DNA of 64,000 nt from contig NW_005434597.1 of NCBI RefSeq assembly GCF_000315625.1, positions 126,382-190,381 on the forward strand, written 5' to 3'. Of the stretch, positions 1 through 64,000 are shown piece by piece. How positions within the stretch are numbered: the stretch's first letter is position 1; each line of letters opens with the position of its first letter. Origin of the DNA: Guillardia theta CCMP2712 (lineage: Eukaryota > Protista > Cryptophyta). The notes under the pieces were generated by a model. That model searched no databases, was not told the DNA's origin, and was given only the letters and a program-made list of their open reading frames with translations. A program made the position numbers and the translations under genes.

Positions 1-55
1 TCCGACAATGTCGTGGGCATCGGCGTAAACGTTCGGCTGTTTTTGAGAACCTAAG

Positions 56-913
56 CTAGCAAGTCACTGAGTGGCAGAAGCTCAACGGCTCACCGATCGC
101 CGCGAGCTGGCAGCATCGCTCTCCGCACTCGAGGAGGGAGAGACTGTTGAGGGAGGGTCGTTGACGTCGAAGAAAGCCGGCCCGCTGACGAGGAACGAAA
201 CCTGCAGGTTGTGAGGGACAGCAAAGTTCGTCCTGCACAAGTACCTTCCTTCCTGGCTCAGGAGAAGATACGAGAAGCTCTTGGCCTCCTCCCACTGCCC
301 AAGGAGGCGCTATCGTCTTTGGTCGTTTCCAGATATCACCAGCATATGGTTGAGAATGATTGGCTGCCCCTTTGGTCGCCATGACATTTGTGGACCCACG
401 TTGTGATGCCTGAGCATTGTCTGGTCTCTCTCCCTCTTGATGCAGAGCCCATGGAGGAGCGCTGCTTCCATTGTTTTCATGCCCCTGAGCACTTTCGCGC
501 CTACTACCAGCAGGTCTGATGAGGTTTGCTTCAGCTTTCTCTCTTGGTGCTTGCGCTACTCTCCCTGCTGGATGCGATGGCGTCCTCGCCTCATCTTTCT
601 CGCCATCATCTCTCTCCTGTCGTCTTGTCGCAAATCGTCTCCCTTTTCCTCCTTCGCCTTCATCGTAGTCTGTAGCCCATGGCGGCTTCAGCATTCCCGT
701 ACCCACATCTCCGCTCGTGCCCACTACGCCCGGCCCGGAGCCCCTGCCGGAGCCCGGCCGACTGAGTTCGCCTGATTGACTGAGGCGAGCCTGAGATGGC
801 ACGCCATGCACATAAGCGAGATTGCTGACAGCTAGTCCCCGTCCTCCCTCCTCCTCTTCCTCCTCTCCTCCTACTTCTATCCTCCTCTCCTCCTCCTCTC
901 CTATCATCAACAT
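56..913 (-). CDS. Hypothetical low-complexity protein with three PPWA motifs; start uncertain, may continue off the window edge
   Basis: 285-aa ORF containing KPPWAT, APPWAL and APPWAV; rich in charged residues and Gly; no family recognised. The 5' part is a GA-rich tract and may be non-coding. Confidence 0.35.
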   Translation of the reverse strand: MLMIGEEEERRIEVGGEEEEEEGGRGLAVSNLAYVHGVPSQARLSQSGELSRPGSGRGSGPGVVGTSGDVGTGMLKPPWATDYDEGEGGKGRRFATRRQERDDGEKDEARTPSHPAGRVAQAPREKAEANLIRPAGSRRESAQGHENNGSSAPPWALHQEGERPDNAQASQRGSTNVMATKGAANHSQPYAGDIWKRPKTIAPPWAVGGGQELLVSSPEPGRKVLVQDELCCPSQPAGFVPRQRAGFLRRQRPSLNSLSLLECGERCCQLAAIGEPLSFCHSVTC

Positions 914-969
914 CCTGTACTTGCCGCGCTCCTACATATCCTGCGCTTGTTCCTCTGCCCTCCTTCATT

Positions 970-2936
970 ATGCTCCTTTACTTGGCATTATTGCTGTGCA
1001 ACACCATGCCGACTGCACAGGCTTTTCTGCTTCAAGCGCGTCCTATTCTGATACCTGTGGGCTTCAAAGTCAGCTGCTCATTTTCCGGTGGCATCAGAAT
1101 GTCTGCGAGTAGCAACAGACCGCTGAGCAAGGCGATCGACCCTTCAAAGCTCCTAAATGGCTTGTACACGGACGATGATGTCCTCATCTCCGACCTAACA
1201 TCGCGGTCACGTGCCAACTGGGCGAAGGATCTTCTTTCAGTCGCGAGCTCTCGAGTTCTCGCGCGTATATCGCAGAGGATGACCATCACAACAGCTTGGG
1301 CAGCATACGTCACAGCTCTCATCACCTGGGGAGATTACCTCGCTCCTCCTTCCTGGGGGAGTTTCACCCAATTCACCGTTCCTGGCTGGCCCCATGAGCT
1401 TGTGGGGGCCTTTCTCTCCATCCTCCTTGTCTTCAGGACTGATCAGGCGTATGACCGCTTCTGGGAGGGCAGGAAGCAATGGTCTTCACTGAACAGTCAA
1501 TGTCGGAGCATTTCGAGACTAGTGCTGTCGAACCTGCCTATTGGAATGGCCCAGGAGTTCTTGTCGCTGGTTGCTCTGTTTCCTGTTGCCTTGAAGCAAC
1601 ATCTTCGAGGTGATAGGAACGAGAGAGAGCTGGCGGCTGTCTTCCACCTGTTCCAACCCAAGAATGTGAAAACCCTGGAGATTGTGTTGGAGTCAAAGAA
1701 CATGCCCATGACTGTTGTATGGTGTATGTCTCAGCTATCAGCACCACTAAGAAAGAACAGAGCCTCGCGGATCTTCAACTACGAGGTGTTGTGGGAGGAG
1801 ATGGAAGAGAAGCTGTCGGAGCTTGCGGACATTGTCAGCCAATGCGAGAAGATAAAGTGTACGCCACTGCCTCTCAGTTACTCCCGGCACACCAGTCGCT
1901 TCTTCTCTTTGTTCTTGTTCTCGTTGCCGCTGGCCCTAGTGAAGGAAACGTCTCCGCTTCTAGTGCCAACTATCGTCCTCACCACGAGTTGGGTCTTGTT
2001 CGCCACAGAAGAGATTGGCCACATCATCGAAGAGCCTTTCGGCACCATCGACAGCAAGTCGGCTGGTCGTCGTACCCAAAGGCAATCTAGCATCATGGTA
2101 GATCTCGAGATGTGGCGACTCGTGCTGAATTGATCTTGATGTCCAGGATGTCAAGGTCTACTTCGATAAGGTTGACCTCGACGGTGACGGGTTCATTACT
2201 GTGCGGGATATCACGGAGATGCTCCCAGACATTGTCGGGATGAGCGTTTCGAGCTCGCAGGTGAGTTCATCACTCTCATGGCAGGGACATAACGGTCTTC
2301 AGGCTGAGCAAGTGCTGTCACGCCTGGACCTAAATGGAGACAGCAGAGTTGATTTCGAAGAATTCCGCCTTATCTGGGCCTTCATGAATGGCAGTCCTAG
2401 ACTGGACCGGGTGAAAGAAAAATAGCCCTGCGTGCACGAAGAGCTGATCACTTCTCAGCTCGAGACTCTGCCGTTGAGTAAGTATTGCGATGCGATCCTC
2501 CGGGAACTCTTCTATCTGTGGAGAACACAACAATGTTCGGTGCTGCAAGAGACCCTAAGCGATGCTCGTCTCGATGAGGACGCGATCAAGCTTCTTGGTT
2601 TGGGTATGTTACCAGTATGAAGACAAAGCTGTTGAGCCATTCGTAGATCCCAATGCAAGTTCTTCAAAACCTGGTGGGTGGGATAGAGCAGCAGTTTGTG
2701 CGTGGGCAAAAAATCTGGGCCTGGAGGAGGCTGCAAGATTGTTGGAAGCCAATGACGTGGATGGCAAGGTGAGGATTACAAAGGACATGAGGCGTCGGTT
2801 GTCAGTGATACTCCTGCAGATACTTGTATCCTTGAACGAAGAAGACTTGATCGAGATGGGCCTTGATTGTCCCAAAATCCGTTCTCGACTTCTGAATTCG
2901 ATTCCTGAAGGACTAAGACAGAAACAAGATTCATAG
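970..2936 (+). CDS. Plastid-targeted bestrophin-like (UPF0187/VCCN1/BST-type) anion channel with two EF-hands and a C-terminal SAM domain
   Basis: Motifs LLVFRTDQAYDRFWEGRKQW, CEKIKCTPLPLSYSRH, EEIGHIIEEPFG and LPLSKYCDAI. Signal peptide ending TAQA|F. In-frame GT-AG introns at 2098-2146, 2261-2302 and 2411-2458. EF loops DLDGDGFITVRD and DLNGDSRVDFEE. SAM-like WDRAAVCAWAKNLGL...NDVDGK..LVSLNEEDLIEMG. One junction near 2535-2617 is not resolved. Confidence 0.85.
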
Positions 2937-2976
2937 ATGGGGGGATACAAAAGTGCAATATTATGTACAGTAAATT

Positions 2977-4751
2977 TTACACCCAGTCTCCTTCTCGCAG
3001 CTTCCTTGGGAGATATTCTTGAGTGAGGTATTGGAATCCCTTGCTTGTGAATGCCTCTGCGCAGACCAAGTAAATCCCTCCGAAGCACAACAAGAAGATC
3101 ATACGAATTTCTGCTTTTTCCTTTCTCGAAAGCAGAGTTTCCAGCTCCTAAAAAATGTTTCAGTACAAATAATTGAGGCACTCACATTGCACCTTAACCC
3201 AAGCTGATCGTTTCTGAATGTAAGGCTTCTCTTTTAGACTTTCAGCAAAGCTCACGTCGTGGGTGGTCAGTTCCAATCTATTCTTGAAATGTAACCACAA
3301 GAAATCCATCATCAATGATTTACCTGCATTCTCGTGGAACATTGTACTTGTCCAAATCCGAGGGACGGACTCCCAGCCACTTGATATCAGGCGTAGCGAG
3401 ATTTGCGCTGTCGTGAGACATTGCCTCCGAACCTTGCATGTAAACCGAAAGAATCTTCAACCCATGGGCATCACTATCAAACAATCCGAGAATTGGGATC
3501 TTGAGAGCATCCTTGACTCTCCTCAAAAACATTCTTGTAGCCAAATCTGCTTCGCCTTTGCCCTGCATGAAGCTGGTAAGATTCGGGAGATGACTGCACT
3601 CGTGCCGCAATGACCGTAATTATCACGCAAGGATAAGTATTGTAGAATCTGTCTTCTGCCAAACGTTGAAAAGCTGCATCTTTCTCAACTAGAAGGATGA
3701 ATTCTGCTGGCCTGAAAACAAAAGATCACTAACTGTCAATCAAAACGACACAAATGTGATGAAGACAATCATGTTCATTTACCGGTCATAGTCTGACTTG
3801 ATGTTTGAGACCCTGTCGAGACGAGCATGGTTTACACTTCTGAGGGTAGAAAGAAGCAAATCACCGATCCAAAAATGAAGGGATGTTCTTTCCACTCCTT
3901 CCCATCTTTGTACAATCAATGAAGTCGTCATCATCATTGAACTGCAATCTTCCAACCACAAGTCCTTTTTCAGATGCCGTGACCTTGTAAAGAATAATCC
4001 AAAATGAGAACAGCTGCATAGATATGGCAGAAATAACCTGCAGACTGTGACGAGTACATCCGAACATCAGTGAAAGTTCCTCCAGCACTGCATCACTGTT
4101 CTGCTGCTTCTCGAACAGCTTTACATCCGCATAGAACAGATCACGTTTTGTGCTGTGAATTGCAAGTGAGAGGAGCTTCGCGGTAGCGCCAGGTGGTGAG
4201 GCAATGCACCTGTGAATGTTCTTCTTCGCCAATTCATGCACCAACTGCATGAGGCGGGTCATCATCGTCGTTCGCCTGAAGGCACATCATCCAAGGACCG
4301 TCTCGCAGCTCTCTCTCGCGTACTTGACTTGAGAGGAATCAGCAAACTGTCGCTTCATGGCCTTGTACTCAAGATAATTCCTATCAAGCTCGGGCACGAA
4401 CTGGACATTGGTAGCACTGCCTCGCTGAGCAAAGGTAAACGCCAGACCTGCACATCAATCTGAGGACGAAGGAGAGGCAGAAACAAACATTCAATCATGA
4501 CAGAGGTCTATACCTCGGCCATCGAGAATGGAAGCGACAGCCTGGCATGCGACAAGTTCAATGTTCTTCCTGACTTCTTCCGGGCTCTGATCGGACACTT
4601 CGAAGAGGTTCGTATATCCCAGCTCCGAGACCGAGGAGGCTGCTTGTGAGGACTGTTGGAGGTGGCGGGCAAGAGTTCTGACTTCCTTGAGCGTCTCCTC
4701 CATGTCCTCTTGCGACATGTCCGCCGCTTCCGCTCGCCGCTTCTTGGACAT
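2977..4751 (-). CDS. TOP6A: DNA topoisomerase VI subunit A (SPO11-3 type), multi-exon
   Basis: Catalytic-Tyr motif [53 protein letters not shown], toprim DSD motif ([13 protein letters not shown]), [10 protein letters not shown] and C-terminal [13 protein letters not shown] (stop at 2977-2979). ATG at 4749-4751. Confidence 0.92.
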
Positions 4752-4919
4752 GACCAGGCCGAAAAACGCGGGAAATCCCACCCGTCCAATTAACGTTAAA
4801 ACAAATAACATTAAATAGTTGAATTATTGATAATATTTCAAAAGTAATGTTAAATGCCCCTAACGGTGCTGCCCTCTCCACCCCGCAAACACCAATTTAT
4901 ACCACCGGTAGTAGAGGGA

Positions 4920-5195
4920 AAACCCACCCTACCCTCGAATCATCTCTATCAGCAGTATCGAATTGAAGGTGGGGGTACTCAAACAGGTGGTGGGTACGGG
5001 TAAAGTTTGGGGTAGTGTGCCAAGGGGGTAATTCGAAACAGGGGTGCAAATCGAAGTGTGGTGGTAGGTTGACGGGGAAAACAGGGGGTAGGGACGACAG
5101 GTAACAAAAGGACTACGGGGGTACTGGGCTTTGGGAGTTGGGGAGGGGGTAGGGGGTGGAGATGGACGGGTTCGATATACCAGTGGGGTACAGTC
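4920..5195. promoter_or_regulatory. Cluster of GGG(G)TA motifs in the divergent intergenic region upstream of TOP6A
   Basis: About 9 copies of GGG(G)TA or its complement in ~270 bp, e.g. near 4971, 4992, 5009, 5025, 5085, 5117, 5146 and 5185. Function is inferred only. Confidence 0.4.
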
Positions 5196-5399
5196 TTGAC
5201 TGAAGAATGGCAGGAGACGACGCGAGGGCGAATGCGGAGGCGGGGGAGAAGGAGGAGGAGGAGGAGAAGGAGGAGGAGATGTGGGAGGAGATCATAGAGA
5301 TTACAAGATGAAGTTGGATCACGAGATAGAATCAGAATGAGATAATGAGCAGAGCGAACAGAGAGAGGAAACTCTGCGTTGGAGGATTGAGAAACAATG

Positions 5400-8300
5400 A
5401 ACAAGATGGCTTTCTGTGATATTCAGGACGCGACGGATGTGGCATGATAGCCAAGATGATTATGAGTGGATGTTCGGATGATTTGTAAGATGGAGTTACG
5501 TAGAGCATGGTTTGAACAAGGAGTGCAGCTGGATTAGGATGTTTTATTCAGCTCCTGAAGATTGTTTTACGACAATGAGACACCGAGGGCACGAGCAATA
5601 ATTGTAAGAGGAGGATACCAAGTACACGTTAGTTTGTCCTTGAAAACAAAGGAAGAGGATGTCGCTTGCTAGACAGAAACACAAATTCAGGCAGTGCCCA
5701 ATGACTGCTCCTCGCCTCCAACGTGCTTCACAACGGGCTTATTTGATAGTAGAACTGATGACTTGGTATCGTTCTAGGATGAGGATTATTCGATCCGTCT
5801 CCTAGTTCGTGTCTACGATGAGTAGACTAGGAGGTGCTTGACACTGCACCTTGATCCGTGAGGGTGGCGAGCTCTATAGTACAAATCAGCATGGCTCCGG
5901 AGTTGAATTGGAGCAATGAAGAGTGGCGGAGGTTGCAGACCTCTCTCTTTGCGGTGAGTTTGATCACCATGGTGTCTGTCTGCGGCTGGAAGCACTTTCT
6001 GTGAGGTGTGAGAGCTTTTGTACATCGCAGGTAACAGGCTCGACCAGAATCCGCCTGTCGGAGTTGACGCAGGAGCAATGGGAGCAGGTCTTCTGAGCTT
6101 GCTGGTTCCTTCCAGACTCAAGCAGAAACACCCTGACAGGTAGTACGTGACACTCGGAGGTCCCGAGAGGACATCGATGCTGCTCTAGACGCGATGCTGA
6201 AGCGACAGGTCAAGAAGCCGCTGACCCTTTCACATGCTGCTTGCTTACACGGTTGCAGGACCTCCCTGGTGGAAGAGTACCTGTCCAGACCACCGAGAGG
6301 CTCTTCAGAGAATCGGTTTCTTGTTCCTGCGTCTGTGCAATCAGCCGCTGACCTTGGGGCTCGTTGCAAGATTCCTTTCCTCCGAGATCTGTTCTCACAG
6401 CCAAAGGAGGAAGGGCCTTCGGTGCCCACCCCGCGGCTCGAGAAGATCCTTCTTGCGATAGAAAGTTTCAACTTTGCCACGTTGCCCTACGATGACCTGT
6501 TCTTGGTCTGGGATGTGAGCCCTCCTGCCGTCTCTTGATCCTGCTGAGCTCGTTGATCCCTGCAGAGGATCGGCAGGAGTCAAGGTCTCATCCGAGGGCA
6601 CGAGTGCGTGCGCTGCGTTTACTCTGTGCTGGGTCAGATCACCCACACTCAGGTAAGGCTCCATTTGCCTGCCTCTCTCCTCGCTGCTGTGCTCATCCCT
6701 TTGCTCGCGTCCTCCCTGTCACCTGCGTGAGCTCAGCTTGTCCTGCCTGTTCCTTCCGTTGTTGCCTCTCAGGCTGAGGCTAAAGCCTCTCCCCCTCCTC
6801 TCCCTGACGAATGTGTCTGCGATGACATGCGAGCAGGTGCAACGCATGGACGCATCCGCCCAGAAACAGCACAGGGCATCAGTGACGGAGCACAAGATTC
6901 TCAATCCGCCTGCCCGCCGCCATGGTTCAGACCGAAATCAAAGTCACTGCAACCAAGGAGGGAGGGAAGAGGCAGGAGGAGGAGGAGGAGGTACATCACA
7001 CGAAGGCTCCAGGAGGAAATCAGTGGAAGAGAATGTAAATCGTTCGTGGCAACTGCGTCGAATCAGAGGAGAGGGTGCTGCAGAATTTCCTCCTGCTGCA
7101 GCAAAGCGAAGTGAAGGAGGAGGAGGAAACGTAGTGTGGACAACGGACAAGCTGAAGGGAGACAACAGCAGTGCTTCACTGAAGCTTGCGCGCCCGTCGT
7201 CGGCCAACGCTTCCCAGGTATGCTGTGCATGTGGGAAAGGAAGCATCTTACAATCAGATGCAGGCGTCGAGTAGGAATTCTCGTCCGGCGTCAGGTGGAA
7301 GCCTGCCGGAGAATGGCAGCAAGGCGACAGAAGGGATACAAAAGTCCAAGGTGACACGCATGCGCTGGGGAGGACCCGGGGGGGGAGGGGGGGGGAGGGG
7401 GGGGGGGGGAAAGGAAAGAAGTCCCGAGGGTCGAAGGAGGAGGAGTGGAGGAGTGGAGGTGTAAAAGTTGTTGACGTTGAGGAGCAGGTGGAGGATCAGC
7501 GTAGCAGTCAGAATGTGACGATCTCATGGACTTTTACAAGCCGCTTGACACTGAGATGCTCAGGTGAAGAGGCAGGTGGGAGGTGGGGGGGGGAAGACCA
7601 AGGGGTCACCGGATCCGAGCGAGGCAGCTGGTAAAGATGATTTCCCAGCTGCTACAGAGATTGAGAGAGTGCGTGAAATTGAAGGGTCGGGGAAGGTCGG
7701 GGATGATGAGCTGACGACGAGGAACGAGGGGCACGCGAGCGACGGAGGGAGTGAGGATGAGGCACCTTCATTCTCCTCCAGCTCGTTCTCCGCTGCTGCA
7801 GCTGCTGATGGGCAGGGCAACGACGGTCTCCTGCTCGGGTCCAACGCGCTGTTGGGTGGAGGGAGTGTGGCGTGGTCGAGGAGGAGGCTCCGCGAAGTCT
7901 CTTCGGTGGGACAAGAGGGAGGATGCAGAACAGCTAAACTCTCCTGCAGGAACGAAGGATGCCAGAGCAGAAGCCGATGCTTCCTGTAGCGAGCGGAAAG
8001 GGAGGGAAAGTCTCAGGTGCAGCTAGTGAAGTCAAAAGAGGAAGAGGAAAGTTATCGACACGGTGGCAGGCCTTGCTGGAGACCCTGAGATCATCTTTAA
8101 CCTCGGTGGCCCCATCCTCTTCACCGCCCCTCACAGCCTAAACATCGTCCGAGGAGGAAAGGTGCGCGTGTCCGTGGCGCAAGAGTGAGGGTTGATGAGA
8201 GGGCAGGACGGAGAGCGGAAGAGAATTCACAAGAGAGAGAAGTTCTCCTCTGAGATCGTTTTGAAGCTTGCCGCCTTCCTCGAACCTTACCTGGGAAAGG

Positions 8301-9517
8301 TACTGAGAGCCCCTCCTTCTCCTCCTCCTCTTCCTCCTCCTCCTCACCCTCCTCCTCCTCCTCCTCCTCCTTGCTTCTTCACCTCCTCTCATCTCAGCGC
8401 TATGTCCTCGCGTCTGAGGGTTGGGGCCTCCAGCCGGCCTCCTACATCATCTGGAATCGCATGGTGGCGAGGAAAGGAGACCCTCGGCATCTTGACCCCA
8501 ACTATCTCACTCAGGTCTGTCTTTGCCTCCCCCTCCTCTCCTTCCCCCTCAAACGTTTTCGCCTCATTCCCCGACCTCCTGCATGCTATCTTCCCATCCC
8601 CTTGGGTCTTCATCGTATCCACTTGCATTCGTAGTTTGCCTCCTTCGCCGCCTCCTTCCCTCAAGCGACCTCACTCTTCTCCAACTCGACTCCTCCGATA
8701 TTTCTTCCCCTCATTCCCTTGCGACTCTCCGCTGACTTGCCTGCTCCTCTGCCTTCCTGCTCTCTCTCTGCTGTTTCTCTTCCTAACTCTGGATGGATCG
8801 CTTCCGCAGGCTCAGTCGCCCTTCTCCCCGTGGCATCACGCCCTCCATCTCTTCAAGGATCACTGGCGCTCGAGCAGGGAGAAGCTCAACCGAGAGGAGC
8901 AGCAGCTCCCGCAGGACAGCAGCGAGAGTCAGAGAGTTGGAGAGGACAGGAGAGAAATCGCGGGGAGTCGCGCAGTGGGAGAGGAGAAGAAGGAGTCAGC
9001 AGGCTCACTCGCGCCACCTGCGCCCATCTTTCACGTGGATATTCACGGCAAGATGGATCGCAAGGACAACCTCGACTTGGATATCGGTCTGTCGTCGCTG
9101 CACAAGAGGACGGGGGAATGAAGTCATGACGTTTCCCCAGGCATGGGCCCGATGGAGAATTGCTGGGCTGCAAAGGGAGACTCCGAGAAGCATGCAGAGT
9201 TCGTCGCACTCAAAGAGGTGGGGAGAAGAGAAGACGAGTAGAGGGAGGATGAGGAGAGGGAGAGCGGAGGACGAGGATGAGGACGAGGATGAGGACGCAG
9301 ACGAGGAGTTAAGAGTAGGGGACGTTTGACCATGTTGTGCAGCATCTCGCTTCGGGGATGCGAGAAGCGTTCAAGGGGGTGAAGGGGAAGCATTTTCTGG
9401 TGCATGGAAAGATGGTTAAGTTGGAGCAAGGACACAGATAGGAGTTGACGCGATCTTCAGATGCCCATGACTGTGGAGGAGGATCCGTACCTGAACGCCT
9501 ACTGGGGGGGAAGGTAA
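5400..9517 (+). CDS. Hypothetical multi-exon gene(s) with a long low-complexity middle; no family recognised
   Basis: Exon-like pieces bounded by GT/AG (e.g. 6260-6510 EEYLSRPP...LFLVWD, 6836-7218, 7630-7900, 8810-9300). Plausible end at ...EEDPYLNAYWGGR* near 9517. Boundaries are approximate. Confidence 0.4.
9268..9305 (+). repeat. (GAGGAC/GAGGAT)n hexamer repeat encoding an acidic ED run
   Basis: gaggacgaggatgaggacgaggatgaggac is directly visible. Confidence 0.7.
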
Positions 9518-9679
9518 GAACGAGTTGGAAACGAAACTTTTCTCAACTTCCAATAGCACATTCGAGACGATCTCACATCAATCTGTCAACCTGAGAATCC
9601 CGGTAAAAATCAGCTTTATAGCTGAGATATTGCTGATTTTGACTCGTTGTATGTTGTATCGTCTCCACCCTCACTCCCT

Positions 9680-11940
9680 TGATCGTTTTTCACGTTCTTC
9701 TGCAGGCAATCCAACTTGAAATCCCGCTAACAATGCGACGAGAGCTTGTTCGCAATGACGATCTCTTCGGGTTGATCTCTCTTCTCTTTCCTTCTTCTTG
9801 TCTCCTCTTTGCATCCTCCTCCGCAGCCTCAACCTCATCAACATCAAAGATTGTTTCTTGTCCTGCTCTCCTTCTTGCTCACTTTCTGATCTTTGCAACT
9901 GGGTTGACACATGCATCACTTTCTTGTTCCTTGTCGCCCCTCCTGATCCTTGGCAGGCGTTTTGCCCTCGCCATCTTCCACTCCTACAAGTACATGGTCA
10001 GCTCCTTCAAGAGCTGGGAGGAGGACGCAAGTTCCTCGCCGCCTGTCTGCGGCTGCGCGCGGTAAGCGATGAAGAGCACGAAGAGACCTGACGGGGGTGC
10101 AGACATCTGACAGGGGAGAGGACGGCTGAGATCCGCTCGCAGCTCATGCAAGACAGCGAACCTGCCTGCAAGACGCTGGGTGAGGTGACAAGAGGAAGGA
10201 CATGCGAGGTGACGAAGAATGCAGAGGAGGTGGAGCTTGCCTTGCGAGAGCTGAATCACCTGGAGCGGACCATTGTCGAGAAACAAATCTAGCGAGAATG
10301 ATGGGATGGGGCGAACGGGGAGAGACGATATGTATATGCATGGATCAGCAATGTTTGTATAGAAAGAAATGTAACTTGCAGTAGGGAACTCGCAGCTTGT
10401 CCTCCCTTCACGTAGACCCCCGGTCGGGAACATCATGACCTTGTTCTCCCTTGACCTCCTCCACCAAAGTGACTTGTGGTTCCGAAGGAGCAGGTGGAAC
10501 TCCTTGCGGTGAAGACTTCTCCTCACCTCCATGCTCCTCAAGTTCCATCTTCCCTTCCTCTTGTTTCTGCTCCGTCTCCTTCCCTTCATTCACTTGCTTC
10601 CGCTGGGCAGCAGCTGGAGAGAGCGTCGTGCTTTGCTTGTCCGTGGGCATCAACCTCGAGGAAGAGGTCACAGCCTGCCGCTCATGGCGCATCATCACCT
10701 CTGACTCATGCGCTCGAGTCTGTCAAGCACAGAGTTCATCTTGTGGACGAACATCTGGATACAAAAGCTGAGTTCAAGCACGTCTTTCCTTCTCTTCTCA
10801 ACCTTCCTTGCCTGCCTGTGCGGCTCTTCGCCCTCGATCTCGTCGACCTTCAGCAGGAGCTGAGACGTGTCAGTGAGAAGCAGGTGGGGACATGGGTGAG
10901 GCGATTGCAGGCAACCTTTTGTGCAGCGTCATGCATGAAAGTTGTCAAGCTGAAGATCGTTAGGCCCAGGCGCATCAGGGTCATGATTAGATACCTCAAC
11001 AGTTTCTTGGGAAGTTCGGCATCGACATCGAGGCGTTTCACGAGGAGCAGAGCTTCCAGGGCGTTGGCTTGCTGTACAGATCAAGTAAATCATGTGTATG
11101 ACATGACATCACAACAGGTGAAGATGTGCGCTCGTCTGAGATGTCCAGTGAGATACTGTACCTCCTCCATCACTATACACTTGCTTCCGATCCGGTCGAC
11201 AAGATGTCTGAAGACATTGGTGTGAGAGTCTATGGCCTGGAAGCATCGGCTTACTTGGTCAGCGAGATGGGCTCGACTTCTTGACCCCATGGAAGCCTGC
11301 GGTTGCAGTCATCTCTTCCGAGTGCAAACTCGCCAGGCCTACTGCTCCAGCGTCATTTCAACTCCATCCTGCAGGAAGAGCTTGGAGAGGTCCGCGTTGG
11401 GCTCCATAGGAGTAGAGTTCTGTAGTGCGGTTCAGCTCGCCTTCCTCTCCCACCTTTCTGGTACGTTGAGCAGAATTTTCTGCCTGGCCGGGAGAACTCC
11501 CGTAACAAGGAAAACACTTAGCTGGAAAGAAGCTGGGGACGACTGTCAGCACAAGCTCAATAGCAGAAAGATGATCACCCATGGTGGCCCCGAGATCAAG
11601 AAAGACCCGGTGCTTTGACTTCTCATACCACAACACCGTGTAGACTACAGCCTGTCTGCACTGTTCACCAAGTCAGCTCCCCCTCAATAGTTGTTTCAAT
11701 CACTTGTTTGGAAGGCTTGCCCTCCATGAGCTCTTTGGCTTGCTGAAAGAAAGCTTTCATGGCGAAGATCTGTTTTCATGGTTACAGGTTGAAACAGACT
11801 GACCGATTTCTAGATTGTCCTATCGTTCAAATTCTGTTCTGCTTCCACTTCTCCCACTCCCGCTTCTGCTCTTTCACCGTCCTAGCTGCTTCTCAATATG
11901 TCAGCGTCCGCTCCCTCTTTCCTTCCTCCTCCATCCCCCA
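9680..11940 (-). CDS. Hypothetical multi-exon, likely alpha-helical protein
   Basis: Run of minus-strand exon-like ORFs (11358-11636, 11090-11290, 10850-11041, 10408-10698 and pieces near 9984-10300) with splice-like boundaries. No family recognised; ends are approximate. Confidence 0.45.
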
Positions 11941-11984
11941 ACTTCAAGCCATTGCGGCAAACACCACACATGAGCAAAGCAGGA

Positions 11985-12590
11985 TGACTGAGCCGCGGCA
12001 CCGGGCACTACCCCGGACGGGGGCCCGCCGGCTATCGGACCGTACTACGCCGGCGGGGGGGCTTGACGGAACCGTGACGGTTCCGTCACCGGGCCGCCGG
12101 GGCCCGGGCCGGCCGGGCGGAGAGTCGGACCCGGCAGGAGTCACGCTGAGTCAGTGGCCACCAGGCGGCCTTGTAGTGGAACGGCGTCCCCGGTCCATGA
12201 CCGTACTACGGCGGGCCAGCAATGGCACTCACTGAGCCGCCCGGCGCCCGGCGCTCCCGGTCCCCGGCCCGGAGGCGGCGGCTCTGGCCGCTGCCGCAGG
12301 CTGCCGCGTGCGGTGGCAGCGGCTCTAACTTAGTAACTTGACACGGTGCCCGAATTTCGAACGGACCGTCCGGCGCTATGCAGCCAGCCGTTGATGAATA
12401 GCCTGAGATCGAGCCCGGCATCGATCTCAGCGGCGGCAGTGACGGTGAGCCTACTAGGCTACTCAAGGCTGGCCCTAGTGCCGGCCAGGGCCCGCCGGGG
12501 CGTCCGGCAATGCTGTCGGAGACGGTCCCGGGCCGTCACGGTGAGTCCGCCTCGTCGTGTAAGCTATAGCAGTCGAACTGGTAGTAACTA
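11985..12590. repeat. Very GC-rich non-coding element built from short palindromic CCGG/GGCC/CCGCGG/ACCGT units
   Basis: e.g. ccgggccgccggggcccgggccggccgggcgg, gccgcggc, ccgtgacgg and cgtcacggtga. Sharp compositional boundaries; only spurious Gly/Pro/Arg ORFs. Confidence 0.6.
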
Positions 12591-12734
12591 AAGTTGCACC
12601 TGGTACCTCACAGATCCGAGGAGTCTCGGCGGTACTAAATTTGTGCAGTACAAGAGCAGATGTTGAGTACTATGTGTACTTCAAGTAAACAAGTGAGTAA
12701 TTAAATAGTACCACTATTTTAGTACCAGCCAGTT

Positions 12735-12910
12735 TCCTGGGGTTAAGCCGAACGACCGTAAGTGCGAAAGGTTACGGCAGGAGGAGAGGGGTGGGGTAGG
12801 GGTGGGATGGGGTAGAGGATGAATGAAGACCTAGGAAGACTATGAAAGGTTATTATGAAAAGCAGACTCGCCTCAGAACCTTTCCTATCCCTTCACTACC
12901 CCACCCTCAT
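12735..12910. promoter_or_regulatory. GGGGTA motif cluster upstream of the giant gene (divergent intergenic region)
   Basis: gtggggtaggggtgggatggggtagagg at ~12791-12818 and cactaccccaccc at ~12894-12906. Confidence 0.35.
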
Positions 12911-12968
12911 AGTTCCTCTCAATGCTCCTTACCCGCTCATGCGGGAGTTCAGATAGCAGTCGCCATAC

Positions 12969-15900
12969 ATGCTTGATTTTCATCTGACAACCTCCACTAT
13001 GCTCCTTCTCTACATTCTCGCATCTTTACTTCTCTTTCACGCTCAACCTGCCTTTCAGAACAGTGTACAGCATGTAAATCCAAGATGTACAGTAGGTTCT
13101 TTCGACTCTACTACATTTGCAAGAGAATTACTTCACACATGCGGAGTTCGACGAAATTCCAAATGTAGACAACTTTCAATTGATGCAGACAACATCAATA
13201 ATGCAGCAGACAGCACTCCTCACACAACGTTTCGTTACGTTTTTAACGGCACAGTGCCGCATCTTGGTGTAGATCTTGGTAGACCTAAATGGATTCAGAG
13301 TATACAAGTCCGGCATATTTCAAAACAAATATCGTCAGGAATTTTGCAAGTTTTTGTTGGAGACGATCCAACTTCATTTCACATCAATCCTATCTGTACT
13401 TATAGTAACAGCAACGGAGATGTTTTCAGTAGAACGCGATTCAATGTTTCAACTACGTATACGATTCCTTGTAACTTGAAAGGGAGATACATATGGCTAG
13501 TAATCGCAGACAGCGACCTACGCACGCATGTTGAAATCGCTGAATTAAGAGTTTTTGGGGGTTGTTCAAAGTGTCCTTCCGGGTATACGACCAACCACAG
13601 TGGGGCTGCCAAGCTATCCGATTGCATCCTGGATTCGGTGAATTTACCAGCTGTATGCAAAGAAGGAGCAAGCGTGCATACCAATGCGATGCAACGAGTA
13701 GCACAAATCCTTGCTGCTAGGCCGGCTTGGGGAGTTTACCACGCCGAAGACTGGGATCCTCACACCAGGACAATATCAGAATCATTCGGTAGGCAGCTGC
13801 CGGTAACCAGCAGAGGTGATTTGAGGTATGAGAAGAAGAAGGGGTTCGGAGCAGATGCACCCATCAGCTCTTTGAATGGCAACATGTCTTCTGCTATGCT
13901 GTGGCCTTTTGGAAGTATTCCAAGATCTTTTACGATATGTGCGGTGACACGATATGCTGGTTCCAATAGAAGGAGGATAATACAAGGATCGACGGATTTC
14001 ACGTTGGGTCACTACTTCAATGCAGTCGGTGTATCACATTCACAATCATGGATGACACAGAAGCAGCAGGCTTATTCAAACCCTCTTGATTGGCTCGTGA
14101 TCTGCACGAAGAATTCCGGGGAAACTCCTGCGAATGTGAAGGTGTCTTCCTTACATGGAGATGTATTGTCTGTGGGAACCAGCATTGGTGGGGAGGTCTT
14201 TGGGAATATGATGATAAATGCTGGTCTCTTTCCGAATGATTCCAGCGACTTTTCATTTTCACAGGTGTACATATGGGAGCATGGTTTGTCTGCAGACGAC
14301 ATGGAGGCTTTGGTTTATTCTTTGAAATGGTATCTTTCGCATGGTATTGAATTACGCTATCTTGAATCAGTCTTCAACCCTCAAATAGTCCCTGGATTTG
14401 GATGTGATGTACCAGTTTCTTGCCCTTCAGATTGGGTTTCAGTTCAGAGTGCCCCCGGCGTTCGTAGTCCCAACCCCCAATCATACCATGAAAGGATAGG
14501 AAACGAAGATGCAGAACTCTGTTACCTGCTCCTGCCATACCAGGGACTGCATAATGTCACAGTATACAATCTGTACTTTCCAAGGGAAATTATGGCAGCA
14601 GTGGTTGTCTTGGGTGGAGGTGGGGGTGGAGCTGCATTCGGTGGAGGAGGCGGAGGAGGAGGTGTCTTGCTGTCGAGATCCTTGCACATCGCGGCTGGCT
14701 TTCATTCTGTAACTGTGGGTAGGGGTGGAGGCGGAGGGGGTTCTGATTGGGCAGAGCCTGGCTGTGGAGGGAGAGGGTTCTCAAGCTCTTTCGACTCGTT
14801 CGTTGCAGAGGGTGGAGGTGGAGGAGCCTCCAGATCTCTACGTGCACAGGTGAAATCCATCGGTCACAACGGTGGGAGCGGGGGGGGAGGCTCGGGAACT
14901 CTCAATGCTGGATTGAGCACGCAACGCTCTTACGAGGGGTTCCTGGTCTTTGGCAACGATGGTGGCTCAGGAACTCTAGAAGATGCTTGCGCAGAAGAAC
15001 CCCGCTTTTCCCACGGAGGAGGAGGAGGTGCTGGGGCACCTGGTGCCTCTGGACATTGCTTGCGTGGGGCTGGGGCGGGAGGACGAGGGATAGACGTCTC
15101 ACCATATGTTGGAAATCGGATAGGGCAGGCTGGATGGATAGCAGGCGGGGGCGGAGGAGGAGCTCAGAATATGAACGTATCAATGTCAACTGCACAAAAT
15201 GCCTTTAAGCCTTCAACAAGTCGTGGAGGAGGCGGAGCAGGAGGATATTTCCAGACATGCACTCCTGGTATATTTGGAACAGGAGGGGGAGGGGGAGGGG
15301 GAGGGGGAGGACAGAATAGCGGAGGCTGCGAGGGAGGTTCAGGGGCTGTCGTTCTCGCAATACGAGGTTCTGCACAGCGAGCTCATGCTGCTGGTGATGC
15401 ATCTGCAATGCCTGCCCGCTCCTCGCTTCGTTCTCTTCTTCAGGTGTCGAACTTGGCCAATGCCTCCAACTCATCGGTGGCTGGAGGATCTAGTTCATCG
15501 ATATCCAACATCTCCAACGCAACCTCAGCTCCCTCTATTCCTTCTGGGAGTGTGCCTACTACAGATGCAAAGATTACGCTATCAAACTACACTGCAGGCG
15601 CTATCACCAATGCATTGATCTCCTTTGCTGTCCCTCCTACAGCGCCGCTTCGAGAAAACTCTTCATATTTACTTGTTTTGCAGTTTCCAAGGACATTTCG
15701 AGTATGCTCCACCACAACGAGACTGGGAACTATCTTGATTCCGGCTTCAGATTCCAGCAGTCAAGTCCGTATAGAAAAGGTTCAGGACGTTAGTAATCTG
15801 CAAGGATATTATCTTCCATGGTTGAATTATTCTCTATTTCAACCCGACAATACGGCATTTTCAAGTGTCATGTACTTTAATCTTAGTGGATCTACAAGCA

Positions 15901-18900
15901 CAAACTCTACACAGTTCATCCAATTTTCCATCCAAGGACTTCAGAATGGACTCTACTCAGGTGATGACTCTCTTGCATGTGATGTTATTTGCCACTGACT
16001 GATTGAATTTGCAGGACTCTTTAAACCAAGTTATGAACAACGGGATTTCTTCGGACTCTTTGTCTTCGAATACCATCCTTATCTGAACTGTCCAGGCTGC
16101 ATACAGATCATGTTTTATCAACAAGGAATTAATGATCCTTCATACCCAAATGCGATTCCACTTTACTTTGTTCCGAATTCATTCATCAATGTTTCAACAC
16201 GACTTGAAGGGCTGAATCTATACATCCAGTTTCAGTCATCGAGCTGGATTCCTGGCAACGGACGTCTGGAGCTCAATTTGTCTGAGGGTGTTGCCTTTGG
16301 CACATCTCATGAAAGCAATAACATCTTGTCTTATGCTCCTTCATATTGTCCGTCAGAGAGCATAGCGACGCTGGGTTGTGCCATTCAAGGGATTGCTAAG
16401 TACAGCAACAAGAACCTCACTGTAACATTGAACAACGCCTTGGACATTGCAGTTGATTCAACTCTTCTTTTGAATCTCACAGGTGTTGAGACCTTCCTGC
16501 CACATACCTGTTCTCTCCCTGGTCCAAGACAATTTTGCAGTACGTCTCCAATATCAATACGAGTGTACGAGTCCCCAGCAGCTACGAAGAATTTTCTTGT
16601 TGGACAGGCCTATTTGAAGTTGGGTCCGTACAATGCTTCGGGAAAAGTTGAAATCTGGCCAAACGTTGCTGGAGCACAGAACGTCTCTATGAATTTTTCG
16701 GTGGTTTTGACCAATCCTTACTTCGGCGGTGATCTCATAAGAGTGTGTGTCCCCAGATATCTGCTAGATGTGACATCATCCGCAAATATATTGTGTCGAG
16801 CCCCTTTCGATCTCGATTTGAAAGTCTTCAAGTCAATTGACTTCTCTTGCTTGAATATCGTGAATCTGAAGCAGAATTTCTCTAGTAGAAAGTTAGATTT
16901 CTATTGCTCTGGTTTCGGTTTGAGAAACAACAGTGGACCAATCTTCGACAAAATAATGGTTGAAACATTTTCTGAGGGGGTTTACCCAATCGACAAGGGC
17001 TACCTTCCTGTAGTTCCCGATCACGTCAAGTTTGTCGAACTTCAACTGGATCTGAGGGTCAACACCTGGATTTTTAACCTGGTGAATGGTGTTCCAATTT
17101 CGAGATTTGCTGAATTTGAAATTTCGTTTGATTCAAATTTTGTTATGGGTTCTTCTTTTGCATATTTATCCTTTCAGACTATCAATGGTCCCAAGGCTGA
17201 AAGTCTAAACTACACACTCATATCCTCTCTTGAAAATAGAACGGTACTTTCCTTCAGGCGAACCGAAAATTTTACAATCCCATCCTGGACAAATTTGACA
17301 ATTCAGGCTGATTTGCTCAACAGAACATATTCTATGATTCTGACATGGAATTTTACAATCCTTTCTGATAGAGGGTTGCTGTTGGAACAAGGGATATCAA
17401 ATACATGGATACCCTATTTTCCAGTGATACCTCTCACTATCCGTTCGAATGACTCATCGGCTTCTGCAGCAGCCACTATCACCGCTGTTTTTCCTGAAAA
17501 AGTTGTGTTGGACTTTTCTCAGATGGCTGGGAAAAAGATAGTATCGATCGAGTTCGATCCCTGTTATGACATTCGAGGAGTGCATCTTTCCGTGTCTAAT
17601 TTTTTTGGATTTGATTTGTCGTTTCCAATCTACCGAGATCACATCTGGGAATGGAATTTCACAGATACTGACATCTTTCCATTGGCATTTAATGTTGTCA
17701 TTCAGAGCAACACTGTTGTGGGATATCTGCAGAGTTCCAAACCGAGTGAATCTCGGAATTCTGTATTTATGCTCCATGCCTGCAAAGAATATTCATTCAC
17801 CGATTGTCTTCGACCATGTGGTGAACCAATACTCTTTTGTGCTGAGTTAACCACGAACTTTGAAAATTGTACCTGCGTGATGAAGGGGGTTGGCAACAAT
17901 TCCAACTTTTCGTTCTTGAACTTGGATAACCTGAGTATTGCTTTTGCAAACGTTCAAAACCCAGGCACTCTTCAAAAGAATATAAGAACTTTCAACATGA
18001 GTATCTATGATAATCTTGGAAGGATCCAAAATAGTTCAGAATTTCAGTTGCCATCAACTACTTTTTCGAATTTGCCTGGTGCCTTGTTCAGCGTTGTCCC
18101 GGCGGAGGCAAAAGTTCTCTCGACGATTGAATTTTCTGGTTTTGCTGTTGGCAGGTGCTTTGCGGGATCCATATCAATCTTTATCCCTGATTCATTTACC
18201 CTTTACAACAAGTCGATTGCATTCTTACAAACTGCTTTCAACCTATCAAAAACGAATGTTGATAAGCGGATTCAACTCCAATTCAAGCCAGAATTGTATG
18301 TGCCATTCAAGGAATACTTGATTGCAAGAGGGAGATTGTATGATGTCATGACAGAGTATTGGAGCCTTGCAAATGAGCGAGTTGTTCAATTTCAGATGCG
18401 ACTGGAAGAAACAATTATGAATCAATCTATTATTGTCGGTGAGTCAGGAGTTCAAAATATTACACTTCGTTATCCTCCATTCAGGTTCGTGTCCATGCAG
18501 ATGTTGGGAGATCATGGGATCAACACCTTTCAATATGTGAATCTTTCAATCAAGTTTTCCTTTTCCAAGATCAATCTGCTCTCAAACACTCGATTCAATA
18601 TAACTCTTCCAAACAGTCTTTTTCTCAGAGATGGCATACGGTCAATCACTATCAGTTTTTTGTGCGGCGGGAACGACTGTTTCATCTCACAAACACACGA
18701 CATTTTGCTTCGTAACTTGTTCTATACAGCAAATAGCAATAATGTTATCCTTACATTTGTTCCTCTTATGCCTCTCTACAAACCTTCATATTACACATGC
18801 TTAAATGCAGGTCCAGATTTCGACGAGATTTCATTTGTGATTCCGAATATCTTGCTGTCATATTTCGAACGAGAGGTTGGCGTTGTCACATTAGAATTGC

Positions 18901-21900
18901 AACAGATGGAATCCCATAATATCAAAATTTTGAATCGCACATATTACAACATTAGTGAAATCATTGCGCCGTACATTGTGAAGTCAGCCATCTTGGAGTT
19001 TGTTCCTTCTGTGATCAATCAATCGTACATTCAAACTTCTTTGGAGGTAAGAAGACCGCTATCTGACAGGGATCGGATTCTTATTGAATTTCCGCTCACG
19101 TTTTCCACATGTCCACTGGGGGGATGCAATGTAAATCAACTGCGATCGATGAAATTGAATTCATACAGATCGATAAAAGTATCAACGTGGGTCAATGACT
19201 CCCAACAGATCTTGCATGTTCAGAATGTCTCATTTGAGAATGACCAAAAGAGCATTTCCTTCCTCATCGGACAAAATGTGTCTGTAGGGACGAATGTTTC
19301 TATCAGAATGGAGGGGTTCGCATTTCCTTATGTACCGGCTCCACAAATCCAGTTCTTGAATTTGACGATCTTTGAAGGTTCCTCCAGCAGAGTGATTGGG
19401 AGAATAGCATATACCCGTGCCCTTAGTACCATTCTACCAAACCCAGGTGCAGCAATGACATATTTGAGCTCAACCATAGCAGGTTCACAAAGTAATTTTT
19501 CAATACTGTTTTTGAATTCCTTTACTTATGGCATGTTTCAAACTATTAACATCACCACGATTTCGGATTTCAAGTTCGACTTTTCGAGGACAGACATCAT
19601 TGTATTCATCGGGCAATCCAGAATTGATTCTCTCACTGTTTTTCGAGTGAACCGGGAGGCTCTGTATCTGACTTTCGATGTACAGATAAACACCTATGCG
19701 CTTGTCGAAGTGCTTCTCATTGGTGTGTACAACCCACCAACTTCTGGGCGCCTGAACAAACTTGCCTTCTCGGTAGCTGACCAAATGTTCTCGAACTACA
19801 GCACAAGTGTACTTGAGAATATATTGACGACTCCAGGGAATATTTTGGATCCCTCCATGAACCTGTCAAACCATTATCCTGGTCAAGTCGTTGAAATGAT
19901 CTTGAAATTTACTGTTTCGAATTCGATCCCTCTACATGGACAACTGGATATTCAGCTGCAAGATATAAACATAAATGCAAATGCCTTGCAGCTTCGAGAA
20001 GCATTCTTTCAAGACGTGTTTGGGACAAGGCGTTTTTTCATTGGAAATCTTACACAGCTTGGACAGAATATTTCAATTACAATTACAAGTTTCCCTCAAA
20101 ATGAGATCGGAACGAACCTTCCTCAAGGAATTCAATCATTCAGTGGAGCAGCCAATTCTCAAGTGATTCCTTCATTCAGCAACGTCACGCTCCGTCTTGA
20201 CGGCTTGGAAACGTTGCCATACGTTTCTCGAGTCTTTTTTTCCATCCAAACAAAGCAGTACTTTGGTGATTACATTGACATAGTACATAATGTAGCAGGC
20301 TCTCAAATAGTGCCAGGAATTGTTGAAGGAAACTTCCAGCTTCAGATGCCATATGTTTCAATTTTCACTCCTTTTGCTCTACACCTATTTCCGTCGATCG
20401 ATTTTGTTTGCGGCTACTCCATTACAATACAGTTTCCTCCCTCAATCCAAAACGTAATGTTTACTAACTACAGCAACATTCTTGGAATTATGTGCAATGT
20501 GACAGTAAATCAGTCAAATCCACAAACATTTTACATAAATTCGTACAGACGAATGGAATCGACTTACTCAAGCAATCAAACAATTTTATTCAAAAATTTG
20601 TCTTTAATCGGTTATCTCAAAACGCCAAATGTGTCTGGAACATACAACAACATCAACATTTCAGTGCTGAGTAGCAATGGAATCCCGATTGACTTAGGAC
20701 AGGGCACATTAAGTGTAAACTATTCAAAATTTACTTCTGTTAGAATGTACGCAAGGTACGACTTTTATCGTGGAGGATTATCTGCAGATACCCTAGGATC
20801 AAACTTCCTGACGATTTCTATTCGACCATCGGTGCCCATTCTTGGCAAAGTTTTGCTGATCCTAGAGCTTCCGATTTGGCTGGCAGCATCCAATCCAAAG
20901 CTACTTCAATGCAACTTTGGTCGATGCATCCACTCTCTGACTCCACTGAACAGTACGACGAATTCATTGCCTTTCAACGCATCTCAGAGCTTCTTCCAAC
21001 TCGTGGAATTGACTTATGATCCTAGAGTCAACATCAGCATAGGCTTCACCTTGAAGTCGTTCTTCATACCTTCCCGCTATGTTCTCCCTGAGCAGTTCTT
21101 TGAGATTGCCTTTGGAATAGCGGACCAAGAGTACAACCTGATACAAGTTGGCACAGCAAGGCTGAACTTGTCCCAATCAAGACTACAGAGGGTTCCGGTG
21201 CTGACGGCAGTTGATTACTTGCCACCCCAGCTTTGGAATAAGTCGACCTGCACGCTTCCGAATGCTGCTTTCTGGCTAAACAATTTCACTGTGAATGAAT
21301 CTTCCTTCTTTCAAGTATTCTCGTTCATGACAAATCAAGAAATTCCAATTTACGGATTTGCTCGAATTGTGATCCCTTTGAATCAATTACGCTTGCTGAA
21401 TCTATCAACCATTTCGTTCAATTCAACATCAATGGTAAATTACAGATCATGCTCGTATCCGCTTCGAACTAGATGTGAGGAAAATTTTGGAGAAGCGAAT
21501 TACTCGTTCACAAATTACTCGCTCAACAAAGGACTTGAAATTTCCATCCAATTTTTTTCTGAGATTCCAAACGATTCAATTGTGGATATCTTCAATCTGA
21601 GCCAGCCATTTCCCTTCGTCAATCCAATATACTCTCAACTTTTCTCAGGAAATTTCTCTGTCTACACTGTCGACAACGTTTTTAATCTCATTGATACCAG
21701 TGAGAACTTTGTACCACAATATTGCCAATTCTCAAATCGTTACACACTCACCTTCACAGAAATTTTAAATGTTTACCTTTGGGATGAACGAGCAAGCTCT
21801 CAGCAGTATGATCAGCTCTATGTTCGCAATGGGTACCTAGGCGGAAAAGGAGGCTTCTATTTCAACCTATCTTTTCAAACTGGAATTCGAACCAATGAAA

Positions 21901-24900
21901 AAATTGTGATTTCCTTCCCAAGAGACTTCAAGATCAATCAGTCAAATCTCGCTTTCTTTGACAACTGCCTATTGACTTTACAAGGCAATTGTAAGACTCC
22001 TGATTTCAAGAAGAAGGTGCCACCACCGAATTGCACCAACACCTCCTACACTTGCTCCAACTGGATAGATGTATTCCCTTCTATTTGCAAGCAAAACTGT
22101 ACGCAATACCAATCCATCGGGAATCGTTCATGCACTAACTTCACGTTGCAAAATGGAACAGTTGCAACCTTGTGTACCTCGATCGTCACGAATTACAGTT
22201 CATGTGCGATCCCGTACTTTTTTGTGAACGGATCTGTTTCAAAACTGTGTCACAACATCTCATTTTGTAAGAGTACTTCCTTTTGCTCCCAAGAGATAGT
22301 CACTACCAACGTGTCGATATGTACGAATTGGACGTACTCCAATTCCTCCAACGCTTCACAGGTGTGTAACAGCTGGTCGCAAGTGAATCGTTCGACAACT
22401 GTACAGCGTTGCACGTTGACGTTGAACACATCTTGCACTTGGTCTTCGAGGTGCTTCGACAACACAAGCAATACGACATGCCAGAACAAGTCTTTATGCA
22501 CCCAATGGGATGAGACTAACATTACTTACCCTTGCCCTGAGAATTCTTCTCAGTGCCTTTATGGACCGCTTGAATCATTTAATTACACCTGGGGACTTGT
22601 CGAGATTCCACCCAGGAGCACAAACCCACCTGATCGGTACAATTATTCTCTGAGACAAGCCATTGTAATCACTTATTATGGTAACTTGACGCTCAAAGGT
22701 TTCTCGTTCAGTCTTGATGTTTCAAACCCGCTCTACGGATTAGGATATCCTCCAGATATACATGATCGATACTCATACTTGGTGGTGTTGAAAGGTTTTG
22801 ATATTGCTGGAATGTATAGCTTTGGCGTTCAGGAGAGAATAGAGTTTCAAATTCTTGTTCTTCCTCAGTTGCTTAACGTTACAAGCTTGTCGCAGAATAC
22901 AACAGCAGGGGCTCTTGCTGAGGTTAGGTTTTCTTTGAATGCCTTGGAATTCCTCTGGCCGAATTCACCACAATTAACCATGCTATTTCCAGCTGGAAGT
23001 TATAGTACTAGGTACAGACTAAACACCAATCCTGGAGCCGTGATGTACTTAGAGACGTTTGCAAGCTTTAGCCAAGCGATCAATTTATCCGTCCAAGTTT
23101 TCAATCCTTTTCCTCATCCCACAATTATCCAAAGTGGAGTATACACTAACCCGTCATTAACGAATTCCACTAGTCCTCAGCTGTGCGTCAATTTGAATTA
23201 TTCGTGCTCGGACTGTTTGGCGCCAGCAAAGTCGTATTCGTATCAACAGCAATATCTGCTGATGGACCTGTCGCATGTTGTCAGCAATGCACAAATTAAT
23301 ACGACCCTGAATGCACTGACGGTCACAGTACATGATATTGGAAATCCACTGGAAGCAAATATTCTCCCTGGATATTTCGATTTTACTATATCGGGGGAGT
23401 TCTTTAATCAGAGGCAAATCATAGCTAGAGCCTTTGGTATTCCTGCAGAGCGAACGACTGTGGGAATTCTGACAGTGGATCAAGTTGATTTGATAGAGAA
23501 TGTTGTGAATAGAGAAACCAGGGTGAATGTAACAATTTCTTTGTATGGTGTTCTGGCGAACGAAAGCTACCTTGAATTCAGATTAAGTCCACAATTTCCG
23601 TTGTACTTGCGCAATGGTACCTTCGTTACCTTTCTGTTCTTACAGTACGAGATACAGATTGTAAATTACAATCAAGACATACTGCAAATTTTCCTGTCTG
23701 ATTCTCAGTTGACGGAGATGTACAAAGCCATGGAGTACAACGACGCCATTCAATCAAAGATCAGCGTATCCTTCTGTTGTTTGCAAAACCCTCCCCATTA
23801 TGGATTTTACAATGTTATTCAAGAAATTAGAGCAATTTCAAACACATCGTATCTTGCAGAATTCCAAGGCAACTCTTCCGTGAAAAATAGATTATTAGAA
23901 GACTATCGTACGATGAATATTCAATTGTTGATCAATTTGGAAAACAAATCCTCGTTTGGCAAAGGTGGAATCTCCGTGACCATCAAATTCAATCAAACAA
24001 TCTATGCAGATAGTATTGTCAGTGTTTCTTTTCCTGTGTCTCCATTCAGTCCCTATCAGCAATACTCCAATGTATTTTACGACGTCCAAACTTTGAGACA
24101 ATTCTCCGTTTTTGCTCATCTCAATCAGTCGGTGGAGTCAACATGCCAGAAATACTTAGTTTCCAACTGCCTCGATCCGGTTGCTGCAAACATTAGCATC
24201 GTGGAAAGCAATGATCCAGGCACTCTGTCTTTTCGTTTTGGATCGGATGTCCATCCTTGCCAAGGAAATTGCTCTAATTCTAGTAGTGGCTTGATCGCAA
24301 TGTCAATTGATGGCAAACTTCAGAATCCTCGACGTCCTGAGTCAAATTTCCGCTTGAATGCTTCATTATATTTGAAGAATCCATTCAAAGTACAGTTTCT
24401 CTCTCCTTTCAAGAATCTTATGGAAATTCATTTCCTCACTGGACCACTAACCATAGAAGCCTTTAAAGCACCTTTCACATCCCTTTACTCAAGCAGTCGA
24501 TTGGCAGGATCGATCACATGGCTTGAGATTGAATACAGAACAATATCTGGCATGCAAGCTAACACCAAAGACTATATAGAAGTAACACTTCCGAAAGGGT
24601 ACAAGGCATTGATGAGCACTACCGTTTTCAACTCGAATGCCGTTCAAAAATTTTATCCTGGCTCAATATCTTGTTTGAAGACTCCGATATACGCTGAATG
24701 TATCAGTTTTGATAATCGGAGCTTCGGATCGTTGAACATTAGTACCCAAGTCCTAGGTCACACTCGGGGAATTTATGGAACTTTGCAATTGACGAAAGCA
24801 TCCAACAATTCCCTTATATTCGAGCGTTGCTCCAACAACTTTGATGTTCCCTTTAACACAACGATTCTGTTTCGATTTGGTCCAGTCGTGAATCCTTTGC

Positions 24901-27900
24901 CTGCAAGTATCAGCTATTCTGGGAAGACTGTTCCTGGAGGAAATTTTGCTATTCAACTCAAGGATCAAAATGATTTCCTGATCGAATACGCACAAATAGC
25001 CGCTCCCCCGATATATCCTGATATACTCCCTAACGTTAATCTGTCTGGAAAGGTTTTCAGACTCAACGGATCTCGATCGAGTTCGATAGCAAGCTTTGAG
25101 GTTTCTTTCTTGAGCACATTTGACCTGTTCGTCGATTATGAAATCCACGTGATGCTACCACAAGGATATTTTGTGGATGTCTTATCGTTCAACTACACTT
25201 TATATCAAATGTCTGATGTGATACAACAAGGTAACTTTGAATCTGTAAACTCGTCTGCTATTCCGCAACAGGATACTTTCTCCGTATTTCTCCGCATCAA
25301 GCTTAACAGCTCGGTCCTGTCGATCAGTCCATTGATGCTAGCCTTCAACGGCATTGGAATCTCAAGGGGTGGTACACAAGATAGGTTGCACAACTTTTAC
25401 ATTGCGACGACGACAAGCAATTGTCAAGAATTCGCAGCATTAGAATGCCCCTATGCTCTGCAGTCAAATTATGCCGTAAATTTGTTTCCGCAAACTCTTC
25501 CTGGTGAAATTTACAACCTCAATGTTTCGACGAACAGCAGTGCCGCAGGGAATGATGCATTACTGTCTATATCGTTGGAGACTTCAAACCCCTTCCCCGC
25601 TAGTGGTATTGTTGATGTTGAATTGCCACAGAAGTTTGAGATAAGTGGACCTCTTTCAATAAGCTTGCAGAATTTCACGTGCTACACTAGGTGCAATGCT
25701 TCCTCCTGCACTTCGTATATACCACCGGTGGAAATTTCAAACAAAGATTCGATCTCCTTTCAAGTACGATTCGGAAACATGGAAGTCTCTTACTGTAAAA
25801 GCGCAAGCCCCATATTTCCTTCTTCCCTACAGGTGTACTCAACCAAAGCATCATTGTACGACCCCAACAACGTTGGCATCTTCGTCTCGTTTTCCGTGTT
25901 TCCGGTAACTCTCAGGCGGTTCTCGGGCAAAGATGGAGCGTATTCATTGAAGGTAGAAGACACGCAAGGTTCAATCATAGACCAGGGCAGTATTCCTGCC
26001 AACTTCATTTATCCAAACACTCTCTTATTTGCCTCATCACAGAAACTAAATCAGGCTGCATTTGACTACGTCGGTATAATCTTCCGTTTCCAGGTTTTCA
26101 ACCCCATACCAAGCGGTGGAATGTTCGCAATTCATTTTCCGATAGGATATCATATCCAGCAAGCTAGATTCCTTACAGGTTGGATTGGTTGGTCATTCGA
26201 GATTCCAAGCTCTGGTTTTCAACCATCGCAAATCATTTTAATCAGCAACAACTCAATGTTTATTGCTCCTCCTGCATCCGTGCAGAGTCAAATGTACATC
26301 AATATGATCATTGAAAATATAGCTGTGCAGTCGTACGCAAACGATGGATCTTTTGGCATTTCGACTTATTTATCTCAGAATGTGTCTCTTAATGAAAACG
26401 AAATTGACTTTGATTCACAAGTAAGGCTAACTGGGTCAGCACCATCCTTGTTGCAGAACGTTTCCATACTCATGAATGGGAAACAAACAGGATTTGAGAT
26501 TCATTTTTCGAGTGTTGTTCCTATCCAGAATCTTTCAACAATAATGTTTTCAATTCCAACCAGTGCACCAGATCCATTTAATGTTACAAGTTTCCAACTT
26601 GATGATCAGAGCTTTTGCTCAGACAAAGGTGGTCAATGTCTGTACGTCAAGAAGTCGAACTTGACACCCTTGATCGTCTCAGCATTTCCTGATGTTGTCT
26701 GTCAGGGAACCCGAGAGTTGATAGTCCTGATTGGGACGAATTTTGATGGTGCAAATTCCGAGTCTCTCCACTTCTCGCTGGGTAAGTTTGATACCAGTCG
26801 TTCGAATAGCCCCTTGAGAATCCATTCAATCGTTTCTTCGGATATTCTTATTTTGCAATTGGATTGCACTGGATCGAATCAATCGTGTGTAAACTCAAAT
26901 TCGTCATTCCAGACAGAGATGCTACGAGTCTCAACTGATGGAGGAAAACGTTTCTGCGAAAGTACTGTGATGATAACATTTGCATCGCCACATTTAAATT
27001 CCTCTGGATTAGAATGTAGCAAACCTATCATTTCACCCCTGACGCTGTCGAAGAACTATTTTGCTCTTAATTCAACAGAGGTCCTGGAAATGACAATTTT
27101 TTCTCGCAACATCAGTTTGGATGCATCGCGACTGAAGTGTGTCTTCTTTTCAAACTACTCTAGCGATACGTTTGTTGGTTTGAATCACGATCCTGCATTG
27201 CTCTTTAGGGTGAACGATTCAGGCTTTGATGCATTTCTTTACCAAATAAGTTGTGCTTTGCCAAGGGAAGCAAATGAGTATGCTATTGAGGTGGGCGTCT
27301 CCCTCAATTCATCACAGTTTCAACGATCTGGAAAGAAGCTTGCAATTTTTCTTTATGACAAAGTGGAGGAGGTGGTAACACGGCGTATTCAGTTACAAAA
27401 TCAAGATTACATCTATTTCTTTTCACATCCTTGGCATCCTGGATCTGATGTGCCTCATTCTCATATAATTCAGGTAGGCACAGACCTTTATGTGATCTCT
27501 CGATCAGAGTCTACTACATACAACTGTACATTCAAGTACGGAAGCTATGATAAGCGATGTGTTGATACCAAAGCTCGGCATGAACACTTTTTCATTCTAC
27601 CACAAGGTATATCTGACATCCCCAAAGTGAAGGTGCAAACACCGCCGTTGGGGTTTCCTGTTCCATCTTCCAACGTTTTCGGCTTTGGAGTATACGATCA
27701 AGTAGACCCTGGGTATTCAAGCAAACTGAAGAACATAAGCTTAGCGCATTGTTTGATTGAAAACTATGGAGGAAGTCGCATTGAAATTCGAGCGCCAGCA
27801 GCAATCCTGCCGAATCAACATGTCAAGATTTCTTTCGAAATATCTGGCATTTTCCCCTTTCCAAATGGCTCCTTTCAATTGGCTGTTTTGACCTCTAACC

Positions 27901-30900
27901 AAAGTTGTACAACTCCGTGGACATGTTCGATGATCGCAAGGTCGCTAAATGTTAGTGACGTCGTTCTTCAGCCTGATTACTTTCGGCAACCATCTGTGAC
28001 ATCGGAAAATTTCTCAATCGCTTTTAATGGGTCCTTGACATTCCGAATGATGACTGTGAAATCGATTCCTACATCAAGTGTGATTGGCGTTATTTTACCG
28101 AAAGATTTCAGACTTTCTTGGAAATCTGAGATATATTCTCAAATTTACACAAGACTGATCCTTGAGAATTCAACAAACAACACCAGTAATCTTTCATGTT
28201 CAAATTACAGTGACTTTGCACAAAATTTGTCCTGCAGCATGTCCACTAACTACTCTGCTAGCAATCAAACAAATGTTCAAAAAACTCAGGAATTGACGGT
28301 GAAAGTACCTTTCAATGGGACCTTCACACTGAAAACATTAGGATCTTTTCTGCCAACTCTTCAGATTTACCCCTTCTCAGCCCTGCCCTCGGCATTAGTT
28401 TTCGTGAATAGCACCATTCCGTCTGAGTCAGTGTTTGAGTTTGTTCTGACTGACGTGGAATTCCCTTGGTACACCTCGTTAGAAGCGTTGAATTCAAGCG
28501 TATTTGTAGCCCAAGCATATTTGAACAAGGCTTTCATAACTCAGTATTCTACCGGATTCCAGTTACAACCATTGAAACCAGGATTAATATCGCACATTAG
28601 GATTCAGTCAGAGTCGTTGTATGCAGCTAATTTGTTTGCTGTTAATGTTTCATTCCAAATATCAAACGAAATTCTCAACGGATCTTTCAGGGTACAATTC
28701 CCCTCCGACTTTCAAGTTCTTCAATACGAAAATGTTACCTTTTCAATTTATGTTCAGGACACAGATGTAACAAGTGTTTCGAGAGTATCTTTCTTTGATC
28801 GGAGATCACTTGATATCAAGTTTGGAATAAGAATAATTTCGAATTCGAATGTTCGTCTACATATGAGAAACATTCTTGCATCACAATTTGCAGGATCCAT
28901 TCATGATCTTTATACTGTGAGTAGTTTGGCAGCCAATGGATATCTTGTAGATCGAGGTGAATATGTCTGTAAAGGTTGCCCATTGGTCGAGTGCTGTCTA
29001 AGACCAGGTGTTTTTACATCTGCTGCTTCTCCCAAGTCTGCTCTGACAACTGGTTCAAGAAATGTTATTCAGGTCCAGCTTTCAACAGCTTTCAAGTGGT
29101 CCAAGAATTCGACTCTGAAAATCTCTCTTCCGATCCACTATTACAGTTGTGACAATCTTACCCGTGGCGAGCTGCTAATTACTCGTCAAGATGGAACCAA
29201 TCAGTTTTGCGCCATCTCAGTTACATCCGACTTAACAAAATCGTGTGCTCCAAATTACATTTCACCGAATTGTAGTCAATTACAACCATTCTGTTTACCC
29301 AATTACAATCATGATGTAGTACAGTCAGTCCAAGTCAAGCTGTTGGATTCTTGTATAAACTTATCCGATGTGAAGCAGTATACTTTTTCGTTGCAGGTCA
29401 GGGCTCCGAGCGCAATCTCAAGGTCCGACTTCTTTGTCTTTGAGTTTATTGATTCCCAATGTTGGTACAATGATACTTCATTGTGTATCAAAAGCGTAAT
29501 TGATGCGAGAAACCAGTCGTCTCTGGTTGTGGAATATTCGAACTTGACATCTCCAAGTTTGGTCCTGTCCAACAATATAAGCAATTTCTCTTGTGACAGC
29601 TTGTCTGTACAGTTTCGACCGTATATTCCAGTGCCTGTGAAAGGATATATTTTCATCGACCTGCCGATAGTACTCACGGTAGACACAAGTCTGCAAAGCA
29701 ATATCAATCTTTCTGTGGACAATAAATCGGTCGTTTACGACATGAACAGGAAAGGACAGTCAATTTCACTTCGTCTAATCGACACAGACATCTATCAAAA
29801 CAGTCTAGTCTCGGTGACATTTCTGTGCATTCAAAATAGACTGAGTCAGCTCCGACAAGATGTACTTCAGACAAGAACTGCAGATGAAACATTGAATTTC
29901 TTCCAAAGAACATACTTGCCAGGTCCCTTGTTTTTCTCATTTGACACTCACTAACTTTGTTGCAGTGCTGTTGCAATCGCGGCTGTTAAATGGCGCTATA
30001 CAAGTTCTTTCGATCTGCACTTGTTCAAATTATATGCTGTGCCAAGGATCCTGCATAACTTCTGAAGACCGGGTTCGCATAGCTGGTGTCCAAAGTTATC
30101 AGATCAACTTGACAGCACCTCAACAGTTGTTGAATGGCAAGAACTTTGTGAGTGTAGTACTTCCTGCAAGTTTCGACATCTCCAAGTTTTCATTCATCTC
30201 GATGGATGTATGGTGTTCTCTAATTCTCTTGTCTCCACCTCGTATTTCTTGCAGAATCCTTCGTTCAATACCTTCTTATAGCACTGTTTCCGTTCTACTT
30301 GGAAACATCATCAGTCCACTTGCATACGATCAGAGTGAGGTTTCAGTGTATCTTGAAGACGCAAACAGATATATCATAGCTGCTTTTTCACACAGGTTTC
30401 AGATTTATCCAGGCTTGCTACTCAATTATCAGGCATTCTTCCACAATTTTCCTTTCCCCGGCAGGAGTGTAACTTTGGATCTATCCTTTAATGCCACGTT
30501 CCCCGCTGAAGGATCATTCGTCCTGACCCTCCCCACGTCAATGTATGTCACAAACGCAACGAACAATTTCAAGCTACTGGCAGGTGGCTGCATCAATCAA
30601 TACAACTTTACTCCTTGGACCCCCTATTCTCTTATCTCTTATTTCAAGACAAATAGAACATGCATAGGGCGAGTACATTTCGTCTTTGATGTATTTCTGA
30701 AGGAAGTTTCCAATGATACACAAATCTTGACATCCATGTTTGAGGGAAATGCATATACTGGATCCTTGCTCGGAGAATTTAGTGCTCCCACAAAATATTT
30801 CGGAAAAAGTGTAAATATCAGTGAAATTCAAATTCAACAAAAGATTGGAAGCTGCTCCGATACGGCGGACTGTTTTGTGATAGTCAAAATATTCAATAGC

Positions 30901-33900
30901 ACATCTCAAAACTTTGTTGTGAGCTTGACTGATTTGAATTACACCTTTACAATGCCTGTGACTGCGTGCAGATTTCAAAATTGTAGTTATCCTGCGACCG
31001 GAGACTTACAACTCGATTTTGGTTATGGGATAGTCGACACCAACTCTTCTCATTTGCAATTTCAGTTCAAATACAATGCCATGAATTCCATGAATGACAC
31101 AAAGAATCTCAACTCGAACACAATCACGTTTTGTTTGTACAGAAGCAAGCTATTTGCGGGATGTAGTACTGTAAATATTGAAGGCAAACCTCCAAGCCCT
31201 GTCATCACAGACCTTTTGCAAACAGGAGTGGGAATAGTTCGCATTCAACTTTCTCTGGACGACAACTTCACTTACCTTTCTTTGGAGGCCATCGCCTTGT
31301 CTGACAACGGATACCAGACGCGAGAAGTTTTTCCCTGCTGCAGCATAGGACTTGCGGGTTGCTGTCAGCTGCGAAATGTCGAATTGGGAAATCTTTCAGC
31401 TGGACAGGTTCGCTTTGCCCTCATTGCTAACGGTCTTGCCGGTGCAAGCCCGATCAGCAATTTCTCTTGGTTCTATGTCATAGGGTTGCCTCCCATACCT
31501 CAAAACCTAATAGCAGCTTATGTGCAGAATAGTTTTGATTTCAACCTGTCTTGGAATCAGATTCCTTTACAAAGCCCGTACTTTCGCTTTTATGAGCTGA
31601 GGATCAATGATACTGTGATCAGTCTGCCAATTGAGACTACAAGCTATCTCGTACAGCAAGTAGGAAACATTTCAATCATACCAGGCACAGAATATAATAT
31701 TTCTCTATCAGTGTCCCTTGCGAACCTGAGCTTTCCTGTTGGTTATCAATCTAGACAAAGTATCAGCGAATTTTTATCCTTCAAGACCCTGTCATACTTG
31801 TCCCCACTACCAATTATTCGGTCTTGCCCAAGTGGACCATTGTCAATCTTGGTGCAGCTGTATTCTTTCTCCTTCATATCAAAGATTACTGCAGAGGTAT
31901 ACGTTTTCAATGAATCTGATCCCTCCATACTGTGCTGTGCACGCAGCACATGTTTGATAGATGCAAGCCAACATCTATGCAGCCAATCATGCCCTACTGC
32001 ACTCGGTTTGGATTTGCAGCAGAGTGTCGAAAAATTTACCTTGGTAAAATTTTCTGATGAGTTGAATTGGAACTTTTACAATCTATCTCGAGGCTTTTTG
32101 TACACGATCATCTTCACGGCATACAATCAGATTTCGAGCGTAAGCAGCAATGTCACGGTGCAGGCGATTGACAGGAATATCCCAGCAATCTCAGGTGTAT
32201 GGTATAATCTAGTCAACATCTCTGGATCCTTACAGCTGAATATATCCTGGCATGTACCTACCTACCCGATCGACTTTCATACAGAAATTTTGATGAACTC
32301 TCGCCGATCATTCTACCTCCCCGTGATACCACAACAAAATTCATCTTATACAGACACTGCAGAACAGCAGTACATTCAAACTTACAATGCAAGTGACTTA
32401 GATTATACAACCGTAAACGGGAATCATTTCATTGTATATTCCAATAGCTTTCACAGTACAACTCACCCTGCTGAGGTTCTAGATTCAATCCTCTGGCAGG
32501 TCAGCTACATCTACATTTACAACAGCAGTGCTGGAAAATTTGCGGGAGCTTGTGCTCTCAATCAATCTTGCTCCTTGTTCATATCGAGCTCAAACGGCAG
32601 TTACATGCAAGCTAATTCAACCATCTCAGATAATCTCATTTCGACAGGTGCATACCAAGTATTGAATTCTTTTGGTGCAATCAAATCAAAATTTGTCTTT
32701 CTCGACCAAGAATCATATCTAGTGATTGTGAATTCACTTGTTCCCAAGAGCTACTTTTGTTCGCAAAGGAGTGAGACAGGTATATACGGACTTGCGTGCA
32801 CAGGAAATCTTACATCAAGCATTGATGATTGCAAATTGAGTTGTCCACAAGAATGCTTTTGCATGCCAGCATTGAAAGGATCCCTGAGTCCAGAGCAGGT
32901 TGGTCGAGCCCCAGAGGTGACGCTCTACAAGTACAACTCTAACTCATCACTGTTTGAATATCATTCTGTCGTGAATCGATTTGCAGAAGCTCAATCTCGA
33001 CCTTCTGGTGTGGACTTCTTAGATGTGCAGCTGTGCAACAATAATCTAAATATATCTTGTCGAGGGAGCACAGAAAATTGCTCTTGCAAGAATGTTTCAT
33101 TTCTCATAGTAACTGACCAGGTAAACGACTCTGTTGTTTTCTCGTGGGACTCTAATCTTCAACGATTCATCCTTCACCAAACTCTGCGAGGGATTGGGAC
33201 GGGGTCGGTGGCATCGGTTCATGCGATTACGGCTCATGGAATATTCTTGTTCATCCTTAATCAGGGCCAAGTGAACAACACTTCAACAGCGTCGGCTGTG
33301 TACAAGTTGAATGGGACCGAATTCATCCGTGTGTCTTCCTTCCCATCCTACCAGGCTAGTGGCATTTCCCATTTCGCTGTGGGAACCTCTGATTACATTG
33401 TTGTATCTAATGGTGGATTGAATTCATCGGTTGGAAAGAAGTGTACAGGAGTTGTATGTCGAGGCAATCATTGCGCTTGTGATGGCACGGCTGCAGCATG
33501 TAATGTTGATGCCTGCCCCATTGTTTATCGTCTTGAGAATGATTCTCTGATGTATCTCCAAACTTTACAAGTTGCCGATGCGACCTCGGTGGAAACTTTC
33601 CATGTAAGGGACTCAGCTTTCGAAACAAATCGTGACTACATCATATTTTCAACGAGTCTTGGAGAAGGCTCAGGCGCCGTATACTCGGAAATTTTTATAT
33701 GGAATACTACTCTGCAGCAGTTTTCTCCATTGATCACGTTTTTCAGCGGGCAAGTCACTAGATGGCGGGTGTTTGTGATGGATCAAGCCGTATATTTTGC
33801 ATCTGCGATTCGTAAACAGTCGAGCCTCAGCACAGCTTCGTGTCAAGCTCTGAATGGGCTGTGTGCAGTGACCAACAGCATCTGCTTTCATCCCTACGAT

Positions 33901-36900
33901 GGCTCCCCTTGCATTTCCGAAACATGGGCGATGTTTCCACCACAAGACAAGCTTTTTGCCGCACTTTCACCCATCCTCAGGACTGACTCCTGGCCTGCTT
34001 ATCAACTAGTCTCCATCTTGAATACAAGCTCGAACTATGCGGTGAAATATCGCCTTGAAGTTGGAGAGGAGTACTCCCTACAACTTCGTGGAGTGAATCT
34101 GTTGGGACAAGGCCCGTTATCTTCACCCGTAGTTTTCACCGCAAAAAAGCTTCCAGAGGCTCGATGGCTTCCTGCAACATACTATCCGAATTTTCAGTTT
34201 CAGCTCCATTGGTTTCCGCCAAATTATGATCCAGAAATTTCAATCTTGGAGTATAGACTTCAACTGTTTCTGAACTGTGCAGACCAAAGTACTTCGTACA
34301 ACGCTGTGGCATGTTTACTTGGGGTGAAGCCGACGTCATGTTGCAGACTTGGAGAGACGTACTATCTTGGAAACGTCACTTCATACCTTCTGTTCCTTTA
34401 CAACGTAGACATCCATCAAAGAGTAGACTTGTACCTCTACCCTGTTTTTCAAACTACTCAATATCCCTATATTCAGTATGGGGCCCCTGCTGTAAGCAGT
34501 ATTTTCACGGTCACGCAGCCGTCAGGGGTGAGAAACCTAGAAGTTGGTTCAGCTTATGGACGGAATAGAATATTTAGCGGATGGCAGTCTCCTGTGGACT
34601 TCGGCATTGGCCAAGATGATCCATTGCATTTCTCAAAGCAGTATAATCTCATTTTCTTTTACAATCTGACTGTAATTGGTAGTGATGGTACAGAACATGT
34701 CCAATGTGTTGCATTAGACGGAACTGGATGTGATTGTGGAAATCTGCAGAGTTGTTTCCAGGCTGTGCAATTTTTTGTAAATGTACAATTGATTTCTCCT
34801 TCACAACAAGGAATATTGAGCTCAGAAATAGCATATTCCATAAAGGTTTCTATGAAAGTGTCGAATTTTGATGGTATTTTGCTGTTTGATACACCAGTGG
34901 CTGAAGGAAGCGTTTGTGCTGAAGAATTCCCTCTAAGTCCGACCAGCTTATCCGTGAGTAACGACGGGACCGGTAGCTTCACTGCTCATTGGATAGCAGA
35001 AGTTAACGGTCCATGTGGAAAGAATTTTATTAGCAATTTCCTTCTGCAAGTATCGGACCATGATTACTTTTATCCTATTTATGACCAATATAATTTCACA
35101 GATCTCAGTAGCGAGTGTGGAATACTTGGGCAAGTGACAGGAATATATATATCTTGGCAAGAGCGCACATGGCACTCCCCAGGGTTTGTGGATGGGCACC
35201 AGTATCATTTCCGAATCTTTTCACAAAATCCTTCTGGCACCAGCCTCCCTTCCAACATAGTTTCTATTTTCAAGAGAAATACTCTACCCATAGCTTCTTT
35301 TGGAATTCCAGGCACTGAAGTGATCTACCCAGAGAGCGTATCGCTTCGCTTTACAGTTTGCTTCCCAGAAAATTTTTCAATCCCATACTTGCATGTAAAA
35401 GCTTGTCCAATTTCGCTTTGTACTCAGCCTCTCTACCTACGAATCTGGGTTCAGCAGAATTGTTCTGAATATCGAGTTCTATTTCCAAATCTTGTGAAAG
35501 GGACTTTTTACAAGTTTGATATTGTAGGACCTTACAAGAGGCCCAGCGATGTTTATTCCAAAACGATCTATGAAAGGAGTGTCGGGCTACCTGGATTGAT
35601 TGACCCGAACTCTGTGATTGTCTCCAATCCCTTTGGGAAATCTGGAAGTCTGGAGCTCTCCTGGCTCCCACCTGTGGAGAAAGGGTTGGGCAAGGGAAAT
35701 GATTTCTTGTTGGTAAATTATTCTGTTTCCATGTATACTTCTTTGGACAAACCTCCAAATCAAACAATCATTGTCAGTGCTGTTTACAATGTTTCAGAGC
35801 AAATACTCAGTGCAGGTTACAATTTATCAGAGCAAAATGCGCAAACTGGCACTTCTGAATACACTTCTCAAGGAGTCCTTGATCCAAGATTACGAATCTA
35901 CTTTAAACTTCCTGTGAATATTTCGGGATTCAGCGATTCTTACACCAACAATATGAGCCTCTCTGGTAATGGATCCCGTCTGATGAACAAGCATTTTCTG
36001 TCTCTAATCGTTGATGGTTTGCTTCCAGGGCAGACTTATTTTTTCACAATCTCTGCCTCCAATTTCCTCGGGTATGGACCTTCAGTGGGTGTCAAAGGCG
36101 AGATATTTGGGAGGCCCAGGTTTCATCCACAAGCTCCATCACGTTTCAACGTCGATGGAATGAACGATGCTTTCAGTATGACATGGCATCTAGATCGCAT
36201 CACCCAAAACTATAGATACCTTGAAACTGTCTCAGCATTCACACTACAGGTTGAAAATGGTCCTGTCATCAACAATTACACCATTTCCAATCGGACATTT
36301 CGATACGGCCTTACTCTTCCTAGAAAGAACAAGACCGAACAATTTTGTTTTTCCATGTTTGCTTACAATGAAGTGGGGCGAAGTCCGTCATCCCAAAGAA
36401 TTTGCTTTAATTCTTCAAATTTTACTGTTTCAAACTACAACATCTCGAAAGTCTGTAATTACACTGGATGTTTCATAGTTTGGCCGGACTTTCTGAATGT
36501 GGAAGCTGGTACGTTGTATGGAGTAGAATTGGAGTATTGCAGAAAACCATATCCATGGAATTCCTTCGGTAGGTCACCATGGTGTGACACAGAGTTCATT
36601 TCTGAGTCATCGTGCAACTTCTCGAATTGCGCGACAAATCTCTACGGCATATCCCTAGGAGCTTCATTTCCTGTGCGCTATCGGATTTGGAAAAGTGTTT
36701 CAAACCTTGGAGTCGAGAGGATTTCTAGTGAATGGATAAGTGATACACTTTTCTTTGATCCGCTTAACAGCGGAAGTGTAATTTTTACAGGCGTTTCTTT
36801 GCAACAAGCATCCCAGAATGCTGTACCACAACTCAAGTTGATCGTTGTCGTGAAAAACGTGAGATTCTCTCTCAACACTTCTTTCTTAAAATTGGTGTCA

Positions 36901-39900
36901 AAGAAGAATTCGTCCAACAGCCTTATTTTAAATTCGTCTTCTGTTTCTATACAGGGTAAGACTTTTGACTGGACCCTTTCGACCATCACTTCGATACTTT
37001 TACTGAACAGATCTGATTTGGACAATCAGTACGTGGGGTTTGTTGGAGACAGTCAAAACGGTTCAGGGGATGCTGTGTATGATTATTTGACGTTTCCATT
37101 ACGTATCGATTATCCACTCACATATATATCTTCCATTCATCCATCTGAAGGATTGTTTTATGGGTTTGGAGTCCTCATCGTTGTGCGGGGTGATATTCAA
37201 TGGAAATCCACTTACCATGTGTACTCCTTGGATGGATCTACTCAATCTACCCAGATGGACTTGAATGCAAACGATGAGGGGTATGCGGCGTTTTCATTCT
37301 TCTCCCCTATGCTGCCTGTTGAATGCGGACAATCGTCTGTTACAAAGAGCTTTGTTATCGATGAATTGAGTCTTGAGTTTTCCTTGAAATATCACTCTAG
37401 TTGTTCAATGTTTGCATCAAACTTTGTCCCCAAACAAATGCAGCTCTATAAGCATATTCGTGCAAACTTCTCTTTGTTTAATTACCATAAGAACATTTCA
37501 AGCTTCAAAGATTGCAACCTCACTTTTGTCAACAACTCTATTCTTTGGAAACAGTTTACAAATGTGAGCTTCAATGGAAATGTTGCGGATTGCTGTGGCA
37601 TGTTGGTAAATCAGAATCGAAGCGAAATCTTAATGGAATGTCAAATTCCTCCGCTAAAGCATTTTGAGAGTGAGGTTCAAATTGCTATTGATTCTGTGGT
37701 CCTGACCAAATTGCCGACTGTCGGGGAGGTGTTAGTATCTCGTCCATACTTGTCATCCAGTGCATTAGATTTTGATAATTTTGCCAAATTTCTTTATGTA
37801 CCGGACTACAGAAAGCAGGCAAGCGGGCCAATAACGGTCAATGCAACTTTGAACCACTTGGTCATGGAGATAGAAGGGTTTGGAACAGACTTTGCTGGAG
37901 TGACAGATTTTGATGTCAGATTTTCATGCACAGAGCTTGGATACACCATTAATACCTTTAACCTATCCCTCGTCTTTCAGACAAGCTCAAGAGTACGGCT
38001 CACGGGTGCGGTAGACTTCACGAGAACCCAAGCATGTCTGTACACATTTGCCGTGTCCATTCATGGGTACCTTGCTTCATCTTTGCAGGATTCAGTATTC
38101 GTGTTTGGTCCGTCATTCCAGCTGGCAAGGCCAAACACGTGCATGCCTGCAGTGGTTCGACGGATAGAACCATCCTCTGTCATGTGCAACTATATGCAGA
38201 AGGTGGCAGTATTTCTCGAAAATTTTCCACAACATTACGATCTATCTGATGTGCACATATCTATCAGAAATCAGACGATGGATTTTGTATTGACGCAGCA
38301 GTCATCAGGCATTTCAGTATTTACCATAACTGTTCAGTATGTGATTTGTGGATACCAAACTATCAAAATATCAATGCTTTCCCGAAATTGTACTTTCTCG
38401 ACGTATAGCACCTTGTTTCTTGAGGATCCAACCTTGCAAAGCTTTTTGACCGTGGAACCATCCTTCATATACTCACAGAACCAATCGAGTAAAATTTCCC
38501 TCAGGTTTGGGTACACATGGACCTCAAGGCCAGCCGAGTTTCAAATCTTTGTGGGGTCCGAGCGAGTGCAGGACTTTCAGCCAAGCTTGAGTGGCTCTGA
38601 AGTCACCCTTGAAGTTTCGATTCCTCCGTTGAAGGGAGGGCTCAATGTATCGCACATCGTCCTGGTCTCAACAGAAGATGGCTGGACGTACGTGGGGGAG
38701 TTGCGAGTGTTGGCCAATCCTCCCGTCCAATGCAACATTTGGTCTCTCACAAGCCTTGGGAATCACACTTATTATGCTGTCATCTCTGACCTGCCAGTTG
38801 TCACTAATTCCTCCTCCCTTGAAGCATTCATTGAAGGCTCCACCAACGGAAGGTCGATTCATGTGTGGGTTGAGGAGAGCTCAATTGTAAGCAATCCCTA
38901 CACTACCTCGCTGTTGTTTCACGTCAACCTTGACTATAAGGGCGCACCCACCTCGAACAAGACATACGTGAACTCATTCCCTGCGTTTACCTTGCGGTAC
39001 AAAGAGCACTTTTGTAAAAGCAACATCAGTATAGACATTCCTTCAATGTATGTTATGTCAGCAGTTCACAACGTAAGTTGTTCTTCCGACGAAGCAATTC
39101 TGACTGTCAGACACATGCCATTCGTAAATTCCTTGTATGAAGTCATTGTCTTGAATGCAGCAGGAGATATTTTTGTGCCGAATAATTTGTGGCATGACAT
39201 GTATGATGCGTCCATTACCTATCTTCAAATTCTGCAAGGAATCGCATCGTCAAACAGCATGTTTCATCTGAAAATAAATGGATCGGAAATGTACTCGACA
39301 TCTTTTCAATCGCAACCTTCGAACAACCTCTGTGCTGTATATAGGGCTCCTGGGCCGTTTCAGAAGCTAAAGCAAGTCCTTCCCTCGATTGGACCGGCTT
39401 CGGGGGGATACCATGTGGCCTTGATGTTCGAAGGTTCCATTCCTAGACAAGACATCATTCCGAGGGTTTGGTTTGGCAGTACGGAGGCTCAAGTGGTCAA
39501 CATCTCCTTGCACATGGATGGAAATTTCATCATGACGGTTGTTTCGCCTCGTCAAACATCTGTCGGTCTGATAGATCTCAACATATTGCTTCAAGACCAG
39601 CGCTTGCAATCACAATTGATACGTAAAAACTTCATCTATACCGAAGCTATTACAATGCACGTGATAGCTATCGAGCCTTCCGAAGGTAGGCAATATCAGC
39701 CTCTGATTGTACAGATATTTTTGCGAAACATTGTAGATACGTCGATAGAGAAATACAGCGTTGTTTTCGGAGAACGGGTTCAGCTCATTCAGAACATAAC
39801 CTTAATGGCAGAAGACCGAGCAACTTTAACCTGCGAAATAGTGCCTTTTTACCCTGAGCTTCAGGTTGGAACAATATATTTCTATGATACTTCCATTCAA

Positions 39901-42900
39901 TCATCATCGGAGTTTTCCTTTCTTGTCAAACCTCATAGCTACATCGAACAACTCGTGCCAAGCACGTCAGTCTCGTACACTTGGACTAAAGTGAGTGTTT
40001 TTGCTGAGAACTTTCCATGGGGCACGCTTCAACTTGATTCCTTGATGGCTCGTGTTGGCGATGGGTTCGTGTATGTCGAGAGTGCCTTGAACATGTCTGA
40101 GAGTAAGGCCCTCTTTCAAATCTCGACGCCTCCTCGTCCCTGCACATTTGAGCTTTGCAAGAGTACTTTGAGTATTGTATCCAGGGATCAGCCTGAGATC
40201 TCAATAATTTCTTCTTATCATTACTATGAAAGCTCCATACCAATAATAGTTGAAATTTCACCCAAGCGCTTGTATTCATCAATGTCCGGAGTTCCAATCT
40301 TCGTTACTCTCAGGAATTTTCATTACACAAGCAATATTGCAGAGCTCAAAGTTTGGTCTCTTCACAACCTATTCACTCTATCAGAAATTTTCTACTCTGA
40401 TCCCTACACAACCACTTTGAGGCTCAATTTCTCGTTGGGTAACAATACCATCCAGAGAGAAGAATTGTTCATCCTGCACAAACTATTCTCTGGTATGTTT
40501 GTTTCAGCTTTGATCGACATCTATATTCCTTTGCCCACCATTCTTTCTGTCTATCCAAAAGAGATCTGGAAAGACCAGGAAACTACCGTTGTTCTCATGG
40601 TAGAGAACTATCCATACTCCACATCATTCATGTTGAGAAATTTTGTATATGAACGCGTGCGGTCGCCAATCCAACCAAGAATATCACTAGGAAGTGTCGT
40701 GATATCAAAGTATGACATTTACGAGATCAGTCAAGGATTCAATAACACTGTCCAACTTTCCTTCACGGTGTTGTTTTCCGCACTGGGACCAAACACCATT
40801 CAGATCTCCCACTTTCAAAACCCTTTTGAGAGCATAACTTCGTTTGATGTGTTCGTGAAAGATTCGAGTGAAGTCTTGTTTAAAAGCTCGGAAGCGTTTA
40901 CAGTTTTGAGCTGTTGCTCAAAGCTACTCTTGGATGTTGTCAATGCAGTCCATGCTGCTTCATCTACAGCAATTTTGAACAACAATTATGTTCCATTGTC
41001 AACGTTAAAAAATTATGGAGAATATTCCACAATTCAACTTGACCTTCCGACAGTGCCAAATGCAGGGATTCACGTGTTGACAATCCTGTCATTCCCACAG
41101 ATAACACAGGCATCGCTTATCGCAAGGGAGATTCCTTTGATCTACATCCAGGGGTGCGACTTGCACTCCTTCTGCACATCTTGGGATATGGTAGTAGGAT
41201 TGAATGTCAAGACGCTAATTGAACCTTTGTCTAATTGTGATATCCAATATTGCGATGTTCCTTCAAAGATTCCTGAGCTCAGGATTCTGAGTGTTGAGAA
41301 AAGCTATGGTGTAGTGCAAGAAGCGTTTTACAACAAGATTGTGGTTGAGAACCTGATTTACATCACTAAAGCAGATGTGTGGGTGAGATGTAATGAGTTG
41401 AATATACCCATCGTTCAGGTCTCAGAATTGCTGGATCAGCGGACTTCTGTGATCTTGCAATATCCTCCTTATCCAGCTAGTCAGACACTCGAATGTTTCA
41501 TTTCTTCCCAGATTGACATTGAGAGGTCTGCGTCATTCTCTGTCAACCTTCTTTCGATTTCAGATTTGAACAAGATTACGCTATTACCGTCGCCATGCAT
41601 TGCAAATGCCCTCACAACCTTTACAGTCTACATCGAACACTGGATCTCGTTTGTTCCAGACAGAAAGATTGTCGTGAGTGAGATAAACCATACGCAAGTC
41701 ATAGAAGCATGGTATGATTATGGTACTCTGATAAAACTTCAGTTTGAGTGGTACTGCAGCAATTCCACAATCAATATCTCCCAGAATGGCTCGCATGAAC
41801 AATTATCCGTCAATCTGCAGGCAATTAAACCATATGTGGTTTCGATCTTTCCTAGTGTCGGGCCGGCTGTTACGGAGACAGTTGTTTACCTGACATTGGC
41901 ATTTCAGAGCGCTTGGATGCCAGCCGTCCATCTCAATAGTTCTTATAATCAAAGCTTCACAAATCTGACTGCGATCTCTACAGCTCAAAATGGAATTTTT
42001 CTCCAAGTAAGCTTCAAGATGCCGAAGATTGTTCTTGCTGATGGTTTGTTGTCTGACTCATGGAGAATATTCCTTGAATTCAAACAGGAGAATGAAATCT
42101 TCGAGACTCAATTCCTCGTGCAAGACATCAATAAGATACCGATCTTTCAAACCATGTCCGATCCCAGTGGAAAAGAGGAGATTCTTTTGTACATGAATGG
42201 ACCTCGTGACCTTGTAGAAAAGTATTTGGTGTATGTAGTTGGAAATCAAAATGAGTCAATCTTAGAATTCATACCTATGGGCTCTCAGTATTTCTTCCGT
42301 CTTCCAGTTGTCAATTACACCCATTTGAATGACCCGGTACCTGTTCAAATTTATGACAGTGCTCAAGCGCTGAACTTAGCTTACTTTGTGTATAAACCAA
42401 GGTTTGCCAGTCTGTTGAGTGTCATTCCAAGCTCTGTGATCATCAATAGAGTTGTCACGGTTACGTTGAACGTCAGCAGTCTTTTCTACGTCTCGAATCG
42501 TACGGGCACATTGAGGATACTTGTCGGCAATGAAATGGCTCCGGATTGGAAGGTCATCACCTCCGATCATTATTACACCACTCTCAATGTAAGCGTCCCT
42601 CCTCTGTCGAATGTTGCCTCAACCTCGGTCACCGTTGAAGATTTATTGACGCGACAGTCGTGGTCTACGGAATTCTTAGTAATGGCTGCACCCAAAGTAG
42701 TAGAAGTTATTCCGTCTAGAGGTCCAGAATCTGGGTTTCAAGTGACGGTGACTGGACAGTACTTTCCCGAAGTCTACGACACTCGAAACGTACAGATACA
42801 ATGTTCCAACAAGCAAGGGAGAGTGGAAAAGGTCTTTTGGTCCACCATCTGGTTCACAGCCATATTGGACACTCCCTTGTTGACAGGAAACACCCGAACG

Positions 42901-45900
42901 AGTTGCAGTTTGTTGCTTCATGGTGGTGTGATCGATCGTTTCAACCTAAGCATATACCAGAACCCCACCGAGCTGTTGAGATCTGATCAAACCGTAGCGA
43001 TCAATAATACGCTTAGAATTGACCTTGATGTTCAGAACGCTCCAGAGAGCTCAGCAAATGCCATACTTCAATTGCAAGTATTGAACTCTCAAATGCAGTT
43101 GTTGGGTGGCGCAAAGATTCTATCATATGTTGCTGAAAGCCTGGCGATAGAGCTTCCTCCATTAGACTCCGGGCACTACATTTTGTATTCAAGGCAGCTT
43201 AACGCAAGGAATTTACTTCCCTTCGTCGTTCCAGACCCGTCATCTCCATCCATTACAAGAGTGAATCAAGATGTCGGCTACTCCTTCATTCTGACCCTGA
43301 ATGGAGCTCCTATTTCAAATGAGTACATTGTGAAGTGGTCGAATGTGTATGGCACTGTATTAGAAGCAAAACAAGTGAATACTCAAACAAGTTTACATTT
43401 ATACTTTCCTGCCAGACCTTCCCTTGATATTTCTGGAAGTGTATTCGAAGTGTGTTCGAGGCTACAACCAAAATTCCATTACATCATTGGCTATGTTTGG
43501 AATAATTGTTTTACCAAACAAGCTGTTCTAGATGCCCATTTCACAACCATTCATCTTGAAATCTCAGAGGAATGCAAATACGTGGGGTTATCTTCTGATT
43601 GCCTCACCCTGTTCGACTTGGATTCGCAGATTAGCTTCGGCTCTGGAAGTAAATGTCTCATGGATAATGCTCATACCTTGACAGTCTACCTCGGCTTGGA
43701 TTCTTCCATTTTGCCTGGACACAAGGGAAAGCTGTTCGAATATTTGCCACCTATTGCAGACCTGGATGTTGTACAAGTTCCTATTGACTTCGTGGTGACC
43801 ACAGAAGGTGTTGTCCTGCCGCCTGTTGGAGAGTTGTGGGGTTCTACTGTCATAGGACCGAATGACATGGCATCCATTGGTTTTGTCGGCCCTTCAATGC
43901 GCATTCTTCAGTATGAATGGAGGTTCATACCATCATTCAACACTAGTAGTAGCTCACTGCAAGCAACGTTCAACACTTTAATTGGAATTCATGAGTCGAC
44001 GCTATCAGTGCCAGCATTTCTCCTTGGATCAGCATTAGAATACATCTTTGAGTTACGAGTGACAAACTTTCATAACAGAAGCAGTTTGTTCCGACATTCT
44101 TTGCGTGTCGTTCCGCTGTTTTTTCCAAGTTTAATTTTGCAGTATCCTTCAATAGCTCAAAATTCAACGAAAGTTGATGTGATCGCAAAGTCATCATGTC
44201 AGGGATATAGCTGTATCTTACAGACCCAGAAGTTGAACTCAATGTCGTTTGTTGTGGAGGAACTTCTGTACCCAATGCACAAGAAATTCTTCTACTCCAA
44301 TGAAACACTGACATTTCCTTCAGACGGTTCAATTGCCAATGAGTACAGGATCAAACAAGGAGGGCTGTTCACAATTGATTGGTCTCATTTCGGTTCTATC
44401 GATCTCAAACAAGAGGGTGCAAGTGTGCTGCCTCGGAACTTTGTTAGAAATGGGTATCCGGTGCTAGTCGATGGCAATGGTACTCTGATTCGACTGGAGC
44501 TTTGGTATAAATTTGATCTTGCAACTGGCATGGTCAATGACTCCAGTGGAAATGATTTCAATGCATCGCTTAGTTACGGCATGAAATATTCAACTCAAGG
44601 AATCAAAGGAACGAATTCTGCCATCTTCCAGACTTCGTTGGATTCGTCTTTGCAAATTTCGATTGACTTGGATCTTCAGCAAAATGTGGGTTACTCCATT
44701 GCTGTTTGGATCATGTTCACAGTAAAGTCTGGGAGAAACAGTGTAGCAATCAACTTCGGGAATGAAGCTGGGACTAGCAGGTTCATCATTGGCAGGTATG
44801 AAGACTCTCAGTACCTCATCTTCGGGCTGTTCTCGGGAAACCGATCCGTGCTGAACCTTACTTCCTTTCCGGGGATAGATGACCAGTGGCATCACTACGT
44901 TTTGTCCCTTCTCCCCGGAGCAGAACCCTCAGGAAACAACTCCGTGACATTATGGATAGATGGGAACGAATATTTCACCTCTCGGACGGTCCCCGAATAT
45001 GTCAACTTACTTTCAGGTTCCCCAAGGACGTGGTTCCTAGGCAAGCCTGCACGGTGGACTGACATGTCGTTTGACGGACAAATGGACGACTTGCGTTTGT
45101 ATAGGCAGCCATTGACCAACTCGCAAGTGAATATACTCTTCTACGGGAACTTGTATCATCTCCGCTACTTCTACACAAACCAATCAAACATTGTTGTCAG
45201 CAATATTGGAATCTCTCGCCTTCCTGGTTCCACTGTAGATCAAGAATCATTCCTTGCTTCACTTTCGTCTTCAATCGCTACATCTAGGATAGAGTTCAAC
45301 TCCACTAGCTCACAATTCGCAGTGAACAGCTCAAGAATTGCCACGAATCTCAGCTACAGTGCTGAAAGTTATGACTTTCAAGTAGGAATAAGCCGAGCAT
45401 ACTCGCCCTTGTCCTTTCAGCTACCGGGAAAGATCCGAGTACTGCCAGCAGATGCCCATGCAATCATCCGTGTTGACAAGCCATTGGCTACATCAAAGCA
45501 TATCATCTTGAACGGCTCACTTTCATATGATTCTCAAACGGGTCCGAGCTCTGTTGATTACAATCTCGAATGGAAATGCTTTGAACAATTCTCAAAGTGT
45601 CTATTCATGAACGCTCCTTATTCTGGAGCAGTTTTGAACATATCAACGTTGGCTTTACAACCTAATACACGATATGAATTCGAGTTGCGCGTCAGTACTT
45701 CTGATGGCAGAGAATCAAGTTGCTTCGTCGAAATTCTTGCTGACAGCAATCGCGGTTTGCAATTCTTCACGATCAGCCGAGTGAATTTGAGTGAAGTGTG
45801 GGATCGATTCGAAGGCAACGTGAGCATCATTCTTGTCGACTCTCAACATCCCGTGCTGAGCCTCAAGGAAGTAGGATACTTCCCTCCTCTACACGAGATG

Positions 45901-48084
45901 GCCAACTTGATCTCCTTTTCATCATTGCAGGCCAACATCGCTTCATTCAAGCTGCCTTTCATCGACGGATATCAAATACAGGTGAAACCTATGAGGTATC
46001 GACTTCCCGGACTCCTTACTTCTCTACTTTTCCTTGATAAATCTCTTACTCAATTGCGACGAGGTGTGTGCAACATTTATGAGGATTCATTCTATATTTC
46101 AAACCTCACCGTCCCTGTTTCTGGCATTGCTGTCGAATGCTCTTCTTTCTATTCCCGAGACGTGCCTTTGACCTACAAGTTTGCCGCTGATCTGAATGGA
46201 AAGCAAATGAGCTTCTTGCGCACCTTCGAACCCACTTTGGTGTGGTACATCTTTCCTTCAGGAAATCTGCAAATGACTGTCACTGTACAAGATTCCAAGG
46301 GTGCAATCCAGCAAGTGAAAACAAACCGTGTAGCAATCAATGGCTCAAGAACTTTGATAGACATCTCTAGCTACTCAAGCACATTCATTATGGACTTTTG
46401 GCTGGTCTCACAGGATTATCAATCTACATTACAATACATCTTTGTCGCATGCATTCAAGGGTTGAACTCTGATTCTCTAACAGTCGTGTTACAGTCTTTG
46501 AAAGGAATTGCTGGCGTCCTCATTCAGTCCAATTCCTTTGATCTTGCAGTGTTGGAAGCACTGAATCTTGTTATTGAAACTCAACAAGCATTTGGGATGA
46601 TTCACTACCAACTTCTTTTAGACTTGTTAAAGGGAATTTCATATTCTTCTGTGTTGGGCGGTGTTATCACGTTTCAAAATGCTGAGTTGGTGGGAAACAT
46701 CAGTTCTCAACTTGTTCGACTTAGTCAAAAATCTGCTCAGAATCCTGACATTCAGAAATATATTTTGAATGCTGCCATTTTGTTCTTGCAAACTTGCTTC
46801 TCCGTGTTAAATTACAGTGATTTAGTCATGAGTCCATTGTGTAGTTACAGCCCCACAGTCACGACTTGTGTGAGGAATTTGTTTTTTCAAAGCGATTCAG
46901 TGATAGACATTGCGCAAGACCAAAAAGCCTCCATCACGCTGACACAGGAGGTGAACGCGTTCCTGGTCTTCAATTACTTGCCCAACACACAAGGCATGCC
47001 AGGATCCATCGTGTCAGGGTTGCTTACGTTGTCTCTCGTTGACGACAAGGTTACAGGCGCCTGCTCCACCTCTCCTTGTTACTTCGAGCTTGAACTACCA
47101 GCCGATGTCTCGCACCTCCCGCCCTCTATGCAGGATCAGTTCTTTGCTGGTACAGGAGCTGTCTGCGGCACTTGGAACAAGGCAACGGGAGGTGCTTCTT
47201 CCAGCAACTGCAATCTCATCTCAACGACGAGAAGTTTGAACATGTGGGGTGAAAGCACGGGCTACGGTACAGTCAAGTGCATGTGCCGCCTCCAGGATGG
47301 AACATTTGCTGCTATCATAAACGCCTCGCATACTAAATTTGTTGCTCCGTCGCCCATATCCAACGATGTCTACATGTTGCATTCGGGCAGCAATCTTGCT
47401 GTCGACTTGTTCGTTCAGTCCGTGGGGATTCCAATCATTCACGTGATGGACAACATGGCGCAGGTTGCAATCTCTCCCGAGAAATCCGTCGTTGTGAAAG
47501 ACTGTGGGTGCTCGTTGTATCAATTCAGGTACACAAACTTTCAGTTAAAGACTCAGAATTTTTCTCTAGCCTTCTACCTGATCGATGGCAATGCCACCAG
47601 GGAAACCATCTCGCTCTTCGTGCAAGTTCTCTTCTGCCAGGATGTACTTCTCCCCGGGCAGAACGTGATCGACTTGGCGCAGAGACACCACTTAGATTGG
47701 CAAGCTCTTCTTACCCTCAACTCTGAGATCCTGAACCCCAAAGAGATTTATTTACAGCCACCACGAAGGCTGTGGACCTGCTCAGAAACTTTGCAAGACT
47801 GGGGCCACTGTAAGCTCGAAGGGCTCACGGGGTTTGCCATCTTGCGCATAGGAAAGATCCACCGCATCCATGCTGAGAGACTGCTAGGAGTCATTCACAG
47901 CTACCGAGCCTCGTTCACACAAATTGTGAAGAATAACGTTGGTCGTCTTGGCATCAGTAAGAACATCACAGACTTCTCATCGTATGAATCAATGGTTTTG
48001 AATTCAACAATTGCCAACAACATAGCACCTGAAGGTGAAGAAGTTTGTATCGTCTCTGACTTATCAGATGTTTGTTACGTTTAG
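12969..48084 (+). CDS. Giant (~11,670 aa) secreted multidomain adhesin/polycystin-ectodomain-like protein; 3 exons: 12969-15960, 16015-29922, 29966-48084
   Basis: Intron 1, 15961-16014 (GTGATG...TTGCAG, 54 nt), removes the ORF1 stop and keeps the frame. Intron 2, 29923-29965 (GTCCCT...CACTAAC...TTGCAG, 43 nt), shifts exactly into the ORF3 frame. Exon sum 2992+13908+18119=35019 nt = 11,672 aa plus stop. Signal-peptide-like MLLLYILASLLLFHAQPA from the ATG at 12999. Domains recognised by motif. Confidence 0.85.
13230..14340 (+). other. N-terminal head of the giant protein: F5/8/fucolectin-like galactose-binding domain, Cys-rich ephrin-receptor-like (GCC2/GCC3) repeat and a ConA-like lectin domain
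   Basis: HLGVDLG...IQV...QVFVGD...C...CNLKGRYI...EIAELRVFG; CSKCPSGYTT..GA..LSDC; PRSFTICAVTRYAG...LGHY...DWLVIC...SDFSFSQVYIW. Confidence 0.6.
14560..15365 (+). other. Glycine-rich domain (VxVxGGGGGG...VGxGGxGG...GGSGxVxx type) within the giant protein
   Basis: VVVLGGGGGGAAFGGGGGGG, VTVGRGGGGG, SSSFDSFVAEGGGGG, GGSGGGG, WIAGGGGGG, GTGGGGGGG and GGSGAVVL. This pattern is typical of phage tail-fibre and giant-virus proteins. Confidence 0.7.
31185..36760 (+). other. Fibronectin type III repeats with an embedded EPTP/EAR-like beta-propeller (~32690-33800)
   Basis: FN3 signatures LPPIPQNL...LSW, YSLQLRGVNLLGQGPLS, PSGVRNLEV, YHFRIFSQNPSGTS, LELSWLPP, LLPGQTYFFTISASNFLGYG and FAYNEVGRS. EPTP-like FLIV..SVVFSWD..RFILHQTL, SAVYKLNGTEF and SEIFIWN..QFSPL. 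Confidence 0.65.
37120..43300 (+). other. Tandem IPT/TIG-like Ig-fold repeats
   Basis: Repeat starts ISSIHPSEG, VRRIEPSSV, LKQVLPSIGPASGGYHV, VIAIEPSEG, IVEISPKRL, ILSVYPKEI, VVSIFPSVGP, LLSVIPSSV and VVEVIPSRGPESGFQVTVTG. Confidence 0.65.
43820..48084 (+). other. REJ/PKD-like region with an inserted LamG/ConA domain (~44490-45150), a degenerate GPS (~47160-47315) and two LysM-like modules (~47630-48080)
   Basis: IILNGSLSYD...EWKC, LQPNTRYEFELRV, PLTYKF and VTVQDSKGA. LamG: LWYKFD..NDSSGN..YSIAVW..QWHHYV..LWIDG..FDGQMDDLRLYRQPL. GPS: CGTWN...SSSNC...KCMC...TFA. LysM-like: LLPGQNVIDLAQRHHLDWQALLTLNSEILNP. Confidence 0.6.
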
Positions 48085-48151
48085 CTTTGGATAAAAGTTG
48101 TTGTTTCGGTGTTCGTGAATAAAAGCTAAATCAACCCAAGTCGTCAGCAGG

Positions 48152-48209
48152 TGCTACTCTGTCGCTTAATCATACTTTCATGCTACTCTGTCGCTTAATC
48201 ATACTTTCA
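48152..48209 (+). repeat. Perfect 29-bp tandem duplication in the 3' flank of the giant gene
   Basis: tgctactctgtcgcttaatcatactttca at 48152-48180 and 48181-48209. Confidence 0.95.
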
Positions 48210-48427
48210 ATATCAAACAAGTGATCTAATTCATAATCATCCGAATAGAGCATTGGTAGTCTACACGTTTAGAGATACACTGTTGTAAATGACAAAGTTT
48301 AAGTTAATACTTGACACCCAAACTACAACTGCGCACAACTTCCTTGTCTACAAATCTAAATCCATGAGAAATCTTCACGTTGACCGCACTTCTTGCAACT
48401 CCTCGAAGCAAGACTGATCGCATTCAT

Positions 48428-49687
48428 CTATTGAGCTCCCTTCCTACGCTTCACATTAGCTTCTGCAGTCTCCACTGAGCGCTCTTCAGGCGCCCGAGCT
48501 TCGGAGGGAGGAGGAGCAGGTGTAGCCTCAGTGGAAGATGCGGCTTGCTCAGGTTTGACTGAGGAGGGAGGAGGAGGGGCTGTCTTGTCATCTGCAGAAC
48601 TTTGTCCGGGTCGAGTGCCTTCTACTTTGCCCTCTCGATTGGACGACTGACCAGCAGCTGAAACTTGAGGTTCTGCGGTAGATGAAGGATCCGACCGGAC
48701 TGGTTCTGAAGAAGGGCCAGGAGCAGTGACAGTGGCCGACGTAAGAGTAGACTCTGATGCTTCTGCCACACTGGCAGCACTGGCACCTTCAGCTGCTGTC
48801 GAAGAACCACACTCCTTGCATGCTGTGCGCACCTTCCCATGCTGACAGATACTGGAGCCTCCACAATCTTTGCAACGGTTTCGTTCCTTCCCATGCTGGC
48901 AGATGCTGTTGCCTCCGCACTCCTTGCATCTTGAACGAATCCGACGATGTGGACAGATGCTGGAACCTCCACACTCCTTGCACCTTGCACGCTCCCTTCC
49001 ATGATTACACAAGCTTGAGCCACCGCACTCCTTACACAGCGAACGTCTTTTGTTGTGCTTGCAGATACTTGATCCGCCACAGTCTTTACAAGAAGCTCGC
49101 TGTCTGTTATGCTGGCATATGCTCGTGCCCCCACATTCCTTGCATAGCGAGCGTCGCTTTGAGTGTTTGCAAATGCTGGACCCTCCACAGATCTTGCATT
49201 GAGAGCGCCTTCTATTGTGTTCGCAAAGACTGGAACCTCCACATTCTCTACACCTTGAGCGTCGTTTACCATGCGTACATATGCTTGATCCTCCGCAATC
49301 TTTGCAACGTGCACGAATCCTCCCGTGTTCACAGACAGACAGCTGTTTCTTCCGCGGCTTTCCTTTGCCGTCCACATCCATCTCAGAAGATCCCTCTTGG
49401 TTTCCTTGCACACTCTTGGCATTTGGGGATGCTATCGTAAGGATGTCCGCCACAGTATCGGGTACCTGATCCTCTTTTACGTTCATGGCGGCAGCGGCGG
49501 GAGTGGCGGCGGTGCTGGGAGGAGCATTAGCCCCCTGCGAAGCAGCTGACGGCAAAGTTGTCTGCAAAGCAGGTGCGGAGCAATCAACCGTCTTGGGAGG
49601 GTCTGTCTGAACCTTGTTGTCCATCTCCACCTGCATAGCGCTTTGCCCAGCGAGTATGGAAGTGCAAAGTCCTAGAAAGCCCTTCAC
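48428..49687 (-). CDS. Zinc-finger-like protein with ten 18-aa CxHx6CxxCGG repeats; probably has an upstream exon
   Basis: CEHGRIRARCKDCGGSSI-type unit x10 (48803-49333), basic NLS-like KPRKK and C-terminal KRRK. Possible splice acceptor near 49632. Confidence 0.85.
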   Translation of the reverse strand: MKGFLGLCTSILAGQSAMQVEMDNKVQTDPPKTVDCSAPALQTTLPSAASQGANAPPSTAATPAAAAMNVKEDQVPDTVADILTIASPNAKSVQGNQEGSSEMDVDGKGKPRKKQLSVCEHGRIRARCKDCGGSSICTHGKRRSRCRECGGSSLCEHNRRRSQCKICGGSSICKHSKRRSLCKECGGTSICQHNRQRASCKDCGGSSICKHNKRRSLCKECGGSSLCNHGRERARCKECGGSSICPHRRIRSRCKECGGNSICQHGKERNRCKDCGGSSICQHGKVRTACKECGSSTAAEGASAASVAEASESTLTSATVTAPGPSSEPVRSDPSSTAEPQVSAAGQSSNREGKVEGTRPGQSSADDKTAPPPPSSVKPEQAASSTEATPAPPPSEARAPEERSVETAEANVKRRKGAQ

Positions 49688-49721
49688 ACCAACCCTTGTT
49701 GTTTATGTGATTGAATACCGT

Positions 49722-49825
49722 CCTCTCGCTCCTCGCTCCTCGCTCTCGCTCCTCGCTCCTCGCTCCTCGTTCTCTTACTTATATCCTCCTCTCTTCCTAC
49801 TTCCTCCTCCTCCTCCTCCTCCTCT
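49722..49825. repeat. (CTCGCTC)n and (CCT)n simple repeats
   Basis: ctcgctcctcgctcctcgct... followed by cctcctcct. Confidence 0.75.
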
Positions 49826-50367
49826 GCCTCTCTCCGTCTAGTCTGCTGCCCTGCCTGGTCTACCCGGTCCTCGGCGACGTATGCTTCCTCTCCGCCAAGG
49901 TAGAACGATTGCCCGTTATAAATTCACCCACCAGATTCAGCGTTTTCATAAATCAGTATAAACCAGGGGTACATGAATACATTATATTATACGCATGTTT
50001 CTGTCACAGTTACTTACTAAATACTTAACTATAGCTTTAGAAATGCTAATTTGTTTATTAATTTTCAAATTTTAGTATTCTATTTTCTATTTCATGTTTC
50101 ATTTTGAACCATGCTGCCAAATTCTCAATTTTTCTTTTTTGGATCTCTTGTCGCGGTGTTCGCTTGGCAACCAGACGGAGGGGTCGGTATGAGGGTCTAG
50201 GTGGTTTTAGGATCTTTATTGGACAGCTCCTAGGATGCTGTATGTGTCTATGGCTGGGTCCTAGGATAGGTCTAGGAAAGTACCATGGAAGGAGCTGGTC
50301 CCTTGCAATACGTTACATCTACGTTACATATCTGTTGCATCCGGCGGCGGGTCGCCCGGCCGCGCGC

Positions 50368-53300
50368 TCAAGGCTCCGAGGCCTGGGAGTCAGTGGAAGA
50401 CTCAACCGACTCGGCATCGGAGACTTCGGGGGCCGTCAGGGTAGGAGGCGGCAGATGCTTCCTCCTAGTCGCCACGGAGAGTCGAGTCGCGGGCTCCGAT
50501 TGCTCCGAGCTCGTCTCAGAGCCAACCGACTCCGCGATGCTCCCCCCGGCGTCGTCCTCGATGCCATCGCCATGCTCGAGCAAGGGTCTCCTTCTGCCTC
50601 GCACGGGAGGAGGCGAGTCATGAGGGGAGGAAGATGAGGAGGAAGCGTCCTCGCACTCCTCCATCTCCTCCTGCTGCTCTGCAACATGTATCTTGCGAAA
50701 GGTTGTCCCTTGTTCTCTCCTCCCGCGCTCCTGCTCATCTTGACGCCGGACAGCAGAAGCTCTCTCCTCACGCCGTCGCAAGCGACCTTTCAGCGCAGTC
50801 TGGATCGTCTTGGCTGCTTCCTGTTGGCGCGTGACCCCCCTGACAAAGACTCGCCTGCCCTCCTGTTGGTGAGTTGCCGTGACCTCCATCCTCCTCACGA
50901 GCCGGAGGGTGCCAGGAAGCTGAGCAGAGTCGGGGAGACTGCTCTGCACTAGCCGACCGAGGAGAGAGGAGAGCATCGAGGCATCGCGTTTGTCTGCTTG
51001 GCGTAGGTCTGGCAAGAAGGTGAGGGAGACTACGACAGCTGAGCTGGTGGTCAGCTGCGGCTGGGAGGAGAGGGAGAGATCGGGGCAGAGGAGAGCTTCT
51101 TCTTCAAGGACGGCTGAGTCAGGCGCCTTTTGAAAGAGATGAATTTGATCCTTCGCCCTGCTCCAGTCACTTGCCTTGTCTTCCCCGAGCCCCTGGAGGG
51201 CCTGTGAGATCTGAGTTAGCAGCAGCGGTGGAGCTTGTTTGACGTGCTTGACCGCTACTCGCTCCCTGCCAGCACTGACTGCGCGCGCGACGTCTGCGGT
51301 CAGGGATGCGATGAAGTCAGCGAGAGGCTGAGGAGGAAGAGGAGCGGGGAGGTTCCGGTGCATGACCAGCTTCCCGTCCTCTACAGCCACCTCGTCGAGG
51401 ATGAGGAGGACAGGAGACGGCGAAAGCTTCTTCATGCACTGGGACTGCCTCTGACAGATCCTCCAGACGCTAACGACCTTTCCTCGCTCATCGTCGATGT
51501 GCAGGTAGAAGTTTCGACTTGGTGGACTGAGCATCTTCATCGTCACCTTCATCTTCTCTTCCGTCTCTGTCACTTCACACCTCCCCACGACCTGATAGTT
51601 TGTCACGCTCATTGCACAGGAAAAAACATGGAGACCTCTTCCGAGACATGTACAACCGGGTTCGGCGGAAACTGTTCGCTCGACGAGCAAGCTTTCTTGT
51701 CAAGCTCCAACAGCAAGTCGTCTTTGGAAGAGATGTCTGCATCATGCTGGAAGAAAGAGCAGACATCGAATATCCATTGCTCTCGGATCTTGTTCGCGTC
51801 ATGGGGATCAAGAACGCACGTCAGGAACTGCATGTCGGAAGTCTTCAACATGTCATGTCTCTTCTTCATCATCTTCACCGTCTTACAACGTTGAGCACCT
51901 GCAGCTCCGATGGCCTCCCACCTCCCACCGACCCAACGGACAGTTTCACACGACAGCATAAGAGCATTGCTTTCACTGTCTCTTTCCTTGCCCCCCAGAG
52001 ACATGACAACACGGTAGCAGACAAGAGAAGGAGACTGATTTCCCCACCTTGTTCCCGGCACTATCATCTCATGCAGACTCCTATGCTCCTCTCCCTGCAG
52101 CCACATCCGGCAAAAGTCCTTGAGGTAGACACGAATCAGACATGTGGGGACAGGCCTGACGAAATTGACGAGAACCCCAAACTCTTGCGACCGAGCGAGT
52201 CCATGAGCTGACGACTTGAAGTTGGTGACTACCAGCCTCCTCGTCCCCTCCATCTCCTCACAAGGCCTCAGCAGCACGAGCAGCACGCTCGCCTCCCCCT
52301 GCTCAGGCACCAGGACCCTCACACGGCACCTCGACTCGACCACCAGCCTCTGCTCTTGCCGAGCCCGGCACATCCTCTCATCCTCCACATCGAAGGAACA
52401 GAACTCCGAGTGCTCGTCCTCGAAGCTCACCACGAACCACCCTTCCTCCCTCCCCCTGTTAGCAACCTTATGCTCCACCTGCTTTCTCCTCACCCCGCAC
52501 GGCACCATCACCACCTTGTCCTCCTCCTTCCACCGCCCCTGACTATCAAGCAGCCCCCGCCGGTTCAGCTCCAGCTGGACCCGAGCAAAGGAGTCACCAG
52601 TTGGCTTTTGGAGCTCGGCACTCCTTCTGCTGGCAACCAGCAGGAGTCTCCTCCTCGCCCGCTGCTTCTTCTGCCATTCGTCCTCCTCCATAGAGCAGAT
52701 CAGCTCTTGTAACTTGGGGTAAGACACGACCTTGAGAGAATGCTTGACAGAGCGGATTATGTCACGATTTGCGCTCATCTTCTTCTTGGCAGCTGAGACC
52801 AGCTCGTCCTCCCCCTCCCCTGTCTCCTTCTGCCTTCTCTTGTCATCCTTGCGCTCCATGTCCAGCCTGAAGGTCGCAAGGGAGCGCTGACTCGTCACGT
52901 TGAGCTTCGCCGGATTGACCTTCTTGGCTCGCAGCATCTCGCATGCCGAGACGAACTCCCTCCACTCGCTGCAGCTCTTGATCGCCGAGCGTACGAGGGA
53001 GAGGCTGGCAGCCTGTCTCCTCTCCGACGAGATCAGTCGGACAGAGCAGAAGGAGACGAATCGATGGAGCTCTACCCCCGCAGACGAGTTGCCGCACATC
53101 GACCTCCACAGCGCGAACATGGACGACGGAGCGAAGTCGACCTGAGCCAAGATGAGCAGGAGACAGAATGAATTCGTCCATGCACAACTCAAGCATCTCA
53201 TCGGGGTACAACCTGTAGGAACTTGAGCACGTTCTCCAACCCGTGCAGGTCAAGCACACCAACGGCGGCAAACCTGTCGATGACGGTCAGCCATGGACCA

Positions 53301-54746
53301 GCTCCTCCTCCTTCACCTCTTGAAGAGACTCTGAGCAGGGATGAACGTGTGCAGACTTTGACCGCACATGGCGAAGAGAAGGGCGCGGCAGAGGCGGGTC
53401 AGAGCACCTCGAGCAGCGTCGTCTACCTCATCTAGATCCTCCATCATCTGCTCCCCCAACATCCTCAGTTGCAACGAGTAACGACGATCGTAGAAGAGCC
53501 GCTGGAGGTCGACAGACATCGTTCGATCTGAACCATCAGCTTCTTGCCCCATCGCCATCGCCTGTCTGAAGGACCTGACAGCAGCTTGCAAGTGAGATTC
53601 ATCAAGGCTGAGACATCGGAGGATCAGGCTGAATCTCTCTGCCGACAGCTCCACTTCGCTCCATCTGCGCTTCGACTTCCCAACTTCCGTTGAGTTGCGG
53701 AAAGACGCGAAATCTCTCAGTTCGTCCAAGATTTTCTCTTTGCAGCACATCATCAACGCAAAGACCTCGCTCGCCTCCTGTAAGGCGTCTTGGTCGTCGC
53801 CCTTCCTCGTCTCTTCCTCCTGCTCATTCACGTTGGCTGTCTTGCCGCCATCACCAGGCCCTTGGCTGCGGTTCCTTAGCGGCGATGCAGGAGTCAACTC
53901 CAAACTTTCTTTGGTCGGTATTCCGCTCGACAAAACTCGCAGTGCGATGGCTCCTCCTTTGTTCCAGCCCTGAACCTACAACGCGCTTGTGAGACGCCAG
54001 CACCATCACCTCCAACCCCCACCTGCACTTGTTTGCTGCTGCTGCAAGCGACTTGTGGGAGGGAGTTTGCAGTGTTGTCCTCTCCCAGCGGGGGAAGAAA
54101 CGGCGAGACGAGAGGAGCGAACACGTGTCTGTGTCCCTCCCGGAAGATGCCTCTCAATGGGATTTCTATCTGCAGAAGTTCCAGTCGTCAGCAGCAGCAG
54201 ACGCTATCGACTCGCTCAGACCGTTCCGATGCTGAACTTGGTCTCCGCATCCCACACGTCGACCAGGAGGGGATGCTGGTACACCAGGCCCAGGAATTCC
54301 GACCTCAGCAACGCCCCGCACTCGCTCAACATCAGCACGAACTCAAGAACCTGACCTTCTCCTCCTTCACTGTACAGCTCGCGCATGTCGTCGATGTCTC
54401 CGCTCGTCTTGATACTGAGGGATGCAGGTTTCGACACGAACCCCAGGTACTCCGCCGTGAAAACAAACTTATCGGGGATCGCAGTCACAAGGCTACTATC
54501 GTGAGACTCTTGGCTTCTCCTCTTCACTGGCAGCTGAACTGATACGAGCTCGACGACGATCCTCCACCCAGCACACTCTTGCTCACTATCCGGGGTTCCA
54601 ACAGGTCCCGCTCCTCGTCCTGCCATGGTCGCCATTACTTGGGTGCCTTGGTCAAGCACCCAGTGGGGGCTCAGCAGTCGACTCAGGGCTGCTGAGCTAG
54701 GAGACTTCCTCAGCAAGTGACTTCCTCTGATCATGCTCGCTGACAT
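50368..54746 (-). CDS. Large multi-exon protein, tentatively nephrocystin-4 (NPHP4)-like, with a C-terminal IQ-like motif
   Basis: Consecutive ORFs 54216-54746, 53894-54157, 53313-53933, 51609-53201 and 50368-51690. FLGLVYQHPLLVDVWDAETKFSIGT followed by MRGIFREG resembles the NPHP4 C2 motif (IDVWDGDSLLLIG...LLRQG). beta-rich segments follow. IQ-like AAKTIQTALKGRLRR at ~50770-50820. Start uncertain. Confidence 0.45.
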
Positions 54747-54984
54747 CCGATTCGACTGCAGGAAGCGACTGAAGGCAAGTCGATCTGTTCCACAAGACCT
54801 TACAAACTTGTCGTTATCACCTTAATCACCTTCACTTTCATCCCATGTCCTCCTCATCCTTCGTCTTCATCCCAACATCGTCAGATCGTGATCTCCGCTC
54901 ATGCTCTTGTTCATGCGCATATATACAGCTCACTGCAACATATTGTTGCTCGCACCATCGGGGAAACTTTCGAACCTGCCATGA

Positions 54985-55085
54985 TCGATATGGTTCCTAC
55001 CCCACCCCCTCTTGTTCACACTACCCCATCTTTATTCATAAATGTCGATATAAATCCCCAAGTGGGTACTACCCCCTTCACCCAC
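54985..55085. promoter_or_regulatory. TACCCC (GGGGTA) motif cluster in the divergent region upstream of MIOS
   Basis: cctaccccacccc (~54996), cactaccccatc (~55019) and gggtactacccc (~55064). Confidence 0.35.
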
Positions 55086-55324
55086 CAGCACCTTGGGACA
55101 CCATTCCTCCACATGGCAATGAAGCAGCCGCATCCTCGTCAGGACACGTGAAGGGGAGGGCGAGGAGGCAGGATGGAGGCGACAGAGGCGAGGGGAGGAG
55201 GGAGAGAAGAGAGGTGAGCAGCAGGCAGAGATGTGATGAGGACGAAGATGTCAGCTCAGAGACAGCCGAGGAGGTAGCGGGAGGGGTGAAGCAGTGACAG
55301 CGGCAACGGCGCGCTTCCGTACCT

Positions 55325-58300
55325 ATGAAGTACAAGAGGACAGTTTCCTGGGCTCCGAACAGCGAGAGGTACTTTGCTCAGCTGTCAGTCCCATACGACA
55401 AGGTAGGAGGAACACTCCTGCACTTGTTCGAGTCGGTCGAGAAGCCAGCGACACCGTACTCAACGATCCGCCCGGCATGTCGATCGGTTTTCACTGAGCT
55501 GGACTCAGCCATAGTCACCTGCTTCGAATGGTTCCCCACTTCCTCGCTCCCCCTGTGCTTTGCCGCAGGAACGTCAACGGGGAAGGTCGTTGTCTCGTCC
55601 TTCGAATGCTTCGACAAGTAAAGCTTCTACTCTCGCGACAGCCCCGCTAACTGAGTCCTTGCAGGGAGCCGAGCGCCCCGTTGAGCATCGTACTGCATCG
55701 AGCGCAAGACAATCAGAATGGAAGGACGTGCAGCAGTTTGTCGTGGAATCCCATCAAGGTGATCCTGAGCAACATACAGGGGAGAAGAGTAACGGGTGTC
55801 TTCGCAGGAGAACCTGGTCCTGTCTGCCGCCAGTGGGGGCAAGCAGAAGGGAAACACGAGCGTTCATCTATGGGACATCAGCCAAGTACTGCTCTTCTCT
55901 TCCACTCGTTGAGCTCGACGGTGACGCCTGACGTGCAGACTGAAAGTCGACACTCCCTCTCTCAGTTCCTCGCTCCGGGCGAGAGTGGGGAGTCGAGCCA
56001 TCAGGACGGCCATTCCAACGTTTCGAGCGTGTCGGAGGAGCTCAAAGATTTCAAACTGAGAGACAGGATCGCAGTCGTGAACAAAGAGACGCAGTCGTAT
56101 GTTCAGGACGAGAGCTGCTACAGTCTCTCCTGGGTGTACGGGAACGGGGAAATTGCAGTGGCCGGCTGCTCCAGGTCGTTGAGGATCCTTGACATCAGGA
56201 AGCCGCAGGATGAGGTTTACAAGATCAAGACTCCCGTGCAGCTGCTGTCCATGGATCCTCTCTTCGAAACCAGAGTCGTCACCTACTCAGGGGATCAGAC
56301 CGACTCTTTCCTGCGCGTCTGGGACCTCCGCAAGTTCAGTCAGCCTATCATGCACCTGAGCGCTGCCTCTCAGGTCCGCAGCCTCTCCTGGGCTCCATCC
56401 CGCGCGGGAGTCTTGTCGGCTCTGATGGGCAGCTCGTCGGAGAGTTACATCCTCCACTGGCTCCTCCGCAGCAACGAAGAATTCCTGGAGCTGATGAGCC
56501 AGGAGGAGCTCGCGCAATCCAGCTCCTCCCGATCGAGGAACCCCGCCGGGAGCAGCGCGCAAGGGGACGCCCTATGGGTGAGGAGGATGGACGTGGGAGG
56601 GGATGATGTGGTGAGCTACTCGTGGCATCCTCACCATCCCGGCCGGATCTTGACGTTGGGAGCTGACGACTCTCATCGAGACTTCGTCGTACATCACAGC
56701 GCGAGCTTGTCCTTCTCTCCTAACGGCCCTCTAGCCTTGTCCTCTGACCACATCTTGGCCGAGACTGGTCTGAGCGAGGGTAGTGTCCATATCGGTGACG
56801 GCAATGGCGACATCTGTGACGTGATGAGGGAGCGAGCGATCCGGGGGTACATGCTAGATCCGGACAAGAACTTTGACATCAGCTGCAAGATGGGATTCCA
56901 GGACGTAGCAAGAGCATGGCAGCTAGTGGCTCGTATGATGGTGAAGGATGTTGCTGGAGACCCGCAGGTGGGGTCAGCCACCATCGAGGGGCAGGGAGGC
57001 CACAAGGGCCAACCTCGAGATCTCATGTTCGGCATCGCCCAAGTCCTCGGCGCCCTTCCCAAAGGGAAGAGGATCGAAAAGACCATGCTGCGATCTACCA
57101 GGGATCGAGGCGCCGGTAGAGCGACCGGCTCGACGCAGCGGGCGCAGGAGGATCAGACGAAGGAGTCCAAGTCGTCGGGAGAGTCAGCAGGTTCTGCGAG
57201 TGACCTCACGTTCGCGGTCTATCTCTCCGACGCCCGCCTTCGCATCCTCAAAGTCTGTGACTACGACTTTGGGACTGGCTATGACGACGACGGTGACTTT
57301 GCGGGCAGCGAAGTTTTGGAGAAGAAGGTGACGCACATGCTGAGGAAGCAGCTCTTCGATCAGGCTGCCTTCACGAGGCTCCTCCAGGTGGACCTCAGCT
57401 CAGCCCTCGAATGTCTCCACAAAGGAGCAGCTTTCTCCTCCTCTTCCTCTGAGGCCCTTGCGGCGAGCTACAGCATGGCAGCGATGTCCATGGCAGGCTC
57501 GATCCATCCGCAGTGCCCGGTGTGGAAGCGAAGCTATCTGCAGATGATGGACTCGTGCAAGTCGCCTTATCTGCGAGCTTGCTTCCAGATCCTCGTCAAG
57601 GACTATGAGAGTATCCTTCGGAGCGAGCAGATCTCCGTCAGCGACAGGATCGCCTTCGCCGCTCGCTTCCTCAGCGATGAGGAGCTGGTGAGTGCGATCC
57701 AGCGAATGATCGAGGTCAAGGTGTCGACGGGTCAGCTCGACGGGCTGGTGCTGACGGGGCTGACCAAGGAGGCGATCCCTCTGCTCAACAAGTTCGTCGA
57801 GAACACGGCCGACCTCCAGACGGCTTCCCTCCTCCTCTGCTGCTTCTCCGCAGACGCTCTGCAGGAGGGCAGCAGCAAAGAACCGCGACAGGGCGCGGGG
57901 AACAGCAGCATGCCCGTGTGGGAGCTCTGGCTCGAGGAATACCGTGACCTGCTCGACCGTTGGCAGCTGTGGGAAGTTCGTGCTGTCCTCGACATCGCCA
58001 TAGCAGATCGCGTGCTGGTCGCCAGGAAGCCCCCAGCTGAAGTCCACATCGCATGCTCGTCATGCGGCATGCCCATCACGCTCGCGCTCAAGGAGACCTC
58101 GCAAGCCAACGGAGGGAGTCGACAGGCTCTGGATGCGAACGAGCACAACTCTCCGACTGTCTGCAGGAGCTGTTCAGCAGAGCTCCCGAGGTGCGAGCAG
58201 CCCCAGCTGACGTCCAACTGACGTCCTGCAGGTGTTGCCTGTGCCTGATGCCTATGGGGTGCTCCAACGTGCCGCTGAGCTCAGCTGAGGCGGACTTCCC

Positions 58301-58576
58301 CCGGCTCCTTCAGGTCATCTCCGAGACCCCGACGGCGTCCTCCAGCTCAGGTGAGGAGAGGCGAGGAGTGATGGAGCTGCAGACTGACGGGAAGGCCCAG
58401 AGGTCTGCCGACCCCTCTACAGCAGGGCCGAGCTCGACAGCTGGTTCGCCTGGTGCGCTCAGTGCCAACATGGCGGGCACGTCGCGCATCTCCGCGAGTG
58501 GTTTCGACTTCACCGCGAGTGTCCCGTGTCGGGCTGCCAGTGTCTCTGCCTCTCCTACTCCGACTATAGAGCTTGA
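55325..58576 (+). CDS. MIOS: GATOR2/SEA complex subunit MIOS (Sea4): WD40, alpha-solenoid and C-terminal zinc/RING region
   Basis: WD repeats (LRILDIR, LRVWDLR), MRERAIRGY, DRIAFAARFLSD, GQLDGLVLTGL...FVENTADLQTA, WLEEYRDLLDRWQLWEVRAVLD, CSSCG and CRSCSAELPRC-CLC. Final exon read manually: WFAWCAQCQHGGHVAHLREWFRLHRECPVSGCQCLC...* (TGA at 58574-58576). Confidence 0.93.
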
Positions 58577-58678
58577 CCCATTCATTCCTCCTCAACTTCC
58601 ACCTTTGCTATCCTCACTTCATCCTCGTACAACCTCCCCTTCCTGACCCCTAAAATTCAACCGCTATCGTCCTCCTCC

Positions 58679-60646
58679 TCAGTAATTCCGCATGATCTCC
58701 GCCATGGGCTTGCGGTCAACGATCCCGTACTTGCGCAGAACGTCTGCGTGCAGCGTCAGCGAGATACAGAGGAAGGCAAGGGAGAGGACGGGGGCGAGAA
58801 AGGTGGGAAAGGGGGGCGGCAAGTGGGGGGGGGGGGGGGAGGAGGGAGGAAAAGGAATTGACCAGCCACGTCATCGAAGTGGTTTGATTCCGCCCACCAC
58901 AAGGGACTTCTGAGGTTGGGGGACCTGAAGATGAATATGAGTGGACGCACAAGCTCTTCTCCCCCTCCTCCTCTCCCCCTCCTCCTCTCTTCGTCCTCTC
59001 CCTTGCCTTCCCCTCCGCTTCCTCTTCTTCCATTTCTGAAGCATTTCCCCTCCTCCCTCCTTACCTCGAATACACGTCTGCATTCAACGCCAGGAGCGTC
59101 TCTACCATCTTCAGATTCCCCGCCCTCGCCGCCATGTTCAGGGCGTCCCACCGATAGCAGCAGCGTGCGTTGACGTCCGCTCCTCGCTCCTGCTGTCGGT
59201 GAGGAAGGCAACAGCGAGGGAGAGGAGGAGGCAGAGGAGGAAGGTTACACGTTACCACAAGTTTCTTCACGATCGGGATGCAGTTATGTTCGATAGCCCA
59301 GTGGATAGCAGTTCTGAAATGAGGTGAGACGGAAGCAGCAACAACTCTCGTCCCACCTGTTGTCCGAAGTTCGGAGGTTCATGTCAGCGCCGAGGTCCGC
59401 CTGCAGGACGAGGACTCAGGGACGGAACGAGCTCACGAGCTCTTCGTGACGAACCAGGCAGTCAATCATCGTCACTGCCATCTCCGGGTGCTCCTGCATG
59501 CTCAGCCGTTACCCCCGGCGCTTCCACGACGTCACAGCCTACCGACTTGGCGCACCAGTGTATGGCTCCTTCGTTCCATTCGAAGGGCACCTTGTAACCC
59601 AGACAGTCAGATAGCGGAGGCAGGGAACGGAGGCAACCTTGTCCTGGTACAGCATGTCAGCTTGAGATCCGTTCACCAGAGCAACCCTCGCGTTCACGTC
59701 CGCCCCGAGCTCGTGCAGCCTGGCAGAGATTCAGGACGCTGGGGCATAAAACTTCCTTTCCTTCCTCCTCCCTCCCTCCTCTTCCATCTTCCTCCAGCAT
59801 CTGCTCCTACTCCTTCTCAATACCCTCCGCCTCCTCCTCCTCCTCCTCCTGCTCCTGCTCACTTTTTGACCACACCCAGATGCCCCCGATCGGCTGCAAT
59901 GTGGAGCGGAGTCCATCCCTCTCCGTCGTGAGCCTCCACTCTTGCCCCGCCTTGCCGCACGAGCGTCTCCACAACCTCCACGTGCCCCATCCCAGCAGCC
60001 GCGTGGAGGAGCGGGAAGGTTCCAGCCAGACCAGCCATGGAGGAAGCGTTCGCGCCCTGCTGGAGGAGTTTCTCGACCTGCAGGAGCTGAGGGAGGAAGA
60101 GAAGAGAGATGAGAGGACCTGACGGGCGTCGCCTGCTACCGCTGACTCCCACAGCTCCTGATCGATCTATAGAAGGGGCAGGGGTCAAGGAGGCGACGAG
60201 ACGAGCGGGTGAACTTGTACCGCATTCAGCCACTGCTTGTGAAGCTCGTCAGCGTCAAGCTTTCCCTGTTCGACGGCTTTCAAGGAGAACGCAGGTCAGT
60301 CAAGCATCAGACAGGCACATGAGGTGGTACCGAACATGTAATCCAAGTAGTGCTTGGTCCTGTTGGGATCGTTGATGTAATCGTCCAATTCTTCCTCTTT
60401 GTGCTCAGGTTCTTCTTCTTCGGGTATGTCCCAAGGCAGTCGGAGTCTGCTGCAGTCGCTGCAGTACTCTGCTTCCTCCACGTAATCCCTGACCCCTCCC
60501 CGCAAGCGAAGTCCTATGTGGGCAGGGCTACAGGAACCCTTGAAATTGGACGAAGTTGGCGCTGCGCAGCCGATGTGCCGAGGCGATTGTAGCCATGAGA
60601 GGAGGACGAGGCATGGAAGAATTCTCGAGCAGCTCGACCTCAACAT
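58679..60646 (-). CDS. Ankyrin-repeat protein with a signal peptide and an LRLRGG-containing leader
   Basis: Ankyrin motifs LLHAAAGMGHVEVVETLV, GWTPLHIAADRGHLGVVKK, TAIHWAIEHN and ALNMAARAGNLKMVETLL. N-terminus MLRSSCSRILPCLVLLSWLQ...LRLRGG. Stop at 58679-58681. Confidence 0.8.
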
Positions 60647-60915
60647 CGTTGATAATCGTTGGATCCTCAAAACATTCACTTCTTCCCTTGTTCTTTCTCT
60701 TCCGCTCTCAACCTCCAAGAATTCCGTACCGATCCCTCTCTTTGCGCTCTTTCACTCTTTTTCTACTGGGATCTCCCCCTGTCTGTCCCAGTCCCTGTAT
60801 GCTTGCCAGGTCTGCCTCTTTCTCGCGCACCCCCCCATCAGCTCCTCCTCTCCTCCCCTTTTTGCTCGTTCTCTCCTTTCCTTCTCCTGATCTTCGTTCT
60901 CCTCCTCTTTCTCCT

Positions 60916-60982
60916 CCTGTCCTGTCCTGTCCTGTCCTGTCCTGTCCTGTCCTGTCCTGTCCTGTCCTCTCCTGTCCTGTCC
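60916..60982. repeat. (CCTGT)n pentanucleotide microsatellite
   Basis: About 12 copies of cctgt are directly visible. Confidence 0.9.
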
Positions 60983-61443
60983 TCTTCTCCTCGGACTCAA
61001 AGGGGCTTCATCGGTGGCTTCATCGGAGCGAGCAACGTCGTTACATACCCGTTACAGTCCATCCTGCCCTATGGTGGAGGCCGTGGGAGAATGGAGGGAG
61101 GGGAGGAGGAAGGAGAAGAGGGAGGAGAGGAGGAGGAGGAAGGAAACGAGTAGAATGAGCTCGCAATGAGCGAATCGAATGGCAGGAGGGAGGATAGAGA
61201 TGAGGAGGGGGGGGGGGGGGGGGGGTGGACAAGGGCAGCAGCAGGGGAGGACGAGGACGAGGACGAGGAGGAAGATAGACCTTAGACAACTGCTCCAGCG
61301 GGAAGGGGAGGGGAGTGTAGGAACAAGGTGGAAGGATCAAGTGCAGATAGCTCTGCCCCGTGTCTTCTCCGTGCTGCTCATGCTGAGATGATAGGAACCT
61401 AGTCAAGTTCGACGCACATGCCGGAACGTGAAGGTGGGAGGAG

Positions 61444-63048
61444 ATGATGAAGAAGGGGGTCGTGAGATGGTCCAAACGTCTCGCTCGCTTCCTCGTGTCT
61501 CGTGTGCTGCGTTGCGGTCCCATCCCGAAGCATGTCGCCTTCATCATGGACGGGAATCGAAGGTCTGGAGGTTCGAGGAGGATGAAGAGGTTGAGTGAAG
61601 GGTCAGGTGGGCGGAGAGGAGGAGGATGATGAGGCAAGAAGGGCATGCGTATGGCTTCCTGCAGCTCAAAGAATGCTTGAAATGGTGCCTGGACCTGGGA
61701 ATCAAAGTCGTCACGGTGAGAGAGCTGTAAGTTGACGAGCGATGACGATTTGATCAGGTTTATGCTTTCAGCTTGGAAAACTTCAAGCGGTCAGCTGTTG
61801 AGGTGCGGAGGAGGATAATGGAGAGAAGGGGGAAGATTAAAGGAGAGAGGATGAGAGGATGAGAGGAGAGAGGACGAGAGGACGAGAGGAGGGGGAAAGA
61901 AGGGCGGGGGGGAGGGGAGGGGAGAGGAGAGAGAGAGAGAGNNNNNNNNNNNNNNNNNNNNNNNNNNNNNNNNNNNNNNNNNNNNNNNNNNNNNNNNNNN
62001 NNNNNNNNNNNNNNNNNNNNNNNNNNNNNNNNNNNNNNNNNTCTGATCAACTGCTCTCACGTCAGTCCGCATGTCCATCATTCTTCACTCAACTCGTGGT
62101 AATCATATGTGCCGCTACAACCTCCCCCCGCTTCGGATTCGGTAGTGTCGCGCACATCGTCGTAAGCGGGCGATATGCACCTCTCATCCGTGGACAAGAA
62201 GCACTCTTTCGGTGTATTCAGAGAATTGGCATTAATTTTAGCAGACAAGAGTCATGTCATGTTTGAGGAGCCACCGTTCATGGGGGGGGGGGAAGAGAGG
62301 GCAGAAGAGAGAAGAGAGTGGGTTCGTGGTGACATGAACATGTGTTAAGGTGGAGACTATCATGAAGTTAGCGGAGGAGAAGCTGAACGAGCTAGCGGAG
62401 GAGAGAGGCTTCCTGGACCGGCACGGGATCAAAGTGCAGGTAAGTCTGCGACGTTGTGCAAGCTCCTAGCTCAGCAGACTCTCAGATCCTTGGGGACCTG
62501 GACGTCCTCCCTCAGCACGTGAAGGCGGCAGCCTGTCGGGCGATGAAGGTCAGCGAACATCACGAGCAGGCTGTTCTCAACATCTGCATCGCCTACACGT
62601 CCCGTGAGGTACACAAGGAGGAAGAGGAGGAGGAGGAGGATGGGGGTAGGAAGATGAGGGTGGAAGAGGGATGCAGCGCTAGTGGCTGTGTAGGAGAAGG
62701 AGGAAGAAGAAAACATGGAAGAACCAGTTCGGGTGGCTGTGGAGGACGAGGACGAGGACGAGGACGAGGTCGAGGACGAGGACGAGGAAACAGGAGGGAT
62801 GCTTTGGTAGTGGCTGTGGAGGTTTAGGGGTGGTGGTGTTCATCGTGGTTCGGAGGAGTTCCAACCTGCTGCCATGGCAGGAGATGCTGCGGGCAGTTGC
62901 CAACATGGCAGAGGCTGTTGAGGATGGGACGTTGAAACCTGATGACGTCACGGACGAGTTGTTCTCTGAATCTCTCTACACCCGCCCTGTCTCACAGGTC
63001 CTCATGCCCTTGCTTCTCCTCTTGCTGCTCCTGCTCTTTCTGCAATCC

Positions 63049-63130
<82 letters not shown>

Positions 63131-64000
63131 TCTCCCTCTCCCTCTCCCTCTCCCTCTCCCTCTCCCTCCCGCTCCCCTGCTGACTTGGTATGATTTCCCA
63201 GGTCGATCTGCTGGTCAGAACCTCAGGAGAGACGAGGCTCAGCGACTTTCTGCTCTGGCAATCCGCCTGTGCCTGCGTTCAGTTCCAACCGGTCTTGTGG
63301 CCAGGTCTCCTCCTCCATTCTCCCTCTCCCCTCATGTCCTCCTCCCTCCTCCCTCCTCCTTCCTCCCTTTCTCCCTCCTCCCTCCTCCCTCCTCCCTCCC
63401 TCCTCCCTCCCTCCCTCCTCCCTCCTCCCTCCCTCCTCCCTCCCTCCTTCTCCCTTCTCCCTCCTACCTCCTTGTCCTTCTGATCTGCTCCCCCTTTTCT
63501 TCTTCATTTCTCTCTCAATCTCCTTGTATCCTTCCATAATCTTTAGCCTCCACCCGTTTCCATGATCATCCATCCTCCCATCCATCCTCCCCCCTCCCCT
63601 TCTTCCCCCCTTCCTGCTCTTTTCGTTATTCCTTCCTGATTCTTGTCCTCTAGACTTCTCCCTCTGGCATCTCGCCTCTGCCATCCTCCAATACCAGCGC
63701 TCCTTCTCCGACCTTCAAGCTACTCGCCGCCGCTCCGAGCTTAACGGAAGGGAGCAGGAGGTACTCGCTCTACATCCTCCTCCTCTTCCTCCTCCTCCTC
63801 CTCCTGAACGTCTCCTTGTCTCCTCCTCCTCCTCCTCCTCCTCCCCTTGGCTCTTTCTGTCCTTTCTCTTCTCTCTGCTAAGGAGCACACCAGGAGGACA
63901 GGAGCGTCTCAGTTCGGAAAGCAGAGTACTTGAAAAGACTGGAGGACCGAAGGAAATCCTTCATCCTCAGGTTCCTTGCGATACCTCCCTTGTCGTCACT
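61444..64000 (+). CDS. DHDDS: cis-prenyltransferase (dehydrodolichyl diphosphate synthase, Rer2/DHDDS type); multi-exon, spans an assembly gap, start and end uncertain
   Basis: [91 protein letters not shown] and [20 protein letters not shown]. Confidence 0.9.
61942..62041. other. Assembly gap (100 N)
   Basis: Run of N following a GA microsatellite. Confidence 1.
63016..63176. repeat. (CCTGCT)n and (CTCTCC)n intronic microsatellites
   Basis: About 13 copies of cctgct followed by ctctcc repeats, inside a DHDDS intron. Confidence 0.9.

Follow-up and report, generated by a model that had tools for sequence, protein, structure and literature searches.

EF-hand pair predicted to occupy the Ca2+-clasp loop of a putative plastid bestrophin in cryptophyte algae

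In chicken BEST1, the loop between TM4 and helix S8 forms a Ca2+ clasp, and the equivalent loop of VCCN1, an anion channel of plant thylakoids, is described without the acidic residues in the relevant part of PMC9076864. The same account places the VCCN1 loop in the stroma, has changes in the loop transmitted to the neck, and suggests that an unknown stromal signal opens VCCN1; the N-terminal NAH and NCH helices (Pro69–Thr107 segment) are reported there to be needed for activity. Plastid VCCN1 has been described as Ca2+-independent, and excerpts of PMC4890181 state that the activity of AtVCCN1 is not affected by Ca2+. For human BEST1, an EF-hand was once proposed by modelling at residues 312–323 (PMC2585866, as excerpted). 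Bestrhodopsin, whose sensor is a rhodopsin that precedes the channel in a single fusion protein, shows that algal bestrophins accept foreign sensor domains. A precedent from a red secondary plastid is diatom KEA3, a thylakoid ion-transport protein that gained an EF-hand pair, binds Ca2+ and loses its activity without the EF-hands, according to part of 10.1101/2021.09.06.459119. KEA3 is a K+/H+ antiporter with the pair at its C-terminus, whereas at the locus described here the pair lies inside the core fold of a predicted anion channel.

The gene lies on the plus strand of the window, the whole 64,000-nucleotide stretch of DNA analyzed. Its ATG is at 970 and its stop codon ends at 2936, and five introns, all GT–AG, divide it into six exons; the spliced product is a VCCN1/BST-type bestrophin of 577 residues. 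Exon 1 (970–2097), an open frame, encodes the presequence, the bestrophin core (TM1–TM4 and the stromal helices), EEPFG (2029–2043) and the first 18 residues of an insert. Intron 1 (2098–2146, 49 nt, phase 0) precedes exon 2 (2147–2260), which encodes EF-hand 1, and intron 2 (2261–2302, 42 nt, phase 0), which is in frame and free of stop codons, separates it from exon 3 (2303–2410), which encodes EF-hand 2. After intron 3 (2411–2458, 48 nt, phase 0), exon 4 (2459–2603) encodes the last three insert residues, LPLSKYC (2468–2488), the last core helix S8 and then a linker. Intron 4 (2604–2646, 43 nt, phase 1) leads to exon 5 (2647–2768), in which the first half of a SAM domain starts at 2679, and intron 5 (2769–2819, 51 nt, phase 0) to exon 6 (2820–2936), with the second half of that domain (to ~2903) and the stop codon. 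The sequence-only reading had placed the two motifs at these same positions and estimated ~90 residues between them; the long insert is real, with an exact length of 95 residues. Its assignment of the EF-hand pair to two exons with phase-0 introns is correct as to phase and splice sites, and the insert itself overhangs these exons by 18 residues in exon 1 and 3 residues in exon 4. The continuation of the gene through introns 4 and 5 into the SAM domain was missed in that reading.

Splicing was checked with contigs from eight sequencing runs placed on window positions 800–3100, the RNA nature of the spliced runs being presumed. All five joints were spliced in contigs of four presumed-RNA runs (X1, X2, X6 and X3) from three studies, with cover of exon 1 from 913. 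The EF-hand exons are thus spliced to the bestrophin exons in these contigs, a point for which the sequence-only reading had proposed cDNA confirmation and on which its claim could have failed. Run X8 contributed joints 3–5 and run X10 joint 3 only, both with cover gaps elsewhere, so that the intron 3 joint was seen in six runs. Contigs of run X12 were unspliced through 913–2877, as DNA would read, and two reads of the raw-read RNA run X18 matched. No joint skipping exons 2–3 was found among the contigs of these runs, from which rare forms drop out; such skipping would preserve the reading frame. The database protein from this window, P0002 (344 residues), lacks the presequence and ends inside intron 1, into which its reading frame continues from exon 1. 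This gene model is wrong, and with it the public annotation hides the EF-hands. Because the models of P0124 and P0037, two further members of the subfamily, likewise stop just before the EF-hands, the architecture is under-reported by genome annotation.

Two other features of the window were recorded. The downstream neighbor on the minus strand (~3000–4750) matches TP6A_N (Spo11/topoisomerase VI A; E = 4.8e-17 at 3864–4286), and its spliced 3′ end seems to reach the 3′ end of the bestrophin gene, judging from contigs that have a loose end at 3056. On the plus strand at 12957–48081, three giant open frames of 1013, 4651 and 6062 codons abut one another, mostly at 40–45% GC vs ~55% around them. 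The first begins like a signal peptide, and parts of the frames match Gly_rich_2, fn3, Laminin_G_3 and REJ in Pfam, with no match in the 4650-residue middle. Together they probably make up a single gene with few introns, whose product would be a cell-surface protein more than 11,000 residues long.

Exon 1 matched Pfam Bestrophin_2 (PF25539) over residues 78–359 with 194 bits (cut-off 27; E = 3.8e-57). Sequence searches of solved structures matched VCCN1 best (7ek1, E = 6.5e-27), together with KpBest and bestrhodopsin. At E up to 1, they brought up no animal bestrophin. VCCN1 is the best match by both sequence and structure, and the earlier assignment to the UPF0187/VCCN1/BST family holds. In the TM2 neck segment AFLSILLVFRTD (1408–1443, plus strand), the residues A, I, F and D align with a VCCN1 segment containing three neck residues and the Glu of a Glu–Tyr pair (phmmer against 7ek1, matched by eye), whose roles are taken from part of PMC9076864. 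The neck residues on TM2 and the pair of a TM2 acid and a TM3 Tyr are retained in this alignment. The segment is nearly invariant in 18 EF-insert proteins, with Asp (16) or Asn (2) at the position of the VCCN1 Glu. EEPFG, aligned to 7ek1 and KpBest, marks the end of TM4 and the start of the TM4–S8 loop. The window's protein thus has PF25539, the hydrophobic neck, the acid/Tyr pair and a plastid-type presequence in common with VCCN1 (PDB 7ek1–7ek3) and algal BSTs. VCCN1 is insensitive to Ca2+, and its TM4–S8 loop is short and has no Ca2+ motif. In the window's protein, this loop holds 95 residues with an EF-hand pair, and a SAM domain stands at the C-terminus (exons 5–6 read through intron 5; Pfam SAM_2, 26.1 bits, cut-off 20.5). 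Additionally, the EF-insert clade and the sister clade without EF-hands share a conserved acidic motif, TDDG/TDDD, where the mature core starts (window 1168–1179). The motif sits at the start of the structural match to the BEST1 N-terminus and is a candidate contact or metal site.

The presequence begins with a predicted signal peptide (970–1023, plus strand) that ends in AQA with Phe at +1, followed by a predicted transit peptide that is basic, rich in Ser/Thr and poor in acids, as judged from hydropathy and composition. By inspection, residues 19–60 contain one D/E, six K/R and eight S/T. This pattern fits the rule of signal peptide, Phe and basic transit peptide given for plastid import in diatoms and cryptophytes (PMC4329603, excerpted text) and agrees with the plastid location proposed from the sequence alone. 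A Phe after the hydrophobic leader was also present in nine other full-length members, P0006, P0008, P0009, P0010, P0018, P0020, P0022, P0025 and P0123, and was not clearly found in P0003; many other subfamily members are cut at the N-terminus.

Both loops of the insert are canonical by pattern, with ligands at positions 1, 3, 5 and 12 and a hydrophobic residue at position 8. They lie where the sequence-only reading had reported two EF loops: EF loop 1, DLDGDGFITVRD (2174–2209, plus strand), in exon 2 with Asp rather than Glu at position 12, and EF loop 2, DLNGDSRVDFEE (2327–2362, plus strand), in exon 3 with Ser rather than Gly at position 6. Asp at position 12 and Ser at position 6 of an EF loop may lower affinity or selectivity. 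Exons 2–3, read through the in-frame intron 2, exceeded the Pfam cut-offs for EF-hand_1 (E = 2.5e-10), EF-hand_5, EF-hand_6 and EF-hand_7, so the pattern is not due to chance. Between EEPFG and the first EF helix lies a linker of about 20 residues that varies among homologues.

Conservation of the loops was assessed in 59 sequences with a loop of at least 85 residues, thinned to 20 at under 80% identity. Loop 1 was canonical in 16, loop 2 in 18 and both in 16 of these 20 non-redundant inserts (the window's protein included), although identity to the window's insert is 25–41%. Mean entropy was 0.83 bits in the eight ligand columns vs 2.38 bits in the 76 other columns (p = 2.5e-5, an optimistic value as related sequences were counted as independent), and 2.45 bits in the ten non-ligand loop columns. 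Ligand conservation of this kind would point to ion binding, not to gating. Degenerate loops were found in P0004 and P0055 (loop 1) and in P0035 and P0075 (both loops). All four belong to the window protein's own subclade, where they make up four of the six inserts, and P0035 and P0075 are among the tree rows nearest to the window's protein. In these two proteins, the helices and the SAM domain are retained, with no EF-hand match in Pfam.

To place the insert in the fold, the homologue P0007, 44% identical to the window's protein, was modeled from a 100-sequence alignment (mean pLDDT 85, pTM 0.71). Residues 7–428 of the model matched VCCN1 106–418 (7ek3; Z 25.5, rmsd 3.1, 306 aligned), and residues 7–420 matched human BEST1 2–328 (8d1i; Z 19.4, rmsd 3.5, 297 aligned); these matches give aligned ranges, not residue pairs. 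Both ranges extend past the insert and include helix 399–423, the counterpart of S8, and the chain thus comes back to the S8 position once the insert has ended. The insert itself (312–382) matched CaBP1 (Z 12.5, rmsd 1.6, 71 aligned), and residues 491–557 matched a SAM domain (Z 12.0). In the model, then, a calmodulin-like lobe would occupy the TM4–S8 loop, the clasp loop of animals. Together with the description of that loop in the cited part of PMC9076864, the alignments to VCCN1 and BEST1 bear out the sequence-only proposal that the insert stands at the clasp position. The low-confidence residues 301–304 (pLDDT under 50) fall in the variable linker before the lobe, which fits a loosely tethered lobe. 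The alignments begin at VCCN1 105–107, past the Pro69–Thr107 segment, where P0007 itself starts, and the VCCN1 NAH and NCH helices fall outside the aligned range. The model also has the bacterial-type bestrophin fold in common with KpBest (4wd8, Z 23–24) and bestrhodopsin (7pl9, Z 20.9), the matched parts of which are without EF-hands. A search of the ESM Atlas gave no usable match.

The animal bestrophins BEST1 and BEST2, which are Ca2+-activated Cl- channels, share the fold (Z ~19) and a Ca2+-type site in the same TM4–S8 loop, here predicted from sequence. However, at 9–15% identity, they have a short acidic clasp loop where the cryptophyte protein would have a folded calmodulin-like lobe. 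There is no acidic cluster after EEPF in the window's protein (one Asp in the next 16 residues), in line with the earlier proposal that its site originated independently of the animal clasp. The EF-hand once modeled at BEST1 312–323 lies in another place and has another sequence.

A search with exon 1 yielded 204 proteins among 5019 candidates, and the loop was scored in the best 120 of the 204. Both flanking motifs were scorable in 92 of the 120 (first motif missing in 17, second in 11). Within these 92, the loop has at most 15 residues in 43 proteins, 16–50 in 21, 51–85 in 7 and more than 85 in 21. All 21 of the longest loops carry an EF-type insert at the same place, and the seven of 51–85 residues have no EF-hands. 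The sequence-only reading had taken the loop to be uniformly short; this premise does not hold, as 28 of the 92 homologues have 16–85 residues there without an EF pair. When the insert region of P0010 was used as the query, the 24 proteins that matched had all been found before, and a profile search of 1.84 billion representatives added P0149, P0162 and the fragment P0267 among the best 150 matches. Named EF-insert members come from Chroomonas (P0004) and Hanusia phi (P0014, P0009), and the truncated P0124 and P0037 come from Guillardia theta; from these few names we infer that the subfamily is restricted to cryptophytes. An EF-insert bestrophin labeled as an archaeal MAG (P0276, on a contig of 1723 bases) falls in one cluster with P0162; it probably comes from an alga and was misbinned. 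EF-hand pairs have also been fused to algal bestrophins after S8 in Symbiodinium (P0205, P0230) and before the channel in P0197, as independent fusions.

A tree of 74 rows (the window's protein and 73 of the 120 hits) was built with near-copies, fragments and everything after the E-PF motif excluded. The 21 EF-insert rows fell on one side of a branch with moderate support (90/69; 90% of 200 bootstrap trees), and the EF insert marks a subfamily that holds together on this core-only tree. The sister clade (joint support 100/97), whose named members are the haptophytes Pavlovales sp. and Diacronema lutheri, has an unrelated amphipathic insert of 60–80 residues without EF-hands in the same loop. 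In one EF subgroup, a profile of this sister insert matched the segment behind the EF pair in 7 of 10 proteins above the best of 500 shuffles, and in the window protein's subgroup in 0 of 9. The TM4–S8 loop therefore likely had taken an insert before the EF pair arrived. The sequence-only reading had pointed to phase-0 introns around the EF exons. At locus L001 of genome B12, from the same order, introns 1–3 are all absent, the core, EF-hand 1 and the start of EF-hand 2 lie in one exon, and an intron interrupts EF loop 2 instead. The introns are thus no sign of exon shuffling, which is unsupported as the origin of the insert.

Three architectures occur among EF-insert members: the EF pair only; the EF pair plus an additional pair that is joined to SAM (P0004, P0007, P0010, P0012 and P0149); and the EF pair with SAM, as in the window's protein. 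About half of the members (P0014, P0016, P0018, P0020, P0022, P0025, P0026 and P0030) have no SAM and keep both loops canonical. The SAM domain, the subfamily, and the paralogues with four or with decayed EF-hands all go beyond the sequence-only reading. In STIM, the SAM domain is packed into the EF-hand cleft. The domain order of STIM, an EF pair followed directly by SAM, recurs in P0004, P0007, P0010 and P0012, whereas the window's own protein is without the second EF pair. In a model of the C-terminal EF-EF-SAM tail (six-sequence alignment, pLDDT 79.5), the last EF helix runs into the first SAM helix. This model differed from STIM (6pw7) with TM 0.42 and rmsd 12.3 over 138 columns, and STIM was not in the top 50 structure matches; STIM-like EF-SAM packing is not supported by this model of the paralogue tails.

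Searches of the literature on bestrophins (EF-hand, thylakoid, cryptophyte, VCCN1/clasp, bestrhodopsin and algal BSTs), covering titles, abstracts and excerpts among the matches listed, gave no description of an EF-hand bestrophin in algae. The main text of PMC11142338 contains no occurrence of EF-hand or cryptophyte. VCCN-like genes of cryptophytes are reported in PMC5948301, the excerpts of which make no mention of EF-hand domains, and PMC11375080 contains both bestrophin and EF-hand, in unrelated places. UniRef gives one subfamily member the automatic name 'EF-hand domain-containing protein'. The EF-insert bestrophin is a real and conserved, apparently undescribed architecture within an established family of channels, and KEA3 is an earlier instance of the theme.

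We propose, at about even confidence, that the EF-insert bestrophin is imported into the plastid and acts as an anion channel of the thylakoid, with stromal Ca2+ modulating its opening by way of the EF pair. The signal peptide and the +1 Phe make import to the stroma very probable. By analogy with VCCN1 and algal BSTs, the protein would probably reside in the thylakoid rather than the envelope, with its loop facing the stroma as in VCCN1, and it is likely a pentameric anion channel. Binding of Ca2+ by the EF lobe is predicted with good confidence for this copy. By analogy with the BEST1 clasp loop, a Ca2+-driven change in the lobe might then be passed through two tethers, the end of TM4 and S8, to the neck, a step for which the balance is even; activation would be more likely than inhibition. 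A rise in stromal Ca2+, as occurs in diatoms with high light and H2O2 (PMC11663583, in part), would increase the flow of Cl- or HCO3- into the lumen, HCO3- delivery being the alternative cargo (PMC11142338, in part). If an anion channel opened as Ca2+ increased, the electric field would be dissipated in favor of the pH gradient. The proton-motive force would accordingly shift towards the gradient driving cryptophyte quenching, or the CO2-concentrating mechanism would be fed. In Rhodomonas salina, quenching is described as fast and pH-driven, by direct antenna protonation and with no xanthophyll cycle (PMC3250475, excerpted text). The SAM domain may cluster channels or bind partners.

Several observations count against gating and lead to other readings. 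Position alone shows no coupling, because the TM4–S8 loop is a permissive site: inserts of widely differing length occur there without EF-hands, and that of the sister clade is unrelated. Further points against gating are the degenerate loops in the window protein's subclade, the substitutions at loop 1 position 12 and loop 2 position 6 of this copy, the linker that fits a loosely tethered lobe, a site chemistry other than that of the clasp, and flanking introns that are not conserved. The EF pair could be a passenger or have a structural role in a loop that accepts insertions, or it could buffer Ca2+/Mg2+ locally; in this paralogue it would then regulate nothing, and the channel would be controlled by voltage or pH like VCCN1. 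The wide spread of loop lengths and the decay of four of six inserts in the window protein's subclade would fit such a lobe, as would the Ca2+-insensitivity of AtVCCN1 (PMC4890181, in part) and the frequent grafting of EF-hands onto plastid proteins of these algae, such as KEA3, DSP1 and Tic20. However, a passenger would be expected to lose its ligands, as P0035 and P0075 did, whereas 16 of 20 divergent inserts, the window's included, keep the ligand positions while neighboring loop positions vary freely. We therefore regard a lobe of this kind as quite unlikely.

Alternatively, the EF pair may bind Ca2+ and, together with SAM, control assembly, clustering, localization or partner binding instead of the pore, in which case the paralogues whose SAM is joined to an additional EF pair would be Ca2+-switched clustering channels. 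The SAM domain of the window's protein, its retention in P0035 and P0075 despite decayed EF loops, the EF-EF-SAM tails of five paralogues, modeled with the last EF helix continuing into SAM, and the flexible linker ahead of the insert all speak for such a role. Yet both loops stay canonical in the members without SAM, and the modeled tail has the domain order of STIM but does not appear to share its packing; control of clustering or partners rather than the pore is unlikely on this evidence. A Ca2+-regulated channel could also sit in the plastid envelope membrane or further out, passing Cl- or HCO3- between the stroma and the periplastid space, since the presequence predicts plastid import only and not the final membrane, and since VCCN1 itself lies outside this clade (~25% identical to the P0007 model when the structures are aligned). 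The characterized plastid bestrophins, however, are thylakoid proteins in the cited parts of PMC4890181, PMC6708349 and PMC11142346, and an envelope location appears very unlikely.

Returning to Ca2+ modulation of a thylakoid channel, these algae have likely re-invented Ca2+ control of a bestrophin. In its fullest form, which we put forward only tentatively and consider rather improbable, cryptophytes rebuilt a Ca2+-activated Cl- channel from a Ca2+-blind bacterial-type bestrophin by placing a calmodulin-like lobe in the animal-clasp loop. They would then have expanded a thylakoid set with two, four or no working EF-hands, some of them SAM-clustered, through which stromal Ca2+ would act on photoprotection or on the uptake of carbon. 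Because the EF pair is intact in some paralogues, doubled in others and decayed in a few, Ca2+ control is open to a comparative test. If the proposal is true, a natural Ca2+ sensor at the clasp position would show that sensors of unrelated kinds can act on the bestrophin gate through this loop as a general lever, and the protein would be the first molecular candidate for Ca2+ control of thylakoid anion flow, in algae with lumen-pH-dependent photoprotection.
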